64,000 nucleotides of DNA from Paragordius varius. Lineage: Eukaryota; Animalia; Nematomorpha. The notes below the pieces were generated by a model. The model saw only the letters and a program-made list of their open reading frames with translations. It did no database searches and had not been told where the DNA came from. Below are positions 1-64,000 of this stretch, piece after piece; positions within the stretch are counted from its first letter, which is position 1, and every line of letters starts with the position of its first letter. The translations under genes were made by a program, and so were the position numbers. Location: assembly GCA_964247055.1 (NCBI GenBank), contig OZ176050.1, forward strand, positions 4,216,001 through 4,280,000, read 5' to 3'.

Positions 1-64
1 AGTAGAAGGTAATATATTTTGAGTAATTTGATAATTATTTGCGTCAAATTTTAAAAAATTTTAC

Positions 65-2482
65 CTTCAAAAATGTGCCCAAATCTTTGACCGTAATATA
101 ATCTTTCCCTTGGCTCATCTCATTGAATTTCTGTGTGTAATCTTTTACTTCAGAATCTGAAAAATCAACCGCATGCTTTTTGTTTCGAATTTCTTCGTAG
201 GCCTTTAGGCCCATTTGATCATACAAAAATGTTTTGGCATCTTGTATTTCTTGCTGTAATTTTTAAGAAAAATATTAAAAATCCGGACCTAGCCTATTAA
301 TATATAATTATATTAATTATAATTATTTATTATGTCCGTAACAAGAAAAAAATAAAATGTTAATAAAACACTGTCAAAGTTCACATTTATTTTTCTTTTA
401 AATGACGTATAATATTTTTAGTTCATAATAAGGGACTATTTTTTTATGATCCGTATTAAATTTTTATAAAATTTATTTGGAACTACAAAAACTAACCTCA
501 ATTTTTTTCTTATCCCACCCCAATTCACCAGCCATGAGTTCGGCTATGAAGGGAAGAGCTTGTTCGCAAGCGCTTGCATTCAGGAAGGCGAAACGTGTCC
601 TTCGAGCAATAACATCAACCAGGGTACATGCATATTCTTTAACGGCATATTTTACCTGTTTTGAGGTATATACCCATAAGGAGAGAAAAAAATGAGACAT
701 ATTTATTTTAAGTTTTAAATTTTTCTCTACCTTAAAAAAGTATAAGGTGATTATAAGCAAAATTCACTAGCAAATACGATCAAAGTTTTATTATTGGTAC
801 AGTTAACTACTATTCTCTGTTAAGTTATTAGTATTTATATCATAAACCGATACTCAACATGAGGTAGATTTAAAATCTTATATAGTATAGATATTTATTC
901 AAAATGTAAGTTACGTAGTAACTAAAATTTACTCTGTATGACTGAAATTTAATATATCAACAATGAAAACAGTATTTATATACGGACCTCTGCTTCGATA
1001 TATGGGAATTCTTGATGCAATTTTTTCCCTAAAACAGGATAACGTTCGCCCGTTACACCGGCCATTCTTAGGACTGAATAGGATGCATCTCCATAGGTTG
1101 AAGCTAAGTGTCGAGCAACCTAAAAAAACATATTATTACAAACAATAAGTTTATATATCTAATTACCAATGATAAAAAGCGCAACAAAAACAGATCAAGT
1201 GTTAAATAATCATTTAATTAAAAAAAAGATTGTAAATAAATTCATATATATTAATCATATTTATAAATCTTATACTATGTTTAATTTCCAATGAAAAAAA
1301 GAACAGTTTAATTTAAAAATCAAGATTAACTATAACATAAAGGTAAAATCTATTTTGTTTTGCATTTAAAGGTAGGTAAATGTCGAAAATATAGTTTATA
1401 AAGATTTACGACAATGTAAAATGCCCTCTATACCCTATAATCAAAAAAATATAGTTTTAACGCAGCACATTTATGCAATGCCTTCCTTAAAAACAAAATC
1501 ATAAATCATTAGTCATATATAATTTAATATCCGAAAACTCTGAAATTCTAAAGTCAAATAATAACGTAAAAAAACAAAACTTGTGTTTGAATCCCAAAAT
1601 CTTGAACTAATTGAATAAAAAGATTGGGTGTATATTTGTGAGCACCGTCAAGCAAAAGTCCAACCGTACGACTTTTATCCGATGCAAAATCTCTGAATTC
1701 TGGAAAATTTTTAAGTATTGTATCCACCGTTTCTTCAGCCATTTTACGGTACGTTGTCCATTTGCCACCTTTTACACAAATTTTATTTAAAAAAAATTTT
1801 ATTAATCAATTTAATATACGTACTAATTTGAGAATATAGGGGGCAAAACATAAAAAGGAAACTTAAGTTTTATAAATACGTCATGAAAAAGTAAAAAATT
1901 ATAGTCCTATTTTAATTTTTTCTTATATATTTATCTAACTTTTGTCGTCACCCTAATAATAAATTGGTAAACGATCAATTATATAGATTTATAGAATTAT
2001 AATTATGATGTTTAGAATAGAGTGTGTTACATACATCTTTATTCCTTTCGAGACCCAAAACTAGGTTCATATAAAAAATTTGGTTTATTATATTAAAAAT
2101 AGTAATTTATTTACATTTCATTTATTTTTAGATCTATAAAGTTTATTCGTGAAAAATGTTATTTTACATATTTTAATTCAATATTCAGAAAAATAATCAA
2201 GTTATCATTCATTTACTTTATTGTCAAATTTTTAATTTTCCCTAAACATAATCAGCATAGTTATCCTATTTTTTATAAGGAAGAAATTATATCGTCTAAA
2301 AATAAGTTGTATATAAATACCAGCAATAGTTATGAGTTTAGATGGACTAACATGTATAATGTGATTTCGTGCAATATTTTCCGTATTTTGGGCATTAGGG
2401 TCACTTACTAAGGGTCGAATACCACTCCATGCAGACGTTACATCGCCTCGTCTAACTGCAAAGTTAAAAATTTTATATAAAA

Positions 2483-2528
<46 letters not shown>

Positions 2529-5500
2529 AAGTAAAAATAAATCGAAAATTAAAGCAACCAAAAGACAAATATTTTTTACAAATAGAAGCCATATTTTTTA
2601 AACTAAAATATTTGTTTAGTTACGTTTTGTCCTCATAATTTTAAATTTTACTATGTAGATCTCATTTGTTTGACACATCCATATTTTTTTTATTTTTATG
2701 TGCTGAAAAATTCCCTTTATTGGTAAAAATAATAATTCACGAAAATCATAAATTATTATTCATAATATTTAATACTGATTTAGTCTTTGATTAATAGCCA
2801 TTATATATAATTACAGTTTTTAATTAATGAACATATTTACAAGTAGGTTACGTCTTCAATTTCATATTTTACCATGATTATATAATGTATAAAGAAATAT
2901 GGATCAAAAAATATAATATCTCTAAATAACAATCTTTTATACAATATTTATTCCGTATATTTGTATGACATAAAAACTGAAACATTTTTATAATCTGTCG
3001 TAAATTATATGTATACCATACCTTGTAATTCCGGTGTTAAATAATTTCGCACTTCTTTGAGGATAAATTCGATTTCACTTTCTGTGGGTATAGGATTATG
3101 AGTTACCTTACATTTTGTATCCGTAGTGCCTAATATATTAAATATTGATTTATAAATATATATATATATATATATATATACTAAAAGAATTACATAAAAT
3201 GTTTTAAATTTATATAAAAGTTTAGGTAATGTACATTAATTATTCATTCCTTAAATTTCTAATTCAGTATTACCTTTGGGTCATTAATGTCCCATATGTT
3301 CAAATTATTTTAAAGGTTAAATTTGCTAGTTAGATTTGTAAAACACCAAAAAATCTTTTATTTTATAGCTTAGTAATGCGCATAAAAAGGCATAAAATGC
3401 GTATTTTCCGAATTTAACCCAATATCTTAAAAATTTATATTTAGATTGTTGTGGGGTAAAAAAATCTTAAAGGGTAACAAAATATTAACACTTAAATATT
3501 AACCTTTTTAAAACATATAAAGAACATATTTTTTAATAAAAAAAATCCCATATAATTTTAAAAAAATGAATAAAGCATACCCGCAATAGTCATGTTTTCC
3601 CATGGCAAGAAAAATATGACACGGCCATCGCTTGTCGATGGATCCAATAAACCCATACTTTCAGGACTAAAATTAAAAACAGAATAAGAGTAAAGTATAT
3701 TAACAAATTATTTTTTAGATAATTTACCAAAGATTAAGTCTATATGAAAATTAATTGATTTTTTTTAAAACTTATAATTTTTTACAGAATTGGTATATTA
3801 AAAAATTTAAAATATGCCCCAAATTAAAATGACTAATGTTAAACAACCAATATTTTAATAAAAATATACTATAATAGCATAAAAGAGCAAAAATATTTAT
3901 AGCAATTATACTAAACCAAACCTATAATAATCAGGTAGTACGACATGGACCCCTGAAGAGGGGACACAAATTTCCCGAACTGCACCATCATCCATTTGCC
4001 TGATGGAATCGGTGAAAGGGCCAGTAGCATTCACAACGCATTTGGCTGATATCGTGAATTCTTCGCCTGAAATGTGCAAAATATAAAATTCCAAATGGCT
4101 ATTGGTATAACCTTTAAATATTACTGTATATTGAGTTTTATAGGATTTCTGGTTGCGAATAAAAACTCTAAATATTAAAGATATTTGTGCACAGGATGAT
4201 AACTATTAACTAATTTATAATTTTATTTTTACAACATTTATCCTTATTTTCACAATTAATCACTTTAACTTTGTATAATTTCCGTTACCCGTTAAATTAT
4301 CTTTGACCAAGGCCCCAGTTATAACTGATTTATGTTGATTATCTATTATGGCGGCATCAACCTTTCCTTCTTTTGATCCTTTTAGCGATATGTCATCAGT
4401 TAAGTTTGATGTGATTGCTTTTTTTGTTAGCCCATTAACTGTTACATGATTAGCGACGGTGGCGCCATAACGGACAGCTGTTAGCGCGATTGCAAGATTC
4501 ATACGGGCATCATTGTGTTGACCTTTAATTAAAATTTTATTAATACATTTATACAGCAAAATTATTGCAATGTTGGATGTAAACAGCAAACATATATAAG
4601 ATGGCAGAAAATCTTATTTACGCGTTTATTGTCATATATAACAATTTTCCATCTTAAAATGCGTAATTTATTACAGTTTTAGTTATGCTTATACATTGCT
4701 ACTTGATTAGATGTTGCCTTGGCCAGCAATATCATTTCTATTTGCTGCATATGCTATCTGGCAATAATTAATGAAAAGTTAGCAATATATATTTTTAACA
4801 TTGCAAATATGGGAAATTGATATATGAAAACCCAAAGTAGTCGAAGAGTGGTGTCATGATAATAAGTACAAAAGTTCAAAACTAAACATCAATTTCTATG
4901 AAAAGAGATGTTGAACAATGACATATATTATATAAAAAAGTTACATAATATTTAAATTTTTATTAGAAATATTTTAAACAACATTATTCTAGTTTAAAAC
5001 CTTAATAGAGGTAAAAAGAGCGATTATAATAACGTTACATTTGAGTCATGAACCTATCCCCTTTAATTATTTATTTGATTTATATATTTAATCCAGAGTG
5101 ATAAATTTTTAACCGATAAAAAACAACAACTGGTTGAGATGGAATTCACGGTCATAGCCACATTTGACGCAAAAATATGTGGCAATTAAATCCACCAATG
5201 TGCTTTTAGCAGTATATCACTAATTTAAATGAATGGCGATCAAATAAAAATTTAATATTGTTTACAAAACTTATTTCATGAATATAAAATTATATTCTTT
5301 CTATTTTAGTTTTATCCAAGATAAACGTATGAGTAATAATTAGCGGATTTATTAACGATCATATAACTTTAATTGTATAAGGTTTAATATCTGCCTCATA
5401 ATCTTTTTAGGAAAAATCGTTAAATTTATTTAAAATGATTAAATAAAATAATTAAATTTTTTATTGGCAACTTATTAGTAATTATGATTAAAAGTGTGCT

Positions 5501-7229
5501 AATATATAGGAAAGTTCAACTAAGATAAAAAATTTCTACATACCATCATAGTATACGATGGCAGCTTTAAGTTCATCCTTTTTAAGCATAGGAAATAAAG
5601 CTAGGGCTCTTCGCTTCCCCATTAAGTAAGATGGGTCTAAACATTCCTTACCAGCAACCCAATCATACATTTTAATTCCGGCATAAAAGTAGGGTACCTG
5701 CCACCATCTAATAAAAATTTTAATTTTTTGGTAAATATGAAACATACATGTATAAAGTTAAAAAAAAACATGTATAAAAAAACTAATGATTCCTTATAAA
5801 TACGGTTTTTAAAATGAATCGCCTAAACTTAACATGTAATAAAATATACTAAATTTTTATTTAAATATATTGCCGCCAATGGCAATGCAATAGAACCAAA
5901 ACCGTCATTTTTAAAATCGTTTTTGAAATCCTGTTTGATAACAAAATAACTATCGGTTATTTATTTTTATTTTTTGTACCTTTGATATTATTGTTTTCTC
6001 TTATATTTATATTGTAAAAGTATATTTAAACACAAACAGTTTTGCGATTTTATTTTATTTTTCTGGTTTTTAGCATATATGTAAATTCTAATATAAGCGA
6101 AATTTAAACAATTTGCCTAAATAATGATGAATGGAATGAATCTTATGAAAAAATAAATTGTTAATAAAATACTATTTTTGTCTGAATTGTGTTTTAAAAA
6201 GTGCGTGGAACTGGATTTGAATAAAAACAATTTGAATTATAATACCCAATTAATTTAAAATAAAAAAATAATCATTTCAATATTTAATGTAAATTTTGTT
6301 AAAATTACTTATAAACAGGTAACATGATTGGAAGTGGATTCGATAAATGCGGTGCTATTTTCAGGAGATTCGCTCGTTCACTCAAAGCTTCTTTTACCAT
6401 TTTGTACTAAAAATCACCAACACAATATGTGACATGTGAAGATTGCCGTAAAATAATGTGTAATAAAATAACTAGTAAACAAATTTAATAAATTGATTAA
6501 TATAAAAAATAACCAAATTTTTAAAATAAAAATTTTATATTCTTTAAGGGCTATCTTTACATCATTAAAATGCGAAAACGCATGTTTGTACCAAAATAAT
6601 ATATTTTCAAAAATAATAATTTTTGAAAAAAACTTGTTCCAAATCTAATTGCATAACAGCTTTTTGAAGGTAACGCACGCCCCCATGTATGAGTTTAGTA
6701 CTTCGGCTAGAGGTACCCGAAGAAAAATCATCGTATTCGACGAGGGCGGTTTTAAGTCCTATCATCATTACGCATTATTTGAATTCAAAATAAAAATTCA
6801 AAGAGTTTATAAGCATTTAACAATAATTTTTTTATGAAAAATAAGAAAAAGAATTAAATTTTATTCTTGGCTTTTCGCTAAATTAATTATACAATAACTA
6901 ATATAGTTTTTCTAATTAAAGAGTAAAGTAACATAAATTATCCTACTAAAAGACTCTCGTCTGATATTTATCCAGCTTATAAACAAATCTTCACAGGAAG
7001 ACCCACCAAATCAATAAAGTATGTTTATTTTTTAAAACAGATTATAAAAATTACCTCTGGTTACAGCATCTAATGCCACTCCAGATCCAGTTGCACCCCC
7101 ACCAATTACGAGAACGTCAAATTTTTCGGTTTTAAGCGAATTGATCTGGTGCTGTCGTGAAGGATATTTTCTTGGAGGAATAGTAAAACTTTCGGACGAG
7201 ACGTCGCATGATGTTTGAGACAAAATTTT
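65..7229 (-). CDS. GPD2: Mitochondrial FAD-dependent glycerol-3-phosphate dehydrogenase, multi-exon; 3' end beyond window start, 5' end uncertain
   Basis: In-frame GT-AG exons 7055-7229, 6634-6758, 6309-6406, 5544-5707, 4289-4522, 3922-4066, 3581-3666, 3022-3129, 2321-2455, 1581-1768, 988-1119, 497-655, 65-253. Motifs [92 protein letters not shown] match animal GPD2. Confidence 0.96.
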
Positions 7230-7899
7230 CTAAAAAATTAAACTTTTTTATACTTTTTTGTCTAGCGCGTAATAAATAATGGATGACCCACATGTACCAA
7301 TAATAATATATTTTGAGAGTCGAAAAATGTTTGAAGCAAGCTTCATCCCGTAAAGTTTATTGCAACCATATGTAGGGTTAAAGCATACATATTTTCATGT
7401 GACTAATAACCACAATGTAATTGCGTTGTTTTAAGAAAAATTGTTAGGTTTTTTACATAAATACCAAATAAATTCTTTGATATTTATGTTTTGGAGTTTA
7501 AAAGTATATATAAAGATTTTAATTGCCGAAGATAATAATTGTTACGATTTCTGAAAACGTATAAATAAATTAAAATTTTTTGATAACAAAAGCGAAAAAT
7601 CTTAGCAATCAACTCAACAGATGCTAAGAGTAACAAAATTCTAATGAAATGCATATACATATATATATATATATATAATGAGGGATTTGAGAAAGTAAGT
7701 AGTGATAATATCGAAAAGTCGTATTAGAGTACATTACAAAATGAAAACAAGCATCGTTATTAAATACAGTTATTCTTATAGGAAAGGCAACATCATTCTA
7801 ATGGTGCTTTATAACGCTTACGAGCCCCATTAAGGAAGTATTTCCACTTTGGTAGTTTCTTTTTATAAAGAATAAGTGACTCAGTACAAAACTTAATAC

Positions 7900-7964
7900 T
7901 TTTTTCCAGAATCCGGTGGCAACAGTAGCAGATATACCAGGTGTATTTATAAGTTCAGGTTTAG
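7900..7964 (-). CDS. Candidate upstream exon of GPD2 (KPELINTPGISATVATGFWKK)
   Basis: CTTCTCAG acceptor and GTATTAAG donor on the minus strand; ends in phase 0, matching the phase-0 start of exon 7055-7229. No in-frame ATG in the exon, so the true start is unresolved. Confidence 0.4.
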
Positions 7965-8249
7965 CTGAGAAGAGTGGACGGTAGCAATATATTTGCAAAA
8001 GATAAATTTGATACAGACCCCATTTTGTTCATTCATTGAACCAGCGATACTCAAACCGCGGTCTTAAAAATCTTTTTTCATGGCCTAAAATATTTACTAT
8101 TTTTTGATGCACCTAGTTCAATGATTATCTGCTGAGTATCCCTGAATATTTTATCGGTATTATGGCCCTTGAGACGAGAAAATTTTTGGCGATCTAAACG
8201 TTTTTTGGTGAGACTGCATTAAATAAACTTGGCACTTTTAAAAACTAGT

Positions 8250-11200
8250 GTCTTACATTTATTATTCCTTAAAATTATTTTCTTGAGAAAACACTGGGAT
8301 ACGCATTGCCATCTGAAGAAAAAGAATGTTGAAAGCTATTATTTGTTAGTACATATGGTAAACATGCTCCATCGATTTACAACTGTAAAACATGGTTTAA
8401 AATATTAAAAGTTAGGAAATCAACGGCAATCAGAACACAAAAATAAACTTGGTAATTAAGTTCCACACAATTATGAACTTCAAATCGGAAATCGCAAAGT
8501 AACTAGTAAAATTCTGCTTCAACGCCACGATAAGAAATCATTTTTGCATCGAATTAGGATGGGTAATAAGAAATGGTTTTTTATAATCTAAAGCGGAAAG
8601 ATTGTGATATTTATCTTGCTTAGTACTTCCACCCATACTAAAGCCGAATCACGACTGCATTACAGATATAAATTTTTTGTTGCCCTGTATGTTATACAAC
8701 CTATCGCTAACAAATGCCTAATTAAAACAAACATTAATCGAAAAACAAAGGAATGAGCCAGAAAGCACCGCAGTGATTTAGTTAGGTGACAATGTTAAGT
8801 CTCAGGCAGCAAAACCTGTGAAACCATAAACTCACTTTGTTAGGAAATTTTTTGGCATCCGATGAACTCTCCCTGGCGCCATTTGAACCAACTTTCACTC
8901 AATGGAGCACACCCTCGCAGAGCTAAATTTCATTAATTTCAAAGACTTTTAATGGCTTGACGAACGGTTTTCTGCATTAAATCAATTTTCTAGAATCACA
9001 TTCCTATACTATTTGAGAGGTGAGCAAAATGTGCAGAAGCTGACGGACATGTTTTGACAAAAATAAATAATTGATTTCCCCTCAAAATTACATTTTTTTT
9101 CACTAAAAAGAGTTAAAGAACTTATGAATAAGAATTTTCCCATCTGAACCGCTTATTTTAGGACAGTGACCTTGATGATAATTTACGTATAAATTGCACC
9201 TTTGTTACTTGTTTTCACAGAAGCCAGCAAATATTTCGTTGAAGGCAATAACATCTTGTCAACAGCGTGCAATTTCTGTCTTTTTTACCACATCATCTGA
9301 CGTACCGCCAATTCAAATTTAAAAGGATAGTCGGAAGAACTAGCAAAGTCTATGCAATCTTGTAATTGGATAACATATTTTGATTGTTGCAAAAATTATT
9401 TGTTTGTTGAAATATGGTTGATTGTTGGAAATACTAATATATTATTCGACATCTTTTAATGTTGCAATTAATTGATTGTTGGCAACACCAAAATGTTACT
9501 AGGTAACATTGACTGTTGGAAACACTGAATTATTGGTAATATACTTCGATTGTTGCAAAAATTATATTGTTAATAATACCAAAATGTTATTGGGTAACAT
9601 ATTTAGATTGTTTTTTAATACAATATGTTTTTTAGAAACATTGAAATGCTATTAAGTCATATATTTTAATTGTTATGGAGAAATTATTTTATGAACATAA
9701 TATATGGTTGGTTGTTGGAAATATTGAACTATGTTACCCAATTTCTTTTGTATTCGGCAATCAACCATATCTTTTTGCGGTGACTCGAGCAAATAAACAA
9801 TAAAATAAGTTAAATCACAAAAACTTACTATATAATTGCGGTGTTTATGTCTTTTTGCTATAATATTTGCATGTGTGTTTTGTAATATAAAATTGATACT
9901 ATATCAAATAAAGATTTGTCCATTAAAAATGTATTCAATCTAACTAAATTTATCTATCCTAAGGTTTCATAAATGTATTCAAGTCTAAAACTTCAAAAAA
10001 ATTTAAACAAAATATGTTACCATTGTGTAGCATAATTTGATTGGTGCAAAAATAACTTGATTGTCAGAATACATTCCAAATTTTTCATATTTTTATTTAT
10101 TTTACTTCAATTACTATGACTTTTGTTTAAAATGCACAAGAAAGATTAGCATCCTCTCAAGCTCCACTCACTCTTAGTATGACAAAATTATAATTATGGG
10201 ATATATATTTTTTTATCAACATCTTCAACAGATTGATAAGCTAAACCAACTAAATTTCCATGATCGATCCCACTAGCGACAGCCTTAATCATGCCAGTTG
10301 ATTTGACCATAATTTAAATGATATCTTTGATTGACTTTATATTTTTCAGATGGTTCGAAAATGGTACTACACTGTGGGGCTCCTTGATATGTACAGGAAT
10401 GCAAATGATTGAAAATAACTTCTTATATAGTTTCCACTTCCTGCATTTCATCAAAATAACTTTATATTTCAGCTAAACCAATTTCGCTGTTGAGTATTTG
10501 TGCGACAAAATATCCATTTCTTTGATTACTTTAATCAATCATTTACAATATTTGTTCTCGCGAAATATAAGCATTCAAACTGGCCCCCTAATGATAATTT
10601 TGATTTAAAAATCTGCCTTAAACTCCATATGTTCCAAGCAATGGACAGTGCCGTTACTTTCAGTTTGATAACGAATACCAGCATTAACTTATACATCAAG
10701 AGTGCAAGAAAGGCCAGAATCTTCAGAAGTTGGCATGCCACTTTTTAGCGTATTGTCGTGTTTCTATTGTATTGTTTGCATGTTTGATCAGTTGTTACTA
10801 AGGATCTTATAAACAAAATATAGTTAACACTTAAAAGTTGATCATTATATTTTAAGTTGCAGTTGCTTATTTTAAATTCCAATTTTGTTTCACTCAATTT
10901 AATGGGTTGTGGAAGGGTGATTCGGACATAAAGAAAAAATTACTAGAAATTCTTCAGACTTAGGCAGACATTTCATTCCTCGGTCTAGGAATTTCCAGCT
11001 ATTGAACCGGAGTTCCAGAGGTATAATGGATTTCAATTCGGCAATAAGCTGAAGGTTGTCAAGTTGTGTGGCAGAACGTAAAGACCAAAGGTTGGCGCAA
11101 AGGTGTGCTTGTTCGACAGACGTCGCCCCACATCTGGATTTTGATCGACTCAATCTCTGCTGATCAACCTCGGCTGTGTGCTAATGTGTTATAGGGAGGA
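8250..11200 (-). mobile_element. Heavily degenerate DNA-transposon (probably hAT) remnants
   Basis: GC-richer patches with broken frames giving hAT-like peptides such as IIPLELRFNSW (about 10990-11040) and VVNRWSMFT (about 8350-8385), resembling the hAT TRWNS motif; many stops, no ends identified. Confidence 0.3.
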
Positions 11201-11691
11201 AAATGTTAGATTTTTTTATATTTTAAATTATCGTATTTTAAAAATAAAATGTACATTTTAATTTTATTATCATATTTCATTTATAGGTTGGACTAAATTT
11301 ATATTTTTTATTATTTAACAGTTTCCTTAACTGATTGTGAGAAGTACTTAATGAAACTTTCAAAAGATACATCTGATTTTATATGGTTGTTCCCTTGTTT
11401 CGCAGTCTTAGGTATGGCCCATTGCAGATACTTGTTTAAGTTAAGTATTTATATCATCAATATTACCGCATTAGGATGCTCGATTACATTCTCTTTACGG
11501 TAAAAGCATAATTTCGAATCTCTTTGTTTTTTAATTTTTGCAGCGCAGGGCTTTAGCTCATCTTTATTGAGGTTCACAATTTTTCTGGTAGTCACTTATG
11601 GCTATATTTAAAAAAAAATTTTGAGAAATTTTATCCTTTTAAGTTTAAATCAGGAAACATGACATAGCCACAAATATTTCTGCCTTTTAAG

Positions 11692-13255
11692 TAATGTGAC
11701 CAGATAGGCTGTTTTTCGCAGTACAGTACTGGATTTTCAGAAAAAAACTGCGACTGTACTGCGCCCACTTTTGTACTGCTTTTTGAAAGTAAAAAAAATT
11801 AATTTTTTATAAATATATATAATTACCTTTTATTTATTTAAAAAAATGGTTTAGAATATGATATAGTATCCACTGTAAAAAATAGGCTTATAAATTGTAA
11901 AAAAAGGGTTCATTTTTCGGTAAAAAACTAAGATGGGCCTATTTTTAATCGGTTGATATTTAATTTCTGCTCAAATTATACATAAAATTGAATTTTGAAT
12001 CTGTCAAACTGCTTATGATCAGCCTTTCGCGCAGTGGCGAAATTATAAATAACAGGATCCACCGTAAGATTTGGGCTAATGGCTCTTTCATCCAGGGCTT
12101 CCGCAAAAAGAGGTGCCTCAATATTTAAAATTAACAAAATAAATTTATGATATTTTAATAAATGTTTTATTAAGTTTAGAAACTTCATTTTTTATTTTAT
12201 TATCAAACAGAAAATTGTATAGAAATTGTTATTCCCGTAACATATTATTTAAGATTTATTTAATATGGCATATGATTTCGAAATAACCCTTTTTTCGTAT
12301 TAAAAAAATAAGTTTTTTACGTTTTCTACACTCATTAGGTGAAAGGTATGATATTTCTTAATTCTTTTTGTAAACTTTAATTTTTATTAGTTTTCTTATT
12401 TTTTTGCATAACAAATTTGAGATTTTTTGTTTAAGAGTAGAGACTATTTTTAAACGGAAACGGTATCAGGCTTTAAGATAGAATAAAACCCTTTTTCTAA
12501 ATTCGATGATTGTGGACTTTACTCTAGGTTTAGAATTTTAATTTAAAGTTTGTTTGGCAGCAAATTTCGGTGAATTTTTTTATAAAAACTCAATTTTTAT
12601 TTAACATAAATTTGAAAACAAACGAATATTTTAATCAAAATTCTAATAGAAAGTATCGAATTATAAATATATAATGTTTTTCCATATTGTAAAAATAATA
12701 TGAAGTATGCTTCAACAAAATTTTGCTAAAAATTAGATTTTGAAAGTAGAGATTTTTTAAAAAATATATTTAGTTGATATCAAAATTTAGCACATATTTA
12801 AAATTATTGCGCAATGTCGGAATTTTGCGTTTATTTTAAGAGAAGAGTCCATTTTAAAAGAGCCAAAAAATATGGGATTTTTTGAGCCACATCTAAATAT
12901 TTAAAATTTTTAAAAATATTGTTTTGCTTTTCATATGTAGTTTATGTTATAAGTGATATTTTTTGAAACAAAGCATTTAGCCTTCACCAAAAAAATATTT
13001 GATAAAATTGCGCACTTTTTGCAATTACGGAGCACTCACCACAAAAGTATATAACTCCTTTAATAATCGTAAAGGTTATAACCAAAAGCACCATGATAAT
13101 CCTGTTTTCCTATCAGAATATATATATATATATATATAATAATTCATCAGGATATTTGTTTGTGGAAACTGTGTGATATACCACACCGATGATGTAAAAA
13201 CAGGCAAAGTTTTAATTTTGTACTGCGTCCAAGTTCAAAATATCTGGTCACATTA
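11692..13255. mobile_element. Non-autonomous TIR DNA transposon, 1564 bp, 15-bp TIRs, 9-bp target-site duplication
   Basis: Perfect TIR TAATGTGACCAGATA at 11692-11706 and its complement at 13241-13255; subterminal CGCAGTACA at both ends; CCTTTTAAG on both sides (11683-11691, 13256-13264). Confidence 0.85.
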
Positions 13256-13316
13256 CCTTTTAAGTATAAGGATGAGAATACGTTTGAGATTTAAGGATTC
13301 CATACGTGAATGACAA

Positions 13317-13418
13317 TATAAGAATTAATTTGGCAAACGTATGAATATATTATTAACAAATAAAAAATTTATTAATAAAACTTACATTTCGATCACGTTT
13401 GCCAAATTAATTCTTATA
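13317..13418. repeat. Inverted repeat / hairpin, perfect 24-bp arms
   Basis: TATAAGAATTAATTTGGCAAACGT (13317-13340) is the exact reverse complement of 13395-13418; the 54-nt loop is itself partly self-complementary. Confidence 0.9.
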
Positions 13419-13582
13419 CGTTTGAGATGTTTTGTGAGAGTTCATTTGTAATGTGAAAAAAAGAATAAATGACAGATAATTGGAATAAAATAGAGAAGAG
13501 TTATGTATTTCTAGTGTTTATTTAAAAAGGTATCTTGCACATGAAAAAAATAAATCTTTCTTTGGATTTAAAAAATAAAAAA

Positions 13583-13654
13583 CTCCCCGGCCGGGAATTG
13601 AACCCGGGTCTCCCGCGTGACAGGCGGGGATACTTACCACTATACTACCGAGGA
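13583..13654 (-). tRNA. tRNA-Asp (anticodon GTC)
   Basis: Minus strand TCCTCGGTAGTATAGTGGTAAGTATCCCCGCCTGTCACGCGGGAGACCCGGGTTCAATTCCCGGCCGGGGAG: 72-nt cloverleaf, CTGTCAC anticodon loop, GGTTCAATTCC T-arm, oligo-T terminator immediately downstream. Confidence 0.98.
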
Positions 13655-13706
13655 CTTGAATGTTGATCCCATATGATGTAAATATAAATTTTCACGTTTT
13701 GTTTGC

Positions 13707-14957
13707 ATGGAGTGGAAAAAATTTAATTTGGATTACAAAACAAATGAACAAATAAACATACAGAAGCAAGGTGTATCGGTAACTGTAATTGGGGATATAT
13801 GCGATTCTTATGGAGAAGGTACCATTTTATTGACAAATTTAAATATTATTTTTAAACCACCGATCGAAACTCTGCAATTTTTAATGAAAAATGATCACAG
13901 TTTTGATCTAATTATTCCTTTAAATCAAATTATCTTTGCTGAAGAAATTAAGGAATCCAATTCCGTATTAGGCATACATCTCCCTAATGCCTTAGTAAAA
14001 TTAGCCTTTGGATTAGGAGGAAGAGTGGACTTTTTCAGAGAATTGCAAATACAAATTGCTAATAAAGCCTGGCTTTTACAAATTGATAACATATCTAAAT
14101 CCATCGTTAACAAATCATTTGGTATACATGGTATTGAATCAAATTTATCACTATTAAATACATATTATAAAGAAAATATTGCGGATTCTTTTACCGATCT
14201 AAAATCTTTACGAAAAAGCGTTCAAGATGCTTTGGAACTATGCAAATCAATATCTACTCAAATATATGACAAACAAGAAAACTTATCCGATGACGAAACT
14301 GCTCTATTTAAGCGTCATTTGATGCAATTAGGGCTCAATTCATCTGCCTCCATAGATGTGTCCAAATTGAATCATTTAGAAAAAATTGCCCACAACATTA
14401 TCTACATTATACAACCTCTGCTATTAAACGATTATAAACTAAGAGATTCCTTATATAATGGGTATATGACTATACCCGAAGCTTTTTGTCGTGTGAATCG
14501 TTCTCGGGGTTTGGATTTAATTTCAACGGAAGAAATGATAAAATCTTGCCAACTTATAAACGAAATCCAAAAAGACAATAATGAATCTCATCTTATTTAT
14601 AAAGTTTTTGAAAATGGATTATCTGTCGTCTGCCTTAATGTGCTCTATGATATACAAGTAGATATTCAATATCAAAATGAATATCAACAATTTTTCGACG
14701 AAAATATTTTGAATCAAAACCAATCATTGCGTCAAATATTAGAAGCGATGGTAACGAATGCCAAAAATCACAACATACAACCGATTGAGAAATCCAATAT
14801 ATTCATCACAGCCGAAGAATTTTCACAAATATATTCTATTCCTGTTTTTATAGCTAGGGATCGCTTATTGTCGGCAGAAAATTTGGGTTATATTTGCCGT
14901 GATGATTCTATCGAAGGATTACGATTTTATATAAATTTATTTATATACCCCATTTAA
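13707..14957 (+). CDS. VPS36: ESCRT-II subunit VPS36/EAP45, single ORF of 416 aa
   Basis: GLUE-like N-terminus (GTILLTNLNIIF, KLAFGLGG), GIHGIE, FTDLKSL, PEAFCRVNRSRGLDLIS, C-terminal ARDRLLSAENLGYICRDDSIEGLRFYINLF. Confidence 0.93.
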   Translation: MEWKKFNLDYKTNEQINIQKQGVSVTVIGDICDSYGEGTILLTNLNIIFKPPIETLQFLMKNDHSFDLIIPLNQIIFAEEIKESNSVLGIHLPNALVKLAFGLGGRVDFFRELQIQIANKAWLLQIDNISKSIVNKSFGIHGIESNLSLLNTYYKENIADSFTDLKSLRKSVQDALELCKSISTQIYDKQENLSDDETALFKRHLMQLGLNSSASIDVSKLNHLEKIAHNIIYIIQPLLLNDYKLRDSLYNGYMTIPEAFCRVNRSRGLDLISTEEMIKSCQLINEIQKDNNESHLIYKVFENGLSVVCLNVLYDIQVDIQYQNEYQQFFDENILNQNQSLRQILEAMVTNAKNHNIQPIEKSNIFITAEEFSQIYSIPVFIARDRLLSAENLGYICRDDSIEGLRFYINLFIYPI

Positions 14958-14997
14958 ATGCACAGTTTCTACATGTATAAAATATATTTATAATCAT

Positions 14998-17900
14998 TCA
15001 ATCTTCGGACAGGCCGAATAGTTTGACGTTCCCAGAATCTTTATCAGATTTATCTTTATCATCACAGGCGTACGCTAATAGATATTTAGAAGGGTGCCAG
15101 GCAACAGAAAAAGTAGATGCTTTGCACTTAACTTCATCAACTTTTTCACCTATTCGCATTTATATGTAAATAATATTAAACAGAATTCAATAATAAATTT
15201 GAATAAACACTTTGATTAAAATGGCGAAAATCTAGATTTCTTATAAAATTTATAAAAACAATACAGAATATAAAAAGTGTAAATTCTGGTATTTTTAAAT
15301 TATATTACCTGTTGGGACCCTGGCTAAATCTATAATTAGGTCTTCGGATGCGCTTGCCAAAATTTTGCCATTAAAACTAAAGCTTACGCTTCTTATGGGC
15401 CAATCTAATCTAATGAATAATTTTATTTTAATACAATATTATAATATAGTTAGGGTAAGAAAGACAAATTACAATTACTTTTTCTACATGGCTAATTTAA
15501 GCCTAATATTTATATAAAAGGTGGAGTTTAATTTAGAAATAAAATAGAATTATTATCTCAAATTGCATTTTATAACTGATTGCTTTGTGATTGAATAGGT
15601 GAATTTATATATTTTAGGATAATTGACAATGACTAACTTAAAATACTATTTGTATTAAGTACAATGTCATATAAAGGGTGGAGTGATAAGAAAGTCGCAC
15701 TTGATTTGTAAGCCAAGCGTGGAAAGTTGTGCAAGTTTACTTAAGCCGCAAGTGTACACTTGAAGATCGGTGATAAAAAAACACTTAAGTCAAGTCTTTT
15801 GCTTATGAATGTAACATTTATTTGCCACCCGATTAACGGAAATTATTTGATCATTTTCCAAAATTTATGAAATAAGGCACAAAAAGATAAACAATTAATA
15901 CAATATGCATTTATTGAAGTTTTTCAAACTCACTGGCAAAAACCTTCTGCATTGGAACGAATTGGCGAGTCGGTTCTATTTTATTATCGATAAACTCAGT
16001 TGTTTGCGATTTAAGCCATGATATTGGACAATTTGGGTATCTTTTTAGAAAGACCTTCGATGGGGTTTTAATAATTTCACTGTGTGTGGAGTTTTGATAG
16101 CCATATAATACTGTGTTGATTGCCCGTGTGCATGCATTGTCTGAGTCTTGGCTCTATATCAAAATTTTAGGCTTGCAATACATCTTTCCACCAATCCATT
16201 GGACTTGGGATGGTACGGACTCACTAAAATATGTTTTATATTAAGATTATGTAAGGTACTTCTGTGGGATTTAAAATATGGCTATTATAGGTAACAATCT
16301 GCCACGGGAAACCAAATCTCGCCATATGTTTTTCTAGGCAATTCAATATTTGTTGTGATGTTATTGATTTTAGTAGATCCATCTCAACCCATCTGGAAGC
16401 ACTATCAATCGTGACTAACCAAAAATAACCGTATATGGGTCCGGCTATGTCGATGTAAATTCTCTCCCACAACGCGTTGTTGAAATTCCATTCCACGTTG
16501 GATTTCCTTTATATTAGGCTTGTTTCTTTGACACGGTTCACATGTTTCTAAAATCTTCCAAATCTCTTTCTAAGTTTGGCCAATATATGGATTGTCTTGC
16601 TTGTTGTTTCATCGATTGCGCTCCTTTATGCAGTATGTAGGAATTTCATTACGTCCCGCTGCAAGATGTGGGTATCAGTAATCTGTCATTTACGAATAAA
16701 AGATTATAGTATATTTGAATTTCATTTTTTACTTTCAGGAATTCTTTGATACTTGGATCACTCCAATCATTTGTCCGATTGCTGATTTAAGTTTGTTTGC
16801 CAGTGGTAACATTATCTCATTTTCCACTAACTCTTTTCTTAGATTAAATTTTACCGTGTGTGATACATCATCATCTTCATTTTGCACCTCCACGGTATTA
16901 TCATTATTTGGTAATCTGGTAAAGCCTCGGCTAAATTGTTTTGTCCTTTCTTATATTCCATTTCATAGTCGTATCCCGATGTTTTATAGATTTATCTAAG
17001 AAGTTTAGCATTATTAATATTTTGTAAATTTCGAGTTCGACCAAATAGCCCGATTAGTGGTTTGTGGTCGGTTATAGTTTTAAATTTTCTGCCATATATA
17101 AATGGTTTAAGGTTTTCTATAGCAAACGTGATAGCTTTTGCTTCTTCTATTGTTGATTAATTGGTTTTGGCATCGGTACATTTGCGTGAGGCGTATGATA
17201 TGGGACGCTTTCCTTCAGGGGTAATATGTAGTAAAATCGCTCCGAATCCTTTGTTTGATGCATCTGTTTCAATTAGTATCGGCCAATTTGCGTTATACGG
17301 TATAAAAGTATTGTAATTTATCATTAGTTGTTTTGCGAATCGGAACTCTCTTCCTCTGTTCAGGCCCATGGTCTGGTTGAACCTGTGTTTCTGTGAAGGT
17401 TGCATATCGCTTGATGGAGATTTGGTTTGAATCTTTCGTGAAAGTTTAGAAATCCAAAAAATGATCTCAGTTCTGTCTTATTGGTGGGTCTCGGACAATT
17501 GATCAAAGCTTGAATTTTGTCATTGGTGGGACGAATTCCATTCTTTGAAATTTCATATCGCATGTAATTGACAGATGAAACGGCAAGTTGCAATTTGTCT
17601 TTGGTCAGTTTCAACCCTGCAGCTTCCAATCGTTACAATACCCTGGTCAGCGTTGCATCATGTTCGGTTCTAGTTTTACTTGATATTAATATGTCATATC
17701 CAAATAGATACATATACCTGGTATATCACAAATCAAATTATCCATGATTCGTTGAAATATATGAGGGGCAGTAGTCAACCCAAATGGAAGTCGTTGGTAA
17801 CAATAAAAACCTTAATGGGTAGTTATGGTCAGTAGTGGTTGTGCTGATTGTTGTATGAGAATTCGCAGGTAAGCATCTTTCAGATCTAGTGATGTAAAAA

Positions 17901-20900
17901 CTGTCCCTCGAGCTGTTTTTGTGATTATTCATCAAAGGTCGGGATTACGTGGGAATCGGGTAGCAAATGAGGATTGATGCTGATTCGGAAATCCGCACAT
18001 ATCCTTATTTGACCATTTTGTAATATATTTCGAGTTGGTGTGGCCCAAGATATACGCTCTATGTTTGGATCGATTTTTCTCAGGATATCTAGGTCTAATA
18101 ATGTATCAAGCTCCTTTTCCACACGTTCTTACAGGGGTAGAGGAACTCTCCTGCAGGGGTATATTTTGGGTGTTACATTATTTTTTATTGAAATCGATAC
18201 CTCTATATTCTTTAAACAGCCTAACCCGTCCAAGAACAACCTATTATACTGAATATATATTGATTTATTAGTTATATTATTTATCATAACATGCACGAAT
18301 CCACGGGAGACCAAAAATTAATGGTCAATCTCCCTCGGTTACAAAACATTTAAGGATTTTTGTGATACCGTTCATTGTTACGCTTAATTCAGTTTTACCG
18401 ATAGTCGGGATTGTTTCGTTATTGTATGCGGATAGTCTCTGTGCTACATCTAGTCGTGGTTGTCCGGTTGATCTCCAGCATCTGTCATTGATAACCGTCA
18501 CATCAGCACCTGTGTCAAATAACATTTTTGTATGTATTCCGTTTAGTTGCACGGTTATTGTTGGGCCCATCCCAATTGAATTTGTTACTAACCGAATACC
18601 TTGTTTAATGGGACACTTGGTACGAAAATTCTTTGCAAAATGATTGTATTTTCCTTACCTATAGCAACGTTGACCTTTTGCATTACATCTGTCGATCGCA
18701 TGACGCTTGCCACATCGTTGACAGTCTCTTTTTTGCATGACTCTTTCTTGGAGGATTTTAAGCACTTTAGGTTCAATCAATTCTAGGGATCTTGCCATAT
18801 CTAGTATCATCTGTAATGACACTGATTCGCTTTCATTTTGACCCATGGGGAATCTTATATGTAATTCCCGTTCTAGGATTGGCATATTTAGTCTATCAAG
18901 AAAACATCTCTTAATAAGTATGCTATATTGCCTTTAAAATCACAATCGTCAACTATCACTTTTAGTCTTTAAACATAATTCATGATTGACTCGCCTTCAT
19001 GTCTTGTCGAATTTTTTTCGACTTAGCCATATACTTTTGTGAGGGGCAAAGATTTGGAATGCCTTTGAATTTGAGGCCATGTCATATCCTCCGAGATAAC
19101 CGTGCAACTAAACGGAATACAAACAAAAATGTTATTTGACACAGGTGCTGATGTGACGGTTATCAATGACAGATGCTGGAGATCAACCGGACAACCACGG
19201 CTAGAGGTAGGACAGAGACTATCCGCATACAATAACGAAACAATCCCGACCATCGGTAAAACAGAATTAAGCGTAATAATGAACGGTATCACAAAAATTT
19301 TTGAATGTTCCGGTAAACGAGGGAGATTGACCATTAATTTTTGGTCTCCCTTGGATTCGTGCATTTGATTTAAATTTACCCAATAATGTAATGATTAATA
19401 ATATAACTAATAAATCAATATATAATCAGTATAATAGGTTGTTCTCGGACGGGTTAGGCTGTCTAAAGAATATGGAGATATCGATTGCAATAAAAAATAA
19501 TGTAACACCCAAAATATACCTCCGCAGGAGAGTTCCCCTACAAGAACGTGTGGAAACGGAGTTAGACAGATTATTAGACCTAGATATCCTGAGAAAAATC
19601 GACCCAAATATGGAGCTGATATTTTTGGGCCACACCAACAGTAAATATATTAAAACAAAATGGTTAAATAAGGATATGTGCGGATATCCGAATCAGCATC
19701 AATCCTCATTTGCTACCCGATTCCCACGTAATCCCGATTTTCGATGAACTACAAAAACAGCTCAAGGGACAGTTTTTACATCACTCGATTTGAAAGATGC
19801 TTACCTGCAAATTCCCATACAACAATCAGCACAACCACTACTGACCATAACTACCCATCAAGATTATTGTTACCAACGACTTCCATTTGGGTTGACTACT
19901 GCCCCTCATATATTTCAACGAATCATGGATAATTTGATTTGTGATATACCAGGTATATGTATCTATTTGGATATGACATATTAATATCAAGTAAAACTAG
20001 AACCGAACATGATGCAACGCTGACCAGGGTATTGTAACGATTGGAAGCTGCAGGGTTGAAACTGACCAAAGACAAATTGCAACTTGCCGTTTCATCTGTC
20101 AATTACATGCGATATGAAATTTCAAAGAATGGAATTCGTCCCACCAATGACAAAATTCAAGCTTTGATCAATTGTCCGAGACCCACCAATAAGACAGAAC
20201 TGAGATCATTTTTTGGATTTCTAAACTTTCACGAAAGATTCAAACCAAATCTCCATCAAGCGATATGCAACCTTCACAGAAACACAGGTTCAACCAGACC
20301 ATGGGCCTGAACAGAGGAAGAGAGTTCCGATTCGCAAAACAACTAATGATAAATTACAATACTTTTATACCGTATAACGCAAATTGGCCGATACTAATTG
20401 AAACAGATGCATCAAACAAAGGATTCGGAGCGATTTTACTACATATTACCCCTGAAGGAAAGCGTCCCATATCATACGCCTCACGCAAATGTACCGATGC
20501 CAAAACCAATTAATCAACAATAGAAGAAGCAAAAGCTATCACGTTTGCTATAGAAAACCTTAAACCATTTATATATGGCAGAAAATTTAAAACTATAACC
20601 GACCACAAACCACTAATCGGGCTATTTGGTCGAACTCGAAATTTACAAAATATTAATAATGCTAAACTTCTTAGATAAATCTATAAAACATCGGGATACG
20701 ACTATGAAATGGAATATAAGAAAGGACAAAACAATTTAGCCGACGCTCTACCAGATTACCAAATAATGATAATACCGTGGAGGTTCAAAATGAAGTTGAT
20801 GATGTATCACACACGGTAAAAGTTAATCTAAGTAAAGAGTTAGTGGAAAATGAGATAATGTTAGATCCACTGGCAAACAAACTTAAATAAGCAATAAGGA

Positions 20901-23501
20901 CAAATGATTGGAGTGATCCAAGTATCAAAGAATTCCTGAAAGTAAAAAATGAAATTCAAACATACTATAATCTTTTATTTGTAAATGACAGATTACTGAT
21001 ACCCACATCCTTGCAGCGGATAATGAAATTACTACATACTGGACATAACAGAGTGCAATCGATGAAACAACAAGCAAGACAATCCATATATTGGCCAAAC
21101 TTAGAAAGAGATTTAGAAAATTTTGTAGAAACATGTGAACCGTGTCAAAGAAACAAGCCTAATATAAAGGAAATCCAACGTGGAATGGAATTTCAACAAC
21201 GCGTTGTGGGAGAGAATTTACATCGACATAGCCGGACCCATAGACGGTTATTTTTGGTTAGTCACGATTGATAGTGCTTCCAGATGTTGAGATGGATCTA
21301 CTAAAATTAGCATCACAACAAATATTGAATTGCCTAGATAAACATATGGCGAGATTCGGTTTCCCGAGGCAGATGGTTACCGATAATGGGCCATATTTTA
21401 AATCCCACAGAAGTACCTTACATAATCTTAATATAAAAATATTTTAGTGAGTCCGTACCATCCCAAGTCCAATGGATTGGTGGAAAGATGTATTGCAAGC
21501 CTAAAATTTCGATATAGAGCTACCAAGACTCAGACAATGCATGCACACGAGGCAACCAACACAGTATTATATGGCTATTGAAACTGCACACACAGTGCAA
21601 TTATGAATACCCCATCGAAGGTCTTTCTAAAAAGACACCCAAATGGTCCAATGTCATGGCTTAAATCGCAAACAACTGAGTTTATCGATAATGAAATAGA
21701 ACCGACTCGCCAATTCGTTCCAATGCAGAAGGGTTTTTATAAAGAATGAAATAGAAAAGGATGGAGGGCAGTGGAAGTACTAGAACGCAGGGGTCCGTTG
21801 TCATATATGGTAAAAGACGAAACCGACAGAGTCCTCAGAAAACACGCTGATTAATTAAAACAAAGAATGGAAGGTTCGAGAACAACCAGGCCAGTACCCG
21901 AAATACCAATTCCTTCAGAAGAAATTACCTCTACTCCACCAGATCTCGAAGCCGCAAACAATGAGATACAATCACCGATAATAGACATAACAACACAGGA
22001 TAACAACGCAAGTCCAACAACGAGTATAGACGACACACCTAAACCCAGCTATCTACAACGCCAGCGAAAACCCCGAGACCGCTTTACTATAGGGGAAAGA
22101 TAATGTTAATTTTTAATAGAATACTATTTGTATTAAATACAATGTCATAAAAAATATCTGTATAAATAAATACAATGTCATATTAAATATAAATAATAAC
22201 AATTTAACTTAGGGTTATAAACTTGGCAACTAACTTAATATGAATACCATTTGTAATGTCATATAAATTATCCATATAAATAATAATAATTTAACTTAAG
22301 GTTATAAAGAATTAACAAAAGGTATACCTCATTTTTTATTTTAAAAATATAAAAAGACAAAATATAAAAATTACCGTGATACAACATTCAAACAAAGAAA
22401 TTCATGTGCGTCCCAAATTGAAACTAAGGCGTCTGTACTGCCGACAGCAAAGTAATTTCCCTGTGGATCGAATTTGATGCAAATACAATTTGAAGGGTGA
22501 GCATGGATCATTTGTAAAGTTTTGAGCTCAGGGTAACTGTATCATAATAATTTTAAAAGCATTTATTTATATCCACATATATAATCGATTTTAATGCTTA
22601 CAAAAAAATAACCTCCGATATTTATTTTTGTTTTTATGTTATAAAAATCTATTACATTTGCAAAAAATAACCTTATTTTAATATAAGCTTTTGTCTACCT
22701 GTAAACATTTACGGTTAAAAATAAAAAAGCAAAAATATTTAGGGGATTCCTAAACAATCAGGTAGAACGACTCCAATAATTGTACCTTAGGATGGAAATT
22801 TTCCCATTGCCCGTAGTTAGGAGAAAAAGATTATTTTCATTGTTCCAACTTAATTCGTTTACTTCATATTTGAATTGTTCTTCAGCAATAATAGCATGTT
22901 TTTTTACATCTATAAAAGTCACTAAATCATCCTTGCTACCTACTGCAATGGTATTGCCATCTGGAGACCATGTAACATTAATATTTTCTCCTAAATTTAA
23001 TTACAAATTATAGAGGAAAAAACGGAATACGGTATGAATAAATCCAAATATAGGTAGTAAGGGAAGCTTTGCAAATAAATTTATTATTTGTCGAAAAACA
23101 AAATGAATTTTAAAATTATTTTAAAACGGGGCAACTATAAGAACCTTTTGTGGGAAAATTGGCAATACATTTGGAGGTTTTAATGTCCCATAAGCGAACG
23201 CTTTTGTCGCCACTAGCGGTAACTAATTGATGTGGGTTATGTGGATGCCAACAGAGTTGATCAACAGTATCAGTATGACCTTTAAGAGTTTGTTCTTTTA
23301 TCTAAATTATTTGAAAATCATAATTACCAATTTCTCACGTTCCAAAGCAAATACACAAGTGGTGCGATCAAGTGAACCAGAAGCCAATTTATCCCCACGA
23401 CAGTTCCATGCTACCGAATGTACTTTTGAAGAATGAGCATAAAAATCTTTGGATATATTGTGCTTATAAAAATATTTTCGAAGTTCAATCAATTCGTTCA
23501 T
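14998..23501 (-). CDS. THOC3: THO complex subunit 3 (WD40, Tex1 orthologue), 6 exons
   Basis: Exons 23328-23501, 23145-23301, 22786-22990, 22375-22536, 15309-15409, 14998-15149 splice in frame: AHSSKVHSVAWNC, GHTDTVDQLCWHP, GENINVTWSPDG, AHPSNCICIKFDP, LDWPIRSVSFS, VAWHPSKYLLAYACDDKD, VKLFGL. Confidence 0.97.
15938..19095 (-). mobile_element. Ty3/gypsy LTR retrotransposon internal region (partial gag, protease, RT, RNase H, integrase), pseudogenised; left arm of fold-back
   Basis: Cys/His zinc-knuckle-like CQRCGKRHAIDRC, protease LFDTGADVTVI, RT RICADFR and YQRLPFGL, RNase H IETDASNKGFGAIL, integrase RIYIDIAGP; multiple frameshifts. Confidence 0.93.
19096..22100 (+). mobile_element. Ty3/gypsy pol region (protease to integrase C-terminus and polypurine tract), pseudogenised; right arm of fold-back
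   Basis: LFDTGADVTVI, MKDAYLQIP, YQRLPFGLTTAPHIFQR, integrase Zn motif LHTGH...CEPCQ, purine tract AGGGGAAAGA at 22091-22100; no recognisable intact LTR follows. Confidence 0.93.
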
Positions 23502-23583
23502 GTGATATTTAAATTTTTAAACAAAATTTACACATGATTATAATGGGGTATGCTCCTGGCTTGTTTGAATCGAATCTTTTGAA

Positions 23584-24005
23584 TTAACACTTCGATTCAG
23601 CTATTGGTATCTAAATACCCCAGACAATATATAAGTTGATGTTTTTATAAAAATGCTGAAAAAAACGGTTTCGATTAAAATTTATGTTTATCTTAATAAA
23701 AAGTATATAAATAAACCAAAATACCTAATCAAAATTTGGTTTTGGAAATATTGTTTCAAACTACTTTAATGCGATTTTTATTTTAGAACAATATTAAAAT
23801 CGTGTTTTTTTGATTCCAAAACTAAAACTTGGTTTACTTTTAATATAAAATCACATTTAACATGGATATAAAAAGAAAAAATAGTATTATTTATTATGCT
23901 TCGGTTTAGTAATGTTATGTAAGTGCAAACTTTTGCAACGGAATTTATTCCATATTTTTAAAATTTAATATAGACTGAAATAAGTGTGTCGTATCCAAGT
24001 GTTAA
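23584..24005. mobile_element. TTAA-flanked piggyBac-type MITE, copy A (degenerate, shorter)
   Basis: TTAA-CACTTCGATTC...GTATCCAAGTG-TTAA; ends shared with the other copies. Confidence 0.75.
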
Positions 24006-24009
24006 TATA

Positions 24010-24690
24010 TAGTAAGATCGAGGTCGTGGAATTATTTCGATACCTGGGGATATGGTAGACAAAAACGGATGCTCCATTAACTCACCTCTACTCAGGTTGC
24101 GTTCCGCAAAGCTCATATTTGAGGGTTTACACTGTTTATGGCGCTCGAAAGAGGTTGGCCAAAAGCTGAAGTTAAAAATATTTAACAGTCTAATCCTTCC
24201 TAGGATTCTATATAGCTTGTCGGTGTTGCCAAATTCTATTTAGCATACCCATAAGGCACAGGTATTTGTAAATAAATCCTTGAGAGTCATCACAGGGGAT
24301 ATATGTCCAAGAAAACACAGTGCCAACTCGCAAAATAAAAACTTCACTTAAAATCGATATATTGCCTCTCATGCTGGGAATACCGTTGTCAAGTCTGAAT
24401 GTGGTGGTCCATCAGCTGCGCCATAATAAAATCAGCCGCTTAAGGCAGCTTTGGAATGGAAACTTAATGCCCACAAAGTACAAAAAACGTGGCTTGTACG
24501 TATGTGTGTTTTCCTGCAGGGTGTGGGCCTTGTGAAGACAGACTTTGTCACTCTAGTGTTAAATGGGGCTTGGAAAAAAGATGCAATCAAAGAAAGAATC
24601 GTTAGAGGAGTAGGAGAGACTTCATCACGCCAAACGTCAACGTCGACTCGAGCGACGCCTTCAAAAACTATGGGATAGTTTGTGGTTGAC
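24010..24690 (+). mobile_element. 3' fragment of a non-LTR (RTE-like) retrotransposon ORF
   Basis: RLRSAKLIFEGLHCLWRSKEVGQKLKLKIFNSLILPRILY...QVFVNKSLRVI...AALEWK resembles the post-RT C-terminus of RTE-type LINEs; frameshifted. Confidence 0.7.
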
Positions 24691-24697
24691 TGTAACC

Positions 24698-25277
24698 TTA
24701 ACTCGATTCAAATTGGGGTATCAAAATACCCCAGACTAAATTTGAATGAATATTTTTAATAAACTACTAACGGTCCCAATATAAATTTATGCTTCTATCT
24801 TGATAAATATTATATAAATATGCCAAAATATCTTGATAAAATTTTGTTTTGAAAAAAAAGCTCCATCTCAAACTACTTCGACGCCATTTTATTTTACAAG
24901 ATTTTTGCAAAATAACGTCTTTATTTAATTTTAAGGGTAAAACTCAAGCTAATTTTTTATATAAATTACATTTAACATTGATAGAAATAGAAAAAGCGGT
25001 TTAGTTTGTATAATTTTTCACTATTAAAATTTGACACATGTCACGTTGACGAAATTTTTACCTTTCGGTTTTAGCTTAAAATAAGTAATATCAAGTATTT
25101 TTGAATATATTTTTTTATATATTTCGGTTTATTAATGTTAGATAAGTGCGAAATTTTGCCATGGTTTCGATTCCTTCTATATTTTATAAAGAATTTAATT
25201 TTAAACAGGCCTGGGGTATCCAACTACACCAATTTGAATTGAAGGACTAAAATGAGTGTGTTGTACCCAAGTGTTAA
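24698..25277. mobile_element. piggyBac-type MITE, copy B
   Basis: TTAA-CTCGATTCAAATTGGGGTA...GTACCCAAGTG-TTAA; internal sequence is the reverse complement of copies C-F. Confidence 0.88.
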
Positions 25278-25380
25278 ATTTGATAGGGGGTAAATTGCAT
25301 ATAATTTAATAATATAATCTCGTTTAATTTATCTGTGGCACTACATGTTTTTACTGTATATACCCTTAGAAGCACCCATC

Positions 25381-25487
25381 AAGGAAGTGGCGTCACCCTG
25401 CCCTGAAGCGCGTGAAAGCACAGGAAGGCGGTAAGAGTCGTCCTGTGAGGACAGTGACCGTTGGTACCATGACTGTCACACCCTTTT
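25381..25487 (+). ncRNA. Unassigned structured RNA candidate (Pol III-like)
   Basis: GC-rich island; its ends pair (25387-95 with 25470-79), two internal hairpins, TTTT directly after the closing stem, TATATA at 25357-62. No family recognised. Confidence 0.35.
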
Positions 25488-25669
25488 CTGGATACCAGGA
25501 TAATTTATTTAATATCGGATTTTTTTGTTGATTCATTTTTATATATTAAATGCTTGTTATTTTTTGTATGCTTTTTACGATAGCGGCGCACATGCTATCA
25601 TTTTGAGATAAATATAATACCAAAACCCATTTGGAAAATAGAGGCATAAAATCGGGCGCATAATCCTGA

Positions 25670-25672
<3 letters not shown>

Positions 25673-25740
<68 letters not shown>
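25673..25740. repeat. (AT)n microsatellite, 68 bp, the longest of about ten in the window
   Basis: Pure AT dinucleotide run; shorter runs near 2490, 3160, 7660, 13120, 32080, 45010, 56455, 60020, 60580. Confidence 0.99.
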
Positions 25741-25743
<3 letters not shown>

Positions 25744-27400
25744 GGTTACCAGATTTTTAAATGGAAAAAGCCGGACAACTCTGAAAGGAAGGGGGCGTTT
25801 ACTATCAAAAATGTTCTAACAAAAAATAATATTGTAATATTTTTTTTAATTATACAATTTATAATTATAAAAAAATGTATAATATTTCATTCTTTATATT
25901 TTTTATTTGAGTGAATATCTAGAAAAAACGCGTTCACTCGCCGCGTTAGTTCCCGGTAAAGAGGGTGCAATTTCCACTATTTTTTGTAAGGAAAGTAGTG
26001 TGTTTCAAAATGATGAAATTTTCCAACCATTTTTCATCTACTGTTACTTATCTTGATGCCCAATATTTGAACTTTTTCTTATCAATATATTTTTTAACCA
26101 ATGATACTTCATTAAAAAGATCATTTTCAGAATTATTACTATTTGGGAATTTTAGGGAAATATAACAAGATATTTTTGATAAATCGTACCAAGTACGATT
26201 CTGGTTTTAATGTAACCAATAAAAATGATCAATATCATTATTGTACCATCCGGTCTTCCAAATAATATTTGCACTGAATACAATTCCTTTTTATATGGTT
26301 CATGATATCCTGACGGTTTATTGCACCTTGTTCTTCGAGCTCATTTATACCATTGCTATTAAATGGTGGAAAATTATTATTTAACCTCTCTTAACATTGT
26401 TATTTTAAATTCAACTACATTTGCTATTTGGATTGCAGATAATTTGACCTTCAATAATTTTATTGATGTTTTGAAAAAGAGCAGCTTGATTTTGTAGAAA
26501 CTCTAGCCATATTTTAAAGATTTACTTTCAACTTTTCTAAAATGGTAGGACATGTGTCTTGCGAAGTAGGATTTTAAGAGATCATACATTTTTAAATTTG
26601 GCAGGAGAGCTACGGTTTTACAGTATAACTCCAGCATTTTCACAAAATTCTCATTTCAATGGGTACAGTGTATATATAGAAATAAGAATATATTTTAACG
26701 ACAATGTTTTCCACATCTACTGGTACAAGTCAGCAGTGTTTGTAGAGTGTTATTGATAATGGTATTATATGCGCTGCTCACCCAACACCAATAATATTTT
26801 AATTCAGATTCTTCGCTAATTTATAACAAATATTCTTTGTGCCTATTCTCGCTTTTCCTCCAAAATTAGTGTTCGTATTGTCATATGCGATAAATTTTGT
26901 TTTAAATTATTCTTTTCCAATATCAATAATATAAAAATTATTTTAGAATTTTCACCGGGTAAAAAAATAAAATCTAAAATTTTAATTTTAACCCCAGTAT
27001 TTGAATTAAAATATCTTATGATGGTTGGAAAAATTTTATATCTTTATGATAGCCAGAATATATGGATATAAAATTAATTTTTTGTAAATTAGTTTTAATT
27101 TCTGAAAATGCATATGGGGAAAGCCTATTGCATACTATTGCCTCGGCCTTTGTTCTCAGTTAAATTTTTTAAATAGCTTTCTGATAATTTGTGATGCACA
27201 ATCCATAGATCTGAAGGAATGATTGTGATTAACAGCTTGAAATGATATAAGTCTGCTAATGCTAAATTATTCTTTTCGTCTCCATAAGTTGTTTTTTGAA
27301 AAAAATGGCATTTTGGAAGATGATGCAGCAGTATTATAACATCTTTTATGTTTCTGTGTCTCTGTGACATTTAAAAATATCTTAAAAAATAGTTTTTAGT
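25741..27400 (-). mobile_element. Degenerate hAT transposon (transposase remnants, one TIR)
   Basis: TIR-like TAGGGTTACCAGAT at 25741; minus-strand peptides HNHSFRSMDCASQIIRKLF, DNTNTNFGGKARIG, VPVDVENIVVKIYSYFYIYTV are typical of one invertebrate hAT transposase family; many stops. Confidence 0.75.
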
Positions 27401-27519
27401 TAATACGAATGCGATAAGGATACGATACGGATATGACCGATATGAAGATATGGGATTATTTATTCATATGATCAATATAAAATCACATGTTACCCAGAAA
27501 TTATATATTATATAATTCA

Positions 27520-27870
27520 ACACCCATTTAGTAAACATGGGCGGATATGGTTTCATGTTTTATAATGCGTTTTGTATCATGTTCCAAATAATCCATTCCG
27601 AAATTTTCTGGATCACTTTTCCAAGTCTCCAGCCCGATCCTAATTTGGTTCTCATGTATATTAATTTTGATTCTCTCCCATCCAAAAATCTTTTTCCCGG
27701 ATTTTTCCCTTCCCGGAATGCTGTGATTTCCTTTACACGATGATTGTCTCTCTAAGAACAACCTTAATTTTTGTTCCAGCAGGCCTGCCTGCCTTTACGC
27801 GTGTTTTCAAGGTCCGTATGACCCGTTGACAAATACCTTTGGCTATGAATGATAAGGTGTAGTAAATGGG
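27520..27870 (-). mobile_element. LTR-retrotransposon integrase C-terminal remnant, distinct from the THOC3 element
   Basis: TTPYHS...QRVIRTLK...HSIPG...KIFGWE resembles the end of a gypsy integrase core; frameshifted. Confidence 0.45.
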
Positions 27871-28756
27871 TGGTCGATATTCTCTTCATAGAATCTTTCA
27901 AATTGTCAGAAAGCGAGTTGCGAATTGTTGTCAGAAGCTAATCTCGATTACCAATTTTTGGATAGTTAAAACTATATTAATTTTATAAGATGTGATAAAC
28001 TTTTTTAAAAATTCAGTTATTTGACCCCATAAATTAACATAATAGTTCTATCTAGATATCTATACTGTTTGAAAAAAATTTATTCTTGGTTTATTATTAT
28101 CTGAGCTATATGAAATTTTAGATTTTAAAAATTTAGATAAGCTAAATTTCAAATGTTTTTTATCCTTTTTATTTCACCTTTTTGTACTAGTTTTATATGC
28201 CAGTGATTTTGTAAATGAACAGTTTTAAAATTAATTTTAGCTTTAAATTATCAAACATTGTTTCCATGTATTAAATAAAAAAAGCTTATATTTTTTATAT
28301 TTGACTTCTAGAGTCGAAAATTGCGACAGCTCCAAATTGCTGATATTAAAAAAATATATAAAGTTTTTATTGGTAAAATGTATTCTGAAAGCTTCTTAAA
28401 GTTAGTTACATCTTTTAACGATAATATACATATATTTGCCTTGTATAAGCGATTTTAAAAAATTTATAGAAAAAGGGCGGCAGTGTTTGTGATGAGGATT
28501 TTTATACAATTTTACATTTAAATTTATAATGCGCCTAAAAGGCTAAAAAAAGCATTTCGGCTTGATAATTTAAATACTTAAGATATCTAAATTTGATATA
28601 GCAGTAGGATATAAAATACCCTAAAAGTAATAACGTGTTAAATTGATAATGCAACAGACAAATTAATGACTGCTATCGTTAATGTAAATCATTAACTTTT
28701 AAAAGCTTTTAAGCTATATTTTACTCGCAAATTATATTTCGATTTTAATATCAATT

Positions 28757-29340
28757 TTAATTGGATACAACACACTCATTTTAGTCCTTCGATTCAAATT
28801 GGGGTAGTTGGATACCCCAGGCGTGTTTATAATCAAATACTTTAAAAAGTATAGAAGGAATCGAATCCATGGCAAAATTTTGCACTTATATAACATTAAT
28901 GAAACTAAATATATAAAAAATTTTATTCAAAAAAATTTGATATTAAATATTTTAAGCCAAAACCGAAAGGTAAAAATTTCGTCAACGTGACATGTGTCAA
29001 ATAGTAAAATTAAAAAATAATACAAAATAAACCGCTTTTTCTATTTCTATCAATGCTAAATGTAATTTATATTAAATATCTTTAGTTCTACCCTTAAAAT
29101 TAAATGAAGACGATATTTCGCAAAAATTTTGTAAAATAAAAATGGCGTCGAAGTAGTTTGAGATGGAACCTTTTTTTCAAAACAAAATTTTATCAAGATC
29201 TTTTGGCATATTTATATAATTTTTATCAGGATAGAAGCATAAATTTAAATTGGGACCGTTCCCTTCAGTAGTTTTTTAAAAGTCCTAATTTAAATTTAGT
29301 CTGGGGAATTTAGATACCCCAATTTGAATCGAAGTGTTAA
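28757..29340. mobile_element. piggyBac-type MITE, copy C
   Basis: TTAA-TTGGATACAACACACTC...GAATCGAAGTG-TTAA. Confidence 0.88.
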
Positions 29341-29676
29341 TCTTGTTTAGGAGCTGTTCAAATTGTTATAACCCAAACAACTGTAAAAAAATTAGATTTT
29401 GGAGTGAAAACATGGGAACAAAGTTTGATTTCCAACTAAAACAACTTTTTAAACAATAGCGTATTAAAATTCAGCTCTGAGATATAATTTACCAAAATAT
29501 GTAAACTAAGATAAAAAGTGAAAAGGTAAAGTCTAAATAAAAATATGTAAACCACACCTCTTGATATACTTGGTCTAACAGATGTTATAAAATAGCGTCA
29601 TAAAGTCATTTTTACCATCCAATTTTCTCCATTATTATTTAAAAAAATCTTCATCATTTTTTTTTATTTTTTATTA

Positions 29677-31947
29677 ATGGATTCGCTTGAGGAAACAAAA
29701 CCGATTCGTGAAAAATCACCTATGGACATAATAGTAAATATTGATAATGTAACCGAAAATATTGCTCCTGTGTCCGAGTTTGTATCTCATGGCGGGACGA
29801 AACGAAAACGTAAACGCTATCGAAAGAAAAAAGACAACCTTGCCGCTGATCGGAATAACAATGCACAAAATGCACTTTCATCTCCTACATTTATAAAACC
29901 AAATTTTCATTTTAATAAATGTGGATGTTTTTTATGTAATAACTATTGTGATTGCTATATGTGTTATAGAAATAAGACATTTTTTCTAAAACCTTATCGA
30001 TCATTAAATTATAATGCTAAATATCGGAAAAATGAGATTAAAAATTTTGTAAAAAAAGAGCATGATGACCAAACAGATTTAAAAAATGATGTAAGTGAAG
30101 ATAAATTGAAAGAGGATTTGCGAATTACATTTGACGAGGAAAACAAATTGTCACCTATGCCATCAACATCTAAACAAAATATTTCTGGAGATCTTGCTAA
30201 CAAAGAAGAAACAAAGAGGTTTATATAATATTTATATATTTTATGTTTGTTCTGAATACTGGCTAAATAATAAACCGTTATACAATTTTATATAATAATC
30301 CATATATATAGAGATGAACCTTCAAATTTGAGTCCAATTATCAATACCACGGTATCATCAATGGGGCCTAAACATTATCAATCAAGACCAGAATATTCGC
30401 TCAATCATTACAGACATTATCCGTATCGGGGGAATAAAATGCACACATCTAATCAACCACATTTAACTAACGTTCCATCGGACTCTAAAAATTTCCCTAA
30501 TAAAGTGTCAATGTACCATAATATGCCTTATAATATGCATCATTATGCTGGGAGATACGGACACTATCCGTCACATTCAATTCCCTATCATTGGAATTAT
30601 ACTTCGTCCAACAATCGATATCCAGTGCATCACCATTCAACCATCCCGAACACTAAGAAAACGAATGCGGCCAATAGTAACAATAGCTTTAATTGCGTTT
30701 TTCGCAACCCATCACATTTTTATCATTACAAACATCATTTGTATAATAACAAGTATTCACAGTCATCGAAACAACAGAACATGTTTAAGAATCAAAGCGA
30801 AACAAAAGATGACGCACAACTTAACAACATGCCTCGTGAGGGAACTCATTATCCACATAGAAGATGGGGCTCAACCGATGATAATTTACCCAACGGCGGA
30901 GGACCTTTGAAAAAAAATGCTGCATCAAATCGTATCTCAAAATCTTTTGGCAATACATCAAAACTTCCAGTTAACCGGCGTCATAACCGGTATGCTCTTA
31001 GATCTCGTCCTTCAAACAATATTGGTATTACCACATCTTCTGGTGGCACTTATAAAAACAATAAAAGTTTCGCCAGAACAGGCGGTATTGGCGTAAAAAA
31101 TCGTGGTCGAGGTCGATCATCACTCAAATCATCTGCCATTACAAGACGGAGAGGGGGACGTTTTACGACCGATGGAACTAATAATGTTGATGTCAACAAC
31201 TCCAATCAACAACAATCAGTTGTGGTGAAAGAAATTGCTCATGCACCGAAAAATGACAATGAGTTCCTCATGAGGGATCATTACACCGATGAACATGGCT
31301 TTACTACATTCACGCCTTCATTTAATTATCCCTATATGGTGCCAGAAGAACATGAACATAATGATGATATTGTAACTAGCACACTACACAATCAACAGCT
31401 AGCAGATGGTGTGCGCTACACAGGATCGCCAATGTTGGATAACGCGGGTTCAATTTCTCCACCCTCAGATTACGAGGAGTATATGGAGGAATTGTTCTTG
31501 GAAAAAGATTTTGCCGAAGAATATGAATTGGCTCAAAATGTTCGGCTTCAGGCAATGACAAAATCTGAGCTGATTCAAGAAGTCTTGTTTTTGCAGGCCC
31601 AACTCGAAGACCGCGATAGGGAAATGATGGCACTCAAAATGCACCAATCCTTAGTTCCAATCAATGATGATCCAGAATGCGTTAATATGGTTGGCACAAC
31701 AAACACAACAACGACCCGTTCCACGTCTCAAGAAAAAACGCCTGAACCTCACAGCAATATTATGCCTTCCACAACTTTTAGCAGACCAGTTACTACTATT
31801 GATAGATTGTTTAATTCTGTCCATACGTCTCCGCCTGTGACCTCTACCCAAAACATTTCCCCACCCCTTGGGGAACATGACACAAGTCAGCCATTGCCCA
31901 ATGAAGAAATGCCGGATAACGAAAATGCTGTTGAAATTGATAGATAA
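29677..31947 (+). CDS. HEXIM: HEXIM-family P-TEFb regulator with long low-complexity N-terminus; 2 exons (29677-30218, 30312-31947)
   Basis: HAPKNDNEFLM corresponds to HEXIM APYNTTQFLM; LFLEKDFAEEYELAQNVRLQAMTKSELIQEVLFLQ corresponds to the HEXIM cyclin-T-binding coiled coil; a 93-nt phase-2 GT-AG intron joins the two ORFs in frame. Confidence 0.82.
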
Positions 31948-32073
31948 TTCAAATAGAATTTATGGCTTTTGGTGCAATGCCAATATATATTGATGAAAAT
32001 TTGTTGGATTCATATATAGATTACTAAAATAAGTCATATATTTACATACCATATTTTTTAATTACATCATATC

Positions 32074-32109
<36 letters not shown>

Positions 32110-32888
32110 ATGATAGAAATTTATAGTCTATTATAACATATTTTATACGATTGGATGTATTTAATTTACAACGTAGGAGATAACCCAAACACATATACAT
32201 TATACAATATATTTGATAATTTTTTATGCCATATTATACAATATCTAAATAAATTTTCTTAACCATTTTTTATCCGTAAAGTGAATTATACGTTAACAAT
32301 GAACTCTAATCAATTATTTACAGACTGGCTGCTGTACGCAAAACTAGCATATAATTTGATAATATCTTTTATTCGCACGTTCAAAAAATGTTATAATGAG
32401 TTTATTTAAAAAAAGCTGAACTATGATGATCAAAAAATTGAATCGATATCTATTTTTTAAAATATATATATAGATGATAAGTAGTCTTGTAATTGAAATA
32501 ACAATCCAAGCGTTGAAAAAGCTTACATGGTATAAAAATAATTATTTTGGACTGTAGTTTGATAGTCTAGTATAAAGAGATAAAACACAGTTGTAAATAT
32601 AATTAAATATTTTTATATTCTGTTTCTCAACCTAACAATAGTGATGTTTAAATTATTTTTTTTGTGGTTTAACTTCTTATTGTAATTTAAAATGAGAATT
32701 CAGTCAATCAATCATTTAAGGGTAGTTGGTTTTTGAGAAATTTGCATAAATTAATTACGAATGGGTGGATATGTCAAACAATATAACATTCATATAATAC
32801 AATATTTTATAGTTAAAAAACAATATGACACAACAAAAAAACTATATGTGGAGATATAGGAAGAATTTATTTAACATAATAAACAAAA

Positions 32889-34277
32889 TTAAAATGGTTT
32901 AAATTTTCTATGGGCTTTAATTCGCATAATTTTTTCTTTGTCCGTTTCAAATTTTCTTTTAAGCTCATCCAATCCTAAATTATAAAATATGAATGCAAAA
33001 GCTTACGTTCAACTTTGGATTGAGCCATTTGGAATTTATAAAAGTTTTGTGACATGGTTGATGCTTTCTAATTAGTAAAATTTAAAATGACATGGAATAA
33101 ATAATGTTAAATTTATAGAGAATTGCAAACAAGAATATTTATAAAGTACGCGATATTGTTTTATATTTTGGAAAATAAAAATATGGTAGATTTTTTTTAA
33201 AAAATTGAGTCTTCTATTGATTTTTGGGTTGCGGCTCTTCACGATAACTCAAACTTTAACTTCTTATATTACGCCTTATTAAATTTTAATAAAACCAAAT
33301 AACAATGATACCAATAAAAAATAAATTATTATTAATGGTACTTGTTTCTTATTTTTTAAGCGGGCATGCCGAACATTGTGCATTTTTTTCAAGTTTGATT
33401 TCGCCTTATTTTTATGGCTGACTACGGTCCAGCCTTCCTCGGCATTCATAATTTGCTTTTGTTTTTCTTCCAATTCCTCCTTCTCCTAAATATCAGATTT
33501 CTTTTCTTACAAATTTAAAATTATTTTAAGGGTATTCGTAGTGACATTCCACTAATTTATTGATTAAACAAAATTTGTTAAATAAATATTATCCCAATTA
33601 TTTATCAAAAACTACTATTTTATAGGTTTATGGATAAAATAAAAACGTCATATAATAATATATTTAATTAATATAACTAATTTGTCTATCTAAACCTTTA
33701 AAATTGTTTTATTGGATATGCATTTGTAAAAAAGATGCAGCTAATAGCATTGCTTAAAACCGAATCAAATTTAAAATTTAATAGAAAGATATAAATTAAA
33801 TATCACTTGATTAAGGATTTTGTCATATTCTGACATATATGAATTTATTTGCTTATTTAACTTTTGTATATATCTTATTTCTTTATCACAATAGTTCATA
33901 CAGTAAGCTTTGAATATATTACGAAAATAAACTTGCATGTCCTAGATTTGGATTTTGATCAATATATAAAATCATTGGATTAGCGGCTGAATATTGATTA
34001 AAACTATTCAAACACCTATTGAAGGTATCATTATCTTTAAAAATAGCTATAATTTTTGGTTTCAATTTAAATTTATGTTCCAGTTCTCCGGGCAATAATT
34101 CAATGATATCCTATAATTTATTTGGCAAAAAACTTTATCAAAGTATTGTGGTAAGTTTTTAAATATTAATGTAAAAATATTTGTTTTTGCATTTTGCGAA
34201 ACATTAATAAACATATATCGCAAAACTGGACTGTCTCTTAAAACTTTGTAAGGCACGATTTTATCAGATGATCGCAT
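32889..34277 (-). CDS. RRP7A: Ribosomal RNA-processing protein 7 homologue, 6 exons
   Basis: Exons 34134-34277, 34016-34110, 33807-33941, 33342-33485, 33007-33067, 32889-32974; INSYMSEYD, EEGWTVV, NFYKFQ, LDELKRKFETDKEKIMRIKAHRKFKPF-stop match RRP7. Middle exons are less certain. Confidence 0.88.
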
Positions 34278-34327
34278 GTTACTAAAATATGAAAATGCGA
34301 GAAATTTTGAAAATCTCATATTGTACT

Positions 34328-34903
34328 TTAACACTTGCACACAAAACATTTATTTTAGTCCTTCGATTCAAATTGGGGTAGTTGGATACCCCAGGCCTGT
34401 TTAAAATCAAATATTGATAGTATGGAAGTATTCGAAACCATGGCAAAATTTTGCACTTATATAACATTAATAAACCGAAGTATATAAAAAAATTTATTCA
34501 AAAATACTTGATATTACTTATTTTAAGCTAAAAGCAAAAGGTAAAAATTTCGTCAACGTGACATGTGTCAAATTGTAAAATTTAAAAATAATACAAAATA
34601 AACCGCTTTTTCTATTTCAATGTTAGATGTAAATTATAAAAAAATTAGCTTTAGTTACCCTTAAAATTAAATAAAGACGATATTTTGCAAAAATTTTGTA
34701 AAATAAAAATGGCGTCAAAGTAGTTTTAGATGGAACCTTTTTTTCAAAACAAAATTTTATCAAGATTATTTGGCATATTTATATAATATTTATCAGGATA
34801 GAAGCATAAATTTAAATTGGGACCGTTTCCTTCAGTAATTTTTTAAATATATTAAAATTTAGTCTGGGGTATTTAGATACCCCAATTTAAATCGAAGTGT
34901 TAA
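34328..34903. mobile_element. piggyBac-type MITE, copy D
   Basis: TTAA-CACTTGCACAC...AATCGAAGTG-TTAA. Confidence 0.9.
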
Positions 34904-35455
34904 CACTTGGATATAACATATTCAATTTAGTCATTCAATTTAAATTGGGGTACTTAAATACCCCAGGCCTGTCTAAAATTGAATTCTTTAAAAAATATGG
35001 AAGGAATCAAAACCATGGAAAAATTTTGCACTCAAATAAACCGAAATATATAAAAAAATTTATATTAGTTATTTTATAAAACCGAAAGGTAAAAATTTTG
35101 TCAACGTGACATGTGTGCAATGAGTAAATTAAAAAATAATACAAAATTAACCATTTTTATTTACATCAATATTAGATGTAATTTAAATAAAAAATTAGCT
35201 TTGATTTCAACTTTAAAATTAAATGAAGACGACATTTTACAAAAATTTTGTAAATAAAAATGGCGTCGAAGTAGTTTGACATGGAACTTTTTTCTTCAAA
35301 ACAAAATTTTATTTAGATATTTTGGCATATTTATATAATTTATATTAGGATAGAATCATAAATTTAAATTGGGACCGTTTTCTTCAGTAGTTTTTTAAAA
35401 ATCTTAACTCAAATTTAGTCTGGGGTATTTCAGTCAATTTGAATCGAAGTGTTAA
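34900..35455. mobile_element. piggyBac-type MITE, copy E (tandem with D, sharing one TTAA)
   Basis: GAAGTG-TTAA-CACTTGGATA junction at 34900-34903; ends GAATCGAAGTG-TTAA. Confidence 0.9.
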
Positions 35456-35577
35456 ATTGTCAGTATTCAGAAAGTTGGTAACATCATTTAAAAATTTTTA
35501 TACATAGAATAGATTTTTAAATAATCTCAGTTTTGCGAAAAACGTGCATATTAAATAAAACTTAGCCTATTTTTTAT

Positions 35578-36159
35578 TTAACACTTGGATACAAGACACT
35601 CATTTTAGTCCTTCGATTCAAATTGGGGTAGTTGGATCAGCCTGTTTAAAATCAAATACTTTAAAAAGTATGGAAGAGATCGAAACCATGGCAAATTGTT
35701 GCACTTATATTATATTAAGAAACGGAAATATATAAAAAATTATATTCGAAAATACTTGATATTACTTATTTTAATGTAAATCCTGAAGGTAAAAATTTAG
35801 TCAACGTAACATATGTGAAATGGTAAAATTAAAAAATAATAAAAAAATAAACCGCTTTTTTTATTTCTATCAATGTTAGACGTGATTTAAATAAAAATTT
35901 AGCTTCAATTTTACCCTTAAAATTAATAGAAGATGATATTTTGCAAAAATTTTGTAAAATAAAAATGGCGTCGAAGTAGTTTTACATAAAACTTTTTTTT
36001 CAAAACAAAATTTTATTTGGATATTTTGGCATATTTATATAATTTTTATTGGGATAAAAGCATAAATTTAAATTGGGACCGTTTAGTAGTTTTTTTTAAA
36101 ATTTTAACTTAAGTTAATTCTGGGGTATTTAGATACCCTGATTTGAATCGAAGTGTTAA
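35578..36159. mobile_element. piggyBac-type MITE, copy F
   Basis: TTAA-CACTTGGATACAAGACACTC...GAATCGAAGTG-TTAA. Confidence 0.9.
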
Positions 36160-37743
36160 AATCTAAGGTGATAGATATTATCATCATTTAACTATAGAAA
36201 TAAGGTTTCAAAATAATTTAATGTGTTTTTTAACAAAATGTTGCCAAAAATTTATATACAAGCAATTGCAGTTTTTTTGTCATGATATAACATATATTTT
36301 GGGCCTTAATTAGGGTTGTGCATTGATTGCTTTTTCAAAAAAGTCCGGTCAGACCCAGTCAGACCATGGTCAAGACCACGGTCATGACCATTTTTTACTT
36401 AAATAAATATCATGCGATATTGGATTGTGAAAATAATGTTCGTACGACACTTGCGTTTCACTAATAATGTCATGTTTTTTCTTAAAAGTTTATATTATAC
36501 AATTTTTGGATATTTATTTTTTCAAATATTTTCAATCAAATTTAATCAGGAATTTTGTTTTCAAATAGATTTTGCCACATGTTTGTCGCCTTCTGAATCT
36601 TCCAATACTTAGCTTTTAATACTGGATATTTCAAATAAAATTTTACTTAGTTTGTTTTACACTTTATTTGATCATTGAAATATCCAATTATAAAAAAATT
36701 TTTCATTTTGTTGGCTCAAATATATGAAATAAATGCATATTTTGCAAAACGCTTGATTGTTTTGTTTTTCGAAACAACTGGATATGCTTAAATGCTAATG
36801 TTATAAGGATGCATGTTTAACAATTTTATATTGTTATATAAGCAAATTTAAATATTTAATTTATATTTTTATTAACTTCCAAAAAATTACCAGCAATTTT
36901 TCAAAAAACAGCTGATTTTTAAATGACCATGGTCAAAAAATAAATAGTCACTGACCTCGTCTTTTCCTATATCACTCATGAACCCCCAAACCAAATCTCC
37001 ATAAAAATGATACATTTATCTATTAGAATATAGTTGCATTCTGATAATCTTTTATAGCCCCCTACTCGATTTTGGACGCAGTGTTTATCGCTATTTCCCA
37101 ATGTATTCTAGAAAATATTGGTTTTGAGCTTTACCAGTGATAAGAGAGTTGCCACTTAATTGCAAGTAATTAAGACAGAAAACACCGAATTTCTCCCATT
37201 TTGTTAAATAAATAATGATAGTAAATGCATCATTCCAAAAAATATCACTTTATCATGAACTACATATAAAAAGCAAAACATGTTTTTAATTCTAGATGCT
37301 GGCTCTAAATTTCAACTTTTTGGAATCGTCTAAAATTTTCAAGTTCTCTTTAACCCGACCTTTTAATTTTTTATCCGCCATTACATATTGGGGTGGTATT
37401 ATATCGCAGAGGTCTATCCTGTAAATTAATTACTGTGTGTTTTAGCTAAATTTAAATTATCAAACATTGTTTTCCTGTTTACAACTGATTTTTTAAATAA
37501 ATATTAATTATTTTTTGTTAGTAAAATACAACGTGAAAGGTAGAACTTATCTATTTTCTAACCATATTATACATTTTTTTACTATTATAACAATTTAAGA
37601 CTTTGATACAACTAGGGTTGTGATTTTGACCCCCTTTTTCAAAAAAGGGGGTCAGACCTAGGTCGGACCTAGTTCTACCATATGTTATATAATAAATAAC
37701 TACATAAATACTTGATTAAATTACAAAGGTTTTTACATAAAGT

Positions 37744-39461
37744 ATATATTTTTTAAAAGTGTACTTTCAACTGATAATTTAAATTTCAACAATTAACGAT
37801 CTTTCCTGGAATCATATATAAAGACTTATTGAAAATTTTAAATCACAGAAAGATAAGGCTAACGAGAAAATATGGAATTTATCGAAGCAGCTTTCAGGTT
37901 CGCTGCATTATCGGTCACAATGGCATTAATTTTTAAATTTTCAATATCCTTTATAATTGGTACAATTATGTTATAGATATATTCGGCAGTCTTTGGAAAG
38001 ATGTGTCAATAGACTTAATAAAAAATGATATTTGGAATCCTTAGGCAATATAATAATTACTTGATCCCTATGAATATTGGTAAAGGAACCGACGATTAAT
38101 GAAATATTATTTTTATATATTCCATCAATTTCCATTTTTATATCTTCATAACAAGAATCTAGTAAATTGGAAATCTGTTTTCTATTTGTAGAATAATTCG
38201 GTTTTAAACTAAGAAAGTACTCCGAAAACCTTTATTTTCCACTATGTTAAGAGTTGAGGATGTAATAATAAATGCTAAATGTGTCTGGTTTATTTCTTTT
38301 TAAATACAGATTAAGACTAAAATTGAATACCTAGCTTGCTTTCGACCATCACCTTCTGTCATATAATTTATTTCATATACTTCTTTTAGATGTTTTTTCA
38401 TTTAATTTTTATTTAAATATATAGTGTAATTGCATTTCTTGCATGTAATTTGATTTTTTTTGATCGAAAATTTTTCACAAGACTGATTTTATTATGATTA
38501 GGAAAATGTGTATCATATGATATTTAAAACAAAATAATAAATTTATAAATAATATAAGGTTTTGTTTTCCTAAAAACTGTAAAATTTAAAAATTAAAAAA
38601 AATTTTTTTAATTTTACAATTTTTAGGAAAATAAAACCTTATATTATCTATATATGTATAATTTTGTTTTACTTATCATATGATACACATCTTTTCTTTA
38701 CTTCCTAATTCATAATGAAATCAGCCTTGTGGAAATTTTTCGATCCAAAAAATCAAGTTACATGCAAGAAATGCAATTACACTATATATATTTAAATAAA
38801 AACCGAATGAAGTTACATCTAAAAGAAGTTCATGAAATAAATTATATGACAGAAGGTGATGGTCAAAAGCAAGCTAATTATTTAATTTCTTAAGTTTAGT
38901 CTTAAAAATTTCTGTTTTCAAGAGAAATTAGCTAGAAACATTTAGCAAAATTTATTTTTACATCCTCAATTCTTTACATAGTTGAAAATAAACATTTATG
39001 GAGTTTCATTCATAGTTTAAACTTAATTGTGCAGAAAACAGATTCATGATATGAAGATATAAAAATAGAAGTTATTGGAATATGTAAAAATAATATTTCA
39101 TTAATTGTCAATCCCTTTACCAATATTCGTAGGGAGCAAATTAATATTATTTATTGGCCAAGGATCCCAAAAATCATTTTCTATTAACTATTGACACATC
39201 TTATCATAGTAAGACTGCCGAATGTATCTATTACATAATGGAACCAATTATAAAAGATATTCGAAATTTAAAAAATTAATGCCATTGTGACCGATAATGC
39301 AGCGAACCTGAAAGCTGCTTCGATAAATTCCATATTTTTTTGTTAGCCTTATCTTTTTGTGATTTAAAACTTTCTATGAGTCTTTATGTATGATTCCAGG
39401 AAAGATCGTTAATTGTTGAAATTTAAATTATCAGTTGAAAGTACACTTTTAAAAAATACAT
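37744..39461. mobile_element. Spacer-less palindrome of a hAT transposase 5' region (fold-back element)
   Basis: Arms of about 860 bp meet at 38602/38603; the right arm encodes broken BED-finger (SALWKFFD...VTCKKC...MKLHLKEVH) and hAT core peptides (FTNIRRE, IDTSYHSKTAE, NAIVTDNAANLKAA). Confidence 0.88.
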
Positions 39462-40931
39462 TTTTGTATCGACAAATAATAATTTGCGCCTGAGATCCTT
39501 ATTAACCTTTTTGTTTCTAGTTTCATTTTTTAATTAACCATGGCTGAGAATTTATTTTCTCTATATCTGTTGATCCAAAAGGTGTCAAAGTAAAGCAATT
39601 TGAGATTATTAGATACAGGTATTTTTTTATCCATAATAATTCGATATTAACATTAATAAGGTCATTTTAATAGTTGATTTCAATTCTAATTCATTTTCCT
39701 ATACTTTTATCGAATTACATCAACTGCTCAGATAAATGTGGAAAATATTTAGCACAGGTTTTAAAAGCTATTATATTTTTTTATTGATATTCATTAGATA
39801 CCAGTAAAAATAATTATATGTGTTAATCAGACTATAATTACTTCCCAATACTGTAACTTAATTTAAATCAAAAAATTCAAATATACAGTTATTAAATAAT
39901 AGTAAACTTATTTATTAACATAAATTTAAGGTGGTTGGTTATTCCAAATTTTTCGCGCACTCCTCCCCTTTTTCTACGCCCCATTTTGGGTACCACTGGT
40001 GTAAACGGTATAAAACACTAATGATATTTTAAAAACACCTTTTTCTACGCAATAATGCTATTTCTATCACCTCAAATTTTTAGTAAAATAACTACATTCA
40101 TTTTAAATGATTTTTTGTTCAAAATATATTCATACAACTTAATACAATGTGGGCAAATTTTGCTATTTTCAGATATGGAGCAGTTACCACAAAGTTGGTA
40201 AATTTCTGTTAAATATTAAAGATAAAAATTTATTAAAACCAAATAATTATAAATTACAACACAATAATGAAAATAATGTATATTCTATTTTTGAAAATAT
40301 AGAATAAAAATATGATAATAACTAACACAATCTCACTAACATCTCTCTATCTCGCAAAACAAATTGACGCACATCCGAGATGTGTGGGAGATTCACTAAA
40401 CCATCGGCGATCACTAACGAACAACTTCTCATTTTTGCCAACCCATACAGCTTGCTTCGGATGAATTTTTTTACAAGTTCTAAAAGCCTTCCGAATCGAA
40501 AGAATTAACTAACTTCTGAGCTTCCAGCCAAAAAAACTATCGCAGGACATTCCTTTATTTGTAATAATATCGTTTCATCAGGATATTGTTTTTGGCCACT
40601 AAATATATATTAATTTTCATCAAAAGGTGCATCATGATTCTTTGGCGCCTTAGGTTTTGGCCCTTACGAGCGATGTTATCACACTTTAGACGCAATTCCA
40701 AACAAAAAATCGTAGTATATCAGAGTTCACAAAAAATTTTGGGAAAAAATTTCAGGCGTCTGTGAAATCGTTTCGACTGCCTGGAAAAATATTTGACTGA
40801 TGGGAAATAAATAGAATTCATATAATTTATATTTATTTGTAGTGATATAATTTATTGAATAAAGAGTGCAAAATAACATAAATTGTAAAAAAAAAATACA
40901 TTAATATATGAAAAATTTATATAATTTTTTC

Positions 40932-43900
40932 TTATATATCAATAATTTTGAATGATTTTGCTAAATCATCATAATTTTTGTCAAGATAAACTGATATCAT
41001 ATCCTTAACCGTTTCATATTGCTTAAAAACTAGCGGATTAAATGGGGTTGTCGAATCTTTCTTTTCATTAATTTGCTGTACCAATTTTTCAACTTTAGCC
41101 ATGGTTTCATTGATAAATGATTTTGGAAACTATAATTCAAAACATATAATTAAAAAAATGAGAAAATGCGCGTTATAAAATTGATAAAATATAAAGAAAA
41201 AACAATATGTGATATTAACGGTTTAAAAAATCGCATTTATTAAAAAACAGCTAAGTTTTATGCAAATCAGGGGTGCCAATACAAATAGCTTAATGGGTTT
41301 CAATAATTCAGATTTGTTGTTTTTTAGTTCAAATTTAAAAAATATTTAAAAATTATCCATATTATTTTATAAACTTTCTTTAAAATCTTTTACCAGACGC
41401 ACAAAGGATAATTAAGAGTTGTGCAATGGACACCCCTAATTTAAAAACATGTGGGACAACTTTATCAAGATTAGACGGTGAAAATTAAATAATATCCAAA
41501 AATACCAAATCTTCCCTGTCTTCTTGTTGCAAAAGATAAGCATGTGAAAGAATCTCCGTAAACAATTGAATTTTTACATCCATATTCATACAATGTTCTG
41601 TTATGGTTAACGCTTTATTTAAACAGGCTGAAACTTTGGATTGATCTTTAATCTAACAACAAAGTAATAATTATTATAAAATTATGTTTAACATAAAGGT
41701 AAACCTTTTTTTGTAAAAAAACATGAAAACTCATAAAAAATTCAAATCACATAGATATGAAAGAATTCTAAATGAATACTAATAACGAAATCATCAGATC
41801 TAAATACTTATATTTGCGAAAAAATTAATAATACTTATGAGCATAAATAATATTAAAAATAAAAAAATATTTTTTAACAAAAAGTGTTAAATAAAAAAGT
41901 CAATTCACAAAAATAGTAAGCATAAAGGGTGATATGACTAAATATAGCTTTGAAAGAATAGATATGTTTTTTTTCTATGTTTTTTACAAACAATTTTAAT
42001 GCACAACGCGAAGGTTTAAGTTTGAATTTTTTATTCAGCAATAATCAAGTTTGGGAAAAAATGTGTACATGTATATTGTTGTAATTTTTAACGTTACAAC
42101 ATATTTTATATATATTTATTCAAAAGCAAATGATTTATAGTATTTTTTTATATTGTTTTTGAAAATAAAACTATGATAGAATACCCTAATAATCTTCAAA
42201 GATTTATCCATATTGTTATTGTCAGAGTTTCCTTCAATTTCCAGCATGTGCGTCGACCAATATATGTGTACGATAAGACAATAGGCACGCGCTTGATCAG
42301 GCTTTTTAAGCAATTTAGAAACGGATGAAAAGCACTAGAAATAATTAAAATAATTTAAATGTTTTTTTCAGGTATTTAAGCCAAAACCGGTTTAAATATC
42401 AGTTTTAGGTAAATTGTTATACAACAAAACAGTTTTAAGATAAATGGTTTCGACCCCCAAGATTGTTTGGCCCAAATAATTTATTTTAGGTTTCTTTTGC
42501 CATTATTTTAGTTCCAATTTTAAATTAACAAATATGACTTATCCATAAATAAAGAAACAAAAACTACCTCATGTTAAAAGAGTATGAATATACAAATGTA
42601 ACCTTAAAGTAAAAACCGGATCCCCGTGATTATTATTAGGAGAAAAATTACTTAATAATAAATAAAATGAAATATATAAAAATTAAATTACATCTTAGAA
42701 AATATTTCAATAAAAAAACATTTATTAATTTGTGGATTACTTGTCGTCTGAGAGATTCATGATTTTCTTGCATGAAACATGTCAAGCCATAAAACGTACC
42801 AATTATTAAATTTAAGCATGTAAGCAAAATTTTGCTATCGCTGATATCATCTTCAAAAATGGAAAAACACTAAATAATGGTAAAATAGAGTTTGAAATTG
42901 AAAAATAAGGATTAAATATTTTTTTTAAATTCTCAAAAAACGGTTGAATCGGTCAAGGTTGTGTAATAATTGATCTAAAAAACATTTATTATTCCACTTA
43001 TTTTATTCTTAATAATTACAACAATAATAAATATATTCAGCCATATCTATTCCAATATTTGTTTGAAAGCAAGAGAGTGAAATCAATGTTTATATGCAAA
43101 ATTTAACATTTTGCAGTATTTTATAAAGATGCATAATTTAAGCGTTAAAATTGCTACAAAATTTGAAAAAAATGATAATAACTTTGTTAAAAATAAAATT
43201 AATTTAAAACACCTAAAATTTAACAAAAATCATATTGTAGAAATATAAATTAAGTGTTGTTAGTATAACTTGACTCATATATTCATAGGCTATGCTTTCA
43301 AACTTTTCATAATGTCCAATATTTTGGAGATTCTTAAAACTTTTTTCGCTATTCTTTTCACCATCCTCATTTGAGGATGGTATGGATTTTCGTTTAAAAG
43401 CTGTTTTAATAATCATATCCACACACTGAGTAGCTTGAAGATAAAGTTTAAGTGCAATTTCAAACAATTCTTTTTCGCTCAAGGCAAATATAGCAGTGTG
43501 CATGAATGTTGTCATATTAGTTAGTTGTGTGACAAAATCATCTTCTGGAATCTGATGTATAAAATAAATTTCTAAAATAGTTGTGGAATTAATATATAAA
43601 TGATAACGAGTTATTAACAATACAAAGAATAAACAATTCCGAACACCATTAATAAATGATATCAAATATTTGAACACTTGATTTTAATTTTCAGTTAATT
43701 TTTGTTTAAAAAATTTAAAAAAATAACACATTTACGAACCCATATTTTAATGGATAAATAAAAACGCAATTTTTTTCACTATAAATAAGGCATAAATAAT
43801 CAAGAAAATAATCTTATAAAAAGTTCCAAAACTGCACCTTACAAATATAAAATATTCAAAAATAAAACGGGATTGTGATTATTGACAAACCTCTGATTGA

Positions 43901-46900
43901 TTAGTTGATGAATCAGTATTAAAATGATTGCGTAAAATATCTTGAATAATATCTATAACAGAGAAAATGATAGCGGGCACACTGTACTTTAGCTTTAGAT
44001 ACAAAGTGGGTGAGGCCGATAAATTTTCAAAGAATGTATACACTTTTTGCATAATCTAAAATAATAATTGTCAGTAGTAGTTAGTAATAACAATAAAAAT
44101 AGTGTAAAAATGTACTCTGATTAAAACTGTATAAACGGAAAAAGTTAACTAAAAATTAAAGAAATGGGACAAAATAGTTTATAATTTTTTTTCAAAAAAT
44201 TTTTATTTGCCATTGATAAAATATCATATTGTAGGAGTCAATTTTAATTGTTTGCATAATATAATAATCGTTCAAAGGTAACATGTGATGGTCAACACAG
44301 CATATAATTAAAATAAATAGATTGAAAAACTATTTCCACAATTATTAACGTTTGAGGATTATAAACTTTATTTAGTACACATATACTTGGAAATTTGATT
44401 GTGCCCTTTTGAAAGATTCTGTTGATTTGTTTTGATTTTCTGTATTATCCATATTTGCAACATGGAATAATTTAAAAAGTTTGGCCAATTCGATTTGTGC
44501 ATCATTTTCATCCGATTCCTCATTGTTTGTGCTTAATAGAATTAAAAGAATTATTTTTTAATAAATTTGATAAAATTTCAAAACCATGTTATTTAACATT
44601 AATCGTTTAAACATCCATTTTAAAATTTATTGATAGCTGTCTTGAATAAGTTTATGATAACATTAATTTACTGAGTATTTTCATGTATATAATTGTCAAA
44701 GTCTATAACTGGACTAAATTAATTACAAATCAGTTTAAACAACCCAGGAAATAAGCCATAAAAACTTTATTACAGTTTTAATAATTATTAGCAAACATGA
44801 TAATTATAAAAAGTTGTTAAAAACTAAAACCTAAAAAGATTTATGAAATAACATTACCTAATAAATGGTGGATTGACAAGAGTGCCTGTATTTGGTTCTT
44901 CTCTAATTACTGCCGTGGGTATGTATCGATATAGAGGCTCAACCAAATGCATTACATCATTGACCTATTAGGAATAATATTTCCGCAAAAAATAATTAAA
45001 ATTTTAGAATATATATATATATATATATATATATAGAAAATTATAACGATCGATATTTTAGGTATGAGCTTCGGTAAAGTTTAATAAACAAATTTGACTG
45101 CTTAAATTATGCAGCCATTCATGGTCATAAACAGTCATCAATATATAATAATATAGTGTTTAAGGACAACAAAATAAAGTTAACCGTTCAAATCGCTTTG
45201 ATAAAATCATATAATGGCATAATTCAAATTTTACAATTTATTTCACTACAAATTTAACATCATTGTGTATATAAATTTAAATCACCCGATAAACACATTT
45301 TTAAAGGTATTAAACTGTTAGTATTAATTAAGTCTAATTTGATAAAATAAAAACCTTAATATAGTTATTAACAATTTCTAACTTGGAGCGAATAATTTTA
45401 AGAATCTCCTAATCATTAATTTTTTCTTTCCATTTAAAAATTCAACTCAAATAATATATAACCTGTTCGATGGTGCTAATAGATTTTCCCAATTCTAAAA
45501 ATTTATCCACAATGTAAACACAAACATCGAGGGAGCCTGGTTTATCAAAGTATCTCAGGATGCGTGTCATATACTTAAGTCGAGTTAAACGCAATAAATC
45601 GGCCATTTCGAAATAGGCATCGACTATGCATTTTACAGTTTTTGTCAGCTCTCGACACAGTGGAGATGCATTATGTATTCTGGATTTATGAAAGAATGTT
45701 GTGTGTTAACAACAATATTATTTAATATTTGTATATAATGAAAACTAGAAAATGGATAAAAAAGAGGTCATAAAAATAAAACTATATTAATTTAAAATGT
45801 TATTACCATTATTTGGATAAAAAATATTATAAAATCATTTGTTTATAGGTATTAACGTCGAATTTTTTATTGATCATAAAAAATTAAAAAAAAATATATT
45901 TATTTATTATGTTAGTCGGAAGATTTTTAATCAAATGTGTTAATATATATATGTGCATAGTAAAGAAAGATCTGTTACGAACTGAATACTTAAAAGCACT
46001 ATGCTATCTGGCAACTAAAATGTTATACTGAATTTTTTAACCTACGTTTAGTTTGTAAGTTTATATTTAATATCGCTTGATATAAATTACATACAAAATA
46101 TATTAAAACAAATTAATAATAACTCTTTTTAAAATCCAATTTCTGTCTCATTAAAAATAAACTTAATAAATATAAACTTTGATATATGAAGTTTATCGAA
46201 CATGGTTGAAATAGTGTTTAAACAACGATCCATATACTCCAATTGATCAGGATAACAAGTTAAAGCCAGATTGATTAAACAATTTTGCAAAGAAACCGTA
46301 TCCTCGGGTGTGATGGTAATGTTTTTACTCTAAAACGCATGTTAACATGAAAAAATTGTCATCAATGATAAATGCATTAAATCCATAGATAATTTAAAGG
46401 CCTTAATGTTTTAAACCATAACATTCGAGATACTAAATAAAATACGTATTTAAATGTTCAGTGGGAAAATGTTTTATAGACATATTAGATTCAAACAAAA
46501 TATGTCCGAAATGAAAATAAAAATCATTCAAAAAAATAATGCTATCAGTACAATTACCATCTTTTTGATCAATATATATAAAATGGTTTTTAAATAAAAA
46601 ATTGTATGTATTTTTACGACAATACAACATTCTGTTTTTTATATTCTTATTTAAATAAATAAATAGATAAATAAGTACAATCATTACACTTAATTATTGT
46701 TTATACCCTATATCCAAATTAAATTAATACGATATTTTTTAATATTAATAATTTAATTTATATACCTGCAAAATATTAAAAATTTGTTCGGCAAAAACAT
46801 CAAACAGCTTAGTGTCCTTTCCAACTACCAATGCCTCTGGCCCTTCATTATGAGCATAAGAGGTTAAACTAAAATAAAAAAACGTAAAATATAAATTAAA

Positions 46901-49900
46901 ATTAATAGTTCTATAATATAAGCAAAATAATTGTTAAAAATACTGTAAAAATTATTTAACGCTTGATTAATATTAAACTATAACTATACAAAAAAATATA
47001 TTTTATCTCAGAGTTAAATGCAAAAAATATTAACTTATTATAAAAATCATATGGAAAAAAATCTAACAAAAAGAAAATTATTTTATAAAATTATACCGAT
47101 TAATTAAGCTAATCATTATATTTTTAACTTTGACTTCGGGTTGAAGTTGGGAACAGGCTTTGAGAAAACTCGTTAAAGTAGCAAGGTGAAATTCATCTGG
47201 AAACACCTAAATTCAATAAAAAAATATTTTTAAAAATTAATTTATATTAGCAACAAAAACAAAAATTATTTCTATTAAAAATTTAACCACTAAAATTTAT
47301 TGATCTGAAAAATATTTTTTTGCAATAAAAATGTGTATTACTATTGCATTATATTAATAAATACCACCTGTATAATGCACTCCATAATATATTCTTGGGC
47401 TATAACATCCCGGCAACTTACGATTTGTTCCAAAATACCAGGTAATATTTTCTAATAAAAAATCAAATTTAAATTTTAACATAATAAACATATTTTTATT
47501 CAAATTTTCTGCCTAAAATTTTCACGGTTATGTATCTTTTGTTTATACATATATTCAAATATTATATTATCCAAAATCAAACATTTAATCCTTTTATATG
47601 ATGCCTATACCAGAGGACTCACTAAAAAATTTAAAAGACAGCACCGTAGAATCATAAAATACCGACAAATATTTCATAGCTCTTTGAAACTCAAACAGAT
47701 ATTTAGATTATAAATAAGCACGTAAAAAAGTTGAATGAATAATTTAGGGCCTTAAAAAAATTTTAGGGCTGCATACCGGTTTGATACTGGCCCATGCTAT
47801 CGACACATAAATAAGTTAACAGTCTATTGTATTAATTAAACTTTTAAGGTTAAAATATTAAAAATTTACTCTTGAATATTCTTCAATGCCTATACTATCA
47901 AGTTCACAAATGCGAACCAAATTTTTAATTTATCCCGTATTAAATATAGGTATTAAGGTTTAATTAAGATCACCCTTCCATATTCTTCAATAGTTTTATT
48001 TATATTTTCTAGTATAAAATTAAGTTATTTTTATTTTCTTCTGGTATGATCAAAAATTAGACCATTTAAGGCATAATTTAATTACCCTTCAATATTCTCC
48101 AAAGCCAATACTATCAAGTTTATTAATATAAAGCCTGACATTTTCCAAAACCTAAAAACTTATACCCTTTAAAATGAAATTCCCTTTTCGGTATATATTT
48201 AATCCGAACCAATATAAACTATATGATTTGAATCACAAGAATTACCCTTCGATATTCTTCAATGCCTATACTATCGAGTTCACTAATGCGAACTAAATTA
48301 GTCCCAACGAGTAAACGTAAGTCTCTGCGTTCAGCTTCGCGTCTTTCACGTTCCTTACTGTGGCCCAAATGTTGCATTCTCACCCAAAGTTTATTCATTT
48401 CCGCAAAGTTGGCAAGGAGAAAATCTATCGAATCTAAAACACTACCATTATTCATGATTCTGGGATCGGTAAAGTTTGAATTGGCGTTTCCTAGCGATTC
48501 TGTATGCGAATGATTTCCTAAATCATAAAGAAATAGTTTTCTCAATAAAAATAAAATAATATAAATTAAGCTTTTGTTATCATTAAATTTCACACATTAT
48601 TTTCCCTTAGTGTTTTTTTATTTACAAAAGAAAATTTAACATATTTTCAAAAATAATTTTATACGTCAAAATGAAGTATATACCATGTTTTAGAGTGAAG
48701 TAGTTAAATGAAAGTAAAAAAATGACAAAAAAAATTAAGGGTCTATATAATCTTGGATTGATCAAGAAATAAAATAGTTTAACAAAATTATCATAAAGTG
48801 ATATATTAGAGTATCTTGACTTTAATATGCATGTCATAATTAAAACGTATATTTATATACAACAAAGAATAAATTTAAGTTGAAGACAAATTATTTTGTT
48901 TTAATTATAGTAGCTATGTTTTTAAATAAAGGCGAGTTAACAAGCTAAAAACTGTCCCCTGCTTATATCAATGGTATTTTTTTCCTTTCATATATCCCTT
49001 ATAATTATAGATTAATTGACACACATCTCCATACTTTACAACCATAAAAACAAAAAAGCAAAACACAGTTGACAATAAAAACAACAGCCTATTTAATTTT
49101 ATAGTTCATTTTGAAAAACTTAAATTTTGCTTTTATTTTTACACTTATAAACTTTGCTAAAGAGTTTTTACCATTCAATGCTGGATTATGGACATCGTTG
49201 GAAACCCCATTAGTAATGGTATTAGGATCAGGAACTTTAACAAAACTTTTCATGTGATTATCATCGTCAAAATCGTCCTCATCTCGTATAGTTTGCATTT
49301 CAGTAACAGTTGATAAGTTACCATTTTTGGTTTGCAAATCATCTGAACTAAACCAACAATTAAATGCATTGATTAGATGAAATTATATATAAATTATTGT
49401 GCATAATTAAGTGGGATAAAGATTTTAAAGTTTACGATGAGACTATATTATTGATGTAAATATTAGCTTGTAAATAAGAGAAATTTATGATAAAATATTT
49501 GAAAGTACCCTTTAAAAAAATAATTAAATAAAAAAATGTTCAATTATATATAAACCAAAAAGACAAAGTTTTTATACAATTTTTCATGATAAAATGCCAA
49601 ATACTAATGTGACTAATCTTATAACTCTTTTCCAAATTTTACCTGAATCAGAATCATTGTAAAAATCCCAATTAAAAAATATAAAATATACAATTTAGAG
49701 TCTATTATTCCTTATAAACATTAACGGCGACTTAAATTTTAGCAGGATAGAGCTTTAACGCTCGCCTGCACAGTGCCATTTTAAATAGAAAATAAAAAAT
49801 TTTAGATATTAAATGGTTACATATGATCTCCTTTATCATTTTTATCTGCGGCAGGAAAAGTAGAATCTGGGGTAGGGGAAAGCGATACGGCGCCTTTAAC

Positions 49901-50520
49901 ATCGGGTAAAATATTTCGTAGTGATTGAAGCAAATAATAACGTAGAAATAATCCTCGCAAAGGATGTTGAACACCTCGACACATTTCAACCAGATCTCTT
50001 ATGACTTCGGAGCGGCGTTGTAATCCGACATTACTAGTTGGATCCAAACTTTTGATGTATACAATGCCGACAGTAATAAGTAGATATCTGATTTTTTTTT
50101 AAAATGCAATTTGAGACAAAATTATAAAAAAAATAAAATAATATACAATCTTGGCACGATGTTTCCCGCATATTGAACCAATTCATAAACGTCAGTAATT
50201 TTTACATTCCTTTTAACTTCTTCGCTCAAAAAATCTTCCAGAAAATGCAGCTCATCAACAACCGTCATATCTAAAAAATTATATTTAATAATGTTTGTAC
50301 ATAAGGCATAATAGGCTTTTGGAGATAAATCCGACGTCCTTAATTCATTGAGCATGGTTGAACAAAATTTTAGGCCATCCATCAGCTTAAGTCGTTCCTA
50401 AAATATTATTGGCATGCTTACGAAACAATTTTTCATATTTGTGGCATAAGTCCTTACATTGATCAGGGCATTATTTAATAAATGATCCTCATTTTCACTA
50501 TTATAAATTGGGGCTACCAT
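40932..50520 (-). CDS. VPS35: Retromer subunit VPS35, 19 exons
   Basis: Exons 50422-50520, 50301-50397, 50147-50270, 49821-50087, 49172-49347, 48246-48517, 47368-47451, 47097-47206, 46766-46868, 46178-46329, 45463-45679, 44858-44964, 44387-44531, 43891-44055, 43270-43551, 42741-42869, 42185-42334, 41506-41652, 40932-41129; motifs [70 protein letters not shown]. Confidence 0.96.
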
Positions 50521-50880
50521 AATGAATGTTTTTTAATTTTAATATGTTTTTAGTGTATGTGTGATCGCATCGCGTGTATTCATAAGTCAGCGCTAGTTGA
50601 GTAATTTTTTATTTAGGTCTATAACGAGTATTATCATGAATTTAGACTTTATTCGGTAATTTTTTTATGATTTAAAAAATTTTTTTTGTTAAAATATGGC
50701 TTTTTTTAAAAATTTAGCTTTCGATTTTGTAATTTTATAGAATTTAACACTTTATCTTTTGAGTAGTTTTATACCATACGGCTGGTATTAGCCCAAATTT
50801 TTTTCTTTAGACTTTTGAACGCAATAAAAAAAAGTAAAATTGTAAAAAAATCCTCAAATTTTTTCGTTGACATTATTTTT

Positions 50881-51284
50881 TTAAACTTGGATAGCCTTGA
50901 TTCAAATTGAGGTAGTTACCCTTTGTTTAAAATTAAATATTAGGGGTATAACCCAAAGTTAAGAATCAAAATGATATGTGTGCATAAGTTAAAATATAAT
51001 ACAAAATGTACCAATTTTCTGTTTATATCAATGTTAAATGACATTATAATAAAAAAGTAAACTGAATTTTAGGAATATCAATAAACACGATTTTTGAAAT
51101 GGCGCCTATGTAGTTTGATCGGAACTTTTTTCCCAAAAAATTTATTTTATTATGGCTATTTATATAATTTTTATTAAAATAAAAGCAAAAATTTAATTTC
51201 GAAACGTTTCTTTTATAAATTTTTAAAAATATCAATTAAAAAATATTTTGAAATATAGTACCCCAATTTGAATCGAAGTGTTAA
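50881..51284. mobile_element. piggyBac-type MITE, copy G (degenerate, internally deleted)
   Basis: TTAA-ACTTGGATAG...TTGATTCAAATTGAGGTAG...CCCCAATTTGAATCGAAGTG-TTAA. Confidence 0.7.
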
Positions 51285-51906
51285 ATCCTCAAAAATACGG
51301 CTGGCCGAATGCAAGAAATACATGGGCCTAAAACATATTTTATTAAATTTCATACATAAGAGAGTGATGAATAATATCTACGATTTATTTACCCAATTCT
51401 AGTTTGTTGCTTAATACGGTAAAATATTAAAATTATACAAGATTCAAAATCATATATTTTGCAAATGATGGGATTTCGTACATATTATTCCGGGCTTCAA
51501 AAATTAGTGAAGGAATGAGGTCTTAATGATGAAGACCCTAGTTATACATGCCTGATTCTACTATCAATAAAATTATTGGCTGTTTGATTCAAGTGTGAGC
51601 CTATCTAAATTTAGAGAAGTTGTAATTAAATTGCGACTCTCGGGATGGATGCGGCTCTAACAGTGCTTTTTTTACCTTTGAATTATTAATTTTTTTTATG
51701 ATACACTACTTTAAAAATGAAATCTATATATGTCAAAACACTAGGCAATTGTTTTTATGGTTCACGGCCTATGAGGCAAGAAAATTTTTTTATCCAGCCT
51801 TACAAAAGTTGAATACAATAAGAGTCTAGCTCTGGAATTTACTAAATCCCTCGTTCATGCGTTATGGGCCTGAAAATTTTCTGACACGCCACCCTTTACT
51901 TGACAC

Positions 51907-52457
51907 TTAACACTTTGATTCAATTTGGGGTATTTAAATAACCCAAACTTAAATAAAGCTGACATTTTAAAAAAAAACTGAAGGAACGGTCCCATTTTAA
52001 ATTTAGGCTATTATCCTAATAAAAGTTATATAAATAAGCCAAAATATCTAAATAAAATTTCGTTATGAAACAAATGTCACATGTCAAACTACTTTGACGC
52101 CATTTTTATTTAACAAAATTTTTGCAAAATATCTTCTTCATATAATTTTGAAGGTATAATTAAGCTAATTTAATTACATCTAACATTGATAGAAATAGAA
52201 AAAGTGTTTTATTTTATATTATTTTTCAATTTTACCATTGTAGACATGTCACCTTGACTAAATTTTAATTATGGGTTTTAGCTTAAAATAATAGATTTTT
52301 TTATATATTTCGGTTTATTAATTATACATAAGTGCAAAGTTTAGCCATGGTTTCGATACCTTCCATATTTTTTAAAGACTTTAATTTTGCCTGGGGTATC
52401 TAACTACCCCAATTCGAATCGAAGGACTAAAATGAATGTGTTGTATCCAAAGGTTAA
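51907..52457. mobile_element. piggyBac-type MITE, copy H (reverse orientation)
   Basis: TTAA-CACTTTGATTCAATTTGGGGTA...GTATCCAAAGG-TTAA. Confidence 0.85.
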
Positions 52458-52723
52458 TACAAATAAATGTTTTTATAAAAATTTTAAGTAAATACCATCT
52501 CTAATATCTGATTATAAAATATAAGCTCTGATTTTATTTTCCGTAAAATTTAAAGTAGATAGTTAAGTGTTATAAAAAATGCTTATGTAAAAAGATATGG
52601 GTTGAATGACATGCGCAAATCACATATGTATCGAATTACCCTGCTAAAAGGTATATTTAATTTATTTTTGCATATTTGATGCATAGTTTACATTTTATAC
52701 TGTTAATATTTTTCTTTAGTATA

Positions 52724-54196
52724 ATGGACAAAGGCGATACATCTAAATTTATAAATGAGGATAATTTCAAGGACGTATGCAAATATATCGATTCACAATC
52801 CGAAAAATATGTAACGCGTTTAAAAGAAGCCATTTCGATTCCTAGTATATCCTCCTTATCTGCAAATCAGAATGATTTAAATGTTATGTTGAATTGGACT
52901 GATAAGGCGCTTAAAGAACATGGCTTTACTACTTATATTAAACTTCCTGATAAATATAAAGGAGATTTAAAATATCCATTCTTATTCGGTTTTTTACCTT
53001 CAAACAATAAATCAGCACAGACCCTCATGATTTATTGCCATCTTGATGTTGTCAACGCAGAAAAAAGCGACGGATGGAAACAAAATAATCCTTTTAACTT
53101 GGAAGTTACCGAGGAGTTTTTATCGGCTCGTGGTTCGACTGATGACAAGGGGCCTCTAGTGGCTTGGTTAAACGCATTTTCAGCGATTAAGGATCTTAAT
53201 ATGACGCTACCACCGTTGAATCTTAAAATCTTTTTTGAAACTGGCGAGGAAATAGGATCTCCAGGTTTGTTGGAAATTTTACAGCAAGAGAAAAGTTTTT
53301 TTAGTGATGTCGATTACCTCATTGTAACGGATAATTATTGGGTAACCCCGGATAAACCTTGTTTAACGTACGGTTTGCGCGGACTCGTTTATTTTGTCAT
53401 GGAAATTCAAGGAGCATTTACACAAGACCAACATTCTGGCATATACGGTGGATCTATTGATGAACCGATGCGTGAAACGTTACATATTCTTGATTCTTTA
53501 GTTGATAGAGATGGAAAAATTTTAGTTTCTGGCGTTTATGACGACGTGCCTAAAATGACTGATGCCGAAAGAACATCATATCAATCCATACATATGCCTA
53601 AATCAGATACGGACAATTACATGTTTGACTCTCAGGAAGAGATTATAGCTGCACGATGGAGATATCCCGCATTGAGTGTTCATGGATTCGAAGGTGGCAC
53701 TACAACAGGGGATTTTAAAGCGGTTATACCACACCGAATATTGAGCAAATTTTCGATGCGTTTAGTCCCAAATCAAAGACCGGACGACATTGCGGCCAAA
53801 GTGAAAGCACACATTGAAGCCAAACACAAGGAGTGGGTCGCTAACCGAACACACCCTAACACTTGTAAGGTGGAAACACGTGGTCCTGGTGTCCAAGCCT
53901 GGTATAATGAACCTTGGGATAATCCGCTTTTTGTCGCAGGTAAAAAGGCATTTAAAATGGTTTACGGTGATAAGGACGTGGACTTTACGCGTGAAGGGGG
54001 ATCCATTCCTGCAGTGACTCACATTTCAAATGTTATCCCTTCACCCAAAAACGTAATTCTCATACCTATAACTAACAATGAAGGAGCTCATTCCCAGAAT
54101 GAGCGGATCTACAAGAGTCATTTCATCAATGCCACCAAGGTTATGCTAGCCTATTTGTATCAAGCTAGCTTGCTGCAACAAAAGATTACAAACTAA
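52724..54196 (+). CDS. CNDP2: Cytosolic non-specific dipeptidase (M20A), single ORF; likely start MDKG at 52724 (ORF open from 52676)
   Basis: YCHLDVV, ARGSTDDKGP, GEEIGS, DNYW, LTYGLRG, HSGIYGG, RWRYPALSVHGFEG, KFSMRLVPNQ, TREGGSIP, GAHSQNE are the CNDP/Dug1 metal-binding and substrate motifs. Confidence 0.93.
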   Translation: MDKGDTSKFINEDNFKDVCKYIDSQSEKYVTRLKEAISIPSISSLSANQNDLNVMLNWTDKALKEHGFTTYIKLPDKYKGDLKYPFLFGFLPSNNKSAQTLMIYCHLDVVNAEKSDGWKQNNPFNLEVTEEFLSARGSTDDKGPLVAWLNAFSAIKDLNMTLPPLNLKIFFETGEEIGSPGLLEILQQEKSFFSDVDYLIVTDNYWVTPDKPCLTYGLRGLVYFVMEIQGAFTQDQHSGIYGGSIDEPMRETLHILDSLVDRDGKILVSGVYDDVPKMTDAERTSYQSIHMPKSDTDNYMFDSQEEIIAARWRYPALSVHGFEGGTTTGDFKAVIPHRILSKFSMRLVPNQRPDDIAAKVKAHIEAKHKEWVANRTHPNTCKVETRGPGVQAWYNEPWDNPLFVAGKKAFKMVYGDKDVDFTREGGSIPAVTHISNVIPSPKNVILIPITNNEGAHSQNERIYKSHFINATKVMLAYLYQASLLQQKITN

Positions 54197-56447
54197 ACTA
54201 TTTTTTAATATATAATTTATTGTTTTAAGATTACTAGAATAAATATAGTAAATTAGATTTATAAATATATTACAATTATGTGCACATGCTTGCCAAAGGG
54301 CGCATCTAAATTTATAAAAATAGCATAGACAGGCGGTAAGTTGAAAACGACAATTGAGTCAATTGTCGAATACGGATTTTCTCATGCGTCGCAATAAGCT
54401 GAGTTTAAAGGGACAAAAAAACTATTTCGGTTATAATTAGTTATCCATACTACATATGTCAAATATATCTTATAGCTCATTAAAAAAATTAAATAAACCA
54501 AAATATTAAATTATAATAGTTATTATATATTAATTGAATAGCAATCTAGAAATTTTAAATTTAACATATACTATTATTTTATATAATATAATAAACATGT
54601 CTTTTTAACATTTTGATTGGGGTCACAGAGTTTAAGAAAATCCTAGCCGGTCAGACACAACCCTAGCATTATTATATTTTGCATTATAAAAAATGACTAT
54701 TGTAAGTTCAAATTAATTGGTTAGATAGTATTAAAAAATTTTAAATTTTTTAAGCGGCAAAACAAAGCCTACAATCCCAGATTGGATAGTATTACAGAAC
54801 ATTGCGAAAAATTGGAAGTAGGGAGTTGTTTCGTGAAAAGAAATCAGTTTTTATGATAATGCCATGTCTATAATCGTAAATTAGCCCATGCAAAAAATTT
54901 AATTTCTATCACTGCATATAAGAAAATTTTTTCATTTTAAATGTTACGTCAAAGGATTTTTGCCTTTAATTAATACCATATTTAATAAGCAAAACATTGT
55001 TATTGTGATTTAATTTTTGTTCGAAAGTTCTACTTGTTAAATTTAAAATATTAGAACTGAGATTGAGCGAAAGCATAATTTGCTTTAAATTTGTTATCAA
55101 AATGTCAAACTTAAGCTAGTTTGAAGCTTACAAATAAAAACAAAAAAAATTAAAAATGTCTCCTTTGTGTTAGTTTCACACATATTAAATAAATTATTAT
55201 CGTTCAATCCCGGCTTTCTGATTTTTAAAATAGGAATTTTCGGGATGACGAAATTATATATAAACACATTATAAATATAGTTATGATTACATTTTAAATT
55301 TAAGCGTCTGCCAAAAAATTTCTTTTTATCTGCGTCGAATTCACATTTTACATCAGAGTCGTTGCTACTAAGGTTGATAAAACTAAAAAAACTTTATGAC
55401 TTCGACCAGAATTAATGATTTTATACAGTGGTAATCACCAAAAACTAGGGCTAAAGAAATTTTTTTTGGTCTCAAGGGTCTTCATTAAAAATTTTCTGGT
55501 CTCAAAAGCCTTCTATAAATATGTTTTAGCTGTTGGACACATGGATAATATCTAAATTAAAATATCTAAATTAAAATATCCAAATTATTAAATTATTAAG
55601 GCCAGAAAAAAGCACTTTTAGGGCCATATGCGGGCTGTGGGCAGGGGTTTTCATACCACTGGTTTTAAAGATTATCCCCTATTTTGTGTATATAGGTAGA
55701 GAAACGCGGAATATTAAACTTTATATTTTATGAAAAATTTGCGAGAAGAGCAAAAAATGTACCAATTGCAAAAAAATGCACTCTCTTTTCCAATTTTTCA
55801 AATAGAATTTTCTAAATTTTTAAGCTTGAGACCACTGAACGAATTTGAGCTATAAGGCCATTTGGGATTTCGATGAACTTGATTTAGCATAAAAACCAGA
55901 CATTATTATAAAAATTGCTGCGATTTAAATATTTCCTATTTCTTCTCTAATTATCATTAAGGCTCTTAGAAACTCCAAATATGTCAAGAGGTTTTTCGTA
56001 TTCTAGAAACATAAAAAAATAAAAGGGAATGATGCAAAAAATATTAATAATAGTTAAAATTCAATGATCGGAAAACAGCAATTAGCCACAAATTTTTGGG
56101 TAGAAACAGTATTAGATTGCATACTGTAAAATTTAAATTGCAACGAAGGTCCCTAAATATGCGGAATGCTACTTTGGGTCAGCGTTTTAGTTAAAACCGA
56201 GCCATAATCAAATAAATTTAATTGTCCAAACTCCATAACCCGAAAATATAAAAAAATTCTGTTTAGAAAATCTCGTAAATTAGAGCCTTTTGATTATTCT
56301 CTATTGATTTAATCGCTGATATTAACGCTTTATATTTAATCGGGCGCTCGAAATATTTTATCATAAATTTATAATTTGAGATTAATAGTATTTATATTAC
56401 GATTTTTTATAATAAAGTTAAAAGATATGATGTCATATTTATATATG

Positions 56448-56486
<39 letters not shown>

Positions 56487-56573
56487 GTTTTATTATTAAT
56501 ATTGATTGTTGTAAATTTAATATCAACTACTAAAAAAAACTTATTAAATTTAACAACTATCAAACATATTTTG

Positions 56574-57101
56574 ATGATGACGATGAGTAACGACGAAGAA
56601 GAGGAATTAAGAATGGAGCAAGGAGAGTTAAGTTTTAGTGATCTGAGTAGAAATTGGCCTGTGATTTGGCAAAACAAAATAAAGGACCTTATTCGTGTCC
56701 AACCATGGATATCTGATTTGAGTTTGGAGACTCAAAAGGATTTATATGATCGTACGATGGATGTCCCAATCATCAATACCAATGAGGATGTAGATCTTGG
56801 AGATGTGATGATTGCCCCAGATAACTTTGAAAACCTTGTCAACCTATTGAAAAATTGTTTATCGGAATTGGAAAGTATTCCTCCGATTAAGGTTGAAGAA
56901 AATGTTGATGATATTATTGAGCCAAACGTACAAGTGGTGGTGGCCGAACAAGAGACAAGCATTGTGCCAGAAATGGGATCTGCTGTTGATGTTGTGGTGA
57001 AGGAAAGTACTTGGAAGAAAGAGATTCCAAGATTTTTTAAGGGGCTTGGAGTGCGATTAGTAGCGTATGCTGCTGAAGAGTTAATTAGAACATTTATATA
57101 A
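56574..57101 (+). CDS. Orphan intronless ORF, about 175 aa, acidic, with amphipathic C-terminus
   Basis: Long open frame with clearly higher GC than its flanks and protein-like composition; the upstream part of the called ORF (56376-56573) runs through a TA microsatellite and is probably not coding. No family recognised. Confidence 0.55.
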   Translation: MMTMSNDEEEELRMEQGELSFSDLSRNWPVIWQNKIKDLIRVQPWISDLSLETQKDLYDRTMDVPIINTNEDVDLGDVMIAPDNFENLVNLLKNCLSELESIPPIKVEENVDDIIEPNVQVVVAEQETSIVPEMGSAVDVVVKESTWKKEIPRFFKGLGVRLVAYAAEELIRTFI

Positions 57102-57857
57102 ATATATTATTAAATATATAAAATAAATTATATATATATATATAGATATATATAAAATAAATTATATATATACCTATTGATTGATTGATTTATTGATGAA
57201 TCTTTAATAAGATAGTAGTATATGTCTTTTCATGTCCATAAAACATAATTAATTCCGTAGTTTTGTTTTGATTTGGTACAATCAACGATAGCTGAAACTA
57301 TTTATTCATTTGTTTGTGAATATTATGATATATTTTCGTGCAGATTTAAACAGGGGTCTTTTCTAAAAAAATTTAAAATTATCAATGTCAAAATTACATT
57401 TTTTCAACTGGCGTAGTGCGGTTAATTATTCTTACTTGTATCAATAAACTGATCAAAGGCTTAACTCATCGTTCCATTCCATTAAAAATGTCGACACCTA
57501 ACATATATGGAATTATTTTTTAATTTAAACGATATTTTAAAATTGGTCCGATTTCGATCACTCATTGTATTTTTTATCTCGCCAGCCCTGATAATAATAA
57601 TATAACGCGGGTAACTTTAAAGAGCATTCCGGTATAATTTATGGACCTTCATCCTAGACTCTAATAGAATTTTATGCTTTTTCCCTATAAAATTTAAAGC
57701 AATTTCTATGACCAATTTTTATAAAAAATGGTTCGGAAAGTTTTAAGAATCCTTAGCAATCACTTACAAAAAGAGGCCAAATAATTCTGAGAATGTCGAT
57801 ACATCACGGTTTCGCTTTATTGTCCAAATTTAATATTTTATACATATAGCACAAATA

Positions 57858-58070
57858 AGGCGCGATGGTATCGTAGGTTAGGTTATTATACACTATTGCG
57901 TGGTATGTCAGAGTTTAAACTCGAAAACTACGTCCATCATTATCGTCCACCTGGACAGCCGAGTCTTGAAGCTTTCACAAGTCCTGATACAATTTCTTTA
58001 ATAAAAAAAAAGATAAAAGATACTCTCGATCATATAATTTTTATCATATATCTAGTACAAACGTAACGAA
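57858..58070 (+). mobile_element. Possible Tc1/mariner transposase N-terminal remnant
   Basis: ARWYRRL...YRPPGQPSLEAFTSPDTISLIKKKI loosely resembles the mariner RW...RSGRP...T.E.I..V pattern. Confidence 0.25.
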
Positions 58071-58399
58071 ATGCGCCCTGTGACCTTCTGGGTGCAAATA
58101 TTAAAAAATATTTTAAAAAACATAAATAAAGAATCCATTATATTTAACGCCAAACTAGAAAAAAATTCGAGAAATAAAAGTTATATTATTATTTCAACCG
58201 ATCCCTTTTCAATAATTTTAATTAAACCGTTGAATGACAAAAACACTTTTATTAAATAATTTTAATAGCATTTTTGTTTTGGTTATATAATCTATATATT
58301 TATAAAAATGGAAAATGATGGCTTTGTGATCTGTTTCCGGAAAACCGGTAAACCCATTCAAATCCCCAGAAAAATAATTTTTCGATTCAATTTTTCGCC

Positions 58400-59800
58400 C
58401 AAGGTATGAGACCGTTAAAATTCAATGAGGATTCCAGGTATTCCCTGTTAAAAGGCAAACATTTTAGTCGTGCGTTTTTTAATATTGGCTGGTGAGTAAA
58501 CACATACCCGCTAACTACCCCGACATAAATAGCGTGCTTTGGGGCTAAAAATCAGATAAAAGTTTAATAAGGGCCTGAAATATTACCCATAACAAGGCAA
58601 AAATTTAGGTGGTGCGGTTTTTTAAAATTAGCCGTTAATTAGGCCCCTTACGCCCTGAAAAATGCCCCACCATAGAATAATATTTCAGTTTTGAGGCAAT
58701 TTTTCCAAGAACTAATGAGAGCATATGGAATGAAGGATAATTCAATGTATTCACCGATAAAGGCAAAATTTTTTATCGATCTTTTTTATATTGGCCTCTA
58801 GGTAGGAGGCTACCAGCCTGCAACTGCGCCACTATACCGATACAGCGTGACTTTGCAAGCAAATTTTAAAAAACTAATCAAGCCAAATGAGGTCAATAAG
58901 CGCTTGAAATATTACCCGTAAATAAGGAAAAATTTAATTAGAGCGGTTTAGTTATTACATAATTAGGCTCCCCTAAAAATGCGCGCCAAATGAGTTTTTG
59001 GTTTTGAGACAATTTTTCGAAAATCCCACCAGAGCATATGGAATCGATCATGATTCCAGGTATTACCCAAATTAAGGCAAAAATTTTAACCTAGCTTTTA
59101 GCCCCTTTGGGGGCTACCTGCATTGCGTCATCATATCGATACAGCATGCCTTTGCAGAAAATTTATGAGACTTTGTGAGTACAATAAGGGCATAAAATAT
59201 TTATTACCCTTAAAAAACATATTTTAGTATAGGGGGTAATTTTAATGATTCGCTAAGTTAAGTATTATGCCCAGAAAAATGCGACACTATAGAACAATTT
59301 GGTTTTGAAGCATTATTTCCAGAACTTATAGGAGAATATGAAATCCATGATAATTCCAGATATTCTCCATATAAAGGCAAAAATTTTGCCCAACGCTTTT
59401 TAATGCATGCCCATGGGTAGAGTTACCCGCCAAAAACTGCTGGAGCTAATTTACAGAAAATTTATGAAGCCATTAAGCTGATTAAAGGCTTGAAATATTA
59501 CCCATAACTAGATAAAAATTAAGGATAGGCGTTTTTTTATTAGCCGTTAATTTGGGGCTTTTATGCCCTAAAAATACGCCATCATATAGCGATTATTTAG
59601 TGTTGAGGTATTTTTCGAATAATCTATGAGACAATGGTATCAAAGATGGTTCGAAATATTTTCCCTATAAAGGCAAAGAATTTAACTCCTAATTTTTAAA
59701 AAACTTAAGAAGCCATACGAGTTCAATAAAGGCTTTAAATAATACGCATAAAAAGGTAAAAATTATAGTATAGCATTTTTTTCCGTTATCCCTCAATTCT
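58400..59800. repeat. Degenerate ~300-bp tandem repeat, about 5 units (a further partial unit near 60220-60350)
   Basis: GATTCCAGGTATT-like anchors at about 58430, 58739, 59052, 59352, 59648; AAGGGC(C/T)TGAAATATTACCC-like motif recurs once per unit. Confidence 0.8.
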
Positions 59801-60015
59801 GGGCCTTTACATCAGTAAACAATATATTAGTATGAATGCAGTTTTGAAAATTTTATAAAGCATTGTTTTGAAAATCATATGAGATCATAACTATTAAATA
59901 TTCCACATATATGGATGCCATTAATGAGCCCTTTTTTCAAATAGCGGCTTCGCAGGCCATATGTACCTACTCCATAAGGTCAAATTACGCTCATTGCAGT
60001 AATCAACTGCACATG

Positions 60016-60055
<40 letters not shown>

Positions 60056-60576
60056 AATTTTACAAATGTGTGTAATTCCAACCTCTTTCCTCCATAAGGA
60101 CAAAATTATACGTTTTTCAAATATTTTTATACCCCATGTCAAAAATATAGCTTTTTGCACGTTACCCAATAATTGCTATGTTTTTATACTAAGATCATTG
60201 CTGAATATTTTTGATAATGTATGGTGACTTGGGGCCTTTATACCCTTAAACCCGCTCAACAATATGTTCTTGAGGCTATTTTTCGCCAAAATTATGAGAT
60301 CATATAAAATTAATTAGGGTGCAGATCTCGCGTATAAAGGCAAAAAAATTTTTCCCATCTCCCGCCCAAAAGGTCCGAAGGACTTCCACGAGCTGCGTAG
60401 CACCCCAAGATTAACGCTAGTATATAAAATATAACCGTTTTTCGTAATTTAAAGTTTAGCTAATTTTGATTCGCATTTATTTTCTTATATGACCTATTTT
60501 TTTCAGATATTAAAAGAACTCATTGAATCAAAAAAGTTTGTTTTCTTTTATTGTATGAACCCGTAAATTTGCCGCG

Positions 60577-60612
<36 letters not shown>

Positions 60613-60627
60613 TGACAATTCATAATG

Positions 60628-61165
60628 CAGGGGTACGCAGCTCACGAAAATTTGGAAATCCATAATTTGCAAAATTATGGTCAAAATCTTAGTAAAATTG
60701 ATATTTGTTAAAACATTCCAAATAATTCCAATTGACAAAAACTATAAAAATATTATATTGTGTCGGAATTTCGCATTCTTACGTTTCAAATCTAATCAAT
60801 TATTATTTATAAATGCCCGTATATATTTCAAATGCGGCCAGTAAAGCCAGTTGTTTTGGACACCCCTGTAGGTAGGATTTGTATATTTTGGGCAAGATCA
60901 GGGGTGTCCAACACGCGCTTCCGAGACTTTATGTGCGACCCGCGAAAAATTTGAAAATCCATAATTTACAAATATACGCTCACAAAATCTTAAAAATTAG
61001 TATTTTTAAATATTGTTTCGAATAAGATGATCGAATTGGCAAAAACGAAAAAAAATTTATGTTTTGCATTCTTATTAAAGTATAAAGCCTCTTTCGATTC
61101 AGTTCGCCAGTTTTTTGCGTTAAAAATGCGGCCCGTGAAGCTATATGTGTTGACCATTCCCAGTC
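60628..61165. mobile_element. Two adjacent short hAT (Charlie-like) MITE remnants
   Basis: CAGGGGT... start at 60628 with TTGGACACCCCTG end at 60868; CAGGGGTGTCCAA start at 60899; shared internal GAAATCCATAATTT and ATGCGGCC motifs; TSDs not recovered. Confidence 0.55.
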
Positions 61166-62156
61166 TAGATAGAGTGAATGATGGGCTTTTGAAATCCAAA
61201 AAATTCAAAGACAAGTGTCAATTATAAATATATATGCAGAGAATTGCGTCAAGCAGCTGATTTTTGGCATTTTCTAACGTTTTTTAATACAAATGCTCTA
61301 AATTTTTATCATAATGAAATGCAGTATCTTGGAATGATATAACCTGTGGCCTTTGAAAATTCTCATATCAATTTTAATGCGCCTAGACATCGCAGAAAAA
61401 TATAAGACAATAGTGTATCGTATCCAATTATGTTCCAAATAAAAACCAGAGTGAGGGGTATATAACTATGCGACAAAGTGTTATTCCATTTTAAAGCAAA
61501 GCGCAAATAAAAATTAGGCCATCTTTAAATTTTAAAGATAGATTCTAAAGTCGCTTTAGCAGTAAACTTGGCCAAGCAAATGGCAAAATAAAAAAGCAGT
61601 GTCAGATATCCTTTAACAATATAGATGGATTACCATATACTACGACTTAGTATCCAACATTAAAAATACGCTATTATATAGGCATCAAAGATTCTTCGTC
61701 CTTTCGCAAAAAACACAGCATTTTCCAAAAATATCCAGTATAAATGAGGTTTGCATTTAATTTATACTTTTATTTTTAGTTTATATTTTAATTTTATTTT
61801 TACATTTAACAAAGATTACTTGTAGTAATCGAAAATTAACTCTGATAAATTTGTTCAATTTTGGACGAATTATAATTGCAATAATAATAATAATGATTGA
61901 ATTGCCCACGTCATATTTAGCAAATAGTAATAAAACAAGTATTTGTCCACTTGTATTGTCTTTAAACAACGCGTTGGTCACAGGTATGTCAAACACTTTT
62001 GGGGCAAGAAATTCATGACGCTTAAGAAAAAAATCGTAAGAAGATACAAATTTTACAGCATTAAAATGGTATATTAGCCATTATTAAAATTAATATACAA
62101 AAAAAATTTATTTATACATACTATAATTAATGATAATACATAAATGAGATCACATT

Positions 62157-62827
62157 TTACACCCATACACCTGCACAAATATCATTACCTAATAAAAGTT
62201 ATAAAAAACAACATACTTTGATGAGTTTTATCCCGTTCTTTAATAGCAATCAAATCTTTTTTGGCTTTACTTATCATTTTATTTAAAACTTCCATATATT
62301 GATTCTGAGAAGTAATAGCGGCCTCTTTTTCTTGCAAAAATTTATTCCAAAACTTAAAATTAAAATATTAAAACCTTATAACTTTGAGACCCATCATAAT
62401 TAACCAAGAGATTGTCAATAGTCAATGCATTAGGAAGGTTCATTTTAACCATTAAAACCAGCAATATATATTGCTGCAGGATATAATAAATTAATGCTGA
62501 TTTATCCAAATTAACTAAATCTATTGATTGAATGCCCTCAATTTCATCCAATAAATTAAAATCTGTCGATGTTTTTGATTTAACTGCTAGAATAAATTTA
62601 GTTCCGATTTTCTTTTTAATAAATAATATCAGAGGTATTATATTTATATCATATGGAATATTGATAGATTTTCCGAGGGAGCTTATATATAAAATGAGCT
62701 TGGATTCATTATAAATTCGTGATTTAAATTTCTTGTTAAGTAAATGGATAATATCACAGCATTTTGTATCACTTTGGATTCCAGTAATCACCAATTTTAA
62801 ACCGTTGTGCCAAACTGACAATTCCAT
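62157..62827 (-). CDS. N-terminal Ras-association domain protein (RASSF7/8-like), divergent; exons 62375-62827, 62217-62352, 62157-62188
   Basis: MELSVWHNGLKLVITGIQSDTKCCDII resembles RASSF7/8 MELKVWVDG...; coiled-coil-like middle exon; the spliced product ends AGVWV-stop, like the C-terminal PDZ-binding tail of this family. Confidence 0.72.
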
Positions 62828-62873
62828 TCATATAAAAATCACATACTTGTTAATCAATGAATGAAAATTTAGC

Positions 62874-64000
62874 ATGCCTAAAATAAGCCTGGATCCCGAA
62901 GATCGTGTAATCAAAAGTTTAGAGAAAAAACTTCATTTGAAACGAAAAAAAAGCGCTGTAATACCAAAATCTTTTAAGGATGATGGATTAGATTGTATAA
63001 TTAAGATTTTTATATCATAGATTTATTAAATATTTGCGAAAGAACGAAACAGTCAAAAAAAATAAAAAACGATATCCCTGAGTCTATTGTTAAGAAAAAA
63101 TCAAAGAAAAACATAGAAGATATTTACGGAAGAGATATTAATACTGTAAATGTTGTTTGTGAAGGGGAAAACGTTGATTTATCTCCTCTTAAATCAAAAA
63201 TTAATGGGGTATTTAATCGTTTGTCACACAATACATTGTCGTATTGTTTCGAAAACACGATTGAACTTTATCAAAGTAACAGTCGTCATAGCGTTAATGA
63301 TACAATCTTTAAAGTTGTTGAGAAAATTTTATCGGTCCAACGAAAACATGATCAAATTGTTTTAATAGAAATAGCCGCTTACATTATATTAATTAATCAA
63401 AAGCTTGGTGGCGATAATGGTAATTTTTTTGATAAATACCCTAATAGGTGCAATCTTTTTAGAAAATTTTACGAAAAACTTTTACCAATCTTATGAGCCA
63501 TTTAACAAAAACGTTGATCCTAAAAACGAAGAAAATTTGGATGAAAACAAATATTACATTATAAATATTTGTGGACTTTTAGCACATTTATTTAATTTCC
63601 AGGTATTATTTAATTTATAAAGGGTAAACAAAAAAGTATTTAGCAACTATATTAATAAAATTTAAATTGTTACCCCTAAATAATATTTATATCGCATTAT
63701 TAAACAGTCAAAATAGTATATTTTTACTAATATTAATTTTTATTCAAAAATTTAGTCAAATTAATGCAATATAAACTAAAATTAAATTGAAAATATAAGT
63801 TTATATGCGAAAGTATCTAAAAGGTTTTATATCAAATTCATGCTTATAAATTTCTTTAAATATTTAAACAAACAAAAGAATCAAATTTAGAATATTCATA
63901 TATTTTTTTTATCCTCTTTAGTTAATGAAAAGTCGACTCATTAACGATATAATAGCTTTGCACATAAAAAATGGTAAACACCTTGATTTAGAGATTATTT
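62874..64000 (+). CDS. NOM1: Nucleolar MIF4G domain protein 1 (Sgd1 orthologue), 5' part; exons 62874-62994, 63021-63419, 63448-63602, 63922-end
   Basis: IKSLEKKL...IPKSFKDDGLDYLL, EDIYGR, LKSKINGVFNRLS, IELYQSNSR, GAIFLE, LLAHLFNFQ match the NOM1 N-terminus and MIF4G domain. Confidence 0.88.

Follow-up and report, generated by a model that had tools for sequence, protein, structure and literature searches.

A probable single Ty3/gypsy insertion with inverted arms and an 880-bp identical core in THOC3 intron 4 of Paragordius varius

Introduction

The arms of sex-chromosome palindromes are homogenised by gene conversion, and tracts of ~0.9 kb are typical of mitotic or meiotic conversion. Inverted repeats are also known as sources of hairpin RNA. 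For maize Mu killer, read-through from a flanking gene has been proposed to make a hairpin of ~4 kb (PMC3440606). In Drosophila, small RNAs that depend on Dicer-2/AGO2 are the defining mark of hpRNA loci, whose usual targets are genes (Okamura et al. 2008, cited in PMC4710571).

We analysed a window of 64,000 nucleotides from the nematomorph Paragordius varius (GenBank assembly GCA_964247055.1, contig OZ176050.1, positions 4,216,001 to 4,280,000); unless another sequence is named, genomic coordinates refer to this window. The genome comprises 110 Mb and is AT-rich (~28% GC). A sequence-only reading of the window had drawn attention to two inverted gypsy pol arms with an identical core. In our estimate, the probability that the whole block is explained by a single insertion of a mis-copied gypsy element, followed by decay and arm-to-arm conversion, is about 0.7. 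A literature search for inverted duplications of LTR elements formed by template switching returned nothing directly comparable.

Results

The host gene, located on the minus strand, is THOC3. Its exons correspond to residues 141-211, 210-264 and 258-299 of human THOC3 (7ZNK chain C), and the gene is single-copy in the genome. These matches, together with the GT...AG boundaries, bear out the earlier placement of the block in intron 4 (Table 1), the intron number being counted from the exon with the likely start codon. Subtraction of the element and of one TSD copy leaves an intron of ~164 nt. The element has the same orientation as THOC3.

Table 1. Coordinates of the features of THOC3 intron 4, its flanking exons and the inserted block.
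Feature	Position	Strand	Description
THOC3 exon 5	15300..15409	-	Human THOC3 residues 258-299, E 4e-14; 3' end approximate
THOC3 intron 4	15410..22374	-	6,965 nt; GT...AG boundaries; split CG|A arginine codon
Left TSD	15517..15521	.	AAAGG; immediately followed by the TG that opens the reverse-complemented LTR, as aligned with seven LTRs of the older type
3' LTR fragment, U5-side	15522..15716	-	Overlap, over its final ~45 nt, with a similar motif terminating the adjacent repeat
End of unrelated interspersed repeat	15669..15937	.	~270 bp; very abundant, 88-91% identity to at least 413 candidates
Arm A	15938..18558	-	PR, RT, RNase H, integrase; sense on minus strand; reference nt 3666 down to 969
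Identical core, arm A	16927..17806	-	Second half of RT with YLDD, plus RNase H
Spacer, gag-side	18559..19091	-	Reference nt 968 down to 424, upstream of protease; without partner in arm B
Junction J2	19092..19095	.	3-4 nt filler between antisense reference nt 424 and sense nt 969
Arm B, inverted duplicate	19096..21737	+	Reference nt 969-3666
Identical core, arm B	19864..20743	+	Exact reverse complement of 16927-17806
Duplicate, continued	21738..22111	+	Integrase C-terminal region, polypurine tract (22092-22103), first 8 nt of LTR (22104-22111)
5' LTR fragment, U3-side	22112..22317	-	~200 nt; oriented as arm A, inverted relative to arm B
Right TSD	22318..22322	.	AAAGG; right LTR piece ends CA immediately before
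THOC3 exon 4	22375..22541	-	Human THOC3 residues 210-264, E 8e-27; donor GT starts at 22374

The 6.8-kb block (15522-22317) appears to be one Ty3/gypsy element, in which arm B represents an internal inverted duplication replacing the 5' region. Domain fragments occur in both arms in the pol order of Ty3/gypsy elements (Metaviridae), PR-RT-RNase H-integrase; in an intact relative, these domains occupy positions 264-350 (PR), 453-610 (RT), 673-806 (RNase H), 913-968 (integrase zinc domain) and 998-1073 (integrase core). The TG...CA ends, the polypurine tract beside the 3' LTR and the short TSD also agree with this class. The older-type LTR begins TGTTAATT and has a CA end (TGAACG / TGGAG in reverse complement), and a young relative also shows a 5-bp TSD (AAGTC). 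The element is compact, about 4.2-4.4 kb, and both termini of the THOC3 copy are normal integrase substrates. A search of a phage collection, irrelevant to the element, gave no match.

An inverted copy of nt 969 to the polypurine tract, together with 8-15 nt of LTR, occupies the 5' region, from which the primer-binding site, the terminal part of the 5' LTR and the first ~210 nt of interior sequence are missing. On the opposite side, an unrelated repeat, other copies of which reach at least 680 bp, stands in place of the LTR start, the polypurine tract and reference nt 3667-4029; arm homology ends at 15938 because this repeat replaced the adjoining element sequence. The insertion is not datable by LTR divergence, since no more than ~40-58 nt are shared by its two LTR pieces. 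The spacer between the arms measures 537 bp (18559-19095), as previously noted, and its derivation from gag is supported by position (reference nt 424-968, upstream of protease), Pfam having detected no gag domain in it.

Among copies of the family, young ones are 99.2-99.9% identical to each other and have identical LTRs, whereas the THOC3 copy is 87-93% identical to active copies. Several private defects are common to its two arms and do not occur in 21 other copies. They comprise a stop (reference nt 1201), three 1-bp deletions (2644, 3086 and 3100) and two longer deletions, of 18 bp and 6 bp. Trees of each of the three segments also place the arms as sisters (support 0.94 and 0.97). The initial view of two gypsy pol copies lying head-to-head, understood as two elements, is not supported, given one TSD pair and outer LTR pieces in the same orientation. 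Head-to-head insertion of two family copies, or insertion of one into the other, with later trimming by deletions, would agree with the abundance of the family and with the nested insertions nearby. However, only one TSD pair exists and it flanks the block as a whole, arm B and the right-hand LTR face in opposite directions, and the sister arms have private defects in common. A 5'-truncated insertion is, moreover, not normal for LTR elements, and at least three extra events would be required, which makes such a history extremely unlikely; the TSD, the LTR orientation and the sister arms led us to reject a nested second copy. We also rejected a Foldback (FB-type) DNA transposon, whose own ends would be long terminal inverted repeats built of tandem subrepeats, since the inverted arms are internal pol and the ends are two LTR pieces in direct orientation, and a chromosomal palindrome with duplicated host DNA, since no inverted homology was found outside the element. 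A composite block acting as a mobile unit was rejected because junctions J1 and J2 are each unique in the genome.

With regard to the arms, a gapped alignment of 15938-18558 with 21737-19096 contained 88 mismatches and 21 indels, every one outside the core; the arm coordinates and the divergent flanks reported earlier therefore stand, with the end of arm B at 21737. The difference-free core was likewise confirmed by exact reverse-complement comparison: the run is exactly 880 bp, with no further matching base at either edge. When 109 differences were placed at random over 2,621 bp (200,000 placements), the longest difference-free gap was 383 bp (mean 124), and the analytic probability of an 880-bp gap is ~6e-15. 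The identity tract is far longer than chance gives and is surrounded by diverged sequence on both sides, where mismatches amount to 3.7% in the outer flank and 6.8% in the inner flank (p = 0.0055), the distances to other copies being similar for both. Both arms contain many stops and frameshifts and encode PR-RT-RNaseH-IN in opposite orientations. The 2-bp insertion in the RT YLDD codons, already noticed in both arms, was found on reading each of them (arm A, about 17699; arm B, about 19971), and none of the 21 other family copies examined has it. Because of its position inside the identical core, this insertion does not count as independent evidence.

FastTree segment trees, whose branch lengths are rough (800-1,000 columns), gave a core stem to the two arms of 0.0425, against 0.030-0.058 for flank stem plus tip (inner flank, 0.013 + 0.042/0.045; outer flank, 0.012 + 0.018/0.027). 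The core is 6.5% distant from young copies and 8% from old copies, and the flanks are alike. Since private mutations are as numerous in the core as in the flanks, the core identity is attributable to recent copying and not to conservation; conservation or a low mutation rate was rejected on account of a private branch as long as those of the flanks. A young third copy as donor to both arms was also rejected, the nearest third copy in the core having 93.6% identity and none exceeding it. Recent arm-to-arm copying is the best explanation of the core identity, by gene conversion, an assembly artefact being less likely. The similarity of the core stem to flank stem plus tip thus supports the conversion of a dead element that had been proposed, and the locus displays two features expected of conversion in a palindrome: an identity tract beyond chance, and an age of this tract equal to that of its flanks, with no third copy closer to it as a donor.

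The identity could instead be non-biological, the reads of one arm having corrected the other during assembly or polishing, a possibility with which the perfect identity, the sharp edges and the location within a repeat would agree. Nevertheless, the flanks on each side retain 4-7% divergence with indels, which modern long reads easily resolve, typical long reads exceed the 6.8-kb block in length, the contig extends over 15 Mb with no Ns, and the tract has a typical conversion size; we consider an artefact quite unlikely. Under gene conversion, the arms, which diverge by 4-7%, would have exchanged sequence intrachromosomally. Through one or more older events, divergence in the outer flank would have come to about half that in the inner one. 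The 880 bp would have been copied in a recent event, falling in approximately the final 5% of the history of the arms.

Regarding the origin of the duplication, of some 4,000 positions where it could lie, J1 (22111-22117) occupies one 8-15 nt beyond the polypurine tract/U3 border, which favours a template switch during reverse transcription over a later DNA rearrangement. J2 does not discriminate between these mechanisms because it consists of 3-4 nt of filler with no clear microhomology. We infer that two template switches in reverse transcription are the likelier source of the inverted duplication. In the first, the growing minus strand would have folded back at nt 424/969 and copied itself to the polypurine tract. 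At this tract, where plus-strand strong-stop DNA starts, it would then have jumped onto that DNA and continued to its 5' end. This second switch would have restored a normal U3 terminus, so that integrase could insert the molecule normally. The single Ty3/gypsy copy would have integrated in gene orientation into the then ~164-nt THOC3 intron, making a 5-bp TSD, and would later have decayed, acquiring stops and frameshifts and, at its 3' end, a nested repeat accompanied by a deletion.

Alternatively, a normal copy may have integrated and decayed before a DNA-level event (replication template switch or fold-back break repair) swapped its 5' region for an inverted duplicate, with arm-to-arm conversion afterwards. 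The private stops and frameshifts common to the arms outside the core fit this sequence of events more simply than reverse transcription, which must invoke a defective template RNA or a later spread by conversion to account for the shared private frameshifts. The non-zero shared stem of 0.012-0.013 in both flanks points in the same direction, as does the resemblance of J1 and J2, with their short filler or microhomology, to replication-based rearrangements. In contrast, the end of the duplicate within 8-15 nt of the polypurine tract/U3 border is a natural discontinuity only for reverse transcription, no host DNA is duplicated, and an integrase-inserted fold-back gypsy copy exists elsewhere in the genome; a DNA-level origin is rather unlikely on balance. 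That copy, a gypsy-like palindrome at C1:10863587-10865293, resembles the THOC3 block in that it is a partly inverted gypsy-type cDNA, has TG..CA ends and is flanked by a 5-bp TSD. It belongs to another family and is a pure palindrome with two identical ends, whereas the THOC3 copy retains a normal U3 terminus on one side and a normal U5 terminus on the other, and has much longer arms and a conversion tract.

Both arms lie in one THOC3 intron, and their predicted duplex reaches -4,391 kcal/mol with 2,535/2,642 nt paired. Identity to young copies extends to 15% of the arm 21-mers overall and 26% within the core. Two Piwi-domain loci (Argonaute/Piwi) and two RNase III loci are present in the genome. 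With respect to the earlier suggestion of an ADAR substrate, an exon-wise search of the genome gave no candidate for the ADAR deaminase domain (PF02137), a weak negative because the control genomes were unable to signal for PF02137, and the RdRP search, also a weak negative, found none.

Discussion

The potential pre-mRNA hairpin is probably a by-product. It could be proposed that the locus is instead a working source of hairpin RNA, in which THOC3 pre-mRNA would fold, Dicer would cut the stem, siRNAs would restrain the young gypsy family and conversion would keep the pairing. The stability of the predicted duplex, the 21-mers matching young copies, the Piwi/Argonaute and RNase III loci, the single-copy and presumably broadly expressed host gene and a resemblance to maize Mu killer (PMC3440606) would all suit such a role. 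However, the family is young and its copies near-identical, including their LTRs, and it is therefore not visibly silenced. In addition, the unique junctions indicate a one-off, the arms decay like neutral DNA (4-7%), and introns are usually spliced and then quickly degraded. A working locus of this kind is very unlikely.

The THOC3 block is an ordinary kind of feature that is well preserved. Within 7 kb, it offers a clean and datable case of three known processes, namely the normal integration of a mis-copied cDNA, intron expansion and gene conversion between inverted repeats, and it enlarged a short intron 40-fold in a single-copy gene of the mRNA-export machinery. For annotation, it illustrates that seemingly head-to-head copies may be a single insertion. 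The block also adds to the evidence that gypsy families of this genome often make fold-back cDNAs. Detection of small RNAs would make the block a natural hairpin trigger against an active family; otherwise, it amounts to an accident in a good state of preservation.

With sex-chromosome palindromes, the block shares inverted arms, a spacer and a perfect tract in diverged sequence, the tract bearing the same load of old mutations as its flanks. In contrast to their gene-bearing arms of tens of kb, its arms are dead 2.6-kb transposon sequences, most of which has not been homogenised, with no sign of selection for identity. Drosophila hpRNA or endo-siRNA loci, in the part of their description relevant here (PMC4710571), are long inverted repeats transcribed as one RNA, and the THOC3 block is alike in potential, as judged from sequence.

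That the block is an animal counterpart of Mu killer, with dsRNA from the THOC3 intron in pre-mRNA yielding candidate siRNAs against the active family and conversion keeping part of the stem perfect, is an analogy that we regard as even more doubtful. Mu killer, for which silencing has been demonstrated, arose from a plant DNA transposon (PMC3440606), whereas the block is an LTR retrotransposon in an animal intron and is only 87-93% identical to active copies. What the two have in common is a partial inverted duplication of a transposon, placed for read-through from a host gene, which would give a kilobase-scale hairpin homologous to active copies (PMC3440606).

A single element with an inverted internal duplication

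This analysis revealed that the two inverted arms in THOC3 do not represent two gypsy elements, as a sequence-only reading of this DNA had proposed when it described two pol copies lying head-to-head. They belong to one element, flanked by one target-site duplication (TSD), whose LTR pieces are both oriented as copy A. Three minus-strand exons, each searched singly against solved structures, gave collinear matches to human THOC3 (Table), a gene that is single-copy in this genome. The intron between them has its donor GT at 22374, its acceptor AG ends at 15410, and an arginine codon is split CG/A; it is therefore 6,965 nt long and is the fourth THOC3 intron. Exon matches and splice boundaries agree with the host gene and intron proposed in that reading. 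An intronless plus-strand open frame of 426 codons (13677-14954) ends 46 bp from the THOC3 stop (15001, minus), so that the two converge nearly tail to tail. Elsewhere, a 557-codon open frame (30274-31944, plus) lies in a locally GC-richer stretch (37% vs ~26% around).

The LTR termini (TG...CA) were fixed by aligning seven older-type LTRs of the family. The left LTR piece starts directly after AAAGG (15517-15521) and the right piece ends directly before AAAGG (22318-22322), a perfect 5-bp TSD of the length used by this family. The outer ends of the block are the normal U5 end and the normal U3 end of one minus-strand element. Since a single TSD surrounds these two ends, there was one integration, spanning 15522-22317 (6,796 bp), into an intron then ~164 nt long. 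The arm homology breaks off at 15938 for the sole reason that the end of a very abundant unrelated repeat interrupts copy A; this repeat has at least 413 first-look candidates at 88-91% identity, with other copies reaching at least 680 bp, and an LTR fragment lies beyond it. The last ~45 nt of the repeat are similar to a motif in the LTR of the gypsy family, and the repeat may be LTR-derived or a non-autonomous relative. On the other side, arm B goes on to include the integrase C-terminus, the polypurine tract and the initial 8 nt of the LTR (22104-22111), after which ~200 nt of LTR run opposite to arm B, oriented as copy A. The LTR and arm B halves of a query lie on one strand in every normal copy and on opposite strands at THOC3. 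Arm B is thus an internal inverted duplication that replaced the last part of the 5' LTR, the primer-binding site and positions 214-423 of the reference copy (ref). Its two novel junctions, J1 at 22111-22117 and J2 at 19091/19095 with 3-4 nt of filler, are both unique in the genome.

Features of the THOC3 locus and silencing-related loci in the assembly
Feature	Position	Strand	Remarks
THOC3 exon	~23310-23516		clear THOC3 sequence; likely start codon
THOC3 exon	~23119-23301		clear THOC3 sequence
THOC3 exon	22761-23000	minus	human THOC3 (7ZNK chain C) residues 141-211, E 5e-39
THOC3 exon	22374-22541	minus	human THOC3 (7ZNK chain C) residues 210-264
THOC3 exon	15298-15438	minus	human THOC3 (7ZNK chain C) residues 258-299
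THOC3 exon	~15001-15159		clear THOC3 sequence; ends in stop
Copy A	19091 down to 15938	minus	ref 424-3666 (alignment to ref)
Copy B	19095-22118	plus	ref 969-4044 (alignment to ref)
Interspersed repeat	15669-15938		terminal ~270 bp; interrupts copy A
LTR fragment	15522-15716	minus	beyond the repeat
Piwi-domain and paired RNase III loci	C2:3353388-3355921, C1:12319268-12327742, C4:9146604-9148774, C4:7780679-7781894		whole-genome search

Stop-free pieces of arm A (minus) and arm B (plus) match aspartyl protease, RVT_1, RT_RNaseH and Integrase_H2C2, in the order PR-RT-RH-IN. At least 18 full-length relatives occur in the genome, and the youngest of them are mutually 99.2-99.9% identical. One young copy, whose two 213-bp LTRs match at 100%, has AAGTC as its 5-bp TSD and encodes PR, RT, RNase H and integrase domains in a frame of 1,284 codons without interruption; as ref, it served purely as a coordinate ruler. 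The 537-bp spacer is what precedes the protease in copy A (codons ~84-265) and is gag-like by position; Pfam detected no gag domain in it. In older copies of the family (L025-L039) the LTRs are longer, about 330-360 bp, contain a ~100-bp unit duplicated in tandem and have the canonical TG..CA termini, whereas the 213-bp LTR of the young copies (compared via L005) ends in TA, not CA. A young copy (L004, C9:4967000-4976999) sits within kilobase arrays of LTR-like tandem units (about 500-3200 and 7300-10000), which include inverted segments (2513-2988 vs 1592-1119, 99.6-100% identical) and a 1,008-bp direct repeat of 99.9% identity.

Probable recent copying between the arms

A repeat search of the window paired 15938-18558 with 19096-21737 through 14 inverted segments in collinear order, and gapped local alignment yielded a single arm pair with 88 mismatches and 21 indels. 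None of these 109 differences falls within 16927-17806, which by direct string comparison is the exact reverse complement of 19864-20743 over 880 bp and is not extendable by one base. When 109 differences were placed randomly over 2,621 bp in 200,000 trials, the longest difference-free gap was 383 bp; the analytic probability of an 880-bp gap is ~6e-15. The inverted arms, identical core and diverged flanks reported earlier were thus borne out in all details. The assembly comprises 110.5 Mb in 44 contigs, and the source contig is AT-rich (~28% GC). An assembly or polishing artefact could also produce an identical core, but this is unlikely, as the flanks have remained divergent and rich in indels and ordinary long reads exceed the length of the block.

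Counting substitutions, the two arms are 92.7% identical to each other along the inner flank, 96.1% along the outer flank and 100% within the core; compared with other old copies, each of these segments is ~91-92% identical. The stem leading to the two arms measures 0.013 in the inner flank (tips 0.042 and 0.045), 0.0425 in the core (tips 0 and 0) and 0.012 in the outer flank (tips 0.027 and 0.018). The core is therefore neither a slowly evolving nor a selected stretch: its private change amounts to that of a whole arm. A third copy as donor was likewise rejected, the best other copy being 93.6% identical. On these branch lengths, the core appears to have accumulated private change and then to have been copied from one arm to the other, as the sequence-only reading had also concluded. 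At the inner-flank divergence of 7.3%, a stretch of 880 bp should show ~64 differences; it has none, which by calculation dates the copying to about the most recent 5% of the arms' existence. Mismatches are rarer in the outer than in the inner flank (3.7% vs 6.8%, Fisher p = 0.0055), which suggests an earlier, partly eroded conversion there.

Origin of the duplication

Trees were built for the inner flank, the core and the outer flank, and in each of them the arms group together as nearest relatives (support 0.94 and 0.97). They share private defects present in 0 of 21 other copies: an in-frame stop at ref 1201, single-base deletions at ref 2644, 3086 and 3100, an 18-bp and a 6-bp deletion and, inside the core, a 7-bp deletion and the 2-bp insertion in the YLDD motif of RT that had been noticed in both arms. 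The element was rightly described as dead.

Two models fit, of which we favor a reverse-transcription accident (roughly 60%). On reaching ref 424, the minus strand would have looped back to its own ref 969 and taken itself as template as far as the polypurine tract, where a switch onto plus-strand strong-stop DNA, run to its 5' end, would have recreated the normal U3 terminus. This model is favored because J1 is no more than 8-15 nt away from the polypurine tract/U3 border, which is distinctive for reverse transcription alone, because the termini and TSD are normal, and because fold-back gypsy cDNAs demonstrably integrate in this genome. One example, at C1:10863587-10865293 (L040 1588-3294), belongs to a different gypsy-like family: this 1.7-kb palindrome has ~800-bp arms, 93% identical, around a 115-bp spacer, with TGTTACA...TGTAACA at its ends and CAAAC as its 5-bp TSD. 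Less probably, the copy was already dead when, after its integration, a replication-type template switch rearranged it. The shared frameshifts speak for this order of events and against the reverse-transcription accident, unless a defective RNA had served as template or the frameshifts were spread by later conversion.

Potential RNA-level role and comparison with known systems

Every THOC3 pre-mRNA contains both arms, because both lie within one intron. The predicted arm duplex has an energy of -4,391 kcal/mol, with 2,535 of 2,642 nt paired, and the predicted core duplex one of -1,613 kcal/mol (ViennaRNA duplexfold). In each arm 15% of the 21-mers, and in the core 26%, occur unchanged in young family copies, so that active copies could be targets of any siRNAs produced. 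Whole-genome searches detected Piwi domains at only two loci and paired RNase III domains at another two; they detected neither an RdRP domain nor an ADAR-type deaminase domain (A_deamin), both weak negatives. If these counts are real, the RNA-silencing toolkit is small. Family copies are still young and differ little from one another, which gives no obvious sign of silencing. Folding, dicing and editing of the hairpin are hypothetical, and a putative role of the fold-back as a source of siRNAs, as raised in the sequence-only reading, is improbable.

The closest functional analogue of the THOC3 fold-back, as a predicted hairpin, is maize Mu killer (PMC3440606). Its closest structural analogue is the class of palindromes with arm-to-arm conversion. 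The THOC3 fold-back is a well-preserved case of known kinds of event.
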